DNA of 64,000 bases from an uncultured delta proteobacterium (GTDB taxonomy: Bacteria > Desulfobacterota > Binatia > Binatales > Binataceae). Below the pieces are notes generated by a model. The model made no database searches and was not told where the DNA came from. It saw nothing but the letters and a program-made list of their open reading frames with translations. Shown in pieces: positions 1 to 64,000 of this stretch. The stretch is taken from NCBI GenBank assembly GCA_963794325.1, contig CAWCDG010000009.1, positions 114,076-178,075 on the forward strand, given 5' to 3'. How positions within the stretch are numbered: position 1 is the stretch's first letter; every line of letters begins with the position of its first letter. The position numbers were made by a program, and so were the translations under genes.

Positions 1-202
1 GCATCGATCAGAAGATATTGCTCCACGCACGAGCACAAAGGCTTCGAAGCGCTGAAACGAAACTACCCACAGGTCCTACCGCTCGATCACCGCCTCTCAA
101 GCTCGATACGCACCTTCAAGCCACGATAACCGAAGCAGCCGTTCGTTCAGACCCGGTCCTCGGATAGCTGGTGACAGCTAGTTTTTGAGCCCTTGACTTT
201 CA

Positions 203-604
203 GTGAGCAAGGCGGTCTCTCTTAGACTCATCGAGCAGGAGGCATCGACCATGCTGAAATCTTGCAAATCTCGAAATGCTCGAAAAAGTACAGATCTTCC
301 GCAAACTTTCGATTCGTGGTTCGATCAAAACGAACTTTTCGAAATCGATCGTTCCAACCTGGTCCTTCAACTCCGCACCATAAGGCGTGCAATCAACGAG
401 AGTGCGGAGGATATGGAGATGACGGCGGTCGAGAGGGTATTTGTTGACTCAGTCTCTCGAATCCTCGCCAGAACCGCGCGGAAGTTGTACCGGGTCTCAG
501 AGGATTTGCACGGTCTCCATGGGATAGTCCAGCGAGCGCGTCTTCCCAAAGAGCCTGAACAATCCAATTCAAGGCGGCTGCCGCGCAGGAAGAAACGAAA
601 CTGA
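203..604 (+). CDS. hypothetical protein
   Basis: 133-aa ORF, helical-looking, no recognised motif; the true start may be the ATG at 251. Confidence 0.4.
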   Translation: MSKAVSLRLIEQEASTMLKSCKSRNARKSTDLPQTFDSWFDQNELFEIDRSNLVLQLRTIRRAINESAEDMEMTAVERVFVDSVSRILARTARKLYRVSEDLHGLHGIVQRARLPKEPEQSNSRRLPRRKKRN

Positions 605-635
605 TCTACGTCAGATGCGCGCGCGCCAGTCGCGG

Positions 636-1094
636 TTATTGATTCGGCGATGCTCCAGTCACTTTCGTGTTCGGAGTGTTCACTTCGATACTATGCTGTT
701 GCCCGGGGACGTTGGTATGAATGTCGCCGCTGATAAGCGTCACGCGGCTTGGCACGGACTGCCCGTTCACCATGACGCTGTCCTCGATCTCGACGCTGGT
801 GTTGCCGGCGAGCGCCATCGAGCTGCCGTCGCCAAACCCAAGTGTCACAGCACCGTCCGGCTGCGTCGTCACCGTATCGTGAAGTTTGAGCGCGGTTCCT
901 TGCTGAGCGGGGAGCGTCGCGCCGCCGCGTCCGATTTGCGCGCCGCCGCTGACCTGCGTAACCGCGCCGACGCTGTCATCGGCCCGCACCGTCGAGCTCG
1001 CGCTGAGCATACCGAGCATTGCGGCCACCGCTATGAATGTGACTGATCGGTGGATGATCCTTCGCGCACAGATTCCGGATTCGATTTTTTTCAT
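636..1094 (-). CDS. FecR-domain secreted protein
   Basis: Signal peptide followed by VGAVTQVSG...LKLHDTVTTQPDGAVTLGFGDGSSMALAGNTSVEI, a typical FecR-domain pattern; start taken at ATG 1094. Confidence 0.7.
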   Translation of the reverse strand: MKKIESGICARRIIHRSVTFIAVAAMLGMLSASSTVRADDSVGAVTQVSGGAQIGRGGATLPAQQGTALKLHDTVTTQPDGAVTLGFGDGSSMALAGNTSVEIEDSVMVNGQSVPSRVTLISGDIHTNVPGQQHSIEVNTPNTKVTGASPNQ

Positions 1095-1254
1095 ATGAAT
1101 TCCTGCGTCCTGCTGTCTCGTTAAACTCTCACGCACGATACCATAGCATCGCTAAGCCCTTGCAGCTACGAAGCCAAAGGGCAAATGCTCCGGTCGCGCG
1201 TTGAAACCAATCTCGGGGGGAAATACCCTCATAGCCGGGTATCGAAACCAAGGT

Positions 1255-1488
1255 ATGACGGGAATCGGCAAATCTGTTCTCGCAGCCGCGATGCTTGTTT
1301 GCGCGATCTCGGTCACTGGATGCGTGCAGACGCAGGAGATCGATCAGACGATGCCGCCGTACGCATCGATCTCCGACGAAGGTCGCGATCCGCCGAAGCC
1401 TCCACCACCGTCCGATGATTCCGGCGGATTCATGAGCGCGCTCGGGTCCGTACTTATGTTTCCCGTTCGTATGATTGAGGCGTTCTGA
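1255..1488 (+). CDS. small lipoprotein, hypothetical
   Basis: Hydrophobic leader ending in lipobox-like VTGC, Pro-rich linker. Confidence 0.55.
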   Translation: MTGIGKSVLAAAMLVCAISVTGCVQTQEIDQTMPPYASISDEGRDPPKPPPPSDDSGGFMSALGSVLMFPVRMIEAF

Positions 1489-1519
1489 ATCAATTCAAAT
1501 AGTCTCTCGCGGTCCCGCT

Positions 1520-2086
1520 GTGAGCACTCGAACCTTCACGAATCTCGAAACCCCACGCCTGATTCTGAGGCGCTTTCGCGGTTCGGACCTCGCGAGTTTC
1601 ATGGCCTATCGAAACGATCGCGAAGTCGCACGCTACCAGTCGTGGGAATCGATTTCCCATGCTGAAGCGGCGAAATTCATCGCGCAGCAGGGACGCCACC
1701 GCCCCGGGATTCCCGGCAAGTGGTTTCAATTCGCGGCGGAAATCAAAGCGGGCGGCGAACTGGCCGGCGATTGCGCACTGCTGGTTATCAGGACGACGCC
1801 GCGAATCGGTGAGATCGGCTACACCTTCGCGCGCGCATACCAGCACAGCGGACTCGCGACTGAGGCTGCGCGAGCGGTGATAGATTTCGCCTTCGATGTG
1901 CTCGAGCTCAACCGCGTAATCGCCACCACCGATTGCCGCAATGCTCCGTCGGTCGCGCTGATGGAGCGGCTCGGAATGAAAAGGGCAGGGCACTTCCTCC
2001 ACAACGCCTGGTTCAAGGGCGAATGGTGCGACGAGTACCAGTATGCGGCGATCCGCGACGAATGGTCGCGCGACTGCCTTTCTTGA
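1520..2086 (+). CDS. GNAT family N-acetyltransferase (RimJ/RimL type)
   Basis: LETPRLILRRF, EIGYTF...GLATEAA, NAPSVALMERLGM motifs. Confidence 0.9.
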   Translation: MSTRTFTNLETPRLILRRFRGSDLASFMAYRNDREVARYQSWESISHAEAAKFIAQQGRHRPGIPGKWFQFAAEIKAGGELAGDCALLVIRTTPRIGEIGYTFARAYQHSGLATEAARAVIDFAFDVLELNRVIATTDCRNAPSVALMERLGMKRAGHFLHNAWFKGEWCDEYQYAAIRDEWSRDCLS

Positions 2087-2127
2087 CAATCTCGCCCGAC
2101 GCGTCATTGATACGGCAAGTCCGCCTT

Positions 2128-2288
2128 CTAACAGGCTGTTGAAAAAGTAATTTTCAACCCCTGTTCCCTCTCTCTTGTCTCCCCCAGAGGGGGAGAGGTT
2201 ATAGGTAGGAGGACAGTTTTTACGCAGGGTGTTGAAAAGCTTGAAATCGAAAATGACGATTGGTCCCAGTTTTTCAACACCCCGCCAG
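2128..2288. repeat. intergenic mosaic of IS-end-like inverted repeats around a REP-like hairpin
   Basis: aacaggctgttgaaaa (2130)/ttttcaacccctgtt (2151); tctccccc-aga-gggggaga-ggttatagg (~2178-2205); gggtgttgaaaa (2227)/ttttcaacaccc (2271). Confidence 0.6.
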
Positions 2289-2299
2289 GAGGATTCGCC

Positions 2300-3415
2300 A
2301 TGACCCGGATAATCGACGCCGACGGGCATATCGTCGAGCCGCGCGCGCTCTGGCAAGACTACGCCGAGCCGAAATTTCGCGATCGCATGATCCAGATTCG
2401 GCGCAATCGCGACGGTGGCGACGAGCTGTGGATCAACGACGAAAATCGCAGCCGCCCGTCGCTCCCGGTGGCGGCGTCGATGACTCCGGGCGGACTTTCC
2501 GATCTAGATCGCGCGCGCAAACTTACTTGGGACGACATCCTGCCCGGCGGCTACGATCCTCACGCCCGCATCAAGGTGATGGATGAAGAGGGCATCGACG
2601 TCGCCGTTCTTTACCCGTCGTTGTGGCTGCTCTACGGCGACCTGACCGATCCGCCGCTCGCGGCGGCCGCGTGTCGCGCTTATAACAACTGGCTCGCTGA
2701 TTTCTGCAAGCCATTTCCGAAACGGCTGTTCGGCGTCGCACCGATGCCGATCCAGGACGTCAACGAAGCGATCCGCGAGATGCGCCGCGTCGTGCGTGAA
2801 CTCGGCTTCAAAGCGGTCTTCGTCAGGCCCAATCCTTTCAATGGGCGCCGTCTCAACGACGCGGCCTACGATCCGTTCTGGCGCGAAGCGCAGGAGCTAG
2901 ACATTCCGGTCGCCGTTCACGGCAGCTTCGGTACCAAGATGCCCACGATGGGCGGCGATCGTTATCACGATCCGTTCTTCTTCCACATGGTCTGTCATCC
3001 GTTCGAGCAGCAAGCGGCCTGCATGGATATCGTGTGCGGCGGAGTGCTCGCGCGATTTCCAAAACTGACGGTCGGCTTCCTCGAGTCGGGAATAGGATGG
3101 CTCGGGTACTGGCTCGATCGGATGGACAGCCATTACGAGAAGATGGGCACCTACGTGCCGTGGCTGAAGCGCAAGCCGAGCGAGTACTTTGTCGAGCAAT
3201 GCTACATCTCGATGGATCCCGACGAGAGCACGCTGAAAGCGATGATCGATCTGGGCGTCGAGCGCAACGTGCTATGGGGCTCGGACTACCCGCACTTCGA
3301 CTGCACCTATCCGGGCGTGGTGCGCGAGGTAACCCGCGTGCTGGAGAAACTGCCCGCGAGCGCCCGCGACAACATCCTGACGCAGAATGCGCTGCGGTTT
3401 TACCGGCTCAGCTAG
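2300..3415 (+). CDS. amidohydrolase family protein (amidohydro_2)
   Basis: IIDADGHIVEP, AYNNWLADFC, VAVHG, FLESGIGW, LWGSDYPHFD; RBS aggagg upstream. Confidence 0.9.
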   Translation: MTRIIDADGHIVEPRALWQDYAEPKFRDRMIQIRRNRDGGDELWINDENRSRPSLPVAASMTPGGLSDLDRARKLTWDDILPGGYDPHARIKVMDEEGIDVAVLYPSLWLLYGDLTDPPLAAAACRAYNNWLADFCKPFPKRLFGVAPMPIQDVNEAIREMRRVVRELGFKAVFVRPNPFNGRRLNDAAYDPFWREAQELDIPVAVHGSFGTKMPTMGGDRYHDPFFFHMVCHPFEQQAACMDIVCGGVLARFPKLTVGFLESGIGWLGYWLDRMDSHYEKMGTYVPWLKRKPSEYFVEQCYISMDPDESTLKAMIDLGVERNVLWGSDYPHFDCTYPGVVREVTRVLEKLPASARDNILTQNALRFYRLS

Positions 3416-3425
3416 TCAGCCCGTA

Positions 3426-3470
3426 TTCCGGTCCCCTTCCAACTATGGGAAGGGGTTAGGGTGGTTAGGT
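3426..3470. repeat. REP-like palindrome, CCCCTTCC/GGAAGGGG-TTAGGG family (variant copy)
   Basis: ttccggtccccttccaactatgggaaggggttagggtggttaggt; overlaps the stop codon of the methyltransferase. Confidence 0.8.
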
Positions 3471-4202
3471 GGCGCGGGCATGTACGATCGCGCCGCCGAG
3501 GCCGCCTGCGGCGATTACGCCGTGCAGACCGGAATACATCGAAAAAACGAAGTTGTACCATTCAGCGCCGCCGATCTTTTCGATCTTGTCGCGCTTGAGC
3601 TGAATTCGTCGGACGAACTCCGCGTACCATCGCGCGTACTCGGCGTTTAGATCCTCGATATCGCCGGCCTGCCACCCGGCATCACGCAGCATCGCAGCAA
3701 TCTCCGACAATCGAATCGCATGCGGCATCATTGGGTTCGGCGTATCACCCGCCTTCGCGCCGACGGTGTAGTCGAAGATGACGAGCGCAGCACCGGGCGT
3801 CGCCACTTTGCGTAAGCCCGCCAGCGCCTCGGGTTGGCGATCGAACGCGTAGAACGCGTTGAGCATGTAGATGACGTCAAACTTTCGCGTGACGGTGCGC
3901 GGTACATCGAGCACGTCGCAAACGTGAAATTCAATTTCTGGATAGGTAGTGCGCGCGTACTCGATCGATTCGGCGTCGCGATCGATTCCTTCGACATTCC
4001 CCCATCCATGCCGCCGCAAATATTCCGCGCTGCCGCCACGCCCGCATCCGACGTCGAGCAACCAACTGTCGCCGTTTTTCGGAATCGAACGAAACGAGCG
4101 CTCGATCGCTTCTTCCTCGCCGGCATGCGCGTAATCGCCCTCGCGAATCAGCGCGAGGATCCGCTTGCCTTCGAATGAGTTCATGTTCATCGGCGATGGC
4201 AT
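3465..4202 (-). CDS. class I SAM-dependent methyltransferase
   Basis: LLDVGCGRGG motif I, FDVIY, ATPGAALVIFD; start moved to ATG 4202 to avoid overlap with the divergent gene. Confidence 0.85.
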   Translation of the reverse strand: MPSPMNMNSFEGKRILALIREGDYAHAGEEEAIERSFRSIPKNGDSWLLDVGCGRGGSAEYLRRHGWGNVEGIDRDAESIEYARTTYPEIEFHVCDVLDVPRTVTRKFDVIYMLNAFYAFDRQPEALAGLRKVATPGAALVIFDYTVGAKAGDTPNPMMPHAIRLSEIAAMLRDAGWQAGDIEDLNAEYARWYAEFVRRIQLKRDKIEKIGGAEWYNFVFSMYSGLHGVIAAGGLGGAIVHARAT

Positions 4203-4317
4203 GGCGCTTGAGCCAGTATAGTACCTCAAAGGATTTTGCCCGAAGAGCGCCCAAATGATAGTCATGCGCGGCATGACGACGAATGCGGGGGCTCGCCGTC
4301 GGGGAGGGAAATTCACA

Positions 4318-5754
4318 ATGCCCGCAAGTCTCGGCCGTGCCCGAATCGTTGTTCCGATCGCGCTTCTGACTTTCACGCTGATGTTTGGCGGATCAGCGCT
4401 GGCCAAGCCAGCGACCTTCTGCGTCAACCCGGGCGGCACTGCTGGATGCTTCTCGAAGATCCAGGATGCGGTGAACGCAACGGGAAAATCCGGTTCCGTC
4501 GTCAACGTCGCTGTCGGAGCCTACTTCGACAATGTGACTGTTCCGAAAATCAAGCTGACCATAAACGCCGATCCCGACACGGCAATTTTTGGGAACACCA
4601 GTGATCCGATCCTCACGATTGCCGCCGGCGCGAAAGTAACCATCAACAATCTGCAATTCCAGGACACATTTACCAGCTCATCATGCATCGAGAGCCATGG
4701 CAGCCTGACGATGCACAACGTTGCAGTCTTTCTTTGCGCCGGAATGAGAGGCGCGGCGATCCACCAGATCGGCGGGAAGCTTACGATCACCGACAGCGAG
4801 ATCAACGGCAACGAGGCGACGGAAAACGGTGGATGTCTGGCGATGGAAGGCGGCAAACTGAATCTTCGGAATACCGACCTTACTAACTGCTTTGCAGGCG
4901 GAGACGGCGGCGCGCTCTGGCTGTCAAACACCAAGGCCAATATCGTCGGTCGCGCCGGCGAAGCTCACCAACCGTCGCTTAATATCATGAGCAACCAGGC
5001 GTCTGGTTCCGGCGGAGGTATCTTTGCCAGCGGCGGAAAAATCTCCATCGAAGCGACGATCCTGTCGGACAACTTTGCGACGGGTGGAGATGGCGGCGGA
5101 ATTGATTCGATCTCGTCCTTGACGATCACCAACAGTGTCATCGAGAACAACACCTCGCTCGACGACGGCGGCGGTATCCTGGCTCAGCCGACGGGCAAAC
5201 TCAGCGTGATCAACAGCTCGATCATCGGCAACAACTCTGACGAGAGCGACGGGGGCGGAATTGCGGCGGAGACGACGTTCAACCTGGTTAACGATACGCT
5301 GTTCGGTAACCGCAGCGCTCAAAATGGCGGGGCGATCCTCGCTCAAGCGAACGGTAAAATCGGCTCGCTGACGATCGACGGCAACCACTCAGTGCACGGT
5401 AACGGCGGCGGCATCGACATCGCCAGCGGCTCGGTGAAAATCTCGAACACGATCATGGCGCTGAATTCGGCGCCGATGGAATTCGCCCAGGACTGCGGTG
5501 GCAGCTTCGTGTCGCAGGGCTTCAACCTGATCTTTGACACGACAGGATGTACGGTTTCCGGGCAGACCGCGTCGAACATCACCGGCGAAGATCCCAATCT
5601 TGGCGCACCAGGGCCGTTCGACGTTAAGATCGTGCAGGAGCCGAATCAGGGGAGCCCGGTGCTCGGCGCCGGCGGGCATTGCCAGAAGACCGACGAGCGA
5701 TTGCACTCACGCCCGAAGACCCGATGCGACATCGGCGCCTTCGAATCGCCGTAA
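4318..5754 (+). CDS. secreted beta-helix repeat protein with choice-of-anchor Q-like C-terminus
   Basis: Signal peptide, repeated N-x-A-xx-GGG/GGAI motifs, C-terminal TDERLHSRP...CDIGAFE. Confidence 0.75.
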   Translation: MPASLGRARIVVPIALLTFTLMFGGSALAKPATFCVNPGGTAGCFSKIQDAVNATGKSGSVVNVAVGAYFDNVTVPKIKLTINADPDTAIFGNTSDPILTIAAGAKVTINNLQFQDTFTSSSCIESHGSLTMHNVAVFLCAGMRGAAIHQIGGKLTITDSEINGNEATENGGCLAMEGGKLNLRNTDLTNCFAGGDGGALWLSNTKANIVGRAGEAHQPSLNIMSNQASGSGGGIFASGGKISIEATILSDNFATGGDGGGIDSISSLTITNSVIENNTSLDDGGGILAQPTGKLSVINSSIIGNNSDESDGGGIAAETTFNLVNDTLFGNRSAQNGGAILAQANGKIGSLTIDGNHSVHGNGGGIDIASGSVKISNTIMALNSAPMEFAQDCGGSFVSQGFNLIFDTTGCTVSGQTASNITGEDPNLGAPGPFDVKIVQEPNQGSPVLGAGGHCQKTDERLHSRPKTRCDIGAFESP

Positions 5755-5868
5755 GTTCGCTAGCGATAAATATCACCCTCGCGACGCTTGCTTGCGCTAT
5801 GGCGGGAGCGACTCCATACTCCGGCGCGTAGTCGGTTCGCGGGGTAGCGAGTCGCGCGGGGAGATCAA

Positions 5869-7038
5869 ATGATTCGACAGATTGGGCTCCGGGTATTTGT
5901 GTGTCTGTTTTTCCTGATTGCAGCGGCTCCGGCTCGCGCGGGCGACGTTGCTGAGGCGCTGACCACCTTCGCGGCTGCCAAGGTCGTAATCGGACAAAAG
6001 GACTTCACCGGCGGCGATTGTAATCGAGTGACGGAGATTCCCGCCGCTAACACTCTTTGCGAGGGGGAAGGTGCTCCGGCGTTGGGCAAGAAACGACTTT
6101 ACATTCCCGACAGCGTTAACGAGCGCGTGTTGGGATTCAAGAAAATCCCGAAAAAGAATGGCGCATCCGCCAAGTTCGTGCTCGGTCAGACCAACTTCTC
6201 GAACATCAGTCCTGGGACGGACAGTAAGTCTTTCGATTATCCATCGCGACTTGCGATTGCGGGCAGTCAGCTATTCGTGGTGGATTTCAGCAACAACCGC
6301 GTGCTCATCTGGAACAAGCTGCCGACCAAGACCGACACGCCCGCGAATGTGGTAGTCGGCCAACCCGACTTTAACTCAAGTACAGGCGAGGTCACCCAAT
6401 CGGGGCTGCGCGGTCCGGACGCGGTGGCGGTCGCAGGTGGCAAGCTGTTCGTATCAGACCACGCGAACAATCGAGTCCTGATTTGGAATCCGATTCCTAC
6501 CGCCAATGGCGCGAATGCAAATGTCGTACTGGGCCAGGCCGATTTCACCAGTTCCGGCACCGCGACCAGTCAAACCGGGTTAGATGGGCCGGCCGGGCTA
6601 TGGAGCGACGGCACCCGGCTGGTGGTCGCGGATTTCTTTAACAACCGGGTACTGATTTGGAAAAGCATTCCGACCGCCAATGACGCGCCGGCCGATTTAG
6701 TCGTGGGACAACCGGATTTCAACTCCAGCAGCGTCTCGGGGATAACCGCGCAAAGCCTCGAGGAACCAGGCGACGTAACATCGGATGGCACCAGATTGTT
6801 GGTGGCGGATTCGAGAAACAATCGCGTACTGGTGTACGCACCTTTTCCCACTGCGAACGATCCAGCAGCCAGCATCGTGCTCGGTCAAGCCGATTTCACA
6901 CATGACCTGGCGAATGCGGGAAATGCAACGCCATCTGCGCAAACTCTCAACGATCCTTTCGGTGTATCTGTGATCGGCAAGCAACTGTTCGTCGACGACA
7001 ATGGCAACTCGCGGATCTTGATATTTAGCTTGCAGTAA
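5869..7038 (+). CDS. secreted NHL-repeat (beta-propeller) protein
   Basis: Signal peptide; about 6 repeats of LFVxDxxNNRVLIW...A.VVLGQ.DF. Confidence 0.85.
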   Translation: MIRQIGLRVFVCLFFLIAAAPARAGDVAEALTTFAAAKVVIGQKDFTGGDCNRVTEIPAANTLCEGEGAPALGKKRLYIPDSVNERVLGFKKIPKKNGASAKFVLGQTNFSNISPGTDSKSFDYPSRLAIAGSQLFVVDFSNNRVLIWNKLPTKTDTPANVVVGQPDFNSSTGEVTQSGLRGPDAVAVAGGKLFVSDHANNRVLIWNPIPTANGANANVVLGQADFTSSGTATSQTGLDGPAGLWSDGTRLVVADFFNNRVLIWKSIPTANDAPADLVVGQPDFNSSSVSGITAQSLEEPGDVTSDGTRLLVADSRNNRVLVYAPFPTANDPAASIVLGQADFTHDLANAGNATPSAQTLNDPFGVSVIGKQLFVDDNGNSRILIFSLQ

Positions 7039-7080
7039 GTGACAGCCGCCACGTCGCGTGTGTCCGGGGCGGCGACGATT

Positions 7081-10000
7081 CTACGAGGCGAGGCGGCCGT
7101 CTGCCGGTTCTGAAGTTTGCGGGGCCGCGATCTTTTTGGTCGCTGGCTGGATAGCCGGCACAACCTCGCGCCCTTCGCGCCACGCGTTGTAACGTTCCAG
7201 GAAAGCTTCCATGTAAGTGTAGAAGACCGGTGTTATGTAGAGGGTCAGGAACTGCGAGAAGAACAGACCTCCCACTACTGCCACGCCTAGCGGACGGCGC
7301 GACGATCCGCCGGCGCCCAGTCCTATGGCGATCGGCAAGGTTCCCATCAGCGCCGCCATCGTGGTCATCATGATCGGGCGGAAGCGGATGATGCAGCCCT
7401 CGAAGATCGCGTCGGCCGGCGATTTGCCTTCGGTGCGCTGAGCATCGAGCGCGAAGTCGATCATCATGATGGCGTTCTTCTTGACCAGACCCACCAGCAT
7501 GATCACGCCGACAAATGCGAACAGGTCGAGCTCCATCCCGAACAGCCACAGCGTCATCAACGCGCCGAAGCCCGCCGACGGCAGGCCGGAGAGAATCGTG
7601 ATCGGATGGATGAAACTTTCGTAGAGCACGCCCAGCACCAGGTAGATGACGAGGATCGTCATCATCAGCAACACGCCGAGTCCCGAGAGCGACGACTCGA
7701 ATGCCTGCGCAGTGCCCTGGAAGTCCGTCGTGATGCTATCGGGCAGCGTCGCCGCCGCAAGCTTGTTCACCTCGCCGAGCGCTTTGCCCAGTGAAACGCC
7801 GGGCGCGACGTCGAATGAAATCGTCGCCGACGGCAGTTGTCCCGAATGGTTAACCTGCAAGGGCCCCAGCGATCGCGTGAACTTGACCAGCGTGTCGAGC
7901 GGCACCAGCGCGCCGCTGGACGATCGCACGTACAGCAGCGACAGCGTGCCCGGCTCGGACTGGTACTGCGGCTCGACCTCCATGATGACCCAGTACTCGT
8001 CGTTGGGCGCGTAGATTGTCGAGATCTGGCGCGAGCCATAGGCATTGTAGAGCGCGTCCTCGATCGCTCCCGCGGAAATTCCCAGCGAGTGCGCCTTGTC
8101 GCGATCGATGTCGATACTCACCTGCGGATTTTCAACTTGCAGGTCGCTGTTGACGCCGCGCAAATCCGGCAGCTGGCGCAGTTTCGATTCGAGCAGCGGC
8201 GCGTACTTGTAGAGCGTCGCGGTGTTCTGACTCTGCAGCGTCATCTGGTACATGCTGCGCGTGAATTGCGCGCCAATCCGAATGGGCGGCGGATTCTGCA
8301 GAAACACGCGCAGCCCGGGCACGCTGTTCAGCACCGGCCGCCACTTCGTGATCAATTGATCGACGCTGAGCGCGCGCTCCGACGCCGGCTTCAGATGCAG
8401 AAAAATAATTCCCGAATTGGTTGCACCGCCCGGACCGCCCGATCCCACGCTGACGAAGTAGCTGCGAATGCTCGGGTCGTCCTTGATCAGGCTGGCGGCG
8501 GCGAGTTGATGCTCGACCATCGAGTCGTAGGAAATTCCCTGCGCCGCGAGCGTGAAGATGATCAACTGGTCGGCGTCTTCCGACGGCAGGAAGCCCTTGG
8601 GAATCGCGTAGAACATGTAGATCGTCGCTAGCAGCAGCGCGCCTGAAAAATACATCGTCGCGCGCCGATGACGCATCACCCACGACAGGCTGCGCTGATA
8701 ACCGTCGAGCATCCGATCGAACCAGCGCTCGGTGACTGCGTAAAGTTTTCCGTGACGCTCGCTGCCGGGCGGCCGCAAAAAGCGCGAGCAGAGCATCGGC
8801 GTCAACGTCAGCGACACGAAGCCCGACACCAGAATCGCCGCGCCAATCGTGACGGCGAACTCATGCAGCAGACGTCCGAGAATCCCGCCCATGAACAACA
8901 CCGGGATGAACACCGCCGCGAGCGAGAACGTCATCGACAGGATGGTGAAACCGATCTCGCTGGCGCCATCGAGCGACGCGGTCATCACGTCCTTGCCCAT
9001 CTCCATGTGGCGCACGATGTTCTCGAGCATGACGATCGCGTCATCGACCACGAAGCCGACTGCGAGCGTGATTGCCATCAGCGAGAGATTGTCGAGCGAG
9101 TAGTCGAGCGCCCACATGACGGCAAACGTGCCGATGATCGACATCGGCAGCGCCAGGCTCGGGATGATCGTCGCGGACAGGTTGCGCAGGAACAGGAAGA
9201 TCACCATCACGACCAGGAAGATGGTGAGCAGCAGCGTGTACTGGACGTCGTTGACCGACGCGCGAATCGTCTCGGCATGATCGCCGAGCGTGTTGATATG
9301 CAGCGAGGCGGGCACTTCCGCGCGGAAGGCGGGAATCAGGCGCAGCACATTGTCGACGACTTCGACCGTGTTGGTGCCCGGCTGACGTTGCACCGCGAGC
9401 ACTACGGCACGTTCGCCGTTCGACCATCCCGCGGTCTTGTCGTTCTGCACGCTGTCGAGCACGCGCCCGACATCCTCGAGCCGCACCGGCGAACCGTTTT
9501 GATACGCGACGATCAGCGATCGATACGCCGCGGCGTTGGTCAACTGACCCTTGGTGTCGACGGTGAACGCCTGGTGTTTGCCGTAGAGCGTGCCGGTCGG
9601 CATATCGACGTTGGCATTCTGGATTGCGGTAGAGACCTCGTCGATGCCGATACCGCGGGTCGCCAGCGCCTTGGGATCGAGCTGAATCCGCACCGCGTAC
9701 TTTTGCGATCCGTACACCTGCACCTGCGCGACGCCGGAGACCATCGAGATGCGCTCGGCCAGGTACGTCTCGGCATACTGATCGACCTGCGAAATCGGCA
9801 TCGTGTTCGAGCTGAGCCCGAGATACAGAATCGGCTGATCGGCGGGATTAACTTTGCGGTACGAAGGCGGACTCGGCATCCCCTGCGGCAGTTCGGCCTG
9901 CGTTTCGGCGATCGCGGCTTGCACGTCCTGCGCGCCGGCGTCGATATTCCGCGTGAGATTGAACTGCAGCGTGATGTTGGTCGAGCCCTGGATATTCGAC

Positions 10001-10245
10001 GAGGTCATCGAGTCCAGGCCGGCGATCGTCGAGAACTGTTTCTCGAGCGGTGTGGCGACCGACGAGGCCATCGTCTCGGGACTCGCGCCGGGCAGGCTTG
10101 CGCTCACGACGATCGTCGGGAAATCGACGTTGGGCAGATCGTTCACCGGCAGATATCGATACGCCATCAAGCCGAATAGCACGATCGCGAGCGAACTCAG
10201 CGTCGTCATCACCGGGCGGCGAATAAATCCTTCAGCGATATTCAT
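7081..10245 (-). CDS. RND efflux permease (HAE1, MdtB/MdtC-like)
   Basis: 1054 aa; FIRRPVMT, LPVNDLPNVDFPTI, GFVVDDAIVMLENI, RFRPIMMTTMAA. Confidence 0.95.
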   Translation of the reverse strand: MNIAEGFIRRPVMTTLSSLAIVLFGLMAYRYLPVNDLPNVDFPTIVVSASLPGASPETMASSVATPLEKQFSTIAGLDSMTSSNIQGSTNITLQFNLTRNIDAGAQDVQAAIAETQAELPQGMPSPPSYRKVNPADQPILYLGLSSNTMPISQVDQYAETYLAERISMVSGVAQVQVYGSQKYAVRIQLDPKALATRGIGIDEVSTAIQNANVDMPTGTLYGKHQAFTVDTKGQLTNAAAYRSLIVAYQNGSPVRLEDVGRVLDSVQNDKTAGWSNGERAVVLAVQRQPGTNTVEVVDNVLRLIPAFRAEVPASLHINTLGDHAETIRASVNDVQYTLLLTIFLVVMVIFLFLRNLSATIIPSLALPMSIIGTFAVMWALDYSLDNLSLMAITLAVGFVVDDAIVMLENIVRHMEMGKDVMTASLDGASEIGFTILSMTFSLAAVFIPVLFMGGILGRLLHEFAVTIGAAILVSGFVSLTLTPMLCSRFLRPPGSERHGKLYAVTERWFDRMLDGYQRSLSWVMRHRRATMYFSGALLLATIYMFYAIPKGFLPSEDADQLIIFTLAAQGISYDSMVEHQLAAASLIKDDPSIRSYFVSVGSGGPGGATNSGIIFLHLKPASERALSVDQLITKWRPVLNSVPGLRVFLQNPPPIRIGAQFTRSMYQMTLQSQNTATLYKYAPLLESKLRQLPDLRGVNSDLQVENPQVSIDIDRDKAHSLGISAGAIEDALYNAYGSRQISTIYAPNDEYWVIMEVEPQYQSEPGTLSLLYVRSSSGALVPLDTLVKFTRSLGPLQVNHSGQLPSATISFDVAPGVSLGKALGEVNKLAAATLPDSITTDFQGTAQAFESSLSGLGVLLMMTILVIYLVLGVLYESFIHPITILSGLPSAGFGALMTLWLFGMELDLFAFVGVIMLVGLVKKNAIMMIDFALDAQRTEGKSPADAIFEGCIIRFRPIMMTTMAALMGTLPIAIGLGAGGSSRRPLGVAVVGGLFFSQFLTLYITPVFYTYMEAFLERYNAWREGREVVPAIQPATKKIAAPQTSEPADGRLAS

Positions 10246-11414
10246 GACGCTGCGCCGCCCTCGGCGTTCAGGCCGCTTTTAATCGTAACCGTCGAACCGG
10301 GAATCAGCCTGAGCTGCCCGTCGGTAACGACTGTTTCGCCCGGCTTGAGCCCGCTGGTCACAACGGTCTGATTGTCGATCGATTCGCCGATCACGATCGG
10401 CCTGATCTCGGCTTTCATACTCGGCTTCACGACGAAAACGAACGAGCCCTGTTGCCCCGTCTGGACGGCCTGCGACGGCACCAGGATCGCGCCCGGATGT
10501 TCGTGCAGTACCAGCGTAGTATTGACGAACTCGCCCGGCCATAGGCGCGCATCGGCGTTGGAAAATAGCCCCTTGAGATTTATCGTGCCGGTCTTCGCGT
10601 CAACGCTGTTATCGACGAAGCTCAGCTCGCCCGACTCGAGCGGACCCTGCTGTTCCGGCAATGAGACCTGGACAGCGAGCTTGCGCTCCGCCATGAACTC
10701 GCGCACGGCGGGCAGCTTCTGTTCGGGTATCGCGAAATCGACGTACACCGGATGCACCTGGTTGATCACAACCATCGCAGTGTCGGCGTCAGGCTTCACC
10801 AGGGCGCCGGCATGCACGAGCAAGTCGCCGGTGCGTCCGTCGATCGGCGCGCGAATCGAGGTGTACTCGAGATTCAATTGAGCGGTCTGCACCGCCGCTT
10901 CATCGGCTTCGACCGAGGCCTTGAGCGAGCCGGCCGCCGCCTCGGCCTGATCGTATTGCTGGCGCGATCCGACTTCCTGTTTGAGCAGCGTCGAGTAGCG
11001 CTGCCAATCGGCCGCCGCCTGCCGATACTGCGCGCGATCCTTGGCGAGGTTCGCCTGTGCTTGATGAAGCGCGGCTTCGAATGGACGCGGATCGATCGTG
11101 AACAGCAGGTCGCCCTGCTTGACGTCTTGTCCTTGCCGGAAGTTCACCTGCATGATCTGCCCGTTGATCTGCGCCTTCACCTCGACGGTCGAGAAGGCCT
11201 CGACCCGGCCTATCGCGCGGATCGTATCGGCGACAGTCTTCTGCTCGACCTTGGCCGCGAGAATCGGCACCGCCTCGCGCTCGCCGAAAGTATCAGCAGG
11301 CCCGTGCGAGCATCCCGCTATCGCAATCAGTGCGAGCATCGGGACGAAAGCTGTCGCGCACCATCGCTTCAAGGTGAGATTGCCTTTCAACTCCGGCTTG
11401 CGGATAAACCGCAC
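10242..11414 (-). CDS. RND efflux periplasmic adaptor (MdtA-like membrane fusion lipoprotein)
   Basis: IAGC lipobox, GQDVKQGDLLFTIDPRPF, IRAPIDGRTG, LWPGEFV; 4-nt overlap with the permease. Confidence 0.92.
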   Translation of the reverse strand: MRFIRKPELKGNLTLKRWCATAFVPMLALIAIAGCSHGPADTFGEREAVPILAAKVEQKTVADTIRAIGRVEAFSTVEVKAQINGQIMQVNFRQGQDVKQGDLLFTIDPRPFEAALHQAQANLAKDRAQYRQAAADWQRYSTLLKQEVGSRQQYDQAEAAAGSLKASVEADEAAVQTAQLNLEYTSIRAPIDGRTGDLLVHAGALVKPDADTAMVVINQVHPVYVDFAIPEQKLPAVREFMAERKLAVQVSLPEQQGPLESGELSFVDNSVDAKTGTINLKGLFSNADARLWPGEFVNTTLVLHEHPGAILVPSQAVQTGQQGSFVFVVKPSMKAEIRPIVIGESIDNQTVVTSGLKPGETVVTDGQLRLIPGSTVTIKSGLNAEGGAAS

Positions 11415-11575
11415 AGCCGGGAGAGTGTTACGTCGTCAAAGTAGCGTTGAGGATATTATCAGGCCCGCGCAACACGAGAAAATCACGAATGTCGACCGAA
11501 ACCGCACTCCGGGTCAGTCTTTTCTGTCCAGAAGGGGGCGGGTTGAGGGAAGAGATTCCTAAATTACCCCGATAG

Positions 11576-12151
11576 CTATCGCGAGGCTTCCGACACGAGC
11601 GCCGGATGATGCGCCGGCAACTGGCAGAAACTGTCGCTCTCGATTTGCAGCGCTCGATTGAATCGCGCGCGCATATTCTCGAGCGCGATAGTCGCCGTCA
11701 GATCGACGATTTGCTCGGTATTGAAATGCCGCTTGAGCTCCTCGAACACATCGTCGGGCACATCGACTGAAGCCAGCGTCATCTCTTCTGCATAGCGCAG
11801 CGCCGCGCGCTCGGCGGGAGTGAATAGCGGATTCTCCGCATACTCCGCCAGTGCGGCGAGCTTCTCTTCGCTAAGTCCGACCCGGCTGCCACCGGCAGCA
11901 TTGATATCTATTCAGAAAACGCACCCGATCATCTGCGCTGCGCGCAAACAAACCATCCGCTTCAGAGCCGGCGGAGTGACCTTCGAGCTTTCGATCGACT
12001 GCTGGAATATCGACATCGTGAATGTGATACCGGGTCGATACGCCCACGCCTTATACGGATTGAGAACTTTGCCGAGCTGCCGCTTCATCATCCAGGTGAA
12101 CGGCTTCAGGAGCCAGCTAATCTGATTTTCTTCGAGCGGTTCAATACGCAT
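11576..12151 (-). CDS. AhpD/carboxymuconolactone decarboxylase family protein, probable selenoprotein (CxxU)
   Basis: ORFs 11912..12151 and 11576..11782 are in one frame, joined across a single TGA at 11912-11914: ...AAQMIGCVF-U-IDINAAGGSRVGLSEEKL...FTPAERAALRYAEEMT... Confidence 0.8.
11885..11914 (-). promoter_or_regulatory. bacterial SECIS-like hairpin
   Basis: UGA, a 12-nt spacer, then GCUGCC-GGU-GGCAGC stem-loop with a G-led apical loop. Confidence 0.65.
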
Positions 12152-12166
12152 AGGAATAAACTCCGG

Positions 12167-12604
12167 CTATGCAGCGCGCGCTCGCACCGCGCGAGTTTCA
12201 TCCGACTGACTATAGAGGATAACAGTAATCGCAATTAGTAAGATCGCTGGAATGTAGATACCCAGCACCTCGGTCACCAGATGCTCAGTCGAGAGCAATC
12301 CCGCGGCATGTGAGTATATGTGCAACGCGGAATGCATCGCGCCGGCAACGGCGGCAACTACAACCGCAATCGCGTTGCGCCGAGGATTCATCGCCGCCGC
12401 AACCAGTCCGATGCCCACCGCGAGAAAGAACGTCCCACCGTCCATCACGAGGTGCATATTATACGCCCCAGTCTCAGGCACCCCCGGCACCAGTTTGAAG
12501 AACCACGACGATGGAAAGAAGAACATCTCGATACCATTGACGATATCGAGCGCCGCGAGAATCCAGAGGACAGGTACGACCCATCGAGGCAGTTTGGATT
12601 TCAT
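12167..12604 (-). CDS. small integral membrane protein, hypothetical
   Basis: About 4 hydrophobic segments, ETGAYNMHLVMDGG motif; lies directly upstream of the AhpD-like gene on the same strand. Confidence 0.7.
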   Translation of the reverse strand: MKSKLPRWVVPVLWILAALDIVNGIEMFFFPSSWFFKLVPGVPETGAYNMHLVMDGGTFFLAVGIGLVAAAMNPRRNAIAVVVAAVAGAMHSALHIYSHAAGLLSTEHLVTEVLGIYIPAILLIAITVILYSQSDETRAVRARAA

Positions 12605-12720
12605 CCAGCATCTCTCCGCAAGATAGATGTACCTCGCCCCAAACCGCGAATCCACGACCCGCAGTCCCAGCGCCGCCCACAATCACAAAATCTGGAGGGG
12701 GGAAGATTAGCGGGGCGGAG

Positions 12721-12749
12721 GAGTCGCCTCTTGGGGACAAGAGGACTCC
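12721..12749 (-). terminator. hairpin downstream of the glycine-rich gene
   Basis: gagtc-gcctcttg-ggga-caagagg-actc stem-loop; no clear U-tail. Confidence 0.3.
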
Positions 12750-12778
12750 CAGCTTCCATGGCAGTTCTACTGAGGCGT

Positions 12779-13825
12779 TTAGACCTGGCTCACGGTATAG
12801 GCCACCTGGCTTCCGTCGAAATACGGCTTGTAGTACGTCGATCCATAGACGTAGTAACTGTTTCCGTTGATGGTCGTAGAGTAAGCCCCGTTAGGAAGCT
12901 GATAAACGTTCGCCCCGATGGGTGCCGTTACGATTTCGTACCCAGCCCCGTTCTGCTGATAGAAGATGCCGTTCGAGTAGTAGAAAGTTGCGCCGTAGGC
13001 GTAGGCGATGGTGGCACCCGGTGGCAGATACGCGATTGTCGAGCCAATCACAGGTGCGCCGTATTGCGGGCTAGCTCCGGCGTAGTAGGGAGCCGGCGCC
13101 GGATTGTTGATGATCGTGGTGGATGACGGCTGTTGGTTCATCGCCGAGCCAACTACCATGCCTGCAGCCAGTCCGCCTACAGCGCCGAGTGCCGCAGCAC
13201 CGGCGACATCACCCGAGCTATATCCTCCTCCGCCGCAGCAGTAATAGGGATTACCTCCACCGCCGCCGTAGTAGTTGTTGTTGTTGCTACTGTCATAGTT
13301 GTTGATCGTGGCATCTTGCTTGTTCTGCAGTTTCTTTTCGGTGTTTTCGTTGTTCTTTTGAAGAGTATTCGCTTCGTTGTATCTGGCCTGCTGCTGCTCT
13401 TCCTGGTTGGCGTTGTAAGTGTTGTAGTCCGATTGCTTGTCTGCCGAACTAGAGCTGCCTCCGTAGCTGTTCCCGGAGCTGCTTCCAGAGTGCTGCCAGG
13501 ATTGGCCGCCCGAAGAGTAGCTATCGGAGTGGCTGACATTGCCGCCCCCAAAGCCGTCGCCACCTCCGCCGTGACCGCCCCAGCCGCCTCCGCCACCTCC
13601 CCATCCGCCTCCGCCGCCACGGCCGCCCCATCCGCCACCACCGCCACCACCCCAACCACCACCGCCGCCACCACCTCGACCACCCCAGCCGCCACCGCCT
13701 CGACCACCGCCGCCGCCCCATCTGGCATAGGCTTGCGGAGCGGTTAGCAAAGAAACTCCGGCGATCAGGATGGCGATTTGAAGCGCGAGTCTTCTGCTGG
13801 TCGAAGGATTCGATTTGTTGTTCAC
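12779..13825 (-). CDS. secreted glycine-rich protein with Tyr-rich C-terminal domain (DUF6515-like)
   Basis: GTG start overlaps the upstream stop (GTGA) with a GAAGGAG RBS; signal peptide, GGGWGG repeats, LPPGA...YYxNGxFY repeats. Confidence 0.7.
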   Translation of the reverse strand: MNNKSNPSTSRRLALQIAILIAGVSLLTAPQAYARWGGGGGRGGGGWGGRGGGGGGGWGGGGGGGWGGRGGGGGWGGGGGGWGGHGGGGDGFGGGNVSHSDSYSSGGQSWQHSGSSSGNSYGGSSSSADKQSDYNTYNANQEEQQQARYNEANTLQKNNENTEKKLQNKQDATINNYDSSNNNNYYGGGGGNPYYCCGGGGYSSGDVAGAAALGAVGGLAAGMVVGSAMNQQPSSTTIINNPAPAPYYAGASPQYGAPVIGSTIAYLPPGATIAYAYGATFYYSNGIFYQQNGAGYEIVTAPIGANVYQLPNGAYSTTINGNSYYVYGSTYYKPYFDGSQVAYTVSQV

Positions 13826-14646
13826 GGCTTTGTCTCCTTCACCTTCATGATGTCGATCCGCTTGGCGTCCTTCGGAAGGTCGGGACGAAACACGCTCGCC
13901 GGGATGCTCTCCGGGAATTTCCAGTCCGACAGAACCGCGACGTATTCGGGTGAACCGGGGGCACTTCGGTAATTGATTACAATTTTGCGCGGTAGATGTC
14001 TTCCCGTGCGTTGCAACCAAACCTGCCAATCCACGTTTTTCTTGGCGAAAGCCAGATGATCGCAGTCTTCACCGGCCACGTCGTTGACGCCGATATATCC
14101 TGAGTAAATAACTCCCTTGCGAAACATTTCGCACGGATGACTGTACGCAAGGTCTCCCAGCGGAATTGAGAGGTTATGAACTTCCTCCAGGCGCTCGATC
14201 ATCCCGTCAATTGAATCAGGGACTTCCGCAGTCGCGTAGAACATGTGTGGCGGGTCGAGGATCGTAACCTTGGTTCCGTTATACCAAATCTGTTTGCCGC
14301 CCAGATCGCTGTGAAACTCCACCGCTAACTGATCGGGTCGCTGGACGGCATAGTCCGCCGCGGCAGCGAATTGAAGCTTTATGTTCGATGGCAGCACCTG
14401 ATCGAACGTTATCTCGGCATGAAATGTAAAAGCCTTGCTCGATCCCAGGTCTTCGCACGATCGACTCAGGAGCTGATCCGCTCGAGGATCAATATTGGGC
14501 GGCGGTGCGGGTTGGGGCGCCTGCGGGCTCGCGGGCGAAGCCGCGCTCGTCGGTGCCGCGGTTTCGGCAGAGACTCCCTGGTTCGAGGCCAGCAACAGTG
14601 CTGCCACGGCCGCAGCAAAACGCAGCGAGATAAATCTTTTGTTCAT
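13822..14646 (-). CDS. DUF2092 domain periplasmic protein
   Basis: Signal peptide; AVQRPDQL, IWYNGTKVT, CDHLAF...VDWQVWL...LPRKIVINY. Confidence 0.8.
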   Translation of the reverse strand: MNKRFISLRFAAAVAALLLASNQGVSAETAAPTSAASPASPQAPQPAPPPNIDPRADQLLSRSCEDLGSSKAFTFHAEITFDQVLPSNIKLQFAAAADYAVQRPDQLAVEFHSDLGGKQIWYNGTKVTILDPPHMFYATAEVPDSIDGMIERLEEVHNLSIPLGDLAYSHPCEMFRKGVIYSGYIGVNDVAGEDCDHLAFAKKNVDWQVWLQRTGRHLPRKIVINYRSAPGSPEYVAVLSDWKFPESIPASVFRPDLPKDAKRIDIMKVKETKP

Positions 14647-14869
14647 TTTGGTCTCACTCGGTCCTTATGATTATTATGATCATTCAAAAGCGCGCTCAGG
14701 ACTGCCATCCCTGCCGGTTGTAGTAGTTCATCACCATTTGCACGATCTGGTCGGTCGCCTTGTCCACCAGGAACCCGGTCGAGGACGTATAGCTCTTCGA
14801 CTAAGGATTTTCGATTTCAAAGTAATCCTCATTTTCGTGTTGATTCATCGGTCCCGATTCAAATTTCAG

Positions 14870-15013
14870 CTATTGGCCGTCGATCGTAGTGGTGGCGTTG
14901 GGCGAACCCGCCACACCGTTGATTTGCTGCGCGGAGGCGGGCGCGACCGCCAACGCACCCAGGTAAATGACCACCGCAATGAAGCTACAAACTGTGGATC
15001 TTTTAGATGTCAT
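14870..15013 (-). pseudogene. 47-aa ORF resembling an arylsulfatase N-terminus (remnant)
   Basis: RBS gagagggg, then MTSKRSTVCSFIAVVIYLGALAVAPASAQQINGVAGSPNATTTIDGQ*; the family similarity is from recall only. Confidence 0.4.
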
Positions 15014-15189
15014 AGCCCCTCTCGATCCGATCGAAGGTCAGGCACCGCATTTCAGGTTCAAGGAGGCTTTTCGCCGACGCCTACCGTGTTTGACTACCCG
15101 CTGAATCAGTAATCCGGAGTCGTCACGAGTGACTATTGTACTTTGGTACAATACGAGAGCCCCGAACGCGCGGGCGGTCAAAAATCCGG

Positions 15190-15217
15190 TTGACATACCG
15201 GGCGAGGCGCGTAGTCT
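15190..15217 (+). promoter_or_regulatory. sigma70-like promoter of the riboswitch-tonB unit
   Basis: TTGACA-16 nt-TAGTCT immediately upstream of the aptamer. Confidence 0.55.
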
Positions 15218-15219
15218 GC

Positions 15220-15316
15220 TTTGGGATTCGCTTGGGGAAGCCGGTGAAAGGCCGGCGCTGCCCCGCAACTGTGAGATGAGCGCGATGATGCTCGTCGAGT
15301 CAGGCGACCGGGCGAA
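15220..15316 (+). ncRNA. cobalamin riboswitch
   Basis: GGGAAgCCGGTGAAAgGCCGGCGCTGCCCCGCAACTGT core plus B12-box-like GAGTCAGGCGACC. Confidence 0.88.
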
Positions 15317-15454
15317 TCGATGGAGCCGTAAGAACCTTCGCGGGAGAGGGAGGCTTCAGGACGCGCATCGCAGATCCGCCGGCACCTATCCACACGGCGA
15401 CTCGTCGCTCCTGGCCACTTCTATTTTCATCCTCGAAGTCTCGGCCATGGCGAC

Positions 15455-16264
15455 TTGGAAGACGAAAGGAAATCGCATCCTTTGGATGACTCGACGGAGC
15501 CGTCGCGACGTCATGCCGCGTCGTTTGCGGCGTCGATCGCCGCTCATGCGGTGGTCATTGGATTGATCGTGTGCTTCGCATCGCCGCTGGCGCGGGGGCA
15601 TAGCGAATGGGTGCTCGCCTACCTGGTCGAAGGCGTCGACGGCAATTCCGGACGCGGCGGCGCAAGCGCCGCCGCGTCCGGAGCTGCCGCGAAGCACGTC
15701 GCGGTCGGCACCGCCGCGGGCGTGCCGACTGCGACGACGCATTTGGCGCCGCCGCCGCGGGCGGCGCGCAAGCCGCGTCGTCGGATCGACGACGACGCGT
15801 CCGAAATTGCCAGCATAGCGGGGCATCAAGATGCAGCCGCGTCGTTGTCGCATGGCGACAGCGACACGGCTAGTGCTCGTCCGGCCGCCGTCGGTTCCGA
15901 CGGCGGCGCGGTGCGTGGTGGGGCGGGGTCGCCCGGCGCCGTCGATAGCGGCGCCGGCGACGACCCCAGTTCTCTCGCCCATGCCGACTACGCCCGCAAT
16001 CCGCCGCCCATCTATCCCGCTATCGCGCGCCGCCGCGAGCAGCAGGGCACCGTCACCGTCAGGGTGCTGGTCGGTGCCGACGGCTCGGTCGAGCGCGCCG
16101 AAGTTGCGGACTCCTCGGGATTCGACACGCTCGACGACGCCGCGCTCGAGACCGTTCGCTCGCGATGGCGCTTTGTGCCGGCGCGTCACGGTGGGATCGC
16201 GGTCGAAAGCTGGGTCCTGGTGCCGATTAGGTTCACCTTGATCGAGGCCAGCGCGGTTCACTGA
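15455..16264 (+). CDS. tonB: energy transducer TonB
   Basis: N-terminal SIAAHA transmembrane anchor, low-complexity linker, PPPIYPAIARRREQQGTVTVRVLV...SSGFDTLDDAA...VLVPIRF. Confidence 0.85.
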   Translation: MEDERKSHPLDDSTEPSRRHAASFAASIAAHAVVIGLIVCFASPLARGHSEWVLAYLVEGVDGNSGRGGASAAASGAAAKHVAVGTAAGVPTATTHLAPPPRAARKPRRRIDDDASEIASIAGHQDAAASLSHGDSDTASARPAAVGSDGGAVRGGAGSPGAVDSGAGDDPSSLAHADYARNPPPIYPAIARRREQQGTVTVRVLVGADGSVERAEVADSSGFDTLDDAALETVRSRWRFVPARHGGIAVESWVLVPIRFTLIEASAVH

Positions 16265-16333
16265 AGATGCCGCCCCCATCGTGCTTATCCCGCCCAGCCG
16301 TGGTATAAGCCCCATCCGAGGAGGGTAGGAAAG

Positions 16334-16843
16334 ATGGCTCCCAAAGCATGTACTACTCTGGCGGTGGCAGGGCTGATGCTTGCGGCGCTTCTTGTGCCCA
16401 ATCGCGCCGGCGCGATCGAAGTCAAAAAGGATCTCTACAACAACAGCGGTCCGGCTGGTCCGAACGCTCCGGGCCCCGCGAAAGAGAACCCGATTCCCAA
16501 AGCTGCGGCCCAACAGCTCAGCGACACGATTGCCAGCGAGTCCGATAGCTACCTCAGCGACGAGAGTGAAAAGAAAACCTCGGGCAAGCCGTATGTCGAT
16601 CTCGAGCACGCAGCCTTCAAGTACCTGCCCACGATGAAGGGTGGCCGCTGGACTGTGGTCGCGAAGCTGCAGGCGCCGGAATACACACCGTCCAAGAGTG
16701 GCGTGGGCAAGGGCAAGCCGACCGGCAAGCAAAGGAGCCTGGTATTCAACTACCGCCTCGACGGCGGCAAGTGGACCGAGGTCGAGCCGCCGAAATGGGA
16801 AGATGTAGATGCCAATGGGACAGCGGCGGCCGCGGCTAAGTAG
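16334..16843 (+). CDS. secreted hypothetical protein
   Basis: Signal peptide, RBS upstream, host-like codon use. Confidence 0.65.
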   Translation: MAPKACTTLAVAGLMLAALLVPNRAGAIEVKKDLYNNSGPAGPNAPGPAKENPIPKAAAQQLSDTIASESDSYLSDESEKKTSGKPYVDLEHAAFKYLPTMKGGRWTVVAKLQAPEYTPSKSGVGKGKPTGKQRSLVFNYRLDGGKWTEVEPPKWEDVDANGTAAAAAK

Positions 16844-16886
16844 CAATTGAAGTTAGAGATCTGGGTTTTGGGGGGGGAGAACGCAG

Positions 16887-17159
16887 ATGCGTCCGATTGT
16901 CTTCGTAGCGCTTTTGGCATTGACCTTAGTTGGATGCTCGGAGCAGCAGCCGATTATGACCGTCGATCAGCAGAAAGCCTATAACGGTTGCATGGAAGGT
17001 CACTGGTCAGGCGCGGCCGACACTTTCGTTTGGGGGCCGTTCGGCTGGGCCTTTTACGAATCCGTGAGAAAGGATTGCCTGTCTGTTGCAAACTGGCACG
17101 GCGAGGGTTCCACAGTTCAAGCCGCTGCCGCTCCAGCAACGACGGCGTCGCCACATTAG
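16887..17159 (+). CDS. small lipoprotein, hypothetical
   Basis: LVGC lipobox; ggaga RBS. Confidence 0.6.
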   Translation: MRPIVFVALLALTLVGCSEQQPIMTVDQQKAYNGCMEGHWSGAADTFVWGPFGWAFYESVRKDCLSVANWHGEGSTVQAAAAPATTASPH

Positions 17160-17184
17160 TCAGGCTCAACGATAATCGAATTTT

Positions 17185-17616
17185 GTGAAGACCAGGATTC
17201 AAAATGATCTCAAGGCCGCGATGAAGAGCGGCGATAAGCTGCGCATGATGGCGTTGCGTGGTGTGCTGTCGGAGATCTCGCGCCTCGAAAAGGACGTTCG
17301 CCGCGATCCCAACGACGCCGAGATCCTGCAGATCATCAAGCGCGAGCGAGCCAAGCGCGAAGAGTCGCTGGAATTTGCGCGGAAGGCATCGCGCCAGGAC
17401 CTGATCGATCAGAACGAGACCGAGGCGAAGATTCTCGAATCATATCTGCCCGCCGCTGCGTCGGCCGATGAAGTGCGCGCTGAGATCGCGGCGGCGATTG
17501 CGTCGGGCGCGTCGCAGATGGGTCCAGTCATGAAGGCGCTGCGCGACAAGTTCGGCGCCGGCCTCGACGGCAAGATGGCGAGCGAGCTCGCCAAGGAAGC
17601 GCTCGCGAAGAAGTAG
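17185..17616 (+). CDS. GatB/YqeY domain protein
   Basis: IQNDLKAAMKSGDK, EAKILESYLP, MGPVMKAL...DGK. Confidence 0.9.
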   Translation: MKTRIQNDLKAAMKSGDKLRMMALRGVLSEISRLEKDVRRDPNDAEILQIIKRERAKREESLEFARKASRQDLIDQNETEAKILESYLPAAASADEVRAEIAAAIASGASQMGPVMKALRDKFGAGLDGKMASELAKEALAKK

Positions 17617-17625
17617 CGCCCGTCT

Positions 17626-18183
17626 CTACAACAGCCTGCTGAACAGTCCGGGATACACAACCACCAGCCCGCGGCGATCGACTTCGATATCACGCGTGAA
17701 GTCGCTGTCAATCGATTCGTACCGGTAGCGCTTGAGCGGCTCGATGCATGTGTAACGCTGCGGATCGGTAGTGAGCGTGAGGCTGGGCACCAGAATATAG
17801 ACTGTGACGATTTCGGCAGCCTGGGCGGCCCTGAGCTTCAGCCTTCGAATGGGGAGAGTGTTGGTGAACGGCGTGGCCGAGAGATCGATATCGATCGCGC
17901 CGCCGAGCTTCGAGAGACGTTTCCCCGACGCGTCGGACCAATTGCCGTTGCCATCGCCGGCGATCTCGATTTTGCGATCGCTTCCGACCAGCGCAATCTC
18001 AGCGCGTCTGACGCGCCACGACTTGTCGCATCGAATGCGATACCGAAGTGCGAAGACCGAATCGTCCGCCGATCCGGCGACGACCGACTCGGCGACGATC
18101 TCGCGCGCGCCCTCGCGGAGAACGAGATGCTCCATCCCTTTCGCGTCCCAATCCTGCCATCGCGCCACGACTGTATTGGCCAT
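17626..18183 (-). CDS. putative glycolipid-binding domain protein (DUF1089)
   Basis: YRIRCDKSWR, DIDLSATPFTNTLPIRRL, QRYT, VDRRGLVVVYPGLF. Confidence 0.85.
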   Translation of the reverse strand: MANTVVARWQDWDAKGMEHLVLREGAREIVAESVVAGSADDSVFALRYRIRCDKSWRVRRAEIALVGSDRKIEIAGDGNGNWSDASGKRLSKLGGAIDIDLSATPFTNTLPIRRLKLRAAQAAEIVTVYILVPSLTLTTDPQRYTCIEPLKRYRYESIDSDFTRDIEVDRRGLVVVYPGLFSRLL

Positions 18184-18325
18184 CGCACCAGCGTATCTCA
18201 CAATTTTCCGGCTGGCTTCCAGTTAACGGCTCCGCGGTTGACGGTCAAACCCTTTTCCCGGTAGCACTTGGGCGTAATCCCGACTCCGGTCCGAGCTAAA
18301 ACCACATGAGGTCGCGGAGGTTCCC

Positions 18326-19483
18326 ATGCCCACTGGAAAGGTCGTGCCGTTTCGCGTCGAGGTGCCTGTCGAAGTGCTGGCCGATCTGCGCGCCCGTCTC
18401 AGCAGTACGCGTTTTCCCGACGAGGTTCCCGACACCGGATGGGAGTACGGATCCAATCTCGCGTACCTGAAGGAGCTGGTCGAGTACTGGCGAACGAAGT
18501 ACGACTGGCGTGCGCAGCAGCGCGCGATCAATCGCCTTGCGCAATTCAAGGCAAATGTCGGCGGACTCGGAATCCATTTCATCCACGAACAAGGCAAAGG
18601 GCCGAATCCGAAACCGCTGCTGCTGCTTCACGGATGGCCGGGCTCGATCTACGAGTTTATGGAAATCATCCCGATGCTCACCGATCCGGCCGCACACGGC
18701 GGCGATGCGAAGGACTCCTTCACCGTGATCGCGCCGTCGCTGCCAGGCTATGGATTTTCGGATCACCCGCGCGCCCGTGCGATGAATATCCAGGCGATGG
18801 CCGATCTGTTTCACAAGCTGATGACCGAGACGCTCGGCTACCAACGCTACGCAGTGCAGGGCGGAGATTGGGGCGCGGCGATCACGTCCCGAATCGGCGA
18901 AGTGCACGCCGACAGCGTCTTCGGAATCCATATCAACATGATTGCGATTGGCCCCGCGGAAGGACGCAGCGCGTCGGAGCTAACGCCGGAGGAGAAAGTG
19001 TTTCTCGGCGACCTCGAGAAATTCCGCACCGCAGAAACCGGCTACCAGTGGATTCAAGGCACCAAGCCGCAGACGCTTGCCTACGGCTTGAATGATTCAC
19101 CGGCGGGACTGCTCGCGTGGATCGTCGAGAAGTTCCGGACCTGGAGCGATTGTCACGGCGACGTCGAGAAGAGTTTCACGCGCGACCAGATTCTGACCAA
19201 CGTGATGATCTACTGGCTCACGCAGACGATCAATTCCTCGACGCGGCTGTACTACGAAGCGCGCCACCATCCGTGGCGGCTGAAGCCCGGCACCCGAATC
19301 GAGGCGCCTACCGCGGTCGCGCTTTTTCCGGGAGAGCTGGTGCGTCCGCCGCGGCATTGGGCCGAGCGCGCGTACAACGTCCGGCGCTGGACCGTGATGC
19401 CGAAGGGTGGACATTTCGCGGCGATGGAACAGCCGACGCTGCTGGCCAACGATGTCCGCGCGTTCTACAGGGAGCTGAGTTGA
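18326..19483 (+). CDS. epoxide hydrolase
   Basis: LLLHGWPGS, QGGDWG, LAYGLNDSPAGL, GGHFAAMEQP. Confidence 0.93.
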   Translation: MPTGKVVPFRVEVPVEVLADLRARLSSTRFPDEVPDTGWEYGSNLAYLKELVEYWRTKYDWRAQQRAINRLAQFKANVGGLGIHFIHEQGKGPNPKPLLLLHGWPGSIYEFMEIIPMLTDPAAHGGDAKDSFTVIAPSLPGYGFSDHPRARAMNIQAMADLFHKLMTETLGYQRYAVQGGDWGAAITSRIGEVHADSVFGIHINMIAIGPAEGRSASELTPEEKVFLGDLEKFRTAETGYQWIQGTKPQTLAYGLNDSPAGLLAWIVEKFRTWSDCHGDVEKSFTRDQILTNVMIYWLTQTINSSTRLYYEARHHPWRLKPGTRIEAPTAVALFPGELVRPPRHWAERAYNVRRWTVMPKGGHFAAMEQPTLLANDVRAFYRELS

Positions 19484-19486
19484 GAG

Positions 19487-21460
19487 CTACGCAGAGGCGG
19501 GTTCGTCGAATTTGACCAGGTCGGCGTAAAGCTTTTCGATCTCGCGGCCCAGCCGCTCGTAGCGCGCGATCAGATCGTCCGCGTCTCTGCGCTTGAGGTA
19601 GAAGTTAGGATCGTTCATTTCAGTGGCGAGCGCGGCGCGTTCGTTTTCCTTCTGCTCGATCTCGGCCTCAATCTGTCCACGCTGCCGCGCGATTCGTTCG
19701 CGCTTGCGAGACGCGTCGCGTTCGTCTTTCGCGGGCGGTGCGGCTTTCGCTGATTCGGCTTTCTTTGGATGCGGCGCGATCCCGTTGTTGCCGCGAGCGT
19801 CGCGCAACTGGACTGGCGCGCTGCGCGCAGTCTGCGACGAGGGCGACGGCGTCTCGGTCTGCGCCTTCTTCTCGAGGTACTCGTCGTAATTGCCGAGGTA
19901 GCGAATCGCATGCCCCTGGCCCACTTCGAGCACTTCGGTCACCAGCTCGTTCAGGATGAAGCGATCGTGACTGACTATTATCACGGTGCCGGGAAAGCGG
20001 CGGAGCGCTTCGAGCAGCGTGTCCTTCGCCACGATGTCGAGGTTGTTGGTCGGCTCGTCGAGCAGCAGGCAGTTGCTCGGCCGCGCGAGCACCTTCGCCA
20101 GAGCAAGGCGCGCCCGCTCGCCTCCCGACAACACTTCGACCCGCTTGTACACGTCGTCGCCGGAGAAAAGCATCGCGCCGAGGATCGAGCGAAGCTCACC
20201 CATCGAGAGGCTCTGCGCACTGCCGCTGAGTTCGTCGAGCACGGTCTGGTCGTACGAAAGCGACTCGGCAAGATTCTGTGCGAAGTATCCGGCCTGCACG
20301 CTCGGACCGACGATTCGCTCGCCGCCGGTCATCGACTCGACGCCGGCCAGCAGCTTCATCATCGTGGATTTTCCCGATCCATTGGGACCGACCAGGGCGA
20401 TTCGCGCGCCGCGCTCGATAGTCAGATCGACGCCGTCGTAAACCGTGTGAGCGCCGTAGCGTTTGACCGCGCCTTTGAGTTCGAAAACGCGGCGCGTGCT
20501 GCGTTCGCATTTCGGAAACGAAATCGCCGGCGGTTTCTGCGATCCCTCGGGCGGCTCGAGCCGTTCGAGTTTGTCGAGCTGCTTGATTCTGCTTTGCACG
20601 AGGCGCGCCTTGCTTGCCTGGTAGCGAAAGCGGCTGATGAAGCTCTCCATGTGCTCGATTTCTTCGCGCTGCTTTTCGAACGCCGCCATCTCGAGCGCGA
20701 AGCGTTCCTCGCGCAGCACTAGATATCGCGAGTAGCCGCCGACGTATTCAGTGAGCCGCCCACGCGACACTTCGACTGTGCGCCTGGTCACGCGGTCGAG
20801 AAAATAGCGATCGTGCGAGACGAGGATGATCCCGCCCTGGTACGCGACGAGGTAATCCTCGAGCCAGTTGCGCGCTTCGATATCGAGATGGTTGGTCGGC
20901 TCGTCTAGCATCATGAAGTCGGGTGCGTCGAGCAGGAGTTTTGCCAGCGCGATTCGCATCCGGATGCCGCCGGAGAATTCGCTGACGTCGCGCGCGAGGT
21001 CAGCTTCAGTGAAGCCCAGCCCGAACAGCACCGAGGTGGCGCGGCTTTCGGCGCTGTAGAAGTCGTGATGCTCGAGCTCGGTCAGCACCTCGCCCAATTC
21101 CTCGAGCGCGGCGTCATGCGCCGGCCCGGAATGTTGGTTCGCGAGAATCTGCTCGACTTCCTTGCGGCGCGCATCGAGCGCATTCATCCGATCGAGCGCC
21201 GCGAGCGTCTCGCGCAGCACGGAGCGTCCGCCCATCTCGGGCGCGTCCTGGGCCAGGTATCCGACGCGGGTGCGCTGCGGCCGAGTGATTCTCCCGGAAT
21301 CGAGCGGCAGAACTTCCGCGATCATTTTTAGCAGTGTCGACTTGCCCGCACCGTTCAGGCCGACCAGGCCGACGCGGCCGTCATCGGCCATCGACCAGCT
21401 GACCCCGTCGAGGATCTTGCGGCCCCCGTAGGACTTGGAGAGGTTGTCGAGACTAAGCAT
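19487..21460 (-). CDS. ABC-F family ATP-binding protein
   Basis: Two ABC cassettes (GLNGAGKS, FSGG, LDEPTNHLD; GPNGSGKS, LSGGE, LDEPTNNLD), no transmembrane segments, C-terminal coiled coil. Confidence 0.93.
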   Translation of the reverse strand: MLSLDNLSKSYGGRKILDGVSWSMADDGRVGLVGLNGAGKSTLLKMIAEVLPLDSGRITRPQRTRVGYLAQDAPEMGGRSVLRETLAALDRMNALDARRKEVEQILANQHSGPAHDAALEELGEVLTELEHHDFYSAESRATSVLFGLGFTEADLARDVSEFSGGIRMRIALAKLLLDAPDFMMLDEPTNHLDIEARNWLEDYLVAYQGGIILVSHDRYFLDRVTRRTVEVSRGRLTEYVGGYSRYLVLREERFALEMAAFEKQREEIEHMESFISRFRYQASKARLVQSRIKQLDKLERLEPPEGSQKPPAISFPKCERSTRRVFELKGAVKRYGAHTVYDGVDLTIERGARIALVGPNGSGKSTMMKLLAGVESMTGGERIVGPSVQAGYFAQNLAESLSYDQTVLDELSGSAQSLSMGELRSILGAMLFSGDDVYKRVEVLSGGERARLALAKVLARPSNCLLLDEPTNNLDIVAKDTLLEALRRFPGTVIIVSHDRFILNELVTEVLEVGQGHAIRYLGNYDEYLEKKAQTETPSPSSQTARSAPVQLRDARGNNGIAPHPKKAESAKAAPPAKDERDASRKRERIARQRGQIEAEIEQKENERAALATEMNDPNFYLKRRDADDLIARYERLGREIEKLYADLVKFDEPASA

Positions 21461-21573
21461 GGTGAAAAAAGCCATCTTATCAGCGGCGTTCGCGCGTCGA
21501 AAGCGACCCCCGCGCGCCATGGCGTTCGGGGGGCTTCCTACGTTCCCGACAATGTGTTAGGAAATGTTACACT

Positions 21574-24500
21574 ATGGCAAAATTCGCCCCCGGTTATCCG
21601 CTGCCCAGGAGCGCCGACGAGTTCGAAAGACTCTGTCTAAAGCTCCTGCGGCGTCATTGGCAGCTTCCTCAGCTCGAGCGATTCCGCGATCCGGATCGCG
21701 GCGAAAAGGGGATCAACCTGATCGAGATCAGCGGCCGTCCACGACTCGCCGCCGTCAAGTGCGACCTGCGCGCTTCGCGAAGCGAGTTGACGATCGCCGA
21801 GATCAAGGATGCGGTTGACCGCGCCGCGAGCCTTAAGCTCCCAATCGGACGCTTCGTGATCGCGACCACGGCCGCCAAGCCCGAAGGCTTGCAGCGGTCG
21901 CTGTTCGATCTCAACCGCGCCAACCGCAAGGACGGCATCTCGGCGATCGAAGTCCTGACCTGGGACGATCTCGAGGAACTGCTCGACGAGTATCCTCAAA
22001 TTCTCACCGACTTCGGAACTGCCGCAAAACGCCAGGCGCTGACCCGGGCCGACGCGGTCGTACATCTCGAAGCACGATGCGAACCCTCGGCGCAGGGACC
22101 GTCCGACGCGCTGGGAGAGGAGATTTCGGCCGCCGCGGCACTTCTCGAGAGCCATCAATATCAGCTCGCGCGTCTCGCGCTGCTCCGGTTGCGCGAGCAG
22201 AAGTGGAGCCAGCTCTCGAACCTGCACAAGTTCCGGGTGCTCTCGTATCTCGGCGCCGCGTGGTTGAAGGAAGGCGAGCCGCGCAAATCCGCGATGCTGT
22301 TTATCGCGGCGAAATCGCTGCAGCCCGACGAAGAGAACGCGTGCACCAACGAGGCGCTCGCGCATGAACTGCTCGGCGAGCGGGAACGCGCTTTTGCGCT
22401 GGCGGACAAGCTGCGGATGCAGTTTCCGTCCAGCGGCCGCGCGGTCGCGCTGTGGCTGAACAATGCGCCCAAGTCGTATGACGCGCGCTCGCTCGAGGAG
22501 AACGTCGCGCCTGAGCTCTCATCTGATCCTGAAGTTGCGGTCGTGATGGCGCGCCGCGCGTTGCTCGACGCGCACTTCGATCGCGCCGAACGTTATGCGC
22601 GCCTCGCCAGCGCCGCGCTACCGAACAACTCGATCCCGTGGCTGGTTCTCGGACAGGCGATTTTGCTCAATGAGCTCGAAATGGCCGGCGAGGGCACCAT
22701 CGATACGCCCGCGCAAAGCGACGAGGGCCGCATCCGCGAATCTGAAACTTGCTTCACGCAGGCGCTGACCCTCGCGCAGGCGGAACACCAGGCATCGAGC
22801 GAAGTGCAGGCACTGATCGGACGCGCGCAGGCCCGAATCGCGCTGCGCGACACTGACGGCGCCGGCAAGGATATCGAGCAGGCGCATAGCCTCGAGCGCG
22901 AAGATGCCAACGGGCTCTGCGAGTACGGAATCGTGCTGCGATCGCGCGGCAGCCTGACCGAGGCAATCGAAGTGCTGCGGCGCGCCGCTGCGGTCGGCGG
23001 CCGCGACGACATCGACTACCATCTCGCAGTCACGCTCCGCGAGCGCGACGAACCCGGCGATTTGCAGGAGGCCACCGAGCTGCTGATGCGCTCGATCGCG
23101 CGGCCGGACGCGATTCCCGCCGGCGATTTTCCGTTCGCGGTGGCGGCCGCGGTCGAAGCTCTTGCCACCGCCGAGCGCTATCACGATGCCGACGCGCTGC
23201 TCACTTCGATTCCCGAGGGACGCCTGCATGCGGTGACGATGCGCACGCTTCGCGCCAATCTGCGATTGTCGCAGGGCAAGTTCGATCAAGCGTCGAAGCT
23301 GGCCGACGAGGCGCTGTCTGGGCTGACGCCGGATATCGGCGCTGACAATCGGCGCAAGCTGGCCGCGCTGCTGCACGATCTGGGGCGCTATCGCGATGCG
23401 CTGCCGCTGTGGCAAACGCTCGCGCCGGCCGGCACTGCCGGCACCGATACACGCCGGCTGCTGGATTGCGCCAGCCGTCTCGGCCGCGAAGATATCGTGG
23501 ACGACATCACGCGACAGTTGCATCCCGAAAAACTTGCCGATGCGGGCACCGCCGCCGATCAGCTCGACAAACTTGAACGCAATGATCCCGAAGCCGCGCT
23601 GCTCCAACTCGAAGAGATGCTCAGTGCGCATCCCGACGACCGCGTGCTGAAGCTGCGACGCTCGATCGTCGCGGCTCGGCTGGGCAAGGCGGATTTGGTC
23701 GTCGCCGATCCGAATGCGATGCCGCCGGCGCGGGAAATTCCGCCTGCGCTCGGCCGCGCCGCCGTGCAATTCATGCGCGACGGCGGCCGCGCCAACGAGG
23801 CGGTCGCGTATGCATATGAATTGCTGCGGCGTCAGGGCGGCAGCGTCGATGCGCATCGCGCGTACCTCGCCGCGCTCGGACCGATTGGCCCGATGCCCCA
23901 CGTGCCCGACTACGATATGGCTGCGCCCGGATGCGCGCTCAGTTTCGTCGAAGAGGGTTCCAACACCGATAAGTGGGTTATGCTGGAGGAAGCCAACGAC
24001 GCCGACGAGGCGCTCGACGAGTACGGCCCGCAACATCCTCTGACCAAGGCGGTCAAGGGCAAGAAGGCCGGTGAGAAGTTCCAGCTCCCCGAGGGCCGCT
24101 TTAGCCGCCGCCAGGCCACCGTCAAGCAGATGATCAGCAAGTACGCCTATCGCTACATGGACGTGCTCATCAATTGGCAGGCGCGTTTCCCCGGCGAAGC
24201 CGAAATCGAAATGAGCTACGGGCGCGCCGAGGCAATTCCATGGAGCGAGATGACTGACAGCTTCGACGCGATGTTCGAGGCGAGCATCGTCAATGGAAAC
24301 GGGAACGGCAACGGCAACGGCGTCGTCAACGGCAAAGCCAATGGAATCGCCAACGGTCACGCCAATGGCGTCAACGGAAAGCGCGAGGACGGTCTCAAGC
24401 AGGCCGAGCGCACCTACGCCAACAACTCGATTCCGATTCATGCGGTGGCAGAGCGCCTTAACCTGAACGATCTGCAGACCGTGTTTATCCTTGCGCAGCG

Positions 24501-25500
24501 GCCTGAGGCGCCGCTGAAGTGCTGCACCGGATCGCCGGACGAGCTCGAGGCGGCTCTGGGAGCCTTCGAGCGCGCCAACGCCGTGGTGCTCGATCTGACC
24601 GCAATCGCGACCCTGTGCATGCTCGGGCGGCTGAGCCTGCTGCCCACATGGCCGCGTCAGTTCGTCATCTCGCAGTCCACCCTCGCCGAACTTCGGCGTC
24701 TGGCGTTCGAGGACACTCTCCTGCGCCTGCCGCCCGGATTCTCCGCCTCGATCACCGGCAGCGCCAACGACGGCAAGCGCGCCGACGTTCAGTTGAAGGG
24801 GCTCGCCGATGCGTTGCAGTCGGTGTGCCGCGTGCGCGACGGCGCCGCACTCGCTTCGATCGATCCTGAACGCCGCGATCGGTTGGTCAAGTTCTTTGGC
24901 CGTCACGGCGCCGAGAGCATCGTGATCGCTTCGATGCCGGGACACGTGTTGTGGACCGACGACATGATCCTTGCCGACCTTGCCAAGACCGAATTCGGTG
25001 TGCGGCGCGTGTGGACCGAGGCCGCGCTGCAGGCACGCGCGCAGGCGGGCAATCTCGATCCGGCTGAACTGGCCACGGCCAGCACCAAGCTCGCGGGATG
25101 GGGCTACTCGTTCACGACCCCGAGCATCGAGACGCTGATGCGCGCGGGCTCGGTCGCAGTGTGGAATCCCGATCAGTTCCCGCTCAAGCAGGCAATCGAT
25201 CAGCTCGCATCCGAATCGATGAACATGTCTGATGCGGTGCGGCTGGCGGCGGAGTTGATCGTAAAGATGTACAACGACCAGTATTTGCGCGGGCAGCGCC
25301 GCACGGTGACGTCGCGGCTGCTCGACCGGCTTGCGATGCGCCCCGGCGGACGCGATGCGATCGAGGTGTTGCCGCGTTCCTTGCCGATTCGCTTCGGCCT
25401 CGATCTGATTCGAGCGCGCGAGCTGAGTGACGTCGTGCGGGGATGGACCGCTTCCCAGGGTGAGGGACAGCAGGCCGAGCGCCTGATGGCTGGTCGCTGA
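21574..25500 (+). CDS. large multidomain protein: degenerate restriction-endonuclease-like N-terminus, TPR repeats, GreA/GreB-C-like domain, PIN domain
   Basis: DEFERLCLKLLRRHW N-terminus; TPR-like helices; HPLTKAVKGKKAGEKFQL; VVLDLTAI...LWTDDMILA. Confidence 0.75.
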   Translation: MAKFAPGYPLPRSADEFERLCLKLLRRHWQLPQLERFRDPDRGEKGINLIEISGRPRLAAVKCDLRASRSELTIAEIKDAVDRAASLKLPIGRFVIATTAAKPEGLQRSLFDLNRANRKDGISAIEVLTWDDLEELLDEYPQILTDFGTAAKRQALTRADAVVHLEARCEPSAQGPSDALGEEISAAAALLESHQYQLARLALLRLREQKWSQLSNLHKFRVLSYLGAAWLKEGEPRKSAMLFIAAKSLQPDEENACTNEALAHELLGERERAFALADKLRMQFPSSGRAVALWLNNAPKSYDARSLEENVAPELSSDPEVAVVMARRALLDAHFDRAERYARLASAALPNNSIPWLVLGQAILLNELEMAGEGTIDTPAQSDEGRIRESETCFTQALTLAQAEHQASSEVQALIGRAQARIALRDTDGAGKDIEQAHSLEREDANGLCEYGIVLRSRGSLTEAIEVLRRAAAVGGRDDIDYHLAVTLRERDEPGDLQEATELLMRSIARPDAIPAGDFPFAVAAAVEALATAERYHDADALLTSIPEGRLHAVTMRTLRANLRLSQGKFDQASKLADEALSGLTPDIGADNRRKLAALLHDLGRYRDALPLWQTLAPAGTAGTDTRRLLDCASRLGREDIVDDITRQLHPEKLADAGTAADQLDKLERNDPEAALLQLEEMLSAHPDDRVLKLRRSIVAARLGKADLVVADPNAMPPAREIPPALGRAAVQFMRDGGRANEAVAYAYELLRRQGGSVDAHRAYLAALGPIGPMPHVPDYDMAAPGCALSFVEEGSNTDKWVMLEEANDADEALDEYGPQHPLTKAVKGKKAGEKFQLPEGRFSRRQATVKQMISKYAYRYMDVLINWQARFPGEAEIEMSYGRAEAIPWSEMTDSFDAMFEASIVNGNGNGNGNGVVNGKANGIANGHANGVNGKREDGLKQAERTYANNSIPIHAVAERLNLNDLQTVFILAQRPEAPLKCCTGSPDELEAALGAFERANAVVLDLTAIATLCMLGRLSLLPTWPRQFVISQSTLAELRRLAFEDTLLRLPPGFSASITGSANDGKRADVQLKGLADALQSVCRVRDGAALASIDPERRDRLVKFFGRHGAESIVIASMPGHVLWTDDMILADLAKTEFGVRRVWTEAALQARAQAGNLDPAELATASTKLAGWGYSFTTPSIETLMRAGSVAVWNPDQFPLKQAIDQLASESMNMSDAVRLAAELIVKMYNDQYLRGQRRTVTSRLLDRLAMRPGGRDAIEVLPRSLPIRFGLDLIRARELSDVVRGWTASQGEGQQAERLMAGR

Positions 25501-25623
25501 TCTGGGGCGCAGATGGATCCGGTGGTGGGTCGCATGCCCACTACCGTCGATCCTGGCGCGTCGTGTTAGCCTTCGCGATCGAGTAGAATCCCGTCGGGGA
25601 CACGCCCACAGGAGGAACGCACG

Positions 25624-25965
25624 ATGGCGGCAATCGCCGAAGGGGACCGGATCGTCCTAATCGATCGCAGGCTCTTCAAGGACGACAACACTCGAATTTT
25701 CGTGGGCATCGTCGAGACGACCGACGGCTCGCTGGTTCGCGCCCGCGGCTTTGTCTTTCACGTCAGCTCCTACGAGGTTGCCGGCCAGGAACGCCGCGGC
25801 GAAGAGCGCGTGCGCGTATTCTCGATGGGCAGCGGGGACATCGTGTACCTGTTGCCGCATGGACAGGACATCTCGCGGCTGATGCTCAAGCGTTCGCCCA
25901 AGTCGATGACGCTGAGCGACGGGCAATACGCGATGGACCTGAGCGACTTCCTGCTTCGGGCGTAA
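25624..25965 (+). CDS. hypothetical protein
   Basis: Strong aggagg RBS, 113 aa, host-like codon use. Confidence 0.7.
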   Translation: MAAIAEGDRIVLIDRRLFKDDNTRIFVGIVETTDGSLVRARGFVFHVSSYEVAGQERRGEERVRVFSMGSGDIVYLLPHGQDISRLMLKRSPKSMTLSDGQYAMDLSDFLLRA

Positions 25966-26301
25966 CGCAGCGTCCTATCGATACTTGACCTTCTCGCGAA
26001 GCGATAGCCTTCGCCGGGAATGGCTTGCGGATCCAGGCCTCCAATGCTTGAGCCCTCTATGGTTCTCTCTCGAACCGCTACTTTTAGTGCTTCAAATGAC
26101 TAATTGCAGGACTTTCGCGATAGCTATTAGATCTCGTCAAATGTAATTCTTAATGGCCGGGATCGACATACGAATCGAGCCCGAATTGATCCAGCCCCAA
26201 CGGCGGTTCTTCCACTCGCCTTAGACCGCGTTCCGCTAGACCAACCATAAGTCCGATCTATAAGGCTTGAGTAAGCGGAGTCGATCCCGCGAGGGTGTCT
26301 T

Positions 26302-26703
26302 GTGCAAGTATCGCTCGAGCCGAAAAAGAAGTTGTCTTCCACGATAGCACGGATCACGGTGGCCGTCGCGTTTGCCTTGGTGATTGGCAGCTTCGGAACA
26401 GGAACTGCTCACGCCGGCCACGGTCACGACGGCGATCATCGCGGTGGCGGTAGCTATCACAGAGGTGGCGGCTACCACGGAGGCGGCGTCTATCACAGAG
26501 GCGGCGGCTACCACGGAGGCGGCTACTACGGACGCGGCCGCTACTGGGGAGGCGGTGGCGGATACTGGGGCTGTGGCGGATACTGGGGATGTCGCGCAGG
26601 CTATCCCAACTACTACGACGCACCTTCACCTTATTATTATGGCGCGGGGCCTGAGTATTCCTATCCGCCGCCCCGGGGCGCCCGCCTTTTCTTTGGACTC
26701 TAA
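26302..26703 (+). CDS. secreted Gly/Tyr/His-rich protein
   Basis: Signal peptide; YH(R)GGG tandem repeats; Tyr/Pro-rich tail. Confidence 0.6.
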   Translation: MQVSLEPKKKLSSTIARITVAVAFALVIGSFGTGTAHAGHGHDGDHRGGGSYHRGGGYHGGGVYHRGGGYHGGGYYGRGRYWGGGGGYWGCGGYWGCRAGYPNYYDAPSPYYYGAGPEYSYPPPRGARLFFGL

Positions 26704-26796
26704 TAGCGCACAAAACAAGCGAGCGTCCAAAATTGCGTACGCGCGGCACTCTCGCGGGCATCAAAGTAACTATCTGGAGATCGCAGGTAGGCGGAA

Positions 26797-26877
26797 ATGA
26801 AATATGGAATCGCATGGCTATTGGGAGTTCCCGTATCAGTCTTGGTGATCTGGTTCGTGCTCAGTCATGTACTTTGA
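26797..26877 (+). CDS. 26-aa single-TM small protein
   Basis: MKYGIAWLLGVPVSVLVIWFVLSHVL*, below the ORF track cut-off, aggtaggcgg upstream. Confidence 0.55.
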   Translation: MKYGIAWLLGVPVSVLVIWFVLSHVL

Positions 26878-26936
26878 AATATAGATAGCGGGCGACATTC
26901 ATCGTCGAAAACGAAATTGTATTGAGTTTGAACAAA

Positions 26937-27143
26937 ATGGCAAAGCTGACCACTAAGGCTCGAAAGAAAATCCCTGCCAAAGAGTTTGGAGAACCGGCGA
27001 ACCGCGCGTACCCAGTGCCGGATAAGGCTCATGCCGCCAATGCTAAGGCTCGCGCCACTCAGATGGTAAAGAAAGGCAAACTATCGGAAGCGGAAAAAAA
27101 GAAGATCGACGCCAAAGCAAACAAACTTCTAGGAACTACGTGA
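26937..27143 (+). CDS. small basic protein (DUF6582-like)
   Basis: MAKLTTKARKKIPAKEFG..RAYPVPDKAHAANAKARA. Confidence 0.7.
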   Translation: MAKLTTKARKKIPAKEFGEPANRAYPVPDKAHAANAKARATQMVKKGKLSEAEKKKIDAKANKLLGTT

Positions 27144-27223
27144 CCGCCGGCAGAGCTGTTCAAGAAATAATTTCGTCCGTCCGCTTCTGTTGAGTTCTCG
27201 CCAACTCAGGTAGGTTTGCCGGA

Positions 27224-28558
27224 ATGGCAAAAAAAGCTTCCACCGGCGGAGCACGTTCGACCGCGTCGGCGAAGTGGGCGTCGCCCTATCTCTCGAGACT
27301 GCTATCCAAACTTTATCGCGGCTTCCAGAAACTGGGGCCGGGCATCGTAACCGGCGCTGCCGATGACGATCCCAGCGGCATCGCGACCTATTCGCAAGTC
27401 GGCGCCCAGTTCGGATTCGCGATGCTATGGACGATGCTTGTCAGCTACCCGCTGATGGCTGGGATCCAGGAAATCAGCGCATGGATCGGGCGGGTTACCG
27501 GCGCAGGTCTGGCAGGCAACATCCGCCGCCACTACTCACCCGTAGTTCTCTATCCCCTGGTCGGCCTCTTGTTGATCGCCAACATGATCAACTTAGGCGC
27601 CGATATAGGAGCCATGGGAAGCGCGCTGCAATTGGTGGCAGGCGGACCCGCGCTTTTGTATAGCATCCTTTTTGGAGTGATTTCGGTGATAGCTGCTATC
27701 GCCTTCCCCTACAAGCGATATGCTGAATACTTGAAGTGGTCGACACTGGTACTGTTCGTATACGCTGCCACGGCCCTTGTAGTTCGATTTCCCCTGATGC
27801 CCGTACTGATGGGGACGTTTATTCCATCGCTGTCGTTTTCGAGTGGCTACCTGACTGCGCTAACTGCCGTCTTTGGAACTACGATAAGTCCCTATCTCTT
27901 CTTCTGGCAGGCCTCAGTAGAAGTGGCGGAACAAAAGGCCGCGCCACGCGAAAAGCCGCTCAAGCACGCGCCCAAACAGGCACCCGCGCAACTCGAGCGG
28001 ATGCGAAGCGGTACATACCTGGGGATGGCATTTTCCAACATTATCGCCTTCTTTATCATCCTCGACACCGGAGCCGTCCTGCACGCTCACGGTATCACCA
28101 ACATTCAGACCGGAGCACAAGCGGCAGAAGCGCTCCGGCCGCTCGCGGGTGAGTTGGCCTTTCTGCTCTTCAGCATAGGTATCATCGGAACGGGTTTGAT
28201 AGCTATTCCGGTTTTAGCCGGATCTTCAGCCTACGCGCTAGCCGAAGCTCTTAAATGGCCGATAGGACTCGAGCGCAGGTTGAACCGGGCAAAGGGATTT
28301 TATGGAATTCTCGCCGTGGCCACGATTATAGGAGTCGCGCTGAATTTTACAGGACTGAATCCTATAAAGGCACTCTTCTGGAGCGCAGTGATCAATGGAG
28401 TAGCAGCAGTTCCTATCATGATCGTGATGATGCTGATGACCACCAACAAAAAGATCACGGGGGGCCTGAAGCTACCCACTCTTCAGAGCGTCATAGGATG
28501 GGTAGCTACCGGCGTGATGTTCGCCGTCGCAGCCTGTATGCTCGCGACACTTATCTAG
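27224..28558 (+). CDS. NRAMP-family divalent metal cation transporter
   Basis: LGPGIVTGAADDDPSGIATYSQ, GTTISPYLFFWQ, multiple TM helices. Confidence 0.9.
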   Translation: MAKKASTGGARSTASAKWASPYLSRLLSKLYRGFQKLGPGIVTGAADDDPSGIATYSQVGAQFGFAMLWTMLVSYPLMAGIQEISAWIGRVTGAGLAGNIRRHYSPVVLYPLVGLLLIANMINLGADIGAMGSALQLVAGGPALLYSILFGVISVIAAIAFPYKRYAEYLKWSTLVLFVYAATALVVRFPLMPVLMGTFIPSLSFSSGYLTALTAVFGTTISPYLFFWQASVEVAEQKAAPREKPLKHAPKQAPAQLERMRSGTYLGMAFSNIIAFFIILDTGAVLHAHGITNIQTGAQAAEALRPLAGELAFLLFSIGIIGTGLIAIPVLAGSSAYALAEALKWPIGLERRLNRAKGFYGILAVATIIGVALNFTGLNPIKALFWSAVINGVAAVPIMIVMMLMTTNKKITGGLKLPTLQSVIGWVATGVMFAVAACMLATLI

Positions 28559-28564
28559 GACGGG

Positions 28565-29470
28565 CTACAGCTTCTCGACGAATTCGATAATGGCGGCCGC
28601 GGTGTCGCCCGGATTGTCCAGCGGTACGTGATGGAACGCGCGGGGAATTTCCTTTATCACCGACCCTCGAATCTTGCGATGCATCCGGGCGACGTGCGAC
28701 GCGCTCACCAGAGCGCTCTGATCGCCGCGGAGCAGCAGTGTCGGCATTTTGATCTGCCCGATCTTCGGCCGCGTCATCTTGTGCCCGTGCTTGCGCCACG
28801 CCCGCGTTTCCGGATCGAAGCGAAACGCCCACGATCCAGTGGGTAGTTGCTCGGCGCCCAGCAGCGCCAGCCGCTCGACTTCCAGCCGCGTCATGGTTGT
28901 ATCCGGCGGCTGCAGGCGAAACTTCTTTATGATGTCGGCGGCCGAGCGAAGCTCCGGGCGAACCCCTCCATGCGAGCGCCGGCGCCATCGCCACATCAGG
29001 CGGCGAAACAGCGGCGGCGGTCCATGCGGCGCATCGACGATTATCAACGCCTCGAGCAAATCCGGATGCGTGACCGCGACCCACTGCGCGACCGCGCCGC
29101 CCATCGAATGTCCGACGAGGATCACCCGCGTGCCGAGGCTCTCGATCAGGCCGCGAACGTCATTCAGATACGCGCCTGGTCCGTAAGCTCCCGATTTCTC
29201 CCATTGGCTGCGGCCGTGCCCGCGAAAATCGAGCGCGAGCACGCGCCCGTAAGGCGTCAACAGTGGACCGACGCCGTCCCACCAGTGAACGTGCGCCGCA
29301 CCGCCGTGCAGCAGTACGAAAGTGTGTTTGTCGGAATCGCCGCCCCAGTCCAGATAGTGAAGCTTGAGTCCCTCAACCTCGACGTACCGATGGGTCGGCT
29401 CCGCGATCGCGGTAGCCGCTTGCTGTTGTGCCATAACCTGCGATTCTATTCGACGCGCGATGGTGAGCAT
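28565..29470 (-). CDS. alpha/beta fold hydrolase
   Basis: LLHGG, DFRGHGRS, GHSMGG nucleophile motif, HHVPLDNP. Confidence 0.9.
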   Translation of the reverse strand: MLTIARRIESQVMAQQQAATAIAEPTHRYVEVEGLKLHYLDWGGDSDKHTFVLLHGGAAHVHWWDGVGPLLTPYGRVLALDFRGHGRSQWEKSGAYGPGAYLNDVRGLIESLGTRVILVGHSMGGAVAQWVAVTHPDLLEALIIVDAPHGPPPLFRRLMWRWRRRSHGGVRPELRSAADIIKKFRLQPPDTTMTRLEVERLALLGAEQLPTGSWAFRFDPETRAWRKHGHKMTRPKIGQIKMPTLLLRGDQSALVSASHVARMHRKIRGSVIKEIPRAFHHVPLDNPGDTAAAIIEFVEKL

Positions 29471-29539
29471 AGATTTTCATGCGCGGCTCGTCGTGCTAAC
29501 AACCGCAGCAGCACAGAGAGCTCCAGGGAGCACTTTTCG

Positions 29540-30325
29540 ATGGCATTGAGACTCGAAAACAAAAATGCATTGATCACCGGCGGCGCCAGCGGAATCGGAC
29601 GCGCGACCGCGATTCGTTTTGCCGAGGAGGGCGCCAACATCTTCGTCGCCGACCGCCATGTGGCGGCCGCCGAAGAGACCGCTGCCGCAGTCAAAAAACT
29701 CGGCCGCAAGGCGATCGCATATCAGGTCGATACCAGCGACGAGGCGCAAGTGAATGGGATGGTCGCGCAGATGGTAAAGGAGCTCGGCGGCGTCAACATC
29801 GTCGTCGCCGCGGCGGGAATCTCGCATGCGCACTATGGCGAGGAAGGCCAGCCCGACATCACGTTTCTCAGCAACAAATCGTTCGCCAACTGGCGCAAGG
29901 TCTTAAGCGTCAACCTCGACGGCGTTTTTCTGACCGACCGGGCCTGCGCACAAGCGATGATCGAAGCGGGCCACGGCGGACGCATCATCAATATCGCGTC
30001 AGCCGCGGCGCGACTTCCAACTCCCGGCGTCGGCGAGTACTCCGTCAGCAAGGCTGGCGTCTGGATGCTGACCCGGGTGCTCGCGACTGAATTGGCGCCG
30101 TTCAATATCACCGCCAACGCGATCGGCCCCGGCTTCATCAAGACCCCGATGACCGCACAGATCCAGGACATGGCCAATATGACGCCGCTTATGGAGCGCG
30201 TGCCGATGAAGAAGATGGGCGAGCCCATCGACGTCGCCAACACCGCGCTGTTCCTCGCCAGCGAAGAAGGGCGCTACTACACCGGCTCGATCCTGCACCC
30301 CGACGGCGGCATCGTCATGCAGTGA
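29540..30325 (+). CDS. SDR family oxidoreductase
   Basis: TGGASGIG, YSVSK, NAIGPG; start at ATG 29540. Confidence 0.92.
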   Translation: MALRLENKNALITGGASGIGRATAIRFAEEGANIFVADRHVAAAEETAAAVKKLGRKAIAYQVDTSDEAQVNGMVAQMVKELGGVNIVVAAAGISHAHYGEEGQPDITFLSNKSFANWRKVLSVNLDGVFLTDRACAQAMIEAGHGGRIINIASAAARLPTPGVGEYSVSKAGVWMLTRVLATELAPFNITANAIGPGFIKTPMTAQIQDMANMTPLMERVPMKKMGEPIDVANTALFLASEEGRYYTGSILHPDGGIVMQ

Positions 30326-30382
30326 TCAGCGAGGATCTCGCGCGATTGTTCCCCCTCGCACAAGTGATCAGTGAAGACCCTG

Positions 30383-30428
30383 CGCGATTGTTCCCCTTCC
30401 CTCGAGGGAAGGGGTTAGGGGTTAGGTT
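30383..30428 (-). repeat. REP-like element, 46-nt core
   Basis: Reverse complement is identical to 34167-34212 and 52990-53035: aacctaacccctaaccccttccctcgagggaaggggaacaatcgcg. Confidence 0.9.
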
Positions 30429-30459
30429 CCCACGGATCGTTCGCGACGCCCGCAGCGTC

Positions 30460-30855
30460 ATGGCCGTCGCCCTTTCATTTCTATTGCTCGCCGCCGCAAC
30501 CACTTCCGCGTTCGCGCAGGAGCCAACTCCCACGCGGACCCCGATGGTCCTGCCGGTGATTCCGCAGATTCGGCTTCAAACGGTGCCGGCCTACGGGTCC
30601 GCGCCCCTGACGGTCGGCTTCTTCGTCTCGAGCATCAATCCCGACGCTGCGCCGATAGCCAGCTACGTCTGGAATTTCGGCGACGGCCATGTCTCGATGC
30701 TCCCGCCGACCGCGCTGTTTCACACCTACGCAATTCCCGGCAGCTACATCGTCAACGTAACCGTGACCGACGCCAACGGCCATCAGGCGTCATCGTTCGC
30801 CGGCGTTATCGTGACGCAGCCCTCGGTAGCAGGTGCGCCGGGTGCTATTCCTTGA
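30460..30855 (+). CDS. secreted PKD domain protein
   Basis: Signal peptide; GSAPLTVGF, YVWNFGDG, HTYAIPGSYIVNVTVTD. Confidence 0.8.
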   Translation: MAVALSFLLLAAATTSAFAQEPTPTRTPMVLPVIPQIRLQTVPAYGSAPLTVGFFVSSINPDAAPIASYVWNFGDGHVSMLPPTALFHTYAIPGSYIVNVTVTDANGHQASSFAGVIVTQPSVAGAPGAIP

Positions 30856-31534
30856 GCATCTCGATTGTGCCCGTATCGAGATCGTAAATACCGCCGACGA
30901 TTTTAAGCTCGCCCGATTTGACCATCGCCGAAAGCTCTTCCGAGGTCGCCAGATTTTTCATCACCAGCTCGACGTTCTCGCGCACCGCGTTCTCGACCGG
31001 ATCGCCCGCCTGGCCCTTGGACGCTGCCACCGCCGGCCGCAGTTCGCTGAGCATCGGCCCGACGTCCTGATCGGCGGTACCCTCGTGACCGTCAACCGCC
31101 GCGATCACCGCGCCGCATCGGCGATGCCCCAGCACCATCACCAGCCGCACGCCGAGATGCTTGACTGAGTAGTCGAGACTTTCGATCACCACTTTGTCGG
31201 CGACATTGCCGGCCACGCGCACGGTGAAGATATCGCCGAGTCCGCGATCGAAAATAATTTCGGGCGGCGTCCGCGAGTCCGAGCATGCGAGCACCGACGC
31301 AAACGGATGCTGCCCCTTGGCCACCTCAGCGCGCCGCTCCGGCGTCTGATTGGGACGCTCGAGCTTGCCGGCAACGAACCGCTGATTGCCGTCGAGCAGG
31401 AGCTTGAGAGACGCCTCAGCGCTCATTGTTGGCGCACTCACCGCGGCAATCACTGCGCGGGTCGTGACGATCGACAGCGCTCCGATCGCCAACAGCATCG
31501 AAATCCTCGACCGAAACCTTTTTTTTGGAATCAC
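30845..31534 (-). CDS. beta-class carbonic anhydrase with signal peptide
   Basis: LLDGNQRF, CSDSR, RVAGN, LGHRRCGAV. Confidence 0.92.
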   Translation of the reverse strand: MIPKKRFRSRISMLLAIGALSIVTTRAVIAAVSAPTMSAEASLKLLLDGNQRFVAGKLERPNQTPERRAEVAKGQHPFASVLACSDSRTPPEIIFDRGLGDIFTVRVAGNVADKVVIESLDYSVKHLGVRLVMVLGHRRCGAVIAAVDGHEGTADQDVGPMLSELRPAVAASKGQAGDPVENAVRENVELVMKNLATSEELSAMVKSGELKIVGGIYDLDTGTIEMLKE

Positions 31535-31620
31535 AGTCTCTCTCCATGGCCGCTATGCAGTTACCTGCCCCTCGCACTTCGGAATTGACACCGCGCCGCT
31601 ATTCGGCAGTATTGGTGGCG

Positions 31621-32160
31621 ATGCGAAACAAATCCAGCGGCAACACTATTTCCATATCGGAGACGAAATTGGCAACAAGAGTCATCGTGGCGTTCGCACT
31701 CGCGGGGGTCGCGCTTATCGGTTCCGGATGCATGGGCGATCAGATCGACGCCACCAACAAGCTGGTTCAACAGCAGCAGGAACAACTCGAGCATCAGCAA
31801 CAGGAGCTCGAAGCCCTCCAGGCGAACCAGAATCAAGGCTATACGCCGGGAGTCGCGAACTCGCCTCGGGGCGGATGCGACAAAGATGTCGAGACGGTCG
31901 CGAGCAAGCGCGGCGGGGACAACTTCGCGGCCGGCGACTTCAACAAGGCGCTCGGATACTACCAGGATGCGCTCATGGCCTGCCCGACCGATGAGCGCGC
32001 GGAGGTCAACGTCGCGCGCAGTTACGAAGCGCTCGGCAACAAAGTCGCCGCCATCAACCTCTACCGAAAGGTGGCCGACAGCAACAGCCCCACCGTCAAC
32101 GACGCCCAGGACGAAGCCAAGGCCGCACTCCTGCGCCTGCAAGCCGCCCGCATGCCCTGA
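31621..32160 (+). CDS. TPR-containing lipoprotein
   Basis: GSGC lipobox, Gln-rich coil, TPR-like helices; start uncertain. Confidence 0.65.
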   Translation: MRNKSSGNTISISETKLATRVIVAFALAGVALIGSGCMGDQIDATNKLVQQQQEQLEHQQQELEALQANQNQGYTPGVANSPRGGCDKDVETVASKRGGDNFAAGDFNKALGYYQDALMACPTDERAEVNVARSYEALGNKVAAINLYRKVADSNSPTVNDAQDEAKAALLRLQAARMP

Positions 32161-32170
32161 TTCTGATCCG

Positions 32171-32221
32171 TCGCCCGTTACTTCACGGGAGAGGCTAAGT
32201 GAGGGTTCTGCGACTCGAGCA
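32171..32221. repeat. REP-like element (cccgttactycacgggagagg...gtgaggg subfamily)
   Basis: Shares cccgttactYcacgggagagg and agggttctScgaYtcRagca with 57086-57160. Confidence 0.7.
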
Positions 32222-32331
32222 GAATCCCGGTTAGATCGTCGGTCATCGGCGCGTCTCTCGCCGGTTTGGTTCTACTCGGCGCGATCGTTAGATTTGATCA
32301 TGGGGGCGACGCGCAGCCCTCCTCCTCTCCC

Positions 32332-33351
32332 ATGGACGGCAACGGCAATAACGAAACTCCCGAGATTACCGCCGCGCCGCGGCCGCGCCGGATCGCGATT
32401 CTCACCGCCGGCGGCGACGCTCCCGGGATGAACGCCGCGATCCGCGCCGTGGTCCGCAGAGCTGCAGTCGCGGGAATCGAGGTGATTGGATTCCGGCGCG
32501 GCTACGAGGGTCTAATCCGCGACCTCGCCGAGCCGCTCAGCGGACGCTCTGTCGCCAACATGATTCAGCGGGGCGGCACCTTCCTGGAAACTTCGCGCTC
32601 ACCGGAGTTCCGCACGCCCGCCGCGCGCGGTCTGGCAGCCCGCAACCTGAAGCGCCACCAGATAGAGGCGCTGATCGTCGTCGGCGGCGAAGGCTCGATG
32701 ATCGGCGCGACGGCCTTCGGCAGCGAGACCGGCGTTCCGGTATTCGTGATACCGGCGTCGATCGACAACGACATCCCCGGCACCGACTACTCGATCGGCT
32801 TCGATACCGCGGTCAACACCGCCCTCGACGCTATCGACCGAATCCGCGACACCGCATTCGCCTACGAGCGCGTCTTCTGCGTCGAGGTGATGGGCCGCGA
32901 TTCAGGCTTCATCGCGATCGCGGTCGCGCTCGGCGGAGGCGCCGAGGCAGTTATCGTGCCGGAAATCCCGTTCAACCTCGACGACATCTGCGATCGCGTC
33001 GAGGACAGCCATCGCCGCGGCAAACGCTCGACCATCGTCGTCGTGTCGGAGGGTCCGCGCACCGGCGGCGTAATCCCGGTCGCCGACGCCCTGACCGCGC
33101 GGCTCGGGATGCAGGCGCGGGTCGTCGTGCTCGGCCACGTGCAGCGCGGCGGAGCGCCCACCGCTCGTGACCGGCTACTGGCGAGCCGGATGGGCGCGGG
33201 CGCCGTAAACGCAATCCTCGACGGTGCCGGCCCTTCGCTCATCGGAGAGGAAGGGGGCAAAATCGTCCGCGTCCCGCTGGGCGATGTCGCCAACAAGCGC
33301 CGCCCCCTCGACCCCTCCCTGATCGAATTGGTTCATCAACTGTCCACCTGA
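32332..33351 (+). CDS. pfkA: ATP-dependent 6-phosphofructokinase
   Basis: LTAGGDAPGMNAAIRAVV, SIDNDI, VEVMGRDSG, VLGHVQRGG. Confidence 0.93.
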   Translation: MDGNGNNETPEITAAPRPRRIAILTAGGDAPGMNAAIRAVVRRAAVAGIEVIGFRRGYEGLIRDLAEPLSGRSVANMIQRGGTFLETSRSPEFRTPAARGLAARNLKRHQIEALIVVGGEGSMIGATAFGSETGVPVFVIPASIDNDIPGTDYSIGFDTAVNTALDAIDRIRDTAFAYERVFCVEVMGRDSGFIAIAVALGGGAEAVIVPEIPFNLDDICDRVEDSHRRGKRSTIVVVSEGPRTGGVIPVADALTARLGMQARVVVLGHVQRGGAPTARDRLLASRMGAGAVNAILDGAGPSLIGEEGGKIVRVPLGDVANKRRPLDPSLIELVHQLST

Positions 33352-33377
33352 ACCCGCATCGCTATTTTTCGCCGAAG

Positions 33378-33422
33378 AACCTAACCCCTAACCCCTTCCC
33401 GAGCGGGAAGGGGAACCGGATT
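33378..33422 (+). repeat. REP-like element
   Basis: aacctaacccctaaccccttcccgagcgggaaggggaaccggatt. Confidence 0.9.
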
Positions 33423-33664
33423 ACGGAGAGGGAATAATCCGCACGCCCATCCAGTCCGTATTTCCATATGACCGGACGCACCAAAGCACCGCTCCCGAGC
33501 CGGCATCATCCACGATGCAAAAAAGAATCGCCACCGGGAACCAATGGTTCACCTCGATGGTTAACAGGGCGCATGGGGACCGTCTCATCGCAGTCGATGA
33601 GAGTCCGGTCGGGAGCCAGCCGGATACGCTCCCGAGGACGCTAACGCCCCGCGGGGTTTTGCAA

Positions 33665-34120
33665 ATGTCTGAAGGCTTTCAGCTGGCTTCCGATACCGCA
33701 GTCGAGCGCTTCGTCGGCTTCAACCAGATTCTTCCCAGCCAATACTACGACGTTTCCGGCGGCCATCATCTGACCGGCGAACAGCGCCTGATGCTCGCGC
33801 TGCTGGCCGACGCGATCAACGTCTACCAGCAGGGCGTCCTCTCGCGAAATACCCGCAAGCGCCTGCTCTTCATCGATGCCGAGCGATGGATAACGGCGAG
33901 CGCGAAGTGCCGCCACGCATTCAGTTTCGACACCGTGTGCGACGCGCTCGGCATCAACCCCAGCGCGCTGCGCCGCCGGATGATGGCCTGGAAGCATCAA
34001 CTCCGCCGCAATCTCGAACCGCGCGCCAGCGCGCCGCACTTGCGGCTCAAAATCACCCCGCGCAACAAGCACCTGAGCCAGCGCCGCAACCGCAGCCAAG
34101 TAACGATTCCAGCGTTCTGA
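33665..34120 (+). CDS. conserved-looking hypothetical protein
   Basis: EQRLMLALLADAI...AERWI...FSFDTVCDALGINP pattern; start uncertain (the ORF extends to 33515). Confidence 0.65.
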   Translation: MSEGFQLASDTAVERFVGFNQILPSQYYDVSGGHHLTGEQRLMLALLADAINVYQQGVLSRNTRKRLLFIDAERWITASAKCRHAFSFDTVCDALGINPSALRRRMMAWKHQLRRNLEPRASAPHLRLKITPRNKHLSQRRNRSQVTIPAF

Positions 34121-34166
34121 CGATCACCCTCTCGCTAGCACAAAAGCGTGGTGATCGTTCCAAGCA

Positions 34167-34364
34167 AACCTAACCCCTAACCCCTTCCCTCGAGGGAAGG
34201 GGAACAATCGCGATGAGCGGACCGCCGCCTTCTCCCTCAAACCTGAGAGCAAAATGGCGTCTTCGCCATTTTGCGATTCTCACCGGGTGCAGGGGTCACC
34301 CCTGCCGCGGAAGCGTGAAACCCGCGAAGGGTTTCACATTCAATAAAGTGATTTCCCCTTCCCC
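34167..34364 (+). repeat. composite four-hairpin repeat (copy A)
   Basis: REP core + gcaaaatggcg/cgccattttgc + gcaggggtcacccctgc + gtgaaaccc/gggtttcac; collinear with 52990-53181. Confidence 0.88.
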
Positions 34365-34438
34365 ACCCCGCGCCTCTCGCCAACGCTCCTCAACAGTGCG
34401 ATAAATCCAAACGAACCCCTCTGGAGGATGTTTCTACT

Positions 34439-35218
34439 TTGAAGAACCCATTCAGTGTCGAAGGCAAAGTTACGATTGTGACCGGCGGCGGTACCGGAAT
34501 CGGCGAGTCGATTGCAAAAGAGTTCGCAGCGCGTGGAGCGCCGGTGCTGATCGCCAGCCGCAAGGTCGAGAACCTCGAGCGCGTCCGGGACGAGATTCGC
34601 AAGGCCGGCGGCAAATGCGAGATGACCCCGGTTGACGTCCGCGACGCCGATCAATGCGACAAGATGGTTGCCGAGGCGGTCAAGCATTTCGGCCGCCTCG
34701 ACGTGCTGATCAACAACCATGGCGCCAGTATCACGACGCCGTCGATGACCCTATCGCCCAACGGATGGCGTGCGGTGGTCGGGATCAATCTCGACGGCGT
34801 CTTCTTCTGCTCGAAGGCAGCTGCCCGCCAGTTCATCGAGCAGAAGAGTCCCGGCTCGATCGTCAATATCTCATCGACCGCGGGCGTGCATGGATCGCCC
34901 ACGATGCTTCCGTACGGCGCGGCGAAGGCCGGGGTCATCAACCTGACCGTATCGCACGCCGGCGAATGGGGTCCGGCGGGAATCCGCGTCAACTGTATCG
35001 CGCCCGGCCCGATCGACACCGAAGGCGCGGCGCCGCGCGTATGGCCGAATCCGAAAGTCAAAGAGATGGTCGCGCGATCGCGCGCGCTCCAGCGCTTCGG
35101 CCGCGTCGAGGAAATCGCGTATCCATGTATCTTCCTGGCGTCGGACGCATCGAGCTACGTCACCGGCTCCCTGCTGATAATCGACGGCGGCGAAGGCATG
35201 ATGCGTCTGGGCGGGTAA
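34439..35218 (+). CDS. SDR family oxidoreductase
   Basis: TGGGTGIG, YGAAK, RVNCIAPG. Confidence 0.9.
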   Translation: MKNPFSVEGKVTIVTGGGTGIGESIAKEFAARGAPVLIASRKVENLERVRDEIRKAGGKCEMTPVDVRDADQCDKMVAEAVKHFGRLDVLINNHGASITTPSMTLSPNGWRAVVGINLDGVFFCSKAAARQFIEQKSPGSIVNISSTAGVHGSPTMLPYGAAKAGVINLTVSHAGEWGPAGIRVNCIAPGPIDTEGAAPRVWPNPKVKEMVARSRALQRFGRVEEIAYPCIFLASDASSYVTGSLLIIDGGEGMMRLGG

Positions 35219-35280
35219 GTGGACAAACCGCTCGTTCAACAGTAAATAACGTCTCGACCAGGTCGAGAGAGGTTGATTCA

Positions 35281-35739
35281 ATGGCTGATAAAAGCGCGGT
35301 CGGAAAGACCGGCAAACCATTCAAGATGCACGTCGATTGGAGCAAGGTGCGCGAGTTCGCCCGCGCGATCAAAGATCCCAACCCGCTCTACTTTGATACC
35401 GAGCTCGCGAAGAAAGAAGTCGGCGGAGTGCCGGTGCCGGTCACGTTCCTGCAGACCAGCGCATTCTGGACCGACGAGACCTCCAGCCCCGGCTTCGGCG
35501 GCTTCGATCTGCGCCGTATCCTGCACGGCGAGCAGGAGTTCGAGTTCTTCAAGCCGATCTTCGTCGGCGACACTCTGACCGGTGTCACCAAAGTCGCCGA
35601 CGTGCTCGAGAAGGAAGGCGGCCGCGGCGGCAAGATGACGCTACTGATCACGGAGACCGAGTACACCAATCAGAAGGGCGAGAAAGTTGCTCTTGCGCGC
35701 TCGACCCTGATCGAGACAGGACAAGCAGTCAAAGCTTAA
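35281..35739 (+). CDS. MaoC-like dehydratase, N-terminal type
   Basis: KVREFARAIKDPNPLY, PVTF, ILHGEQEFEF; start at ATG 35281. Confidence 0.88.
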   Translation: MADKSAVGKTGKPFKMHVDWSKVREFARAIKDPNPLYFDTELAKKEVGGVPVPVTFLQTSAFWTDETSSPGFGGFDLRRILHGEQEFEFFKPIFVGDTLTGVTKVADVLEKEGGRGGKMTLLITETEYTNQKGEKVALARSTLIETGQAVKA

Positions 35740-35757
35740 CTCGAGACGGTGAAAAAA

Positions 35758-36177
35758 ATGCCAAAATTGAAATACGATTCAGTCAAAGTCGGCGACGAAA
35801 TTCCTAAAATCGAAATCAAAGGCGTAACCCGTCCTGATTTCGTGCGCTACGCGGGCGCATCCGGCGACTTCGTTCCGCTGCATTACGATCAGACCTTCGT
35901 CGAGGCCGCCGGCATCCCAACCGTGTTCGCGCAGGGGATGTTCACGGCGGGCCTGCTCTCGAAGGCCGTGACCGACTACGTCGGAATCGGCAACGTGCGC
36001 CGCTTCCAGGTCCGCTTCGCAACGCGCGTATGGCCGGGCGACGTCGTCACCTGCACCGGCAAAGTCACCAACAAAATCGAGAAAGACGGCGAGAAGCAGA
36101 TCGAGGGCGACCTGATCGTTCTGAATCAAAAAGGCGAGCCCGCGATCAAAGGCAGCTTCCGGGCGGCATGCGCGTGA
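35758..36177 (+). CDS. MaoC family dehydratase
   Basis: RYAGASGDFVPLHYD, VRFATRVWPGD. Confidence 0.88.
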   Translation: MPKLKYDSVKVGDEIPKIEIKGVTRPDFVRYAGASGDFVPLHYDQTFVEAAGIPTVFAQGMFTAGLLSKAVTDYVGIGNVRRFQVRFATRVWPGDVVTCTGKVTNKIEKDGEKQIEGDLIVLNQKGEPAIKGSFRAACA

Positions 36178-36314
36178 GGGAAGGGTAGATCACTTAACTT
36201 AATGCGGAACCCACCGTGGGTTCCGCACCTCCCTGGGCAGGGGTGACCCCTGCACCCAATGTTTTTACAGATCCGGTTCCCCTTCCCGCCCGGGAAGGGG
36301 TTAGGGGTTAGGTT
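36176..36314 (-). repeat. composite hairpin repeat (copy C, lacks hairpin 2)
   Basis: Reverse strand: REP core + gggtgcaggggtcacccctgccc + tgcggaaccc/gggttccgca + aagtgatctacccttccc. Confidence 0.85.
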
Positions 36315-36435
36315 CTTCGCGCGTGCGCGCGATCGCCCATGACCGCGGGTCTTTTGAGATGCCGCGCTTCCTACTAAGATGTCCCCTCATAAGAATTAAC
36401 TTCCTGTCGGTGCAGATCGGTATAAGGGGCTCGCG

Positions 36436-37596
36436 ATGGTGCCGATTCGCTACAACATTCGCAGCGTCATCGAGCGGCGCGCCACGTCGCTGATGACGAT
36501 TCTCGGCGTCGCGCTGGTCTCGATGATCTTCATCATCGTTTTCGGATTTTCCGCCGGACTGAAGCAGTCGCTCCTCAATTCCGGCGAAGATCGCAACGTG
36601 ATCGTCCTCGCGCGCGGCGTGACCAACGAGAACGAGAGCTTTGTTCCTCACTCGGCAACCGAGATTCTCCGGGTGCGTCCGGAAATCGCCACCGATCAAC
36701 ACCATCAGCCATTGCTGTCGCGCGAAAGTATCGCCGGTGTGAACGTCAGCCGGACCCGAGGCGCCAAGGAATTCGCCCTGCTGCGCGGCGTCGAGCCAAT
36801 CGCCTACGAAGTGCATCCGAACCTTCATCTGGTCGAGGGACACTGGCCGGTGCGCGGCAATGGCGAGTGGGTGGTTGGGCGACGGCTCTTTTCACGCTTC
36901 CCGTATCTGCAGCCCGGCACGACTTTTCACTTTGAGCATCGCGATTGGAAGATCGTCGGTGTGTTTACCGACAACGACAGCGCGCGCGAATCGGAACTCT
37001 GGACTGACCTCGACGACCTAATCAACAACTTTCACTGGGACGCCGGCGGCGCCTCCGCTCTGCACGTGGTGTTGAATCCCGGCAGCGCGGCCGAATTTGC
37101 GCAGGCAATCAAGTCCGACGGCCGCCTCACGCTGCAAAGCGAAACCGAAACCGAGTACTACGCCGCGCAAGCCTCGGTGGTGGGACAACTACGATTGCTC
37201 GGGTTGATCGTGGCGCTGGCGCTGGCGCTTGGCGCGATGTTCGGTGGCATGAACACGATGTACACCGCGGTGACCCGGCGCGGGCGCGAGATCGGCGTGC
37301 TGCGCGTGCTGGGATTCTCACGTGGCAACATCCTCACCAGCTTCGTGATCGAGAGCGTCATCCTCGGCCTCGCGGGCGGCGTGGCCGGCGTCGTGCTCGC
37401 GACCGCGGTGGCGTGGGCGACGGGATTGACCAGCCGCACGATGAGCGTAGGCGCGATGTTTTTTTCGTACCGTCCGACCGTGGGCGCTCTCGCGGCTGGT
37501 GTCATAGTGTCCGCGATAATCGGTGTCGCGGGCGGCCTGATGCCGGCGCTGCGCGCCTCGCGCGTCGGCATCATCAGCGCGCTGCGGGAGGCCTGA
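36436..37596 (+). CDS. ABC transporter permease (MacB/FtsX type)
   Basis: YNIRSVIERR..SLMTILG, MNTMYTAV.RR.REIGVLRVLGF. Confidence 0.9.
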   Translation: MVPIRYNIRSVIERRATSLMTILGVALVSMIFIIVFGFSAGLKQSLLNSGEDRNVIVLARGVTNENESFVPHSATEILRVRPEIATDQHHQPLLSRESIAGVNVSRTRGAKEFALLRGVEPIAYEVHPNLHLVEGHWPVRGNGEWVVGRRLFSRFPYLQPGTTFHFEHRDWKIVGVFTDNDSARESELWTDLDDLINNFHWDAGGASALHVVLNPGSAAEFAQAIKSDGRLTLQSETETEYYAAQASVVGQLRLLGLIVALALALGAMFGGMNTMYTAVTRRGREIGVLRVLGFSRGNILTSFVIESVILGLAGGVAGVVLATAVAWATGLTSRTMSVGAMFFSYRPTVGALAAGVIVSAIIGVAGGLMPALRASRVGIISALREA

Positions 37597-37598
37597 CG

Positions 37599-38765
37599 AT
37601 GGCGGCCAAGCTACTGACAATCGCTTTCCGCAATATGAGCCGCCAGCTCCGGCGCACGATCCTCACCGGGATGACCTTTGCCATCGCGGTGTTCATCTAC
37701 ACGGTGCTGGTCGCGGTGCCGTGGTCGATGGATCGAATCGCCAACAACGCCTCGAAGGAACTCCGCCTGGTGGTGACCGAGCGCAACAACGGCCGGTTGC
37801 CCGCGCGCTACTGCGGTCCAATCAAGAAGCTGGAGCATGTGATGGGATGCGCGCCCGAAATCGTCTGGGGCGCCGTTTATCGCAATCCCAAGGACCCGAT
37901 AATCGCTTACGGAATCAATGGCGATATCCAGAGCATCACCGGCAGTAGCGACTTCCAGTTATCGGCAGACCGATCGAAGCTAATGCAAACCGACCGCCGC
38001 AGCGCGCTGATCGGATACATGCTGATGCGCGAGAACGGATGGAAACTCGGCGAGCCGCTCACCCTGCGCAACCCCGACGATGCGAGGCTCACGCTGACCT
38101 TCATCCCCATCGTCGAGTTCCCGACCGAGTACATGGCGCGAACGTTTTTGTTCGATCGCAGGATGCTGGACGACGCGGTGAAGAAAGTTTACGGCGCCGA
38201 TATCGCGGACCGCGCGTCGTTCATCGTGGTCAAGGTCGATCGCGTCGAGAACATGGGATTGGTGGCCAACGAAATCGACGAGAACTTCCACAACTCCGAC
38301 GCCGAAACCGAAACGACCACCGAGTCCGATTCGGTCGCCAATGTCGTCAGCGCAATCGGTAACATCCGCACCATCATCTACAGCTTGTGTCTGGTGGTGA
38401 TGCTGACGGTGTTGCTGATCGCCGCCAACTCGATGGCGATGATGGTGCGCGACCGAATCAGCGAAGTGGCGGTGATGCGCGCGCTCGGCTTCACGCGCAC
38501 CCACATCGCGGTTCTCCTGTTCGCTGAGGCCGCGCTGATTGGGCTCATCGGATCGATGGTCGGCGCCGGGCTCGCCCTCGTGGTATTCGCGCACGGTATC
38601 CGGCTCGGCGAGATAACCGGGATGCTGGGCTATCTGCAAGTGCGTCCCGAGACAGCAGCCGCCGCGGTTGCGACGGCGGTCCTGGTGAGCCTGGTAAGCG
38701 CGCTGGGCCCTGTGATCCGCGCGATGCGGGTCGTCCCGGCAATGGCCTTCCGCGAAATCGTTTGA
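37599..38765 (+). CDS. ABC transporter permease (MacB/FtsX type)
   Basis: FRNMSRQLRRTILT, ANSMAMMVRDRISEVAVMRALGF; start at ATG 37599. Confidence 0.9.
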   Translation: MAAKLLTIAFRNMSRQLRRTILTGMTFAIAVFIYTVLVAVPWSMDRIANNASKELRLVVTERNNGRLPARYCGPIKKLEHVMGCAPEIVWGAVYRNPKDPIIAYGINGDIQSITGSSDFQLSADRSKLMQTDRRSALIGYMLMRENGWKLGEPLTLRNPDDARLTLTFIPIVEFPTEYMARTFLFDRRMLDDAVKKVYGADIADRASFIVVKVDRVENMGLVANEIDENFHNSDAETETTTESDSVANVVSAIGNIRTIIYSLCLVVMLTVLLIAANSMAMMVRDRISEVAVMRALGFTRTHIAVLLFAEAALIGLIGSMVGAGLALVVFAHGIRLGEITGMLGYLQVRPETAAAAVATAVLVSLVSALGPVIRAMRVVPAMAFREIV

Positions 38766-38931
38766 GCCCCTTGTGGATGAAATTGTTGAACAATTGTGGA
38801 CTGTTAGCAGCCCTGCGGTCACTTTCTGCTTGATTAGCTGAGCCGAATCCGCCAAAGAAGACAAATTAGCTTGACTGTTAGACCGGTGGGTGGGCTATCG
38901 GAGCCCGGCCCGGAGGCGCAACATATTTTTA

Positions 38932-40386
38932 ATGGGTGAACCTCGGCACATTATTATCCACGGGCATTTTTATCAGCCTCCGCGCGATAGCCCGTGGACT
39001 GGTTTGATCAGCCCCGAGCATGGCGCGGCGCCGTTTCAGAATTGGAACGAGCGGATTCTCAGCGAGTGCTACACCGCCAATGCGCATGCGCACACGATGC
39101 AGGGCCCCGTCGTTCATGTTCGCAACAATTACGAGTCGACCAGCTTCGATGTCGGTCCGACGCTCGCCGGATGGCTCCAGACGCACGGCAAGACTGCGTA
39201 TCGCGCTATGATTCGTGGCGACGCGCTGTATGCCGAGGCGCATGGCGGCCATGGCAACGCGATCGCGCAATCGTACAGCCATTCGATTCTGCCGCTCCTG
39301 CCGCCCCGCGACCGCGAGTTGCAGATCGTATGGGGTATCGAGGATTTCGTTTTTCGTTTTGGTCGCAAGCCGGTCGGGATGTGGCTGCCGGAATGCGCTG
39401 CCGATGAGGATACGTTGGCGTCGGTCGCGGCGGCAGGAATCCAGTTCGTGATCCTTGCTACGGACCAGGGAAATTTTAAAGGCGCCGGCGCAGAGTCGCG
39501 AGATGCAGGACCGTTCCAATGGCGCAGCGGAGATTTGAGCCTCGCGGTATTTCGATTCGATCGCGAATTGTCCAATACAGTTTCTTTCGGCGAAGGATTG
39601 GCCGACGGCGCGCGGCTGGCGGAATGGATCGCGGTCACTGCGCTCAACCTTGAACCCGGCGCCGCGCTGATGATTGCGACCGACGGCGAGACGTTTGGCC
39701 ATCACAATAAACACGGCGCATCCGAGTTGGCGCGCGCGCTGCGTGCGCTCGAAGAACGCGACGACGTGATCGTCACGAATTGCGAGGATTACCTCGCGGC
39801 GCATCCGCCCGCGGGGTCGTTCGAGATTCCTTCGGCCACGTCGTGGAGCTGCGCGCACGGTATCGAGCGGTGGCGCTCGAACTGCGGATGCCGCAATGAG
39901 GCGGGCACGTCGCAGGAATGGCGCAAGCCGTTTCGCGAGGCGATGGATTTCGTGAAGTACCATTCCGAGGCGACCTATGACCGCTTCGCGCCGGCTCTCG
40001 TAAAAGACCCGGGCGCAATTTTGCGCGGCGCAATCCGCTTGCTGATCGATCCGAATCCCGCGGTTCACGAAGAAACCTTCAAGCGCTTCAGCGTGACCAC
40101 CGAGTACAGTCGCGAGACTCTGCTCCGGATGTTCGAAATGGTCCGCGCGGGACAGGCGGCGCTAACCAGCTGTGCGTGGTTCTTCGACGATTTCGGCGGC
40201 CTGGAAGGGCGCGTCGCACTCCGATGGGCCGCGCGCACCGTCGAGCTCGCGGCCGAGCACTCGGCGAGTGTCGAAAATGAACTGCTCGAGCGGCTGCGCG
40301 GGATCAATTCGAATCGCCGCGAAAATGGCGACGCCGCAACTCTGTACCTGAGCTTGAAAACGCGCGAAGCTCGCGGTCGCGTGTAG
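38932..40386 (+). CDS. glycoside hydrolase family 57 / DUF3536 protein
   Basis: IHGHFYQPPR, GMWLPE, ATDGETFGHH, SWSCAHGIERW, TSCAWFFDD. Confidence 0.9.
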   Translation: MGEPRHIIIHGHFYQPPRDSPWTGLISPEHGAAPFQNWNERILSECYTANAHAHTMQGPVVHVRNNYESTSFDVGPTLAGWLQTHGKTAYRAMIRGDALYAEAHGGHGNAIAQSYSHSILPLLPPRDRELQIVWGIEDFVFRFGRKPVGMWLPECAADEDTLASVAAAGIQFVILATDQGNFKGAGAESRDAGPFQWRSGDLSLAVFRFDRELSNTVSFGEGLADGARLAEWIAVTALNLEPGAALMIATDGETFGHHNKHGASELARALRALEERDDVIVTNCEDYLAAHPPAGSFEIPSATSWSCAHGIERWRSNCGCRNEAGTSQEWRKPFREAMDFVKYHSEATYDRFAPALVKDPGAILRGAIRLLIDPNPAVHEETFKRFSVTTEYSRETLLRMFEMVRAGQAALTSCAWFFDDFGGLEGRVALRWAARTVELAAEHSASVENELLERLRGINSNRRENGDAATLYLSLKTREARGRV

Positions 40387-40416
40387 TAATTCAAGGATAG
40401 GGACAGGTGCCCCGCG

Positions 40417-42375
40417 ATGGCTTCGACCGAAGCGACTCATATCGATTCGACTCTGACCGAATCCCGTAAGTTCCCGCCTCCGCCCGAGTTCAGCGAAAAG
40501 GCGTGGGTCAAAAATTTCGACGAGTATCAGGCGCTGCGCAAACGCGCTGACGAAGATCCCGACTCGTTCTGGGCCGAGTGCGCTCGCAATCTGCATTGGT
40601 TCAAGCCGTTCGGCAAAACCCTCGAGTGGGATTTCCCGAATGCAAAATGGTTCGTCGGCGGCACCATCAACGCGTCGTATAACTGCCTCGACCGCCATCT
40701 CGACACGCCGCGCCGCAACAAGGCCGCGCTGATCTGGGAAGGCGAGCCGGGCGACTCGCGCGTGCTGACCTACCAGATGCTCGCCGACGAAGTTGGCCGA
40801 TGTGCCAACGCGCTCAAGAGCCTCGGCGTCAAGGATGGCGACCGCGTCGCGATTTACATGCCGCTGGTGCCGGAGGCGGCAATCGCGATGCTCGCGTGTG
40901 CGCGAATCGGAGCGATTCACTCGGTCGTGTTCGGCGGCTTCTCGTCGGAGGCGCTGGCCGATCGGATCAACGACGCCGAAGCGAAGGTCTGTATCACCGC
41001 CGACGGCGGATGGCGTCGCGGACAGGTCGTCGAGCTCAAGCAGAATGTCGATGAAGCGCTGAAGAAGACTCCCTCGATCCAGAAAGTCCTCGTGCTCAAG
41101 CGCGTCGGCAACAAAATCGAGATGCGTAAGGGGCGCGACGTATGGTGGGACGAACTGGTCCCCGCGCAAAGCCCGAACTGCGAGGCCGCCCAGCTCGACA
41201 GCGAGCATCCGCTCTACACGCTCTACACCAGCGGCACCACCGGCAAGCCCAAGGGCGTCGTGCATACGACCGGCGGATACCTGACGCACATCCTGATGAC
41301 GATGCGCTGGGTGTTCGACCTCAAGGACGACGATATTTACTGGTGCACCGCCGATATCGGCTGGGTCACTGGTCACAGCTACACCGTGTACGGGCCGCTG
41401 GCGGCGGGCGCGACCGTCGTCATGTACGAAGGCGCGCCGAATTTTCCCGAGAACGATCGCTTCTGGAAGGTGATCGAGAAGTACAAGGTCAGCATCTTCT
41501 ACACGGCGCCTACTGCAATCCGCACCTTCATCAAATGGGGCGACTCGTGGGTCAAGAAACATGACCTGTCGAGTCTGAGATTACTCGGTTCCGTCGGCGA
41601 GCCGATCAATCCCGAAGCATGGATGTGGTATCGCAAAGTTATCGGCGGCGAGCGATGCCCGATCGTCGATACGTGGTGGCAGACCGAGACTGGCGGAATC
41701 ATGATAAGCCCGATGCCCGGCGTGACCGCCACCAAGCCCGGCTCAGCGACGTTTCCGCTGCCGGGAATCGCGGCCGACGTCGTCACGCGCGACGGCAAGA
41801 GCGTTGGCGCCAACCAGGGCGGCTTGTTGATCGTTCGCAAACCGTGGCCCGGGATGCTGCGGACGATTTACCGCGACCCCGATCGCTACAAGACTAATTA
41901 CTTCTCGCAAATCGACGACGCATATTTCACCGGCGACGGCGCGCGCCGCGACCAGGACGGCTACTTGTGGATCATGGGGCGCGTCGACGACGTCATCAAT
42001 GTGTCGGGCCATCGCCTCGGCACGATGGAAATAGAAAGCGCGCTGGTCTCGCACAAGACCGTCGCGGAAGCAGCGTGCGTCGGCCGTCCCGACGACATGA
42101 AAGGGCAGGCGGTGGTCGCATTCGTAACGCTCGAAGGCGGCCGCAAAGGCGACGACAAACTGCGCGACGAACTACGCGCCCACGTAGTGAAGGAAATCGG
42201 CGCACTCGCGCGTCCCGACGACATAAGATTCACCGAAGCCCTCCCCAAAACCCGCAGCGGGAAGATAATGCGCCGGTTGTTGCGGCAGATCGCGTCGGGC
42301 GACGAGACGTTAGGCGATACAACGACACTGGAGGACCTGTCGGTACTCTCGAAACTCCGCGACGACGACGACTAA
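40417..42375 (+). CDS. acs: acetate--CoA ligase
   Basis: [48 protein letters not shown]. Confidence 0.96.
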
Positions 42376-42420
42376 GGTACTAGTCCAATCTGAAACCAGC
42401 GCGGCGTTGTCCTGATCCTT

Positions 42421-43028
42421 AACCTCTCCTTGTCCGAGGAGAGGTCGCCGCGAGCCGAAGGCCGCGGCGGGAGTGGTGCATCGCACGACACAACACAGTG
42501 CCGATTTCTTCTTGTCGCAGCCCTTGGTACTGGGGCGCTCGCCGGCGTAAGCTATGAGTCAATCGAGCGACACAAAATGTGAAGGCAATCTCACTTCAGC
42601 ACCATCGCGCCCGCCGATTACGGCGCGATCAGACGGACGCAGAAAAGAAGCTGTGGGCGCGGCTTCGAGCGGGAAGATTCGGCGGGTTCCGATTCAGGCG
42701 GCAATTCCCGATCGGGAACTTCATTGCGGACTTCGCATGTCCTCGCGCGAGACTCGTCGTTGAGCTCGACGGCGGTCAACATCTTGAGCAGGCAGCAAAA
42801 GATGCGTGGCGAACCAGGCTAATCGAGCAGCGCGGCTACAGAGTAATTCGCTTCTGGGACGGCGAGGTTCTCACCGCGATTGACGGTGTTCTGCAGATGA
42901 TCGAGCAAGCGCTCCGCGAGAGCAATCGTGTGTAAGAGATGAAAACGTGCTGCGGTGTGTCAGGCGTTGCACCACTCCCGGATCGCTCCTTTGGCGCGCT
43001 CCGACCTCTCCTCGGACAAGGAGAGGTT
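42421..43028. mobile_element. candidate element: DUF559 gene between ~78-bp REP-like inverted repeats
   Basis: 42421-42498 and the reverse complement of 42950-43028 share a 27-nt perfect outer match (aacctctccttgtccgaggagaggtcg) plus cgggagtggtgca.cgc..gacaca. Confidence 0.7.
42579..42935 (+). CDS. DUF559 / Vsr-like endonuclease domain protein
   Basis: ARRLRRDQTDAEKKLWARLR, FRRQFPIG.FIADF, LVVELDGGQH, GYRVIRFW. Confidence 0.92.
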   Translation: MKAISLQHHRARRLRRDQTDAEKKLWARLRAGRFGGFRFRRQFPIGNFIADFACPRARLVVELDGGQHLEQAAKDAWRTRLIEQRGYRVIRFWDGEVLTAIDGVLQMIEQALRESNRV

Positions 43029-43062
43029 ATAAGAAAAGCACTTGCCTTTGAGCAACTGATAC

Positions 43063-44350
43063 TCAGTTAGTATGCAATTGACTAACTACTTCGACCACCC
43101 TCGCAGGATCGACAATGACTATTGCTACCGCGCCCACTGCGAACATGACTACGAACCCCGCCATCAACCGCAGATAGAATGCCGGCTGATGGCTGGTCCG
43201 CGCGATCGCCGACTTGAAAATCGCGTTGACACCCGCCGCCAGGGTCAGCCCGATTACCGCGTCGCGCGCCGCGCTGGTCCCCGCCTGCACGAAACCCGCC
43301 AGAGTCAGCGAGATCGCGTCGACGTCGACCAACCCGCTGATTGCGGAAACCACCATCTGACCGTTGTATCCTGCATAATGTTTGGCGACGCGGGTAATCA
43401 GCAACACCAGAGTGAATATGACGCCGAACTGGAGCGCCGGGCGGATAGAAAACGGGTTACGGAAAGTGGACTCCGCAACTGCGCTATGTTGCTTCGACTT
43501 TGCCGGCGCGCGCGTGAGCAACAATGCCGCCGCGAACCCCGCGAGCATCATCGCGGCGAACGCCGGGCTCGCGGCTATCGCGAGCGTCGGGCTGACCACC
43601 GCGACCAGCAGGAGCATCCGCGGAAACAGGATCGAATTGGCTATCACCGCATAGCGGGCTGACGATACCGCGGACTCCGGAGTATCTGCCACGACTTGCG
43701 AAATACCTGTCGTATAGGCAGTCGTCGAGGCGATAGCACCGACTATTGCAGTGAGTAATGCGCCCCGTTCGACTGCCGGTAAACTTGGTAAGGAAGTAAC
43801 CTACGTACGATACTCCGGAAACTAGTATTACGAATAGCCAGATCTTGCGCGGCTCGAAGAATTCAAAGGGTCCGTAACTGCCGGTCGGCAGCAGTGGGTA
43901 GATTATGAAAATCAGCGCGAGAAAACTCAGCGTGTCGATAAATTCGCGGTCGGAGATCGCGTCGCGCACAAAATGGCGGAGCTGATCGCGCTCGGCAAGA
44001 ATCGCCGCGAGCACGATTCCGAGTCCCGCGCCGAACTGGCGATCCGAGGTCAGGCACAGCGCACCCAGCACGAAGGTCGCGACCGCGGCGAGCTCGGTGG
44101 TGATTCCGTTGCGCTCAGGATGCTGTACGCGCATCACGAGGATCGCCCCAATGGTGCCGGCGAACAATGCGATCGCGATCGCCGCGTTGCCCAAGTGTCC
44201 CGCGACCGCTCCGAGTAGCGCGATTATCAGGAAATCCCGCATCCCCGGGCGCGGCGGACTTTTAGGTTCGGGTTCCCGCGTCCGGCCGACCAGGAATCCG
44301 ATCGTCAGCGCCAGAACGAATCCCACGGCGGGGCCAGTCAGCTCGGGCAT
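43063..44350 (-). pseudogene. MgtC/SapB-DUF4010 membrane protein, frameshifted near 43774
   Basis: N-terminal half (GMRDF, GITTELAA, IIYPLLP, VSGVSYVGY) continues in a shifted frame as ERGALLTAIVGAIASTTA...SGLVDVDAI; may be a sequencing error. Confidence 0.75.
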
Positions 44351-44399
44351 CGAGAGCGCAATGCTAGCCGAATGTGGGCGAAATTGCTTGCCGGAATTT

Positions 44400-44484
44400 A
44401 CCTCTCCCCGCCGCTGGCGACTACGTCGCTAGCGGCAAACCGGGAGAGGTCGTCTGACGACGTGAGTCGTCGGACGGGTGAGGG
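44400..44484. repeat. REP-like element with nested hairpins
   Basis: cctctccc-[gccgctggcgac tac gtcgctagcggc]-gggagaggtcg-[tctgacgac gtga gtcgtcgga]-cgggtgaggg; same architecture as the DUF559 flanks. Confidence 0.8.
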
Positions 44485-44537
44485 CGTTGGACCCGCCTTG
44501 CTGACACCTTGTCCGCGGTGGTATCTTTCACGGTTGG

Positions 44538-44561
44538 AAGTGGGCGCGTGCCCACTTTTTT
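44538..44561 (+). promoter_or_regulatory. rimP leader terminator-like hairpin
   Basis: aagtgggc-gcgt-gcccactt-tttt, ~70 nt before rimP and just after an extended -10-like TGgTATCTT. Confidence 0.6.
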
Positions 44562-44633
44562 GTTGGTGTCGCAAAAAGGGTTTCGTGACATACGCCGGGC
44601 TGACGGCTTTAGCAAGCGAAGTGGTGAGAGCAG

Positions 44634-45119
44634 ATGACCGCCCTGACGCTTCATCCGACCGCCGAAAAAGTGGTCGCGCTGCTTGAGCCGCATATCGAAC
44701 GCCAGGGTTACGAGCTGGTTTCGGTGGATTTTCGCAAAGGCACGCGGAACTCGCTGCTGAGGCTGCTGGTCGATAAGCCGGGCGGCGGAATTGCGCTGAG
44801 CGACTTGGAGAAGTTGAGCCCGACGCTGGGCGATTTGCTCGATGTGTATGACCCGGTCGAGGGCCGTTACACGCTGGAAGTTGCGTCGCCGGGAATCAAC
44901 CGGCCGTTGCGCAAGCTCGAGCATTTCGAGGCGGTGAAGGGCGAGCGGGTTAAGGTCCGGACGCATCATGCGCGCGACGGGCAGAAGTCGTTCGTGGGTA
45001 AGTTGGTGAGCGTCGGTGAGAATGGGATCGAAATTGATGACGAGCCGAGCCGTAAGCGGCAGGCGATCGGTTTCGACGAGATGAGCGGAGCGAATTACGA
45101 GTACGACTTTGACAAATAA
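44634..45119 (+). CDS. rimP: ribosome maturation factor RimP
   Basis: LRLLVDKPGG, YTLEVASPGINRPL; directly upstream of nusA. Confidence 0.95.
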   Translation: MTALTLHPTAEKVVALLEPHIERQGYELVSVDFRKGTRNSLLRLLVDKPGGGIALSDLEKLSPTLGDLLDVYDPVEGRYTLEVASPGINRPLRKLEHFEAVKGERVKVRTHHARDGQKSFVGKLVSVGENGIEIDDEPSRKRQAIGFDEMSGANYEYDFDK

Positions 45120-45161
45120 ATTTATTGGCGTGCACTTCAATGCGCGCCCCGGGGAGGCGGT

Positions 45162-46592
45162 ATGCAGGTCGATCTGAACCGGGTAATCGAGCAGGTAAGC
45201 AAGGAAAAAGGCATCGACAAGACGATCGTGATCAACGCGGTCGAGGAGATGATGCATTCGGCGGCGCGGCGTACTTTCGGGCCCGACCGCAACATCGAGT
45301 CGCGCTTCAATCCGGAGCTCGGCGAAATCGAGTTGTTCGAAATCAAGACGGTCGTCGATAAGGTCGCCAACGCGGCGGCCGAGGCCGACGTCACCGAGGC
45401 GCGCGCCAAATACGATCCCGAAGCGGAAGTCGGCGACGAGATTCTGATCAAGCTCGACACCGCGACGATGGGCCGGATAGCGGCGCAGGCGGCCAAGCAA
45501 AATCTCATCCAGCATATTCGCGACGCCGAGCGCAAACAGATTTTCAACGAGTTCAAGGATCGCAAGCAGGAAGTCGTCTCGGGAATCGTGCAGCGCTTCG
45601 AGCGCAAGAACATGATCGTCAATCTCGGACGGACCGAGGCTATCCTGCCCGAGAAGGAGCAGATCCCGCACGAGCGCTATCGTCAGGGCGATCGCATCCG
45701 GGCGCTGATTCTGGATGTCGATCTTTCTGAAAAAGGCTTGTCGATCGTGCTCTCGCGCACCTCGAACGATTTCCTGATGAAGCTGTTCGAGCAGGAAGTG
45801 CCGGAAATTTACGAGGGCATCGTCGAGATTCGCCAAAGCGCGCGCGAGCCCGGCGGACGCGCCAAGGTCGCGGTTTACTCGAAGGATTCGGACGTCGATC
45901 CGGTCGGCGCGTGCGTCGGGATGAAGGGCACGCGCGTGCAATCCGTGGTGCAGGAGCTGCGCGGCGAGAAGATCGATATCGTGCCGTGGACCGACGACCA
46001 GGCCGAGCTGGTATGCCGCGCGTTGGCGCCGGCGAAAGTATCCAAGGTGATAATCGACGAGGACGAGCATGCGATGGAAGTGATCGTCCCCGACGATCAA
46101 CTGTCGCTCGCGATCGGCAAGCGCGGGCAGAACGTCCGCCTGGCGCATCGGCTGACCGGATGGAAGCTCGACGTGCGCAGCGAGGCGGAGGCCGAAGAAG
46201 AGGCCCGCTCTGCGCGTGCGTCGCTCAACGCGATTCCGGGAATCGGCGATATCAACGCGGAACTGCTCTACCAGTGGGGCTTCCGCTCGGCGGAGCAACT
46301 GGCGGAGGCCGACGAGACGGCGTTCGACGTCGAGGGAATCAGTGCCGAGCGCGCGAATCAGATAATCAACGCGGCGCGCGAGCACGTCGCCAATAAGAAG
46401 GTCGCTGCTGCTGAAAAGGCCGCGGCTGCGGAAGAGGCGGCCGCTGCTGCGGCATCGGCGGCGGCGGAAGCTGCGGCGCTGACAGCGGACGCGGCGGTGG
46501 CGACGGAAGCGGAAGGCGCGGAGGCAGCCGGCGAGACGATCGTCGAAGAATCGGCGCCGGCCGCGGCCACCGAAGATGCGGGAGAAAAATAG
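45162..46592 (+). CDS. nusA: transcription termination factor NusA
   Basis: GRIAAQAAKQ, AREPGGRAKVAV, DPVGACVGMKG, LSLAIGKRGQNVRLA; Ala/Glu-rich tail. Confidence 0.97.
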   Translation: MQVDLNRVIEQVSKEKGIDKTIVINAVEEMMHSAARRTFGPDRNIESRFNPELGEIELFEIKTVVDKVANAAAEADVTEARAKYDPEAEVGDEILIKLDTATMGRIAAQAAKQNLIQHIRDAERKQIFNEFKDRKQEVVSGIVQRFERKNMIVNLGRTEAILPEKEQIPHERYRQGDRIRALILDVDLSEKGLSIVLSRTSNDFLMKLFEQEVPEIYEGIVEIRQSAREPGGRAKVAVYSKDSDVDPVGACVGMKGTRVQSVVQELRGEKIDIVPWTDDQAELVCRALAPAKVSKVIIDEDEHAMEVIVPDDQLSLAIGKRGQNVRLAHRLTGWKLDVRSEAEAEEEARSARASLNAIPGIGDINAELLYQWGFRSAEQLAEADETAFDVEGISAERANQIINAAREHVANKKVAAAEKAAAAEEAAAAAASAAAEAAALTADAAVATEAEGAEAAGETIVEESAPAAATEDAGEK

Positions 46593-46877
46593 CTGACTAA
46601 ATCGCCCGAGCGCACGTGCATCGGATGCATGAAGCGTGACGCGAAGGCGTCGATGGTAAGAATTGCAGTCGTCAATGATCATGTCGAAGTGGATTTCGAA
46701 GCGAGAAGGGCAGGGCGCGGCGGATATCTGCATCCGGCGCTTGAATGCATCGAGCGGTTCGTCGTCTCAAAAGTTAAGGTATTTCGCTCGCTCCGGCGGA
46801 AAATTGAACGTCCCGAGCGTGACAAAATAGCGGCGGCAATAAAACTCCGACTGGATAGAAGCTCAAAGGACGAATAG
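46593..46877 (+). CDS. ylxR: YlxR/DUF448 family protein
   Basis: Extending the 46629 ORF to CTG 46593 gives PERTCIGC...GRGGYLH...C; lies between nusA and infB. Confidence 0.8.
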
Positions 46878-46887
46878 TATAACTCGG

Positions 46888-49815
<2,928 letters not shown>

Positions 49816-49875
49816 ACCAGGAGTGAGTTGGACGTTCCGGGCGCGCGGGCTGCGCGTTGGCGGAGGGGGCGTATT

Positions 49876-50163
49876 ATGGTCATCGGCATCATGCGACTGA
49901 CCCTGTTTCTGCCGGAGAATCATTCGCTCAAGGGCAAGCGGCAAGTGCTGCGCGCGATCAAGGATCGCGTCCGCAACAAGTTCAATGTCTCGATCGCCGA
50001 GTCCGACAATCACGACATGTGGCAGCGCGCCGAGTTGGGCATCGCCCAAGTCGGCAGCGATCGCGCGTTTGTGGATAAGGCGCTCCGCGAGGTCGTGAAC
50101 TTTATCGATTCGTTGGCGCTGGTCCCGCTCGGCGAAGAGAAGCTCGAAATTATCAACTACTGA
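49876..50163 (+). CDS. DUF503 (YlxP) family protein
   Basis: HSLKGKRQVL...KFNVSIAE...D.WQRAELG; ggaggggg RBS. Confidence 0.88.
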   Translation: MVIGIMRLTLFLPENHSLKGKRQVLRAIKDRVRNKFNVSIAESDNHDMWQRAELGIAQVGSDRAFVDKALREVVNFIDSLALVPLGEEKLEIINY

Positions 50164-50185
50164 CGCCGGTCAAGAGTGAAAAACA

Positions 50186-50536
50186 TTGCCTGAAGGCCGA
50201 AGACCCGAGCGCGTAGCCGAAGCCGTCCTGAGAGAACTCTCAGCCCTGCTGGTGCGCGATTTGCGCGACCCGCGCCTGCGCGGAATAACGCTGACCTACG
50301 TCAAGATGGACGACGACCTCCGCCACGGCCACGTCTACTTCTCGCACCTCGAAGGCAGTGTCCGCGCCCCCGCTGCAATCGCCGGCTTCAAAAGCGCCAG
50401 CGGCTTCATCCGCCGCGAAATCGGCAAGTCGCTGGGCCTTCGATACACCCCCGAACTGGATTTCGATTTCGACCCCGCCCTGGAACGCGCCGCCCGCATC
50501 GACGCACTGCTAAAGCAATCGGCGCCAAAGGATTGA
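50186..50536 (+). CDS. rbfA: ribosome-binding factor A
   Basis: RPERVAE, DLRDPRL, ASGFIRREIG..LGLRYTPELDF. Confidence 0.93.
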   Translation: MPEGRRPERVAEAVLRELSALLVRDLRDPRLRGITLTYVKMDDDLRHGHVYFSHLEGSVRAPAAIAGFKSASGFIRREIGKSLGLRYTPELDFDFDPALERAARIDALLKQSAPKD

Positions 50537-50610
50537 GAAAAGTCTCGCTTCCCTTCCGCGTTCCGACATGAAGGACGGTATCTACCTCACTCGAGTGGAA
50601 ACGAAATCCA

Positions 50611-50649
50611 GTTCTTCGCCTCCTCCGACGAAAGGAGGAGGCGAAGAAC
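50611..50649. terminator. 16-bp perfect hairpin between convergent rbfA and ndh (REP-like)
   Basis: gttcttcgcctcctcc-gacgaaa-ggaggaggcgaagaac. Confidence 0.6.
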
Positions 50650-50691
50650 GTCGCTACGCTCAGAGACGGAAAATGCCGATCGCGCGCACGA

Positions 50692-52014
50692 TCACTTCGA
50701 CAGCATCCGATCGCGATTCTCGATTTTCTCGCCGCGCTCCAGCAGCGGCTCGACATCGCCGGTGATCAGTCGCGCCCCTCGATCGTCGCGGATGTAGGTC
50801 CAGGCCCATTCGACGATCACGATGAACCGGTTACGGAATCCGATCAGAAAGAAAATGTGGACGAACAACCACATCAGCCATGCGACGAGGCCGCTGAGAT
50901 GCAGCCCTGCGATGTCGGCGACCGCGGCCGCCTTGCCAATCGTCGCGAGCGTTCCCTTGTCGCGATAATGAAAGGGCAGTGTCGCCTCGCCGCGCATCAG
51001 GCGCACGATGTTCTTCGCCGCATGCCGCCCTTCCTGTATCGCGGCCGGCGATAGGCCGGGAACCGGCTTGCCGTCCGATTTGATCGATGCGAGGTCGCCT
51101 ATTACGAACACGCCGTCGCAGCCTGGCACTGAAAGATCCTGATTCACCATCACGCGCCCCGCGCGATCCAGCGTCGCATTCGTCGTGGCGGCGATTGCTT
51201 TGCCCAATGGCGACGCGGCCACGCCCGCGGCCCAGATGGCGGTGCGCGATTCGAGCCGTATCCCAGCGTGGGTGACCCCGCGATCATCGACCGCAGTCAC
51301 CGGAGAGTCCGTTATTATCTCGACCCCCAGCCGCTTCAGTTGCAGCGCCGCGCTCGCCGACGATTCGGGAGACATCGCAGGCAACAGCTTCGGCCCCGCC
51401 TCGATCAGCACGATTCGCGCCTTGCTCGGATCGATTCTGCGAAAATCGCGTTCGAGCACCCGCCGCGAAATCTCTGCGAGCGCTCCCGCCATTTCGACCC
51501 CGGTTGGCCCGCCGCCGATTATCACGAACGTCATCCAGTTCGCGATTTCCTGTTCGTCGATTTCGCGCTCGGCCGCTTCATACGCGACCAGCACGCGACG
51601 GCGAATCTCGACCGCATCCTCGAGGGTCTTCAAACCCGGCGCCGGCTCGAGCCATTCGTCGTGCCCGAAATACGAATGCGTCGCGCCGGTCGCGACGATT
51701 AGATAGTCGTACGCCACTTCGCCGTCGAGCAGATGCACGATCTTTTGCCGCGTATCGATCGACGACGCCTCGCCAAGAATCACGCTCGCATTGCGCTGGC
51801 CGCGCAGAATCCGCCGTATCGGCGACGCGATGTCGCTTGGATTCAGTGCGGCCGTCGCGACCTGGTACAGCAGCGGTTGAAACAGATGATGGTTGCGGCG
51901 GTCGATCATCGTCAGCCGCACCGGCGCGCGCTTGAACTCTCGCGCGGCAGTGATCCCGCCGAATCCTCCGCCGATTATCACGACATGTTTTGCAGCCGAT
52001 GACGCAGATTCCAT
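50692..52014 (-). CDS. ndh: type II NADH dehydrogenase-like FAD oxidoreductase
   Basis: VIIGGGFGG, HLFQPLLYQVATA, IGGGPTGVEMAG, FVIGD, F.YRDKGTLATIG. Confidence 0.9.
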   Translation of the reverse strand: MESASSAAKHVVIIGGGFGGITAAREFKRAPVRLTMIDRRNHHLFQPLLYQVATAALNPSDIASPIRRILRGQRNASVILGEASSIDTRQKIVHLLDGEVAYDYLIVATGATHSYFGHDEWLEPAPGLKTLEDAVEIRRRVLVAYEAAEREIDEQEIANWMTFVIIGGGPTGVEMAGALAEISRRVLERDFRRIDPSKARIVLIEAGPKLLPAMSPESSASAALQLKRLGVEIITDSPVTAVDDRGVTHAGIRLESRTAIWAAGVAASPLGKAIAATTNATLDRAGRVMVNQDLSVPGCDGVFVIGDLASIKSDGKPVPGLSPAAIQEGRHAAKNIVRLMRGEATLPFHYRDKGTLATIGKAAAVADIAGLHLSGLVAWLMWLFVHIFFLIGFRNRFIVIVEWAWTYIRDDRGARLITGDVEPLLERGEKIENRDRMLSK

Positions 52015-52097
52015 TACGCGATCGTATCGCTGTCATATAGATGGAGCGAATCCCCTTATCCACCGCGCTGCTAACGGATAAGCTGATGACTCTTCCC

Positions 52098-53003
52098 ATG
52101 AATGCAATCTTGCTTGTCGATAAGCCCGCTGGAATCTCATCGGCGGAGGTGGTGCGCCGCGTCAAATTCCACGTTAAGCCGGCTCGCGTCGGGCATCTCG
52201 GCACACTCGACCCCTTCGCAACCGGACTGCTGCCGATCATGATTGGCGAGGCGACCAAGCTCGCGCCGTTTATCGACGGCGGCGACAAGGAGTACGCGGG
52301 CCTGATCCGGCTCGGCGTCGAGACCGACACACTCGACCGCGACGGCGCCGAAGTCCGCCGCGCCGACGTCCCGGCTATCTCGGCCGAGACGCTCGCGCAG
52401 GTCGCCGCGCAGTTCACCGGCGCGATCGAGCAGGTCCCCCCGGTGTATTCCGCAATCAAGCGCGCCGGCGTGCCGCTCTATCGCCTCGCGCGCCGTGGCG
52501 ACGACGTAGCACCGCCCGAAAAACGCAATGTCGAGATCAAGCGTCTCGATCTGGTCATCGAGGCGCCCGAAGCGATCAGATTCGTCGCGATATGCTCGCC
52601 TGGCACCTACGCGCGCTCGCTCGCGCGTGACATCGGCGTCGCACTCGGAACTGTCGCGTATCTCGAGGAACTCCGCCGCACCCGCAACGGCGCGTTCTCG
52701 ATTACCGACGCGATGCCGCTGGCCGGCGTTCTGACAGCTCTGGATTCCGGCGCGCCTCTCTGCCTGATCTCTCCTCGCGACGCACTCGTCGGCCTTCCCG
52801 AGCTGGTCGTCGATACGGTCGCTGAGAAGCGCCTGCGCAACGGCGACTCGCGCGCCCTCGATTCTCAAATTCCTCCGAACGGCCCGCTCTTCAAAGTGAT
52901 ATCGAACGGCGGCGAGCTGATCGCAGTAGCGCGAGCCACCTCGCGGGTGACGGCGATAGTAGAGCGAATCTTCAATTGTGGTTCCGATCAACCTAACCCC
53001 TAA
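52098..53003 (+). CDS. truB: tRNA pseudouridine(55) synthase
   Basis: LVDKPAGISS, GHLGTLDPFATGLL, QVPPVYSAIK, CSPGTYARSLA. Confidence 0.96.
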   Translation: MNAILLVDKPAGISSAEVVRRVKFHVKPARVGHLGTLDPFATGLLPIMIGEATKLAPFIDGGDKEYAGLIRLGVETDTLDRDGAEVRRADVPAISAETLAQVAAQFTGAIEQVPPVYSAIKRAGVPLYRLARRGDDVAPPEKRNVEIKRLDLVIEAPEAIRFVAICSPGTYARSLARDIGVALGTVAYLEELRRTRNGAFSITDAMPLAGVLTALDSGAPLCLISPRDALVGLPELVVDTVAEKRLRNGDSRALDSQIPPNGPLFKVISNGGELIAVARATSRVTAIVERIFNCGSDQPNP

Positions 53004-53181
53004 CCCCTTCCCTCGAGGGAAGGGGAACAATCGCGAGGAAGGGATCCTTTCTTCCCCCAGAACCTGGGAGCAAAATGGCGTCCTCGCCATTTTGCGATTA
53101 ATACTGGGTGCAGGGGTCACCCCTGCCCAAGGAAGCATGAAACCCACGGCTGGTTTCATTTAAATTACGTTCCCCTTCCCC
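52990..53181 (+). repeat. composite four-hairpin repeat (copy B), overlapping the truB stop
   Basis: Collinear with 34167-34364; the TAA at 53001-53003 lies inside the repeat. Confidence 0.88.
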
Positions 53182-53257
53182 TGCCTTTACTCCTCTGACC
53201 TGGTCTGTTAATTTGGTCGGCTAAAGATAAAGGAAAAAGGGAAAGTAAGAACTCCGA

Positions 53258-53527
53258 ATGCCTCTTCCATCAGCCCGTAAGCGGGAAGTCATAGAAGCCA
53301 ACGCTCGAACCACCAATGACAGTGGCTCGCCTGAAGTTCAGGTCGCGCTACTCTCGGCCCGGATCGACCAGTTGACCACGCATCTCGCGGCGCACAAGAA
53401 GGACCATCATACGCGCCGTGGCCTGTTGCGATTGGTCGGCAAGCGTCGTCGGCTGCTTGACTACCTGCATTCGCGCGATTTCTCGCGCTACAAAGGGCTG
53501 ATCGAAAAGCTCGGCATCCGGAGATAG
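53258..53527 (+). CDS. rpsO: 30S ribosomal protein S15
   Basis: [28 protein letters not shown]. Confidence 0.98.
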
Positions 53528-53683
53528 GCCGCACATATTCTGCCGCGCCGCCCTTAACACACCGGGCGCGCGGGCCTTGGCTGCCACACTGGCAGAAAAA
53601 CAAGGCGCGTCCCCTGTGACGCCTCGCGGGCACCAAGAACCGCAATCGTCGCGCGGCCTCAGATCCTCCCTCAGGTATTGTTA

Positions 53684-55777
53684 ATGTACGAAAAACTCGA
53701 AATTGATTTCGCGGGACGCAAACTCTCGCTCGAAACCGGCCGCCTGGCCAAGCAGGCGCATGGCAGCGTGCTCGCGACCTACGGCGACACCATAGTGCTG
53801 GCGACCGCGGTCTCGCAGTATGAAGCGCGGCCCAACATGGATTTTCTGCCGCTGACTGTGGATTACGTCGAGAAGACCTTCGCCGCCGGCAAAATTCCCG
53901 GCGGCTTTTTCAAGCGCGAAGGACGCGCATCCGAGAAGGAAGTCCTCACCTCGCGCTTGATCGACCGCGCAATGCGCCCGCTGTTTCCCAAGGGCTACGA
54001 TCGCGAAACCCAGATCATCACGACCGTCCTCTCCGCCGATCGCGACAACGATTCCGACATGCTTTCGCTGATCGCGGCGTCGGCCGCGCTGCTCGTCTCC
54101 GACATCCCGCACAAGGGGCCAGTGGCGTCGGTGCGGATGGGCCGCGTTGACGGCAAAATCGTCGTCAATCCGACTCACACCGAGCTCGAAGGCAGCGACG
54201 TATCGCTCGTCGTCGCGGCGAGTCCCGAGTCGATCATGATGCTCGAAGGCGGCGCGCAAATCGTCGACGAAGAGGTCATCCTCGAAGCTCTGTTCGCGGC
54301 GCATGAAGCGATGCAGCCGATATTCGCGATGCAGGAAGAGCTGCAACGCCGCGCGGGCAAGCCCAAGCGCGAGTTTGCCGTCAAGGAACGTGACGCGGCC
54401 CTGTTGAAGGCGGTCGAAAAGAGCATCGGCGATTCTATTGAAAAGGCGCTCGCCACCAAGGGTAAGAAAGAGCGCGCCGCCGCGCTGTATGCGGTAAGCG
54501 ACAAGGTCGTGACCGATCTCGCCGAGAAGTTTCCAGATCGCGCCAAGGAAATCATCGACGCCTGCGACTACCTCGTCCGCACCCGCGTGCGAATGGCGAT
54601 CCTCGACGACGACAAGCGTATCGACGATCGCAAGTCCACCGACATCCGCCAGATCAGCGCCGAGGTCCAGGTGCTTCCCCGCGTGCACGGCTCCGCAGTC
54701 TTCACCCGCGGCGAGACCCAGGCGCTCGCGACGGTCACGCTCGGCACGTCTTCCGATGAGCAAAAAATCGACGCGCTGCTCGGCGAGCGCTTCAAGAAAT
54801 TCCTGCTGCACTATAACTTCCCGCCATTCTCGACCGGCGAGGTGAAGTTCCTGCGCGCTCCGTCGCGGCGCGAAATCGGTCACGGCGCACTCGCCGAACG
54901 CGCGCTTTCTCCGATACTCCCCAACGATGCGGACTTCCCGTACACGATTCGCGTCGTGTCGGAGATACTCGAATCCAACGGTAGCTCCTCGATGGCGACA
55001 GTGTGCGGCGGCAGCCTCGCGCTGATGGATGCCGGCGTGCCGACCAAATCGCCGGTCGCGGGAATCGCGATGGGTCTGGTGAAAGAGGGCGACAAGGTTC
55101 GCGTGCTCACCGACATCCTCGGCGACGAGGATCATCTCGGCGACATGGACTTCAAGGTCGCGGGCACCAAGGCCGGCGTCACCGCGATCCAGATGGACAA
55201 CAAGGCCGGCGGCGTGTCCAAGGACATCATGCGCCAGGCGTTGCATCAGGCGCGCGACGCGCGTCTGCACATTCTCGGTGTGATGGAAAAAGCGCTGCCC
55301 ACGGCGCGCAAGGACGTCTCCAGCTACGCGCCGCGAATCGTCACGCTGCACATCAAGCCCGACAAGATTCGCGAAGTGATCGGCCCGGGCGGCAAGGTGA
55401 TCCGCGGCCTGGTCGAGCAGACCGGCTGCAAAATAGACATCGAGGACGACGGCACCGTGTTGATTGCGTCGGCGGACGGAACCGCGATGGAAAAAGCGAT
55501 CAGCATGATCCAGGCAATCACCGCCGAGCCCGAAGTCGGCAAAATCTATGACGGCGTGGTCCGCAAGATCGTCGAGTTCGGCGCGTTCGTCGAGATAATG
55601 CCCGGCACTGACGGCCTGTTGCACATCTCGCAAATCTCGAACGAGCGCATTCGCCGCGTCGAAGACGTGTTGCACGAAGGCGACGAGATCAAAGTGAAAG
55701 TGCTCGACGTCGATCGCAGCGGCAAAATCCGACTTTCGATGCGCGAGGCGGAACAGGAACCCAACAAGGGAAATTAG
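53684..55777 (+). CDS. pnp: polyribonucleotide nucleotidyltransferase
   Basis: IPGGFFKREGR, RREIGHGALAE, ESNGSSSMA, DHLGDMDFKVAGT, KH and S1 domains. Confidence 0.98.
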   Translation: MYEKLEIDFAGRKLSLETGRLAKQAHGSVLATYGDTIVLATAVSQYEARPNMDFLPLTVDYVEKTFAAGKIPGGFFKREGRASEKEVLTSRLIDRAMRPLFPKGYDRETQIITTVLSADRDNDSDMLSLIAASAALLVSDIPHKGPVASVRMGRVDGKIVVNPTHTELEGSDVSLVVAASPESIMMLEGGAQIVDEEVILEALFAAHEAMQPIFAMQEELQRRAGKPKREFAVKERDAALLKAVEKSIGDSIEKALATKGKKERAAALYAVSDKVVTDLAEKFPDRAKEIIDACDYLVRTRVRMAILDDDKRIDDRKSTDIRQISAEVQVLPRVHGSAVFTRGETQALATVTLGTSSDEQKIDALLGERFKKFLLHYNFPPFSTGEVKFLRAPSRREIGHGALAERALSPILPNDADFPYTIRVVSEILESNGSSSMATVCGGSLALMDAGVPTKSPVAGIAMGLVKEGDKVRVLTDILGDEDHLGDMDFKVAGTKAGVTAIQMDNKAGGVSKDIMRQALHQARDARLHILGVMEKALPTARKDVSSYAPRIVTLHIKPDKIREVIGPGGKVIRGLVEQTGCKIDIEDDGTVLIASADGTAMEKAISMIQAITAEPEVGKIYDGVVRKIVEFGAFVEIMPGTDGLLHISQISNERIRRVEDVLHEGDEIKVKVLDVDRSGKIRLSMREAEQEPNKGN

Positions 55778-55784
55778 TCACCGA

Positions 55785-57048
55785 ATGATTCAAAAGAGTG
55801 TTATTGGAAACGGCGTGCGCATTCTTACCGAGGCGATGCCACAAGTCGTCTCCTCGTCGATTGGCATCTGGGTCGAAAACGGATCGCGCTACGAGGAGCC
55901 GGCCGAAAACGGCACCTCGCATTTCATCGAGCATCTGCTTTTCAAGGGCACCAAGAAGCGCACCGCCGCGCAAATCGCCGAGGCCTTCGACGCGGTCGGC
56001 GGCGTACTCAACGCCTTCACCGGCAAGGAGTACACCTGCTACTACGCCAAGGTGCTCGGCAAGGACCTCGAGATGGCGACCGAGGTGCTCGCCGACATTT
56101 TTCTCGATTCGGTGTTCGATCCCGCTGAGATAGAGCGCGAGCGCCAGGTCGTCCTGCAGGAAATCTCGCAGGCCGAGGACACCCCCGACGACTTCATCCA
56201 CGACCTCTTCAACGAAGAGTTCTGGAAAGGTCATCCGCTCGCGCTGCCGATTTTCGGCTCGATCGCGACCGTAAATAAAATTGACCGCGAACTGCTGACC
56301 TCGTTCATGGCGGCGCGCTACCGCTCCAGCCGCGTCTTTATCGCCGCGGCCGGCCAGGTCGAGCACGAACGCCTCACCGCGAAATGCGCCGGACTGTTCG
56401 GCGGCGTCGCGGGTGATGGCAAGGTCGAAAAATTCTCGCCGCCGGTTGACCATCCTCTCGTGTTGACCCGCGAAAAGAAACTCGAGCAGGCGCACATCTG
56501 CATCGGCGGCCCCGGCATCAGCCAGTCCCATCGATTGCGCTACGCCGCCTACGTCCTCAACACCGCGCTCGGCGGCGGGATGTCATCGCGGCTGTTCCAG
56601 GAAGTCCGCGAAAAGCGCGGCCGCGTTTACAGCATCTACTCGTTCATCTCGTCGTTCATCGACTCCGGCTACTTCGGCGTTTACGCCGGCACCAACCCCG
56701 AATGGGTGGACGAAGTCCTCGAAGTAACGATCGCCGAATTGCGCAAAGGTAGAGCTCAACGGCCTCGAACCCAATGAGCTGGCCCGCGCCAAGAGCCAAC
56801 TGCAAGGCAACATGCTGCTCGGAATGGAATCGACCGACAGCCGCATGAACCGCCTCGCGCGCAACGAAATCTATTTCCGCCGCGACGTCCCACTGGATGA
56901 ACTCTCAACCGGAATCGAAGCAGTCACCAACGACAACATAGTCGAGCTGGCATCGAGTTGGTTCCAACCCGACAAACTGGCAATGGTAATGCTAGGCGAC
57001 CTGAAAGGCCGAAAAATCACCCGCGAAGTCTTCGCCCCCCTCGCGTAG
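55785..57048 (+). CDS. M16 family peptidase (pitrilysin-like), apparent +1 frameshift near 56746
   Basis: HFIEH zinc motif, GGGMSSRLFQEVRE; removing one A from cgcaaagg restores LRKVELNGLEPNELARAKSQLQGNMLLG in frame with 56812..57048. Confidence 0.88.
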
Positions 57049-57085
57049 CTCTTTTCGCGCCGAAGCGTTCGCCGCTCCGCCTCTT

Positions 57086-57160
57086 ACCTCTCCCGTTACT
57101 CCACGGGAGAGGAGGCTGCCCGCAACGCGACCAGTAACTCAGGGTTCTCCGATTCAAGCA
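57086..57160. repeat. REP-like element (cccgttac subfamily)
   Basis: acctctcccgttactccacgggagagg...agggttctccgattcaagca; matches 32171-32221. Confidence 0.7.
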
Positions 57161-57186
57161 AGACCGCGGCAATTCGCGCCCTTCTA

Positions 57187-57231
57187 AATCCGGTTCCTCT
57201 TCCCGCGCGGGAAGGGGTCAGGGGTTAGGTT
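57187..57231 (-). repeat. REP-like element
   Basis: Reverse: aacctaacccctgaccccttcccgcgcgggaagaggaaccggatt. Confidence 0.88.
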
Positions 57232-57242
57232 CCTCGTATCAT

Positions 57243-58652
57243 TCACGCACCCCCCGCCCGCCAACAACCATGAAACCCAACCGGCACGCGGTGATCCAAA
57301 TGCGCCCGCGCAATAGGCCCACTCTCAATCAGCTCCGCATCAAAAATAGCGAGATGACTCGCATTTCGATCCTCATCGAAAATATTCGTCAGCAAATACC
57401 CTTCGCCTTCTCTTGAGCCTTCCCGCTTCGGCACGAACACCGGCTCGGCGACCGCACAGCGCGGACCCGCCGAATAGATCTTCATCTCTCGCGAGACGTG
57501 ATCGAAGTGTCCGACGCCTCGATGAAAAATGTCGTCGCTGCCCGGACCGCCGACGCATGCGACATAGCCATGCCGATAACTCAATCCCACGCGTCGCTCA
57601 TCGATACGCGGATACTCACATCGCTCATCACTCAATCCTTCGACGGTGAAGGTCCCCGGCTTCGCCCAATCAAACTCCCAACGCGTCAGGTACTGCGAGG
57701 CGCGCCGATGGTCGGTCGGCGTCCCGTCCGCAAGCGGAAAAATCGGAACCTCCTGTCGGCAGACATCCGCGACGACACTGTCGCCGTCGTTGAACGCATT
57801 CATAAGATGCCACACCACGCACGCCTCGCCCTCGAACCACCGCACGTCTTCGACGCTTCCGCTCCTCGGCATGATTCCAACATGCGTGCCCTTTTCAGGT
57901 TCCCATGCGATCGCCGGAGCGCCAGCAATCGCCCGCTTGATCGATACCGTCACCGGACACATCGCAACGACCACAAAGTCTTTCGTGATCGCAAAATCAT
58001 GTACCAGCGCCGGAAACGGCCCCTGGATCATCCGCGATCGAACCAGCTCCCCCGATGCGTTCGCGGCGTAAAGCTCGAGTTCGCCGCTGATGCGTCCGGT
58101 CGGAAAATTCGCAAAGAAAATCATCTCACCCGACTCCGGATCGATCTTCGGATGCGCCGTCATATTCCGCGGCAGCTTGTCGTTAAAGGCCCATCGGCCG
58201 ATCGTTTCAAGCGACACCGGATCCAGTTCAATTGGCCCATGCCCTTCTTCCAGCGCCAATAATTTGTTCGCATGCCAGACAATGTTCGTATTCGCGACAC
58301 CGTCCGTCCGCATGCCGGCGACGCTCGAATCCGATTCCGAAGGAATCCCCGAAGTGCCGAACAGCGCTCGACCGGCGGCGCGTTCCAGATTCCACTGCTG
58401 CGTCCGCACCCAGCGATTGCGATAGGACACGTTGCCCTTGTGCACGCGAAACGCATGCACCATTCCGTCCCCATTGAGCGGATTGTAATTTCCGCGCGGC
58501 GCGAACTGCGGACTCGGTCCGATGCGATAAAAGGTCCCGTTGAGGTCCGCCGGAACTTCCCCCTCGATCGTCAAATGCGCGCAGTCGCATTCCATCCGAA
58601 TCGGCTCAAACCCTTTCGACAGATAGGGATCGCTGGAAATCGCACTCGCCAT
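57243..58652 (-). CDS. carotenoid oxygenase / lignostilbene dioxygenase family protein
   Basis: GDGMVH, ANTNIV, TAHPKIDP, VHDF, EYPRID, EPVFVP, GFHG. Confidence 0.92.
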   Translation of the reverse strand: MASAISSDPYLSKGFEPIRMECDCAHLTIEGEVPADLNGTFYRIGPSPQFAPRGNYNPLNGDGMVHAFRVHKGNVSYRNRWVRTQQWNLERAAGRALFGTSGIPSESDSSVAGMRTDGVANTNIVWHANKLLALEEGHGPIELDPVSLETIGRWAFNDKLPRNMTAHPKIDPESGEMIFFANFPTGRISGELELYAANASGELVRSRMIQGPFPALVHDFAITKDFVVVAMCPVTVSIKRAIAGAPAIAWEPEKGTHVGIMPRSGSVEDVRWFEGEACVVWHLMNAFNDGDSVVADVCRQEVPIFPLADGTPTDHRRASQYLTRWEFDWAKPGTFTVEGLSDERCEYPRIDERRVGLSYRHGYVACVGGPGSDDIFHRGVGHFDHVSREMKIYSAGPRCAVAEPVFVPKREGSREGEGYLLTNIFDEDRNASHLAIFDAELIESGPIARAHLDHRVPVGFHGCWRAGGA

Positions 58653-58739
58653 TTTTTTCCGCCCTCCAACCTTGTTCGCTACCAGCCAGCGCGCGCTTCT
58701 CGCAACGCAGAACCCCACTTGATTTTCGATTTTGATTGT

Positions 58740-59165
58740 TCCGCAGCCGCTCGGCTCAAAAAAAATTCGAAGATTCTAATATACGCCCGCGGCGACTCGG
58801 ATGCGGGCCTGCGCCGGCTCAAGCTCGCGGGAGCAGACCAGGTCGTCGCAGCTTACCAATGGGCTGGACTGAGAATAGCGGCGAGCATCCTGCGTCCTTC
58901 GGTCGTCGATTTTCTGCAACTCGCGGTGCCGGGCCGCGAGTCCGAAGTCGATCTGGAAGAGATAAGAATCTCACGCGAGAGCCTGGCGGCCGGAAAGACA
59001 ATCGCGGCGGTCGAACAGGAAAATCCGAGGGTTCGGATCGTGGCGATGAAGCGCAACGACCAACGGCTCGAGATGATTCCAGGTCCGGAAACCAGGATTG
59101 AGCCCAACGATTTGCTGGTTGTGATCGGCGAATCCGACAGCCTCAAACGCCTTGCTTCAGTTTAA
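58740..59165 (+). pseudogene. C-terminal fragment of a TrkA/RCK-domain potassium channel protein
   Basis: IYARG...LKLAGADQVV...ILRPSVVDFL...LEEIRI...PGPETRIEPNDLLVVIG; no channel domain or clear start upstream. Confidence 0.65.
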
Positions 59166-59232
59166 GGATCTTCTGCATCAAGTAGCTTGGTTTCCATAAG
59201 TTCAAGTTCATGCGCAAACGGTTGGGCGGAAA

Positions 59233-60531
59233 TTGAAGATATCGTTGCTGACCATCGGGGCCATGGGCGACACCCAACCCTTCGTCTCGCTTGCTGTGCG
59301 GTTAAAACTACGGGGGCACAACGTCAGGCTGGCAGCACGGCCAGACTTCGCGACCCTCGCCGCGTCATACGACATTGAGTTCGTTCCTCTGGGGAATCCA
59401 TACAAGTCGCTGCTAAGGAATGAAGAAGTAGCGACGGCTATCGGCTCAGGAAACATGCTCAAGATGTTGATAAAGCAGGCCTCGGACTCACAACAAAGAA
59501 AGGCTTTCTTTGATCAGCTTGATACAGACGCGATGCGCGCAGTCGAGGGTGCCGAGGCTGTCATCTACAAGAGCAGCTGGATTCCCTTCTACAGCATCGC
59601 GGAAAAACTCGGCATCCCCTCCGCGGCCGCGATGTTCATGCCGCTTACGAGGACGCGTTCCTTTCCCAGCTTTCTAATCGGCGGTGGCAAGGATCGCGGC
59701 AGGACGATCAATTCGTTGATTTGGCGGATGACGGAGCAATTCATTTGGCAGGTGGCGCGGAAGTTTGACAACAAGCTGCGCTCTGAACTCCTGGACCTTC
59801 CGCGACTGCCATTCTGGGGGCCCTCTGCCCGGCAATTGGAACGGATTCCACTCTTTTACGCGTACAGTCCGACCGTGATTCCTCGTCCCGCGGATTGGCC
59901 CGACCGTATTCACGTAACCGGTTTTTGGTTCTCAGATCCACCGCCAGGCTGGACGCCCCCGGCTGATTTGGTCGCCTTTTTGGAGAATGGGCCTCCTCCC
60001 GTCTACGTGGGCTTTGGCAGCATGCCAAGCGGCAGCGCTGAGGATACCCTCAAATTGATCCTGAAGGCGTTGGACTTGTCACACCAGCGTGGCATCTTGC
60101 TTTCTGGCTGGGCGGGCATCGGCGAGGAACGGACACTGCCGGAATATGCTTTCGGTATTCAGAGCGTTCCCCATGGTTGGCTGTTCCCGCGGATGGCTGC
60201 GGTCGTCCATCATGGGGGCGCGGGCACAACCGGTGCGGGGCTTCGCGCGGGAGTCCCTTCGATAGTGACGCCATTCGTTGCCGACCAGCCAAACTGGGCG
60301 AAGAGGATTGAGGCACTCGGTGTCGGACCTCGAGCAATTCCATTCAGAGGACTAACTGCTGAACTCCTTGCAGATGCGATTCGTCAGGCCGTATCAAGCA
60401 CTGCCATGCGGCGACGCGCTTCCGATCTCGGCAAGCGTATTCGTTCTGAGGATGGAATTGGAACGGCAATAGACCTGTTCGAGAGCTTCGTGCAGTGTGG
60501 TGCCAAAGGCGACAGTTCAAATGCCGTCTGA
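59233..60531 (+). CDS. GT1/GT28-N glycosyltransferase (sterol glucosyltransferase-like)
   Basis: GAMGDTQPF, PVYVGFGSM, PHGWLFP, VHHGGAGTT, DQPNW. Confidence 0.9.
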   Translation: MKISLLTIGAMGDTQPFVSLAVRLKLRGHNVRLAARPDFATLAASYDIEFVPLGNPYKSLLRNEEVATAIGSGNMLKMLIKQASDSQQRKAFFDQLDTDAMRAVEGAEAVIYKSSWIPFYSIAEKLGIPSAAAMFMPLTRTRSFPSFLIGGGKDRGRTINSLIWRMTEQFIWQVARKFDNKLRSELLDLPRLPFWGPSARQLERIPLFYAYSPTVIPRPADWPDRIHVTGFWFSDPPPGWTPPADLVAFLENGPPPVYVGFGSMPSGSAEDTLKLILKALDLSHQRGILLSGWAGIGEERTLPEYAFGIQSVPHGWLFPRMAAVVHHGGAGTTGAGLRAGVPSIVTPFVADQPNWAKRIEALGVGPRAIPFRGLTAELLADAIRQAVSSTAMRRRASDLGKRIRSEDGIGTAIDLFESFVQCGAKGDSSNAV

Positions 60532-60623
60532 ATTAACATTCCCGTAACTCGCCAGGATTTCCTCAAAGTCGTACGGATGCCTTTGTTACCGGAGGGAAGC
60601 AGGCGGACCGGCACGTCAATTGC
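60528..60623 (+). promoter_or_regulatory. sigma54 promoter with conserved upstream module (copy 1)
   Basis: cGGcacgtcaattGC (GG-N10-GC at 60610-60623) preceded by a ~60-nt block also found at 62098. Confidence 0.7.
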
Positions 60624-60674
60624 GTCTCTTTTGTTTGCGTCGTGAAAAATGAAATCGCAACCTAGGTGGGGATC

Positions 60675-61202
60675 ATGACCGACGAAAAAGACCGATTAGG
60701 TGACAAACTCCACCAAGCGGAGCGAGCTCGCGAGGATCAGTGGGCCCATCAGCGCGATGCTGAGATAATCGAGCGGCTCCGGCAGAAGTACGTCAAACCT
60801 ATTCATTGTCCGCAATGCGGCAAGAATCTCGATGCACGGGTGGCGATCGGGATAGGCGGTATGGCTTGCCCCGACTACCACGGTGCATGGGGCGACGAGG
60901 TAGCGCTGATGCAAATCGCTGCACGCCTCAAGAATGCGGCGGCGATTCAGGATAAATCCCTCGGCGAAAAGGTATTTATCCAAGTTAGCGAACTCGTCGA
61001 AGATCTACGTCACAAGCATCCGAAGGAAATCGACTGTCCGGACTGTGGCACCAGACTTGACGCCAAAGCTGCAATCTCTCCCGGCGGGGAAGGATTGGCG
61101 GGGATGGCCTGCCCAAAACGCCAGGGCGCGTGGATCGATCAGAACATGCTTGCCGAGATCCGTAGACGATTGGATATCGCTGCGGGCGTCAGGGGCGAGT
61201 AA
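60675..61202 (+). CDS. protein with tandem zinc-ribbon (zf-TFIIB-like) repeats
   Basis: AERAREDQW N-terminal helix; two CPxCG...CPxxxGAW modules. Confidence 0.7.
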   Translation: MTDEKDRLGDKLHQAERAREDQWAHQRDAEIIERLRQKYVKPIHCPQCGKNLDARVAIGIGGMACPDYHGAWGDEVALMQIAARLKNAAAIQDKSLGEKVFIQVSELVEDLRHKHPKEIDCPDCGTRLDAKAAISPGGEGLAGMACPKRQGAWIDQNMLAEIRRRLDIAAGVRGE

Positions 61203-61447
61203 CGTGCTGCGGGGAATCATTCGCAAGCAACCTTAGAAGCCAGGTGAAAAAAGGCCTGGAGCATTTACATGGAATCCAGGCGGTGCCGATGATTCAACTC
61301 TTAAGAAGTTCCTCGTTATCGGCCATGCCAGATGCCGAGAGCCACTGATTAATTGAACTCCACTGCAGGATGGCGAAAGTGTGATGACAAGAGCCAGGAT
61401 CATCATCCAGTGGCTCCGAAGGAAACATAGATGATGGGAAGAAGGAT

Positions 61448-61987
61448 TTATGGTACTTCCTCCGGCGTGGTCATCGCGTCGTCGATTTCGAACCATGAGA
61501 CGGGCTCTGTGGTTTCAAGTTTATTGATAACTCGTGTCGCCCGCCTCGACTGAATATCGCATAGCAGTGTGAGCCAGGCTTCATCTTCGCTTCCGAGGTT
61601 ATTGTGCCACTTCTCATCGTCGAGCGCCTTTGCTTGCTTCAGCCGCTCCACTAACTGGGCTCTCATCTCAGGCGAAAGATGCTTTGGCGGAACGAATAGC
61701 GCGGCGGAGATTTCCGATTGGGGGACATTCGAATGTTCTTTCAAATCCGTAATGGCCGTGTTGGCCTTCTCTGCTTGCGCCAGATAGTCGCCTTCTGCGA
61801 CGGGACCTAGCGAGACATCCGTCGCGGCATCGAGATCCGCTTGCCGCGCCTTTTCCAGCTGCGCAATCACTTGCGCTCGCTCTCGCGGTGTCGAGGCGAT
61901 ATCGTTACTTGCGCACGATGACAGGCCGAGTAACGAAAACGCGGCCACTATCAATGAGGGGATAAAACTGAAACCACTCGCTCTCAC
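61448..61987 (-). CDS. lipoprotein, hypothetical
   Basis: LSSC lipobox; internal two-fold helical repeat. Confidence 0.65.
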   Translation of the reverse strand: MRASGFSFIPSLIVAAFSLLGLSSCASNDIASTPRERAQVIAQLEKARQADLDAATDVSLGPVAEGDYLAQAEKANTAITDLKEHSNVPQSEISAALFVPPKHLSPEMRAQLVERLKQAKALDDEKWHNNLGSEDEAWLTLLCDIQSRRATRVINKLETTEPVSWFEIDDAMTTPEEVP

Positions 61988-62097
61988 GCTATGAACCTAA
62001 CCACTGTTAGGTTGTTCGCTAATGTCAAAAAAGCGCAGGCCGACCAGGAGCGACTATGATCGCGAGAATGCGGTTCCTCGGACCGGCGCGATGAGAC

Positions 62098-62196
62098 CTG
62101 AATTAACAATTCCGTAACTTTGCCAAGATTTCTTTAGAATCGCGCAGATGCTCTTTTGTTATGAACGGATTGCAGTCGAATCGGCATGACGATTGC
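62098..62196 (+). promoter_or_regulatory. sigma54 promoter with conserved upstream module (copy 2)
   Basis: cGGcatgacgattGC (GG-N10-GC at 62183-62196), same 21-nt spacing from the upstream block as copy 1. Confidence 0.7.
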
Positions 62197-62213
62197 TCCA
62201 CTTCCTTGACGTC

Positions 62214-64000
62214 GTGAATGATCAATCAGCATCGCCCGTCGCGAGTCGTGATTCTTTTGAAGCGCTAATCTCGCGACTTCGCGAAATCCTCCATTCACTG
62301 ATCAAACACGAGAGCGATCTTCGGGAGCGCGTTGCAGCAGTCCATCTCGCATATCGCAAAAGCGCGCTCAACTTGATCCACTATATGGCCCTCAGGCATC
62401 AGGACATCCGGAAACTACAGGATGAACTCGCTGCTCTGGGTCTCTCATCTCTCGGCAGGACTGAAGCTCATGTGATGAGCACTCTCAATGCCGTGCTCGT
62501 CGCTCTCCAGCATTTGGCAGGGCGCAAGATCGAAGTGCAGGCGCCATCGGAATTTCCGGGCTTTCGCGAAGGCAGATCATTGCTCGCTGCGCATACCGAA
62601 GCATTACTCGGCCCTGTGCCGAAGCATCGCAGCGTCCGTATCATGGTGACGATGTCGTCGGAGGCGGCGGACGACTATGCGCTGGTGCGCGACCTCGTCT
62701 CTCACGGGATGAACTGCATGAGGATTAACTGCGCGCATGACACGCCGGAAATCTGGGGCCGGATGGCTAATCACCTGGAACGCGCGCGAAAAGAATTGGG
62801 CCTGCCCTGCCGTCTTCTTATGGATATTGCCGGCCCAAAGCTTCGAACCGGACCGATAGAGCCGGGACCGCGAGTGGTCGTTTGGCATCCCAAGCGCGAT
62901 AGCTTTGGACGCGTAAAAGAGCCGGCGCGAATTTGGCTCGAGCCCGCGGTGGGAAGCCATCCTCCTCCGCCAGACGCAGACGCCGCATTGCCCGTATCAG
63001 CCGAATGGCTTGCAGCAGTACGATCCGGAGAGCGCGTTCACTTCAAAGATGCGCGCGGCAAACGACGGGTTCTGGAAGTAGTGGGTGGCAGCGATAAAGG
63101 TCGATGGGCTCGATGCAGCCAGACCGCATACGTTACACCCGGGACGGTATTGCTGCGCGACGACGCGGGCAGCGACGCAACTCGCCAGGCACAGGTAGGA
63201 GATTTACCGCCGCGCGAGCAAGGAATCCTGCTTAAGAAAGGCGACATCCTCCTTCTCACTCGTGAGTCCATCGTGGGGAAGAGCGCTTCCATCGATTCGG
63301 ACGGATCGACAAGTCTTTCCGCGATGATCTGTACACTTCCAGAAATTTTTCCGGCGGTTCGCGCTGACGAGAAATTTGGTTCGACGATGGCAAATCGGCG
63401 GTGTCGTGCGTGAGGTGCATTCTGACAATTCTTAGCATTGAAATTACCCAGGCCAAGTCCGGCGGAAATCGCCTCGGAGCCGACAAGGGATTCAACCTGC
63501 CTGATACGAGAATCAATCTGCCTGCGCTTACCGCGAAAAATCTCGAAGACCTCGAGTCTATCGTCCAACATGCGGAACTGGTCGGGATGTCGTTCGTGCG
63601 CCACGAGCGCGACATACTTGAACTTCAATCGCGACTGCATGAGCTCGGCGGCGATCACGTGGGAATGGTGCTGAAATTCGAGACGCTCAAGAGCTTCGAG
63701 CGCTGCCCAGCCTCATGCTGGCGGCGATGCGGCAGCATCCGGTGGGGATCATGATCGCTAGGGAGATGGTGGTAGAGTGTGGCTACGAACGGTTGGCCGA
63801 GGTCCAGGAAGAAATTCGATGGATCTGCGAAGCAGCGCATTTGCCTGTCATCTGGGCAACGCAGGTGCTGGAGTCGCTCGCCAAAAAAGGTCACCCCTCT
63901 CGCGCCGAGATTACCGTCGCCGCGATGGAGAACGTGCGGAGTGCGTCATGCTGAACAAGGGGCAGCATAGAGTGGCGGCAGTCAGCGCGCTCGACGATAT
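62214..64000 (+). CDS. pyk: pyruvate kinase (long form), several frameshifts in the 3' part, runs off the window
   Basis: [41 protein letters not shown]; downstream pieces in other frames: [41 protein letters not shown]. Confidence 0.85.

Follow-up and report, generated by a model that had tools for sequence, protein, structure and literature searches.

A DUF559 nuclease gene between inverted copies of a dispersed hairpin repeat, a candidate nuclease and cognate-repeat module in the Binataceae

The locus described here is part of a 64-kb stretch of DNA from the genome of an uncultured delta proteobacterium of the family Binataceae, which was analysed at its full length and is referred to as the window. 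At positions 42420-43029 of this window, a single gene encoding a protein of the DUF559 family is bracketed by inverted repeats, here called arms, and the whole arrangement occupies the interval between two convergent genes. Its components, together with a related arm found further downstream, are as follows:

40417..42375, + strand: acs, convergent neighbour of the unit
42414..42498, + strand: left arm, consisting of the outer tail GATCCTTA, two hairpins, a G-rich third block and an inner part that reaches to 42498
42422-42445: terminal hairpin of the left arm, ACCTCTCC-TTGTCCGA-GGAGAGGT
42446-42467: second hairpin of the left arm
42468-42480: G-rich third block of the left arm, CGGGAGTGGTGCA
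42499..42578, + strand: leader that separates the start codon from the left arm
42579..42935, + strand: DUF559 gene of 118 aa with GTG start, a Vsr-like PD-(D/E)XK nuclease
42950..43029, - strand: right arm, an inverted copy of the left arm, with its terminal hairpin at 43004-43027
43063..44350, - strand: MgtC/DUF4010 gene, convergent neighbour of the unit
44390..44486, + strand: lone family-E arm with no gene, consisting of a pyrimidine/purine hairpin and a second hairpin followed by GGGTGAGGGCG

The two arms are complementary in an outer segment of 42 nt (42420-42461 with 42988-43029, 90% complementary) and an inner segment of 31 nt (42468-42498 with 42950-42980, 84% complementary), and the sequence of the middle hairpin differs between the right and the left arm. 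Their outermost 28 nt are identical and form a hairpin, the pattern of which (ACCTCTCC-N8-GGAGAGGT) matches twice in the window and not once in 100 shuffled versions. Folding as single-stranded DNA resulted in z-scores of –4.8 and –4.6 for the left and of –2.6 and –3.4 for the right arm relative to shuffled sequences. A first-pass annotation, made from the letters of the window, had proposed a lone DUF559 gene between inverted repeats, identical outer ends capable of forming hairpins and a unit of about 608 bp placed between convergent acs and DUF4010 genes, all of which is borne out by our analysis. The same architecture had also been assigned to position 44400 in a version devoid of the gene, where we instead find a single arm belonging to a different repeat family and not a pair. 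Degenerate forms, said to occur across the window, are present in so far as hairpins of sister families are found at three sites (33394-33411, 36281-36298 and 57088-57111), but a search of the 64 kb with the hairpin pattern did not reveal any further copy of the family that constitutes the arms of the unit (family A). A promoter scan of the leader did not detect a sigma-70-like promoter, and scans for promoters and terminators combined with a search of Rfam at E-values up to 1 returned nothing in or beside the arms. Among public reads, the stretch was found in Logan contigs of soil metagenomes only, with no RNA dataset listed. These contigs break at the terminal hairpins, so that the 608-nt unit (42421-43028) appears as a separate piece, and a single joint of low support connecting 42457 to 43005 (side 22, run X4) probably originates from a gene-less copy.

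The encoded protein matches the Pfam family DUF559 (PF04480) with 139.7 bits at an E-value of 4e-41 (cut-off 20.6 bits), with residues 8-112 aligned to positions 4-108 of the 109 positions of the profile. The only other match in Pfam is a weak one to REase_MTES_1575, with none to GIY-YIG. Besides carrying an intact ELDGGQH motif, the protein is related in sequence to PDB entry 3hrl (E-value 6e-28), which is also the best fold match of an AF2 model predicted with a pLDDT of 86.4. The second-best fold match is the homing endonuclease I-Bth0305I (3r3p; E-value 4e-5, TM 0.66/0.78), followed by Vsr (1vsr and 1cw0; E-values 0.04-0.08). Judged from this model, I-Bth0305I is the nearest characterised relative by fold. 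Nine residues (T19, Q42, D51, E62, D64, G65, H68, D75 and R91) do not vary among 66 sequences sampled across many phyla. By sequence match and model, the protein has a Vsr-like fold with a conserved acidic/His core (D51, E62, D64 and H68) that contains the putative catalytic residues. Although the model shares its fold with both I-Bth0305I and E. coli Vsr, the DUF559 gene differs from either in being free-standing between repeats and not located in an intron or intein, and from Vsr also in lacking the context of a partner cytosine methyltransferase. Values of dN/dS range from 0.06 to 0.16 for orthologs and within-genome paralogs alike. Prediction of a homodimer of the 118-aa protein returned a score of 0.02.

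The genome from which the window is taken (G000) comprises 4.45 Mb in 10 contigs, is 85% complete and contains seven DUF559 loci, one of which (C4b) is a pseudogene. When 250-nt flanks were scored for inverted repeats, the seven loci reached 56, 24, 111, 145, 94, 100 and 48 bits. In 700 random crude genes treated in the same manner, the maximum was 30.2 bits and none attained 40. Inverted arms of at least 48 bits are thus present at 6 of 7 DUF559 loci compared to 0 of 700 random genes, an enrichment in line with the first-pass proposal, according to which such arms should not be as rare here as at other genes. The low-scoring locus on contig C3 (24 bits) carries arms that are built alike but differ in the length of their loops. 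Collectively, the seven loci use at least five dispersed arm families, which are represented in the genome by 45 (A), 32 (B), 2 (C), 240 (D) and 7 copies (E), with family E being found at the DUF559 locus on contig C3. All families follow a common plan, in which a hairpin formed by a pyrimidine and a purine block is combined with a G-rich third block (for example TTAGGTGAGGG or TTAGGGGTTAGG). Families A and E have an additional hairpin, which follows the purine block and precedes the third one. Convergent arm pairs with a spacing of 350-450 nt are without exception those that carry a gene. The units on contigs C5 and C6 share 87% identity over 618 bp and those at C1 and C4b 77% over 481 bp in an alignment that spans both arms, and this comparison shows gene and arms to behave as one unit, evidently duplicated and inherited together.

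Gene-less arms, doublets and solo hairpins of family A are dispersed through the genome. The pattern of the terminal hairpin has 56 matches at up to two mismatches, 51 of them with the loop of family A. About 20 pairs of hairpins are spaced by 197-208 nt and constitute gene-less doublets of about 226 bp, and a spacing of 582 nt is, among hairpin pairs of family A, confined to the DUF559 unit at the acs/DUF4010 site. Doublets and unit have about 75-80 nt in common at each end, but not their interior. Since the ends of the doublets match both arms of the unit and positions 137-152 of their core match the leader 5' of DUF559 in the corresponding units of two related genomes (G007 and G004), with GATTAAACGAGTCGG being found in both leader and core, the doublets look like internal-deletion derivatives of the gene-carrying unit. 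We also considered, and rejected, that the unit arose when the gene simply inserted into a doublet, because about 75 nt of the doublet core are not found in the unit as such. The conserved inverted repeat extends outward to (G)ATCCTAACC, and inspection of 21 copies by eye did not reveal a target-site duplication beyond it. A TA duplication as in IS630-like elements was equally rejected, since the inverted repeat continues through ATCCTAACC. Among the 51 hairpins, we found no longer element with family-A ends other than the DUF559 unit.

The genome also harbors two Y1_Tnp (RAYT) genes, both on contig C4 and away from the DUF559 unit, whose flanks score 44 and 88 bits and which serve as internal positive control for an architecture where a gene is placed between repeats. 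Each of them is bracketed by classic REPs of its own (GTGGCACAGGCTTCAGCCTGTGAT; GTAGTGGGGCGGGCCGCC...), which start with GTAG/GTGG and are unlike every DUF559 arm. Because the RAYT genes carry their own, different REPs, this comparison excludes them as source of the arm repeats, a role that the first-pass annotation had considered for a RAYT elsewhere in the genome.

Within the genus, DUF559 is found in 12 of 12 other genomes with 1-10 matches each, whereas among 8 genomes from other genera of the class it is present in one (G019). Of 30 loci fetched from genus and class, 21 show flanking inverted repeats of at least 40 bits in 350-nt flanks and 9 lack a clear one, with flanks of 300-350 nt having been used in all surveys of relatives. 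Besides C4b, two further loci (L010 and L032) are pseudogenes. In a tree of 33 proteins, arm families coincide with protein clades, with family A comprising 6 rows. The clades are supported at 100/99 (A), 96/99 (E), 97/91 (C), 99/96 (G), 94/91 (D) and 100/99 (B with its reversed form). Arm labels, which were assigned by eye, change 11 times on this tree compared to a minimum of 9 and a mean of 22.6 after shuffling, with 0 of 200 shuffles being as good, and the co-phylogeny of nuclease and repeat sought by the first-pass annotation is hence recovered, though such clustering is partly expected from linkage, as related loci share gene and arms by descent. Family A itself occupies at least four different chromosomal sites. 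As is evident from this tree, each DUF559 clade has its own arm family.

The site between acs and DUF4010 exists in different states in related genomes:

G023: empty, the stop codons of the two genes lying about 20 nt apart
G029 and G042: solo hairpin that carries an outer tail on each side (ATCCTAACCTCCCC-loop-GGGGAGGTTAGGAT), with the loop in opposite orientations in the two genomes
G024: gene-less doublet of 252 bp
G000 and G007: full unit
G004: full unit in the opposite orientation between the same neighbouring genes
other genomes: repeats of other families

A search for empty sites, suggested in the first pass, has accordingly led to G023. The genomes searched for this site also included G027 and G032, on which none of the conclusions depends. 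At a second locus, the solo hairpin of G000 (C4:1722679) corresponds to a full family-A unit in G009, whose gene is a pseudogene interrupted by a stop codon. The two loci together show an allelic series of empty, solo, doublet and full states. Where four species have family-B units, G000 has a doublet of family A, and further intergenic sites of this kind hold family-D or RAYT-type REPs in different species. Since the same sites contain different repeat families across species, they are shared hot spots, and some of the co-location of repeats may come from the use of common safe-haven sites. The solo hairpins could be deletion products, as each terminal stem contains a copy of an 8-nt direct repeat and recombination between the copies would yield exactly the two loop orientations that are observed. 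Alternatively, they could be target sites.

In a weak and poorly resolved tree of acs fragments, the three genomes with a full unit do not group together. Between G000 and G007, dS amounts to 0.90 for DUF559 and 0.56 for acs, and in case of G004 to about 2.3 and 0.77, respectively. In view of the large excess in G004, a second arrival or a replacement is no less likely there than a simple flip of the unit, and its arms are too alike to tell which arm is which, as would be required to distinguish inversion from re-insertion. The left arm of G000 and its orthologous arm in G007 share an identical run of 71 nt and the arms are the most conserved part of the locus, contrary to the possibility, raised in the first pass, that the locus is conserved without its inverted repeats. 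Taken with the low dN/dS of the gene, the comparison shows strong constraint on both protein and arms.

At position 5 of the stem, the 51 terminal hairpins of family A contain T.A in 30, C.G in 19 and a non-Watson-Crick combination in 2 cases. If GGAGAGG of the stem is placed opposite to GGGAGTGG of the third block in an antiparallel purine-motif register, the resulting triples are G.G, A.A and T.A. The base of the third block opposite position 5 is T in 20 of 28 T.A copies and in 0 of 19 C.G copies, and it is G in 8 of 19 C.G copies and in 0 of 28 T.A copies. The remaining 10 of 19 C.G copies carry an A, which does not fit a triplex. This three-way covariation is suggestive of a triplex in which the second hairpin would take the place of a second loop, although it could instead result from the descent of subfamilies.

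Repeats of three such blocks are known as BoxC/PIT/TMECO intrastrand-triplex motifs, whose consensus is CCCTCNCCC-N3-6-GGGNGAGGG-N3-GGGNGAGGG (Holder et al., 2015; PMC4666352). The strict consensus has 8 matches in G000, none of them on contig C9, and family A falls outside of it owing to its blocks of 7 nt, its first loop of 8 nt and a hairpin of 22-25 nt in place of the N3 loop. With a pyrimidine block, loop, purine block and G-rich third block, and in its intergenic occurrence at variable loci, the family nevertheless resembles BoxC/PIT/TMECO elements, and by this layout it is a variant of that superfamily, with a second hairpin for the short second loop, and not a REP proper. The published consensus is matched, or nearly so, by the sister families in G000 and by most of the arms from other phyla. 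A survey covered 74 DUF559 loci for which both flanks are complete, taken from Alpha-, Beta- and Gammaproteobacteria, Dehalococcoidia, Nitrospira, Bacteroidota and others. Inverted repeats of at least 40 bits are present in the 300-nt flanks of 40 of these loci, and 34 are without a clear one. Most of these repeats take the form CCCTCTCCC-loop-GGGAGAGGG-TTAGGGTGAGGG, which corresponds to the BoxC/PIT/TMECO motif. Within the class, the single DUF559 carrier among the 8 genomes outside the genus (G019) contains 124 strict TMECO motifs, compared to 0-1 in the others. Near ycjD, the DUF559 gene of E. coli K-12, a strict TMECO motif is located 168 nt downstream, on one side only. In their available text, Holder et al. 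(2015; PMC4666352) report genomic instability at TM loci and no mobility function nearby, and name neither ycjD nor any endonuclease.

The first-pass annotation had described the locus as a REPtron-like system in which the nuclease spreads or maintains the palindromes. The likeness holds for the architecture, with a small nuclease-type gene enclosed by an inverted pair of structured repeats, of which singlets and doublets are dispersed elsewhere, for the presence of several paralogs each with its own repeat family, and for the absence of target-site duplications. It does not extend to the enzyme, which is a Vsr-like DUF559 protein of the PD-(D/E)XK type and not a Y1/HUH transposase (Y1_Tnp), nor to the repeats. 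REPs are reportedly 20-40 nt long with a GTAG/CGTC-type head, whereas the DUF559 arms are composite pyrimidine/purine hairpins of about 80 nt that start with ATCCTAACCTCTCC and are devoid of such heads. Moreover, several DUF559 units can have one family in common in the same genome. Enrichment at DUF559 genes, conservation of the arms and the separate REPs of the RAYT genes together support both the pairing of the nuclease with its repeat and an architecture like that of REPtrons, whereas nicking and spreading by the enzyme we infer from this arrangement.

The 610-bp unit is in our view best explained as the gene-carrying, autonomous-type member of the hairpin/triplex-type repeats of family A. 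Most likely, these repeats are the substrate of the DUF559 nuclease, which would recognise their folded ends and cut at them. On balance, we favour a module of nuclease and cognate repeat in which the enzyme would play a homing-like role, with the link between the two being positional and evolutionary. In such a module, the nuclease would nick or cut the extruded hairpin or triplex of its cognate repeats, and recombinational repair from a gene-carrying copy would spread or homogenise them. The gene could in this way move between repeat copies in a homing-like manner, without target-site duplication, whereas recombination between the terminal hairpins would delete the unit to leave a solo hairpin and recombination between the arms would invert it.

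A host-serving function provides the strongest competing explanation, though we regard it as rather unlikely. In this case, DUF559 would cut single-stranded or structured DNA at the repeats to tune recombination or transformation, or to clear hairpins and triplexes that block replication. The gene would reside between its own sites through co-evolution of protein and site, with the spread of repeats being a by-product or otherwise caused. Precedent comes from the Ssn/NTS system, where a small single-domain GIY-YIG nuclease is found in the same layout (NTS-ssnA-NTS) and where, according to the available text of the study, Ssn cuts single-stranded DNA at its own hairpin repeats and lowers transformation (Chenal et al., 2025; PMC11893778). 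As far as this description goes, both systems combine a single-domain nuclease of about 100 aa with cognate hairpin repeats on either side, which are also dispersed and specific to paralog or clade, but they differ in nuclease superfamily and repeat class, and activity is putative for DUF559 but shown for Ssn. A useful function would agree with the strong purifying selection that acts on DUF559 and with the retention of the gene over long times in the genus, where 12 of 12 genomes have it. Conversely, the variation between 1 and 10 copies per genome within the genus, the occurrence of pseudogenes, the duplication of units within a genome and the series of presence and absence at single sites are features that resemble selfish turnover. 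A function of this kind and the preferred explanation as a nuclease and cognate-repeat module are compatible and not exclusive.

We consider it improbable that DUF559 is cargo of non-autonomous elements which end in these arms and are mobilised in trans by an unrelated transposase, be it RAYT, IS200/IS605-like or another. As in MITEs and mobile insertion cassettes, family A combines terminal inverted repeats with many short gene-less copies that resemble internal deletions, and the ratio of about 20 gene-less doublets to one gene-carrying unit agrees with such a passenger role, as does the presence of two RAYT genes in a genome of 85% completeness, where a transposase with family-A ends could have been missed. 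However, one and the same small gene family would then need to be the cargo of at least five arm families in this genome, and again in many phyla. Its purifying selection and co-variation with the arm family equally disagree with a passenger. Different from MITEs, family A shows no target-site duplication and we have found no transposase-bearing parent with such ends, be it as a longer element among the 51 hairpins or in the RAYT genes with their different REPs. Least probable by our estimate is a role of the arms as regulatory or switch elements of an ordinary repair nuclease (an invertible on/off switch, or insulating or mRNA-stabilising hairpins) with the dispersed copies unrelated in function, for although the G004 unit is inverted relative to the same flanking genes and DUF559 is, in the available text of Milman et al. 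(2023; PMC9881135), enriched among predicted targets of programmed inversion with an odds ratio of 14.3, there is no promoter- or terminator-like site or Rfam family in or beside the arms, the tens to hundreds of gene-less copies in clade-specific families are left unexplained and the divergence of the G004 copy fits replacement at least as well as a flip.

To our knowledge, BoxC/PIT/TM repeats, although recognised since the 1990s, have neither a partner protein nor a way of spreading, and we know of no function assigned to the very large DUF559 family. A search of the main texts of the available literature found no paper that describes the pairing of DUF559 with such repeats. By extension from the module described here, it is conceivable, though we advance this tentatively and at less than even confidence, that DUF559 nucleases are the missing partner enzymes of BoxC/PIT/TM repeats across bacteria, with each clade recognising its own folded repeat. 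The solo palindrome with both tails would then be the homing site, and the nuclease would drive homing-like copying, homogenisation, deletion and inversion. The pairing would parallel those of RAYT with REP and of Ssn with NTS, by analogy, on a third nuclease superfamily. G000 offers a compact test bed, as it combines seven paralogs with at least five cognate families and contains true RAYT REPtrons for internal control. If DUF559 enzymes are indeed the missing partners, their action would account for the genomic instability that has been reported for TM loci. Pairing of a nuclease with its cognate repeat would explain hot spots of rearrangement at such loci, would offer small structure- or sequence-specific nucleases with matched sites and would provide both orphans, DUF559 and the BoxC/PIT/TM repeats, with a testable function.

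At one DUF559 locus on contig C3 of G000, the genome that holds the window, the nuclease gene is flanked by hairpin repeats of family E and continues into its neighbour tilS:

L005 1378-3306 (G000 contig C3, about 232525-234453): family-E DUF559 copy and tilS in one open frame

No stop separates the two, and the resulting ORF of 642 amino acids encompasses DUF559 (residues 42-145), a PP-loop domain (residues 202-381) and TilS domains, with the right family-E arm constituting a translated linker. DUF559 is also found within long open frames in the related genomes G019 (669 aa) and G010 (677 aa), and the frame surrounding it is shorter in G003 and G007.

Family D, with 240 copies genome-wide, is represented both in the window and at a degraded DUF559 gene:

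window 33394-33411 and 36281-36298: family-D repeats
G000 contig C4, 950569-950881: DUF559 pseudogene with family-D arms, containing a frameshift and an in-frame TGA

In members of this family, a hairpin (CCCCTTCCC/GGGAAGGGG) precedes (GGGGTTA)n-like tails, and these could form G-quadruplexes besides triplexes; in L044, a locus of one relative, GGGGTTA is found four times in tandem. The two 47-nt arms of the C4 pseudogene match each other, and many other copies of family D, with 100% identity. At this locus, the gene is decaying and its arms are still uniform.

Further features of the window concern the neighbour of the DUF559 unit and repeats similar to those of family C:

43063-44350, minus strand: MgtC/DUF4010 gene adjoining the unit, broken into two ORFs, 43484..44350 and 43063..43692, which overlap each other
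57088-57111 and about 32161-32208: solitary repeats similar to the arms of family C (CCTCTCCCGTTACTCCACGGGAGAGG; 48-nt match, 92%, to the arm of C4a, a DUF559 locus on contig C4)

The MgtC/DUF4010 gene carries a single frameshift near 43750, across which the alignment of relatives continues, and is either a pseudogene or the product of an assembly error. In six loci of relatives (L035, L037, L038, L040, L041 and L043), the acs/DUF4010 interval contains an extra small gene on the minus strand encoding a membrane-protein-like product of about 90 amino acids, which is not present in the window.

Further palindromic repeats (GTGAAACCC...GGGTTTCAC and GCAGGGGTGACCCCTGC) were observed in L036, L044 and L129 and in G000 (C6:73478-73770, C2:124025-124381). 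Located at intergenic hot spots shared across several species, they are a putative separate repeat family.

G000 also contains two RAYT genes:

contig C4, 286943-287218 (L001): RAYT (Y1_Tnp) gene
contig C4, 486520-486717 (L002): RAYT (Y1_Tnp) gene

Each lies between inverted REPs of its own kind that are also scattered through G000, a Binataceae-like genome. Both loci are REPtrons of the classic type.
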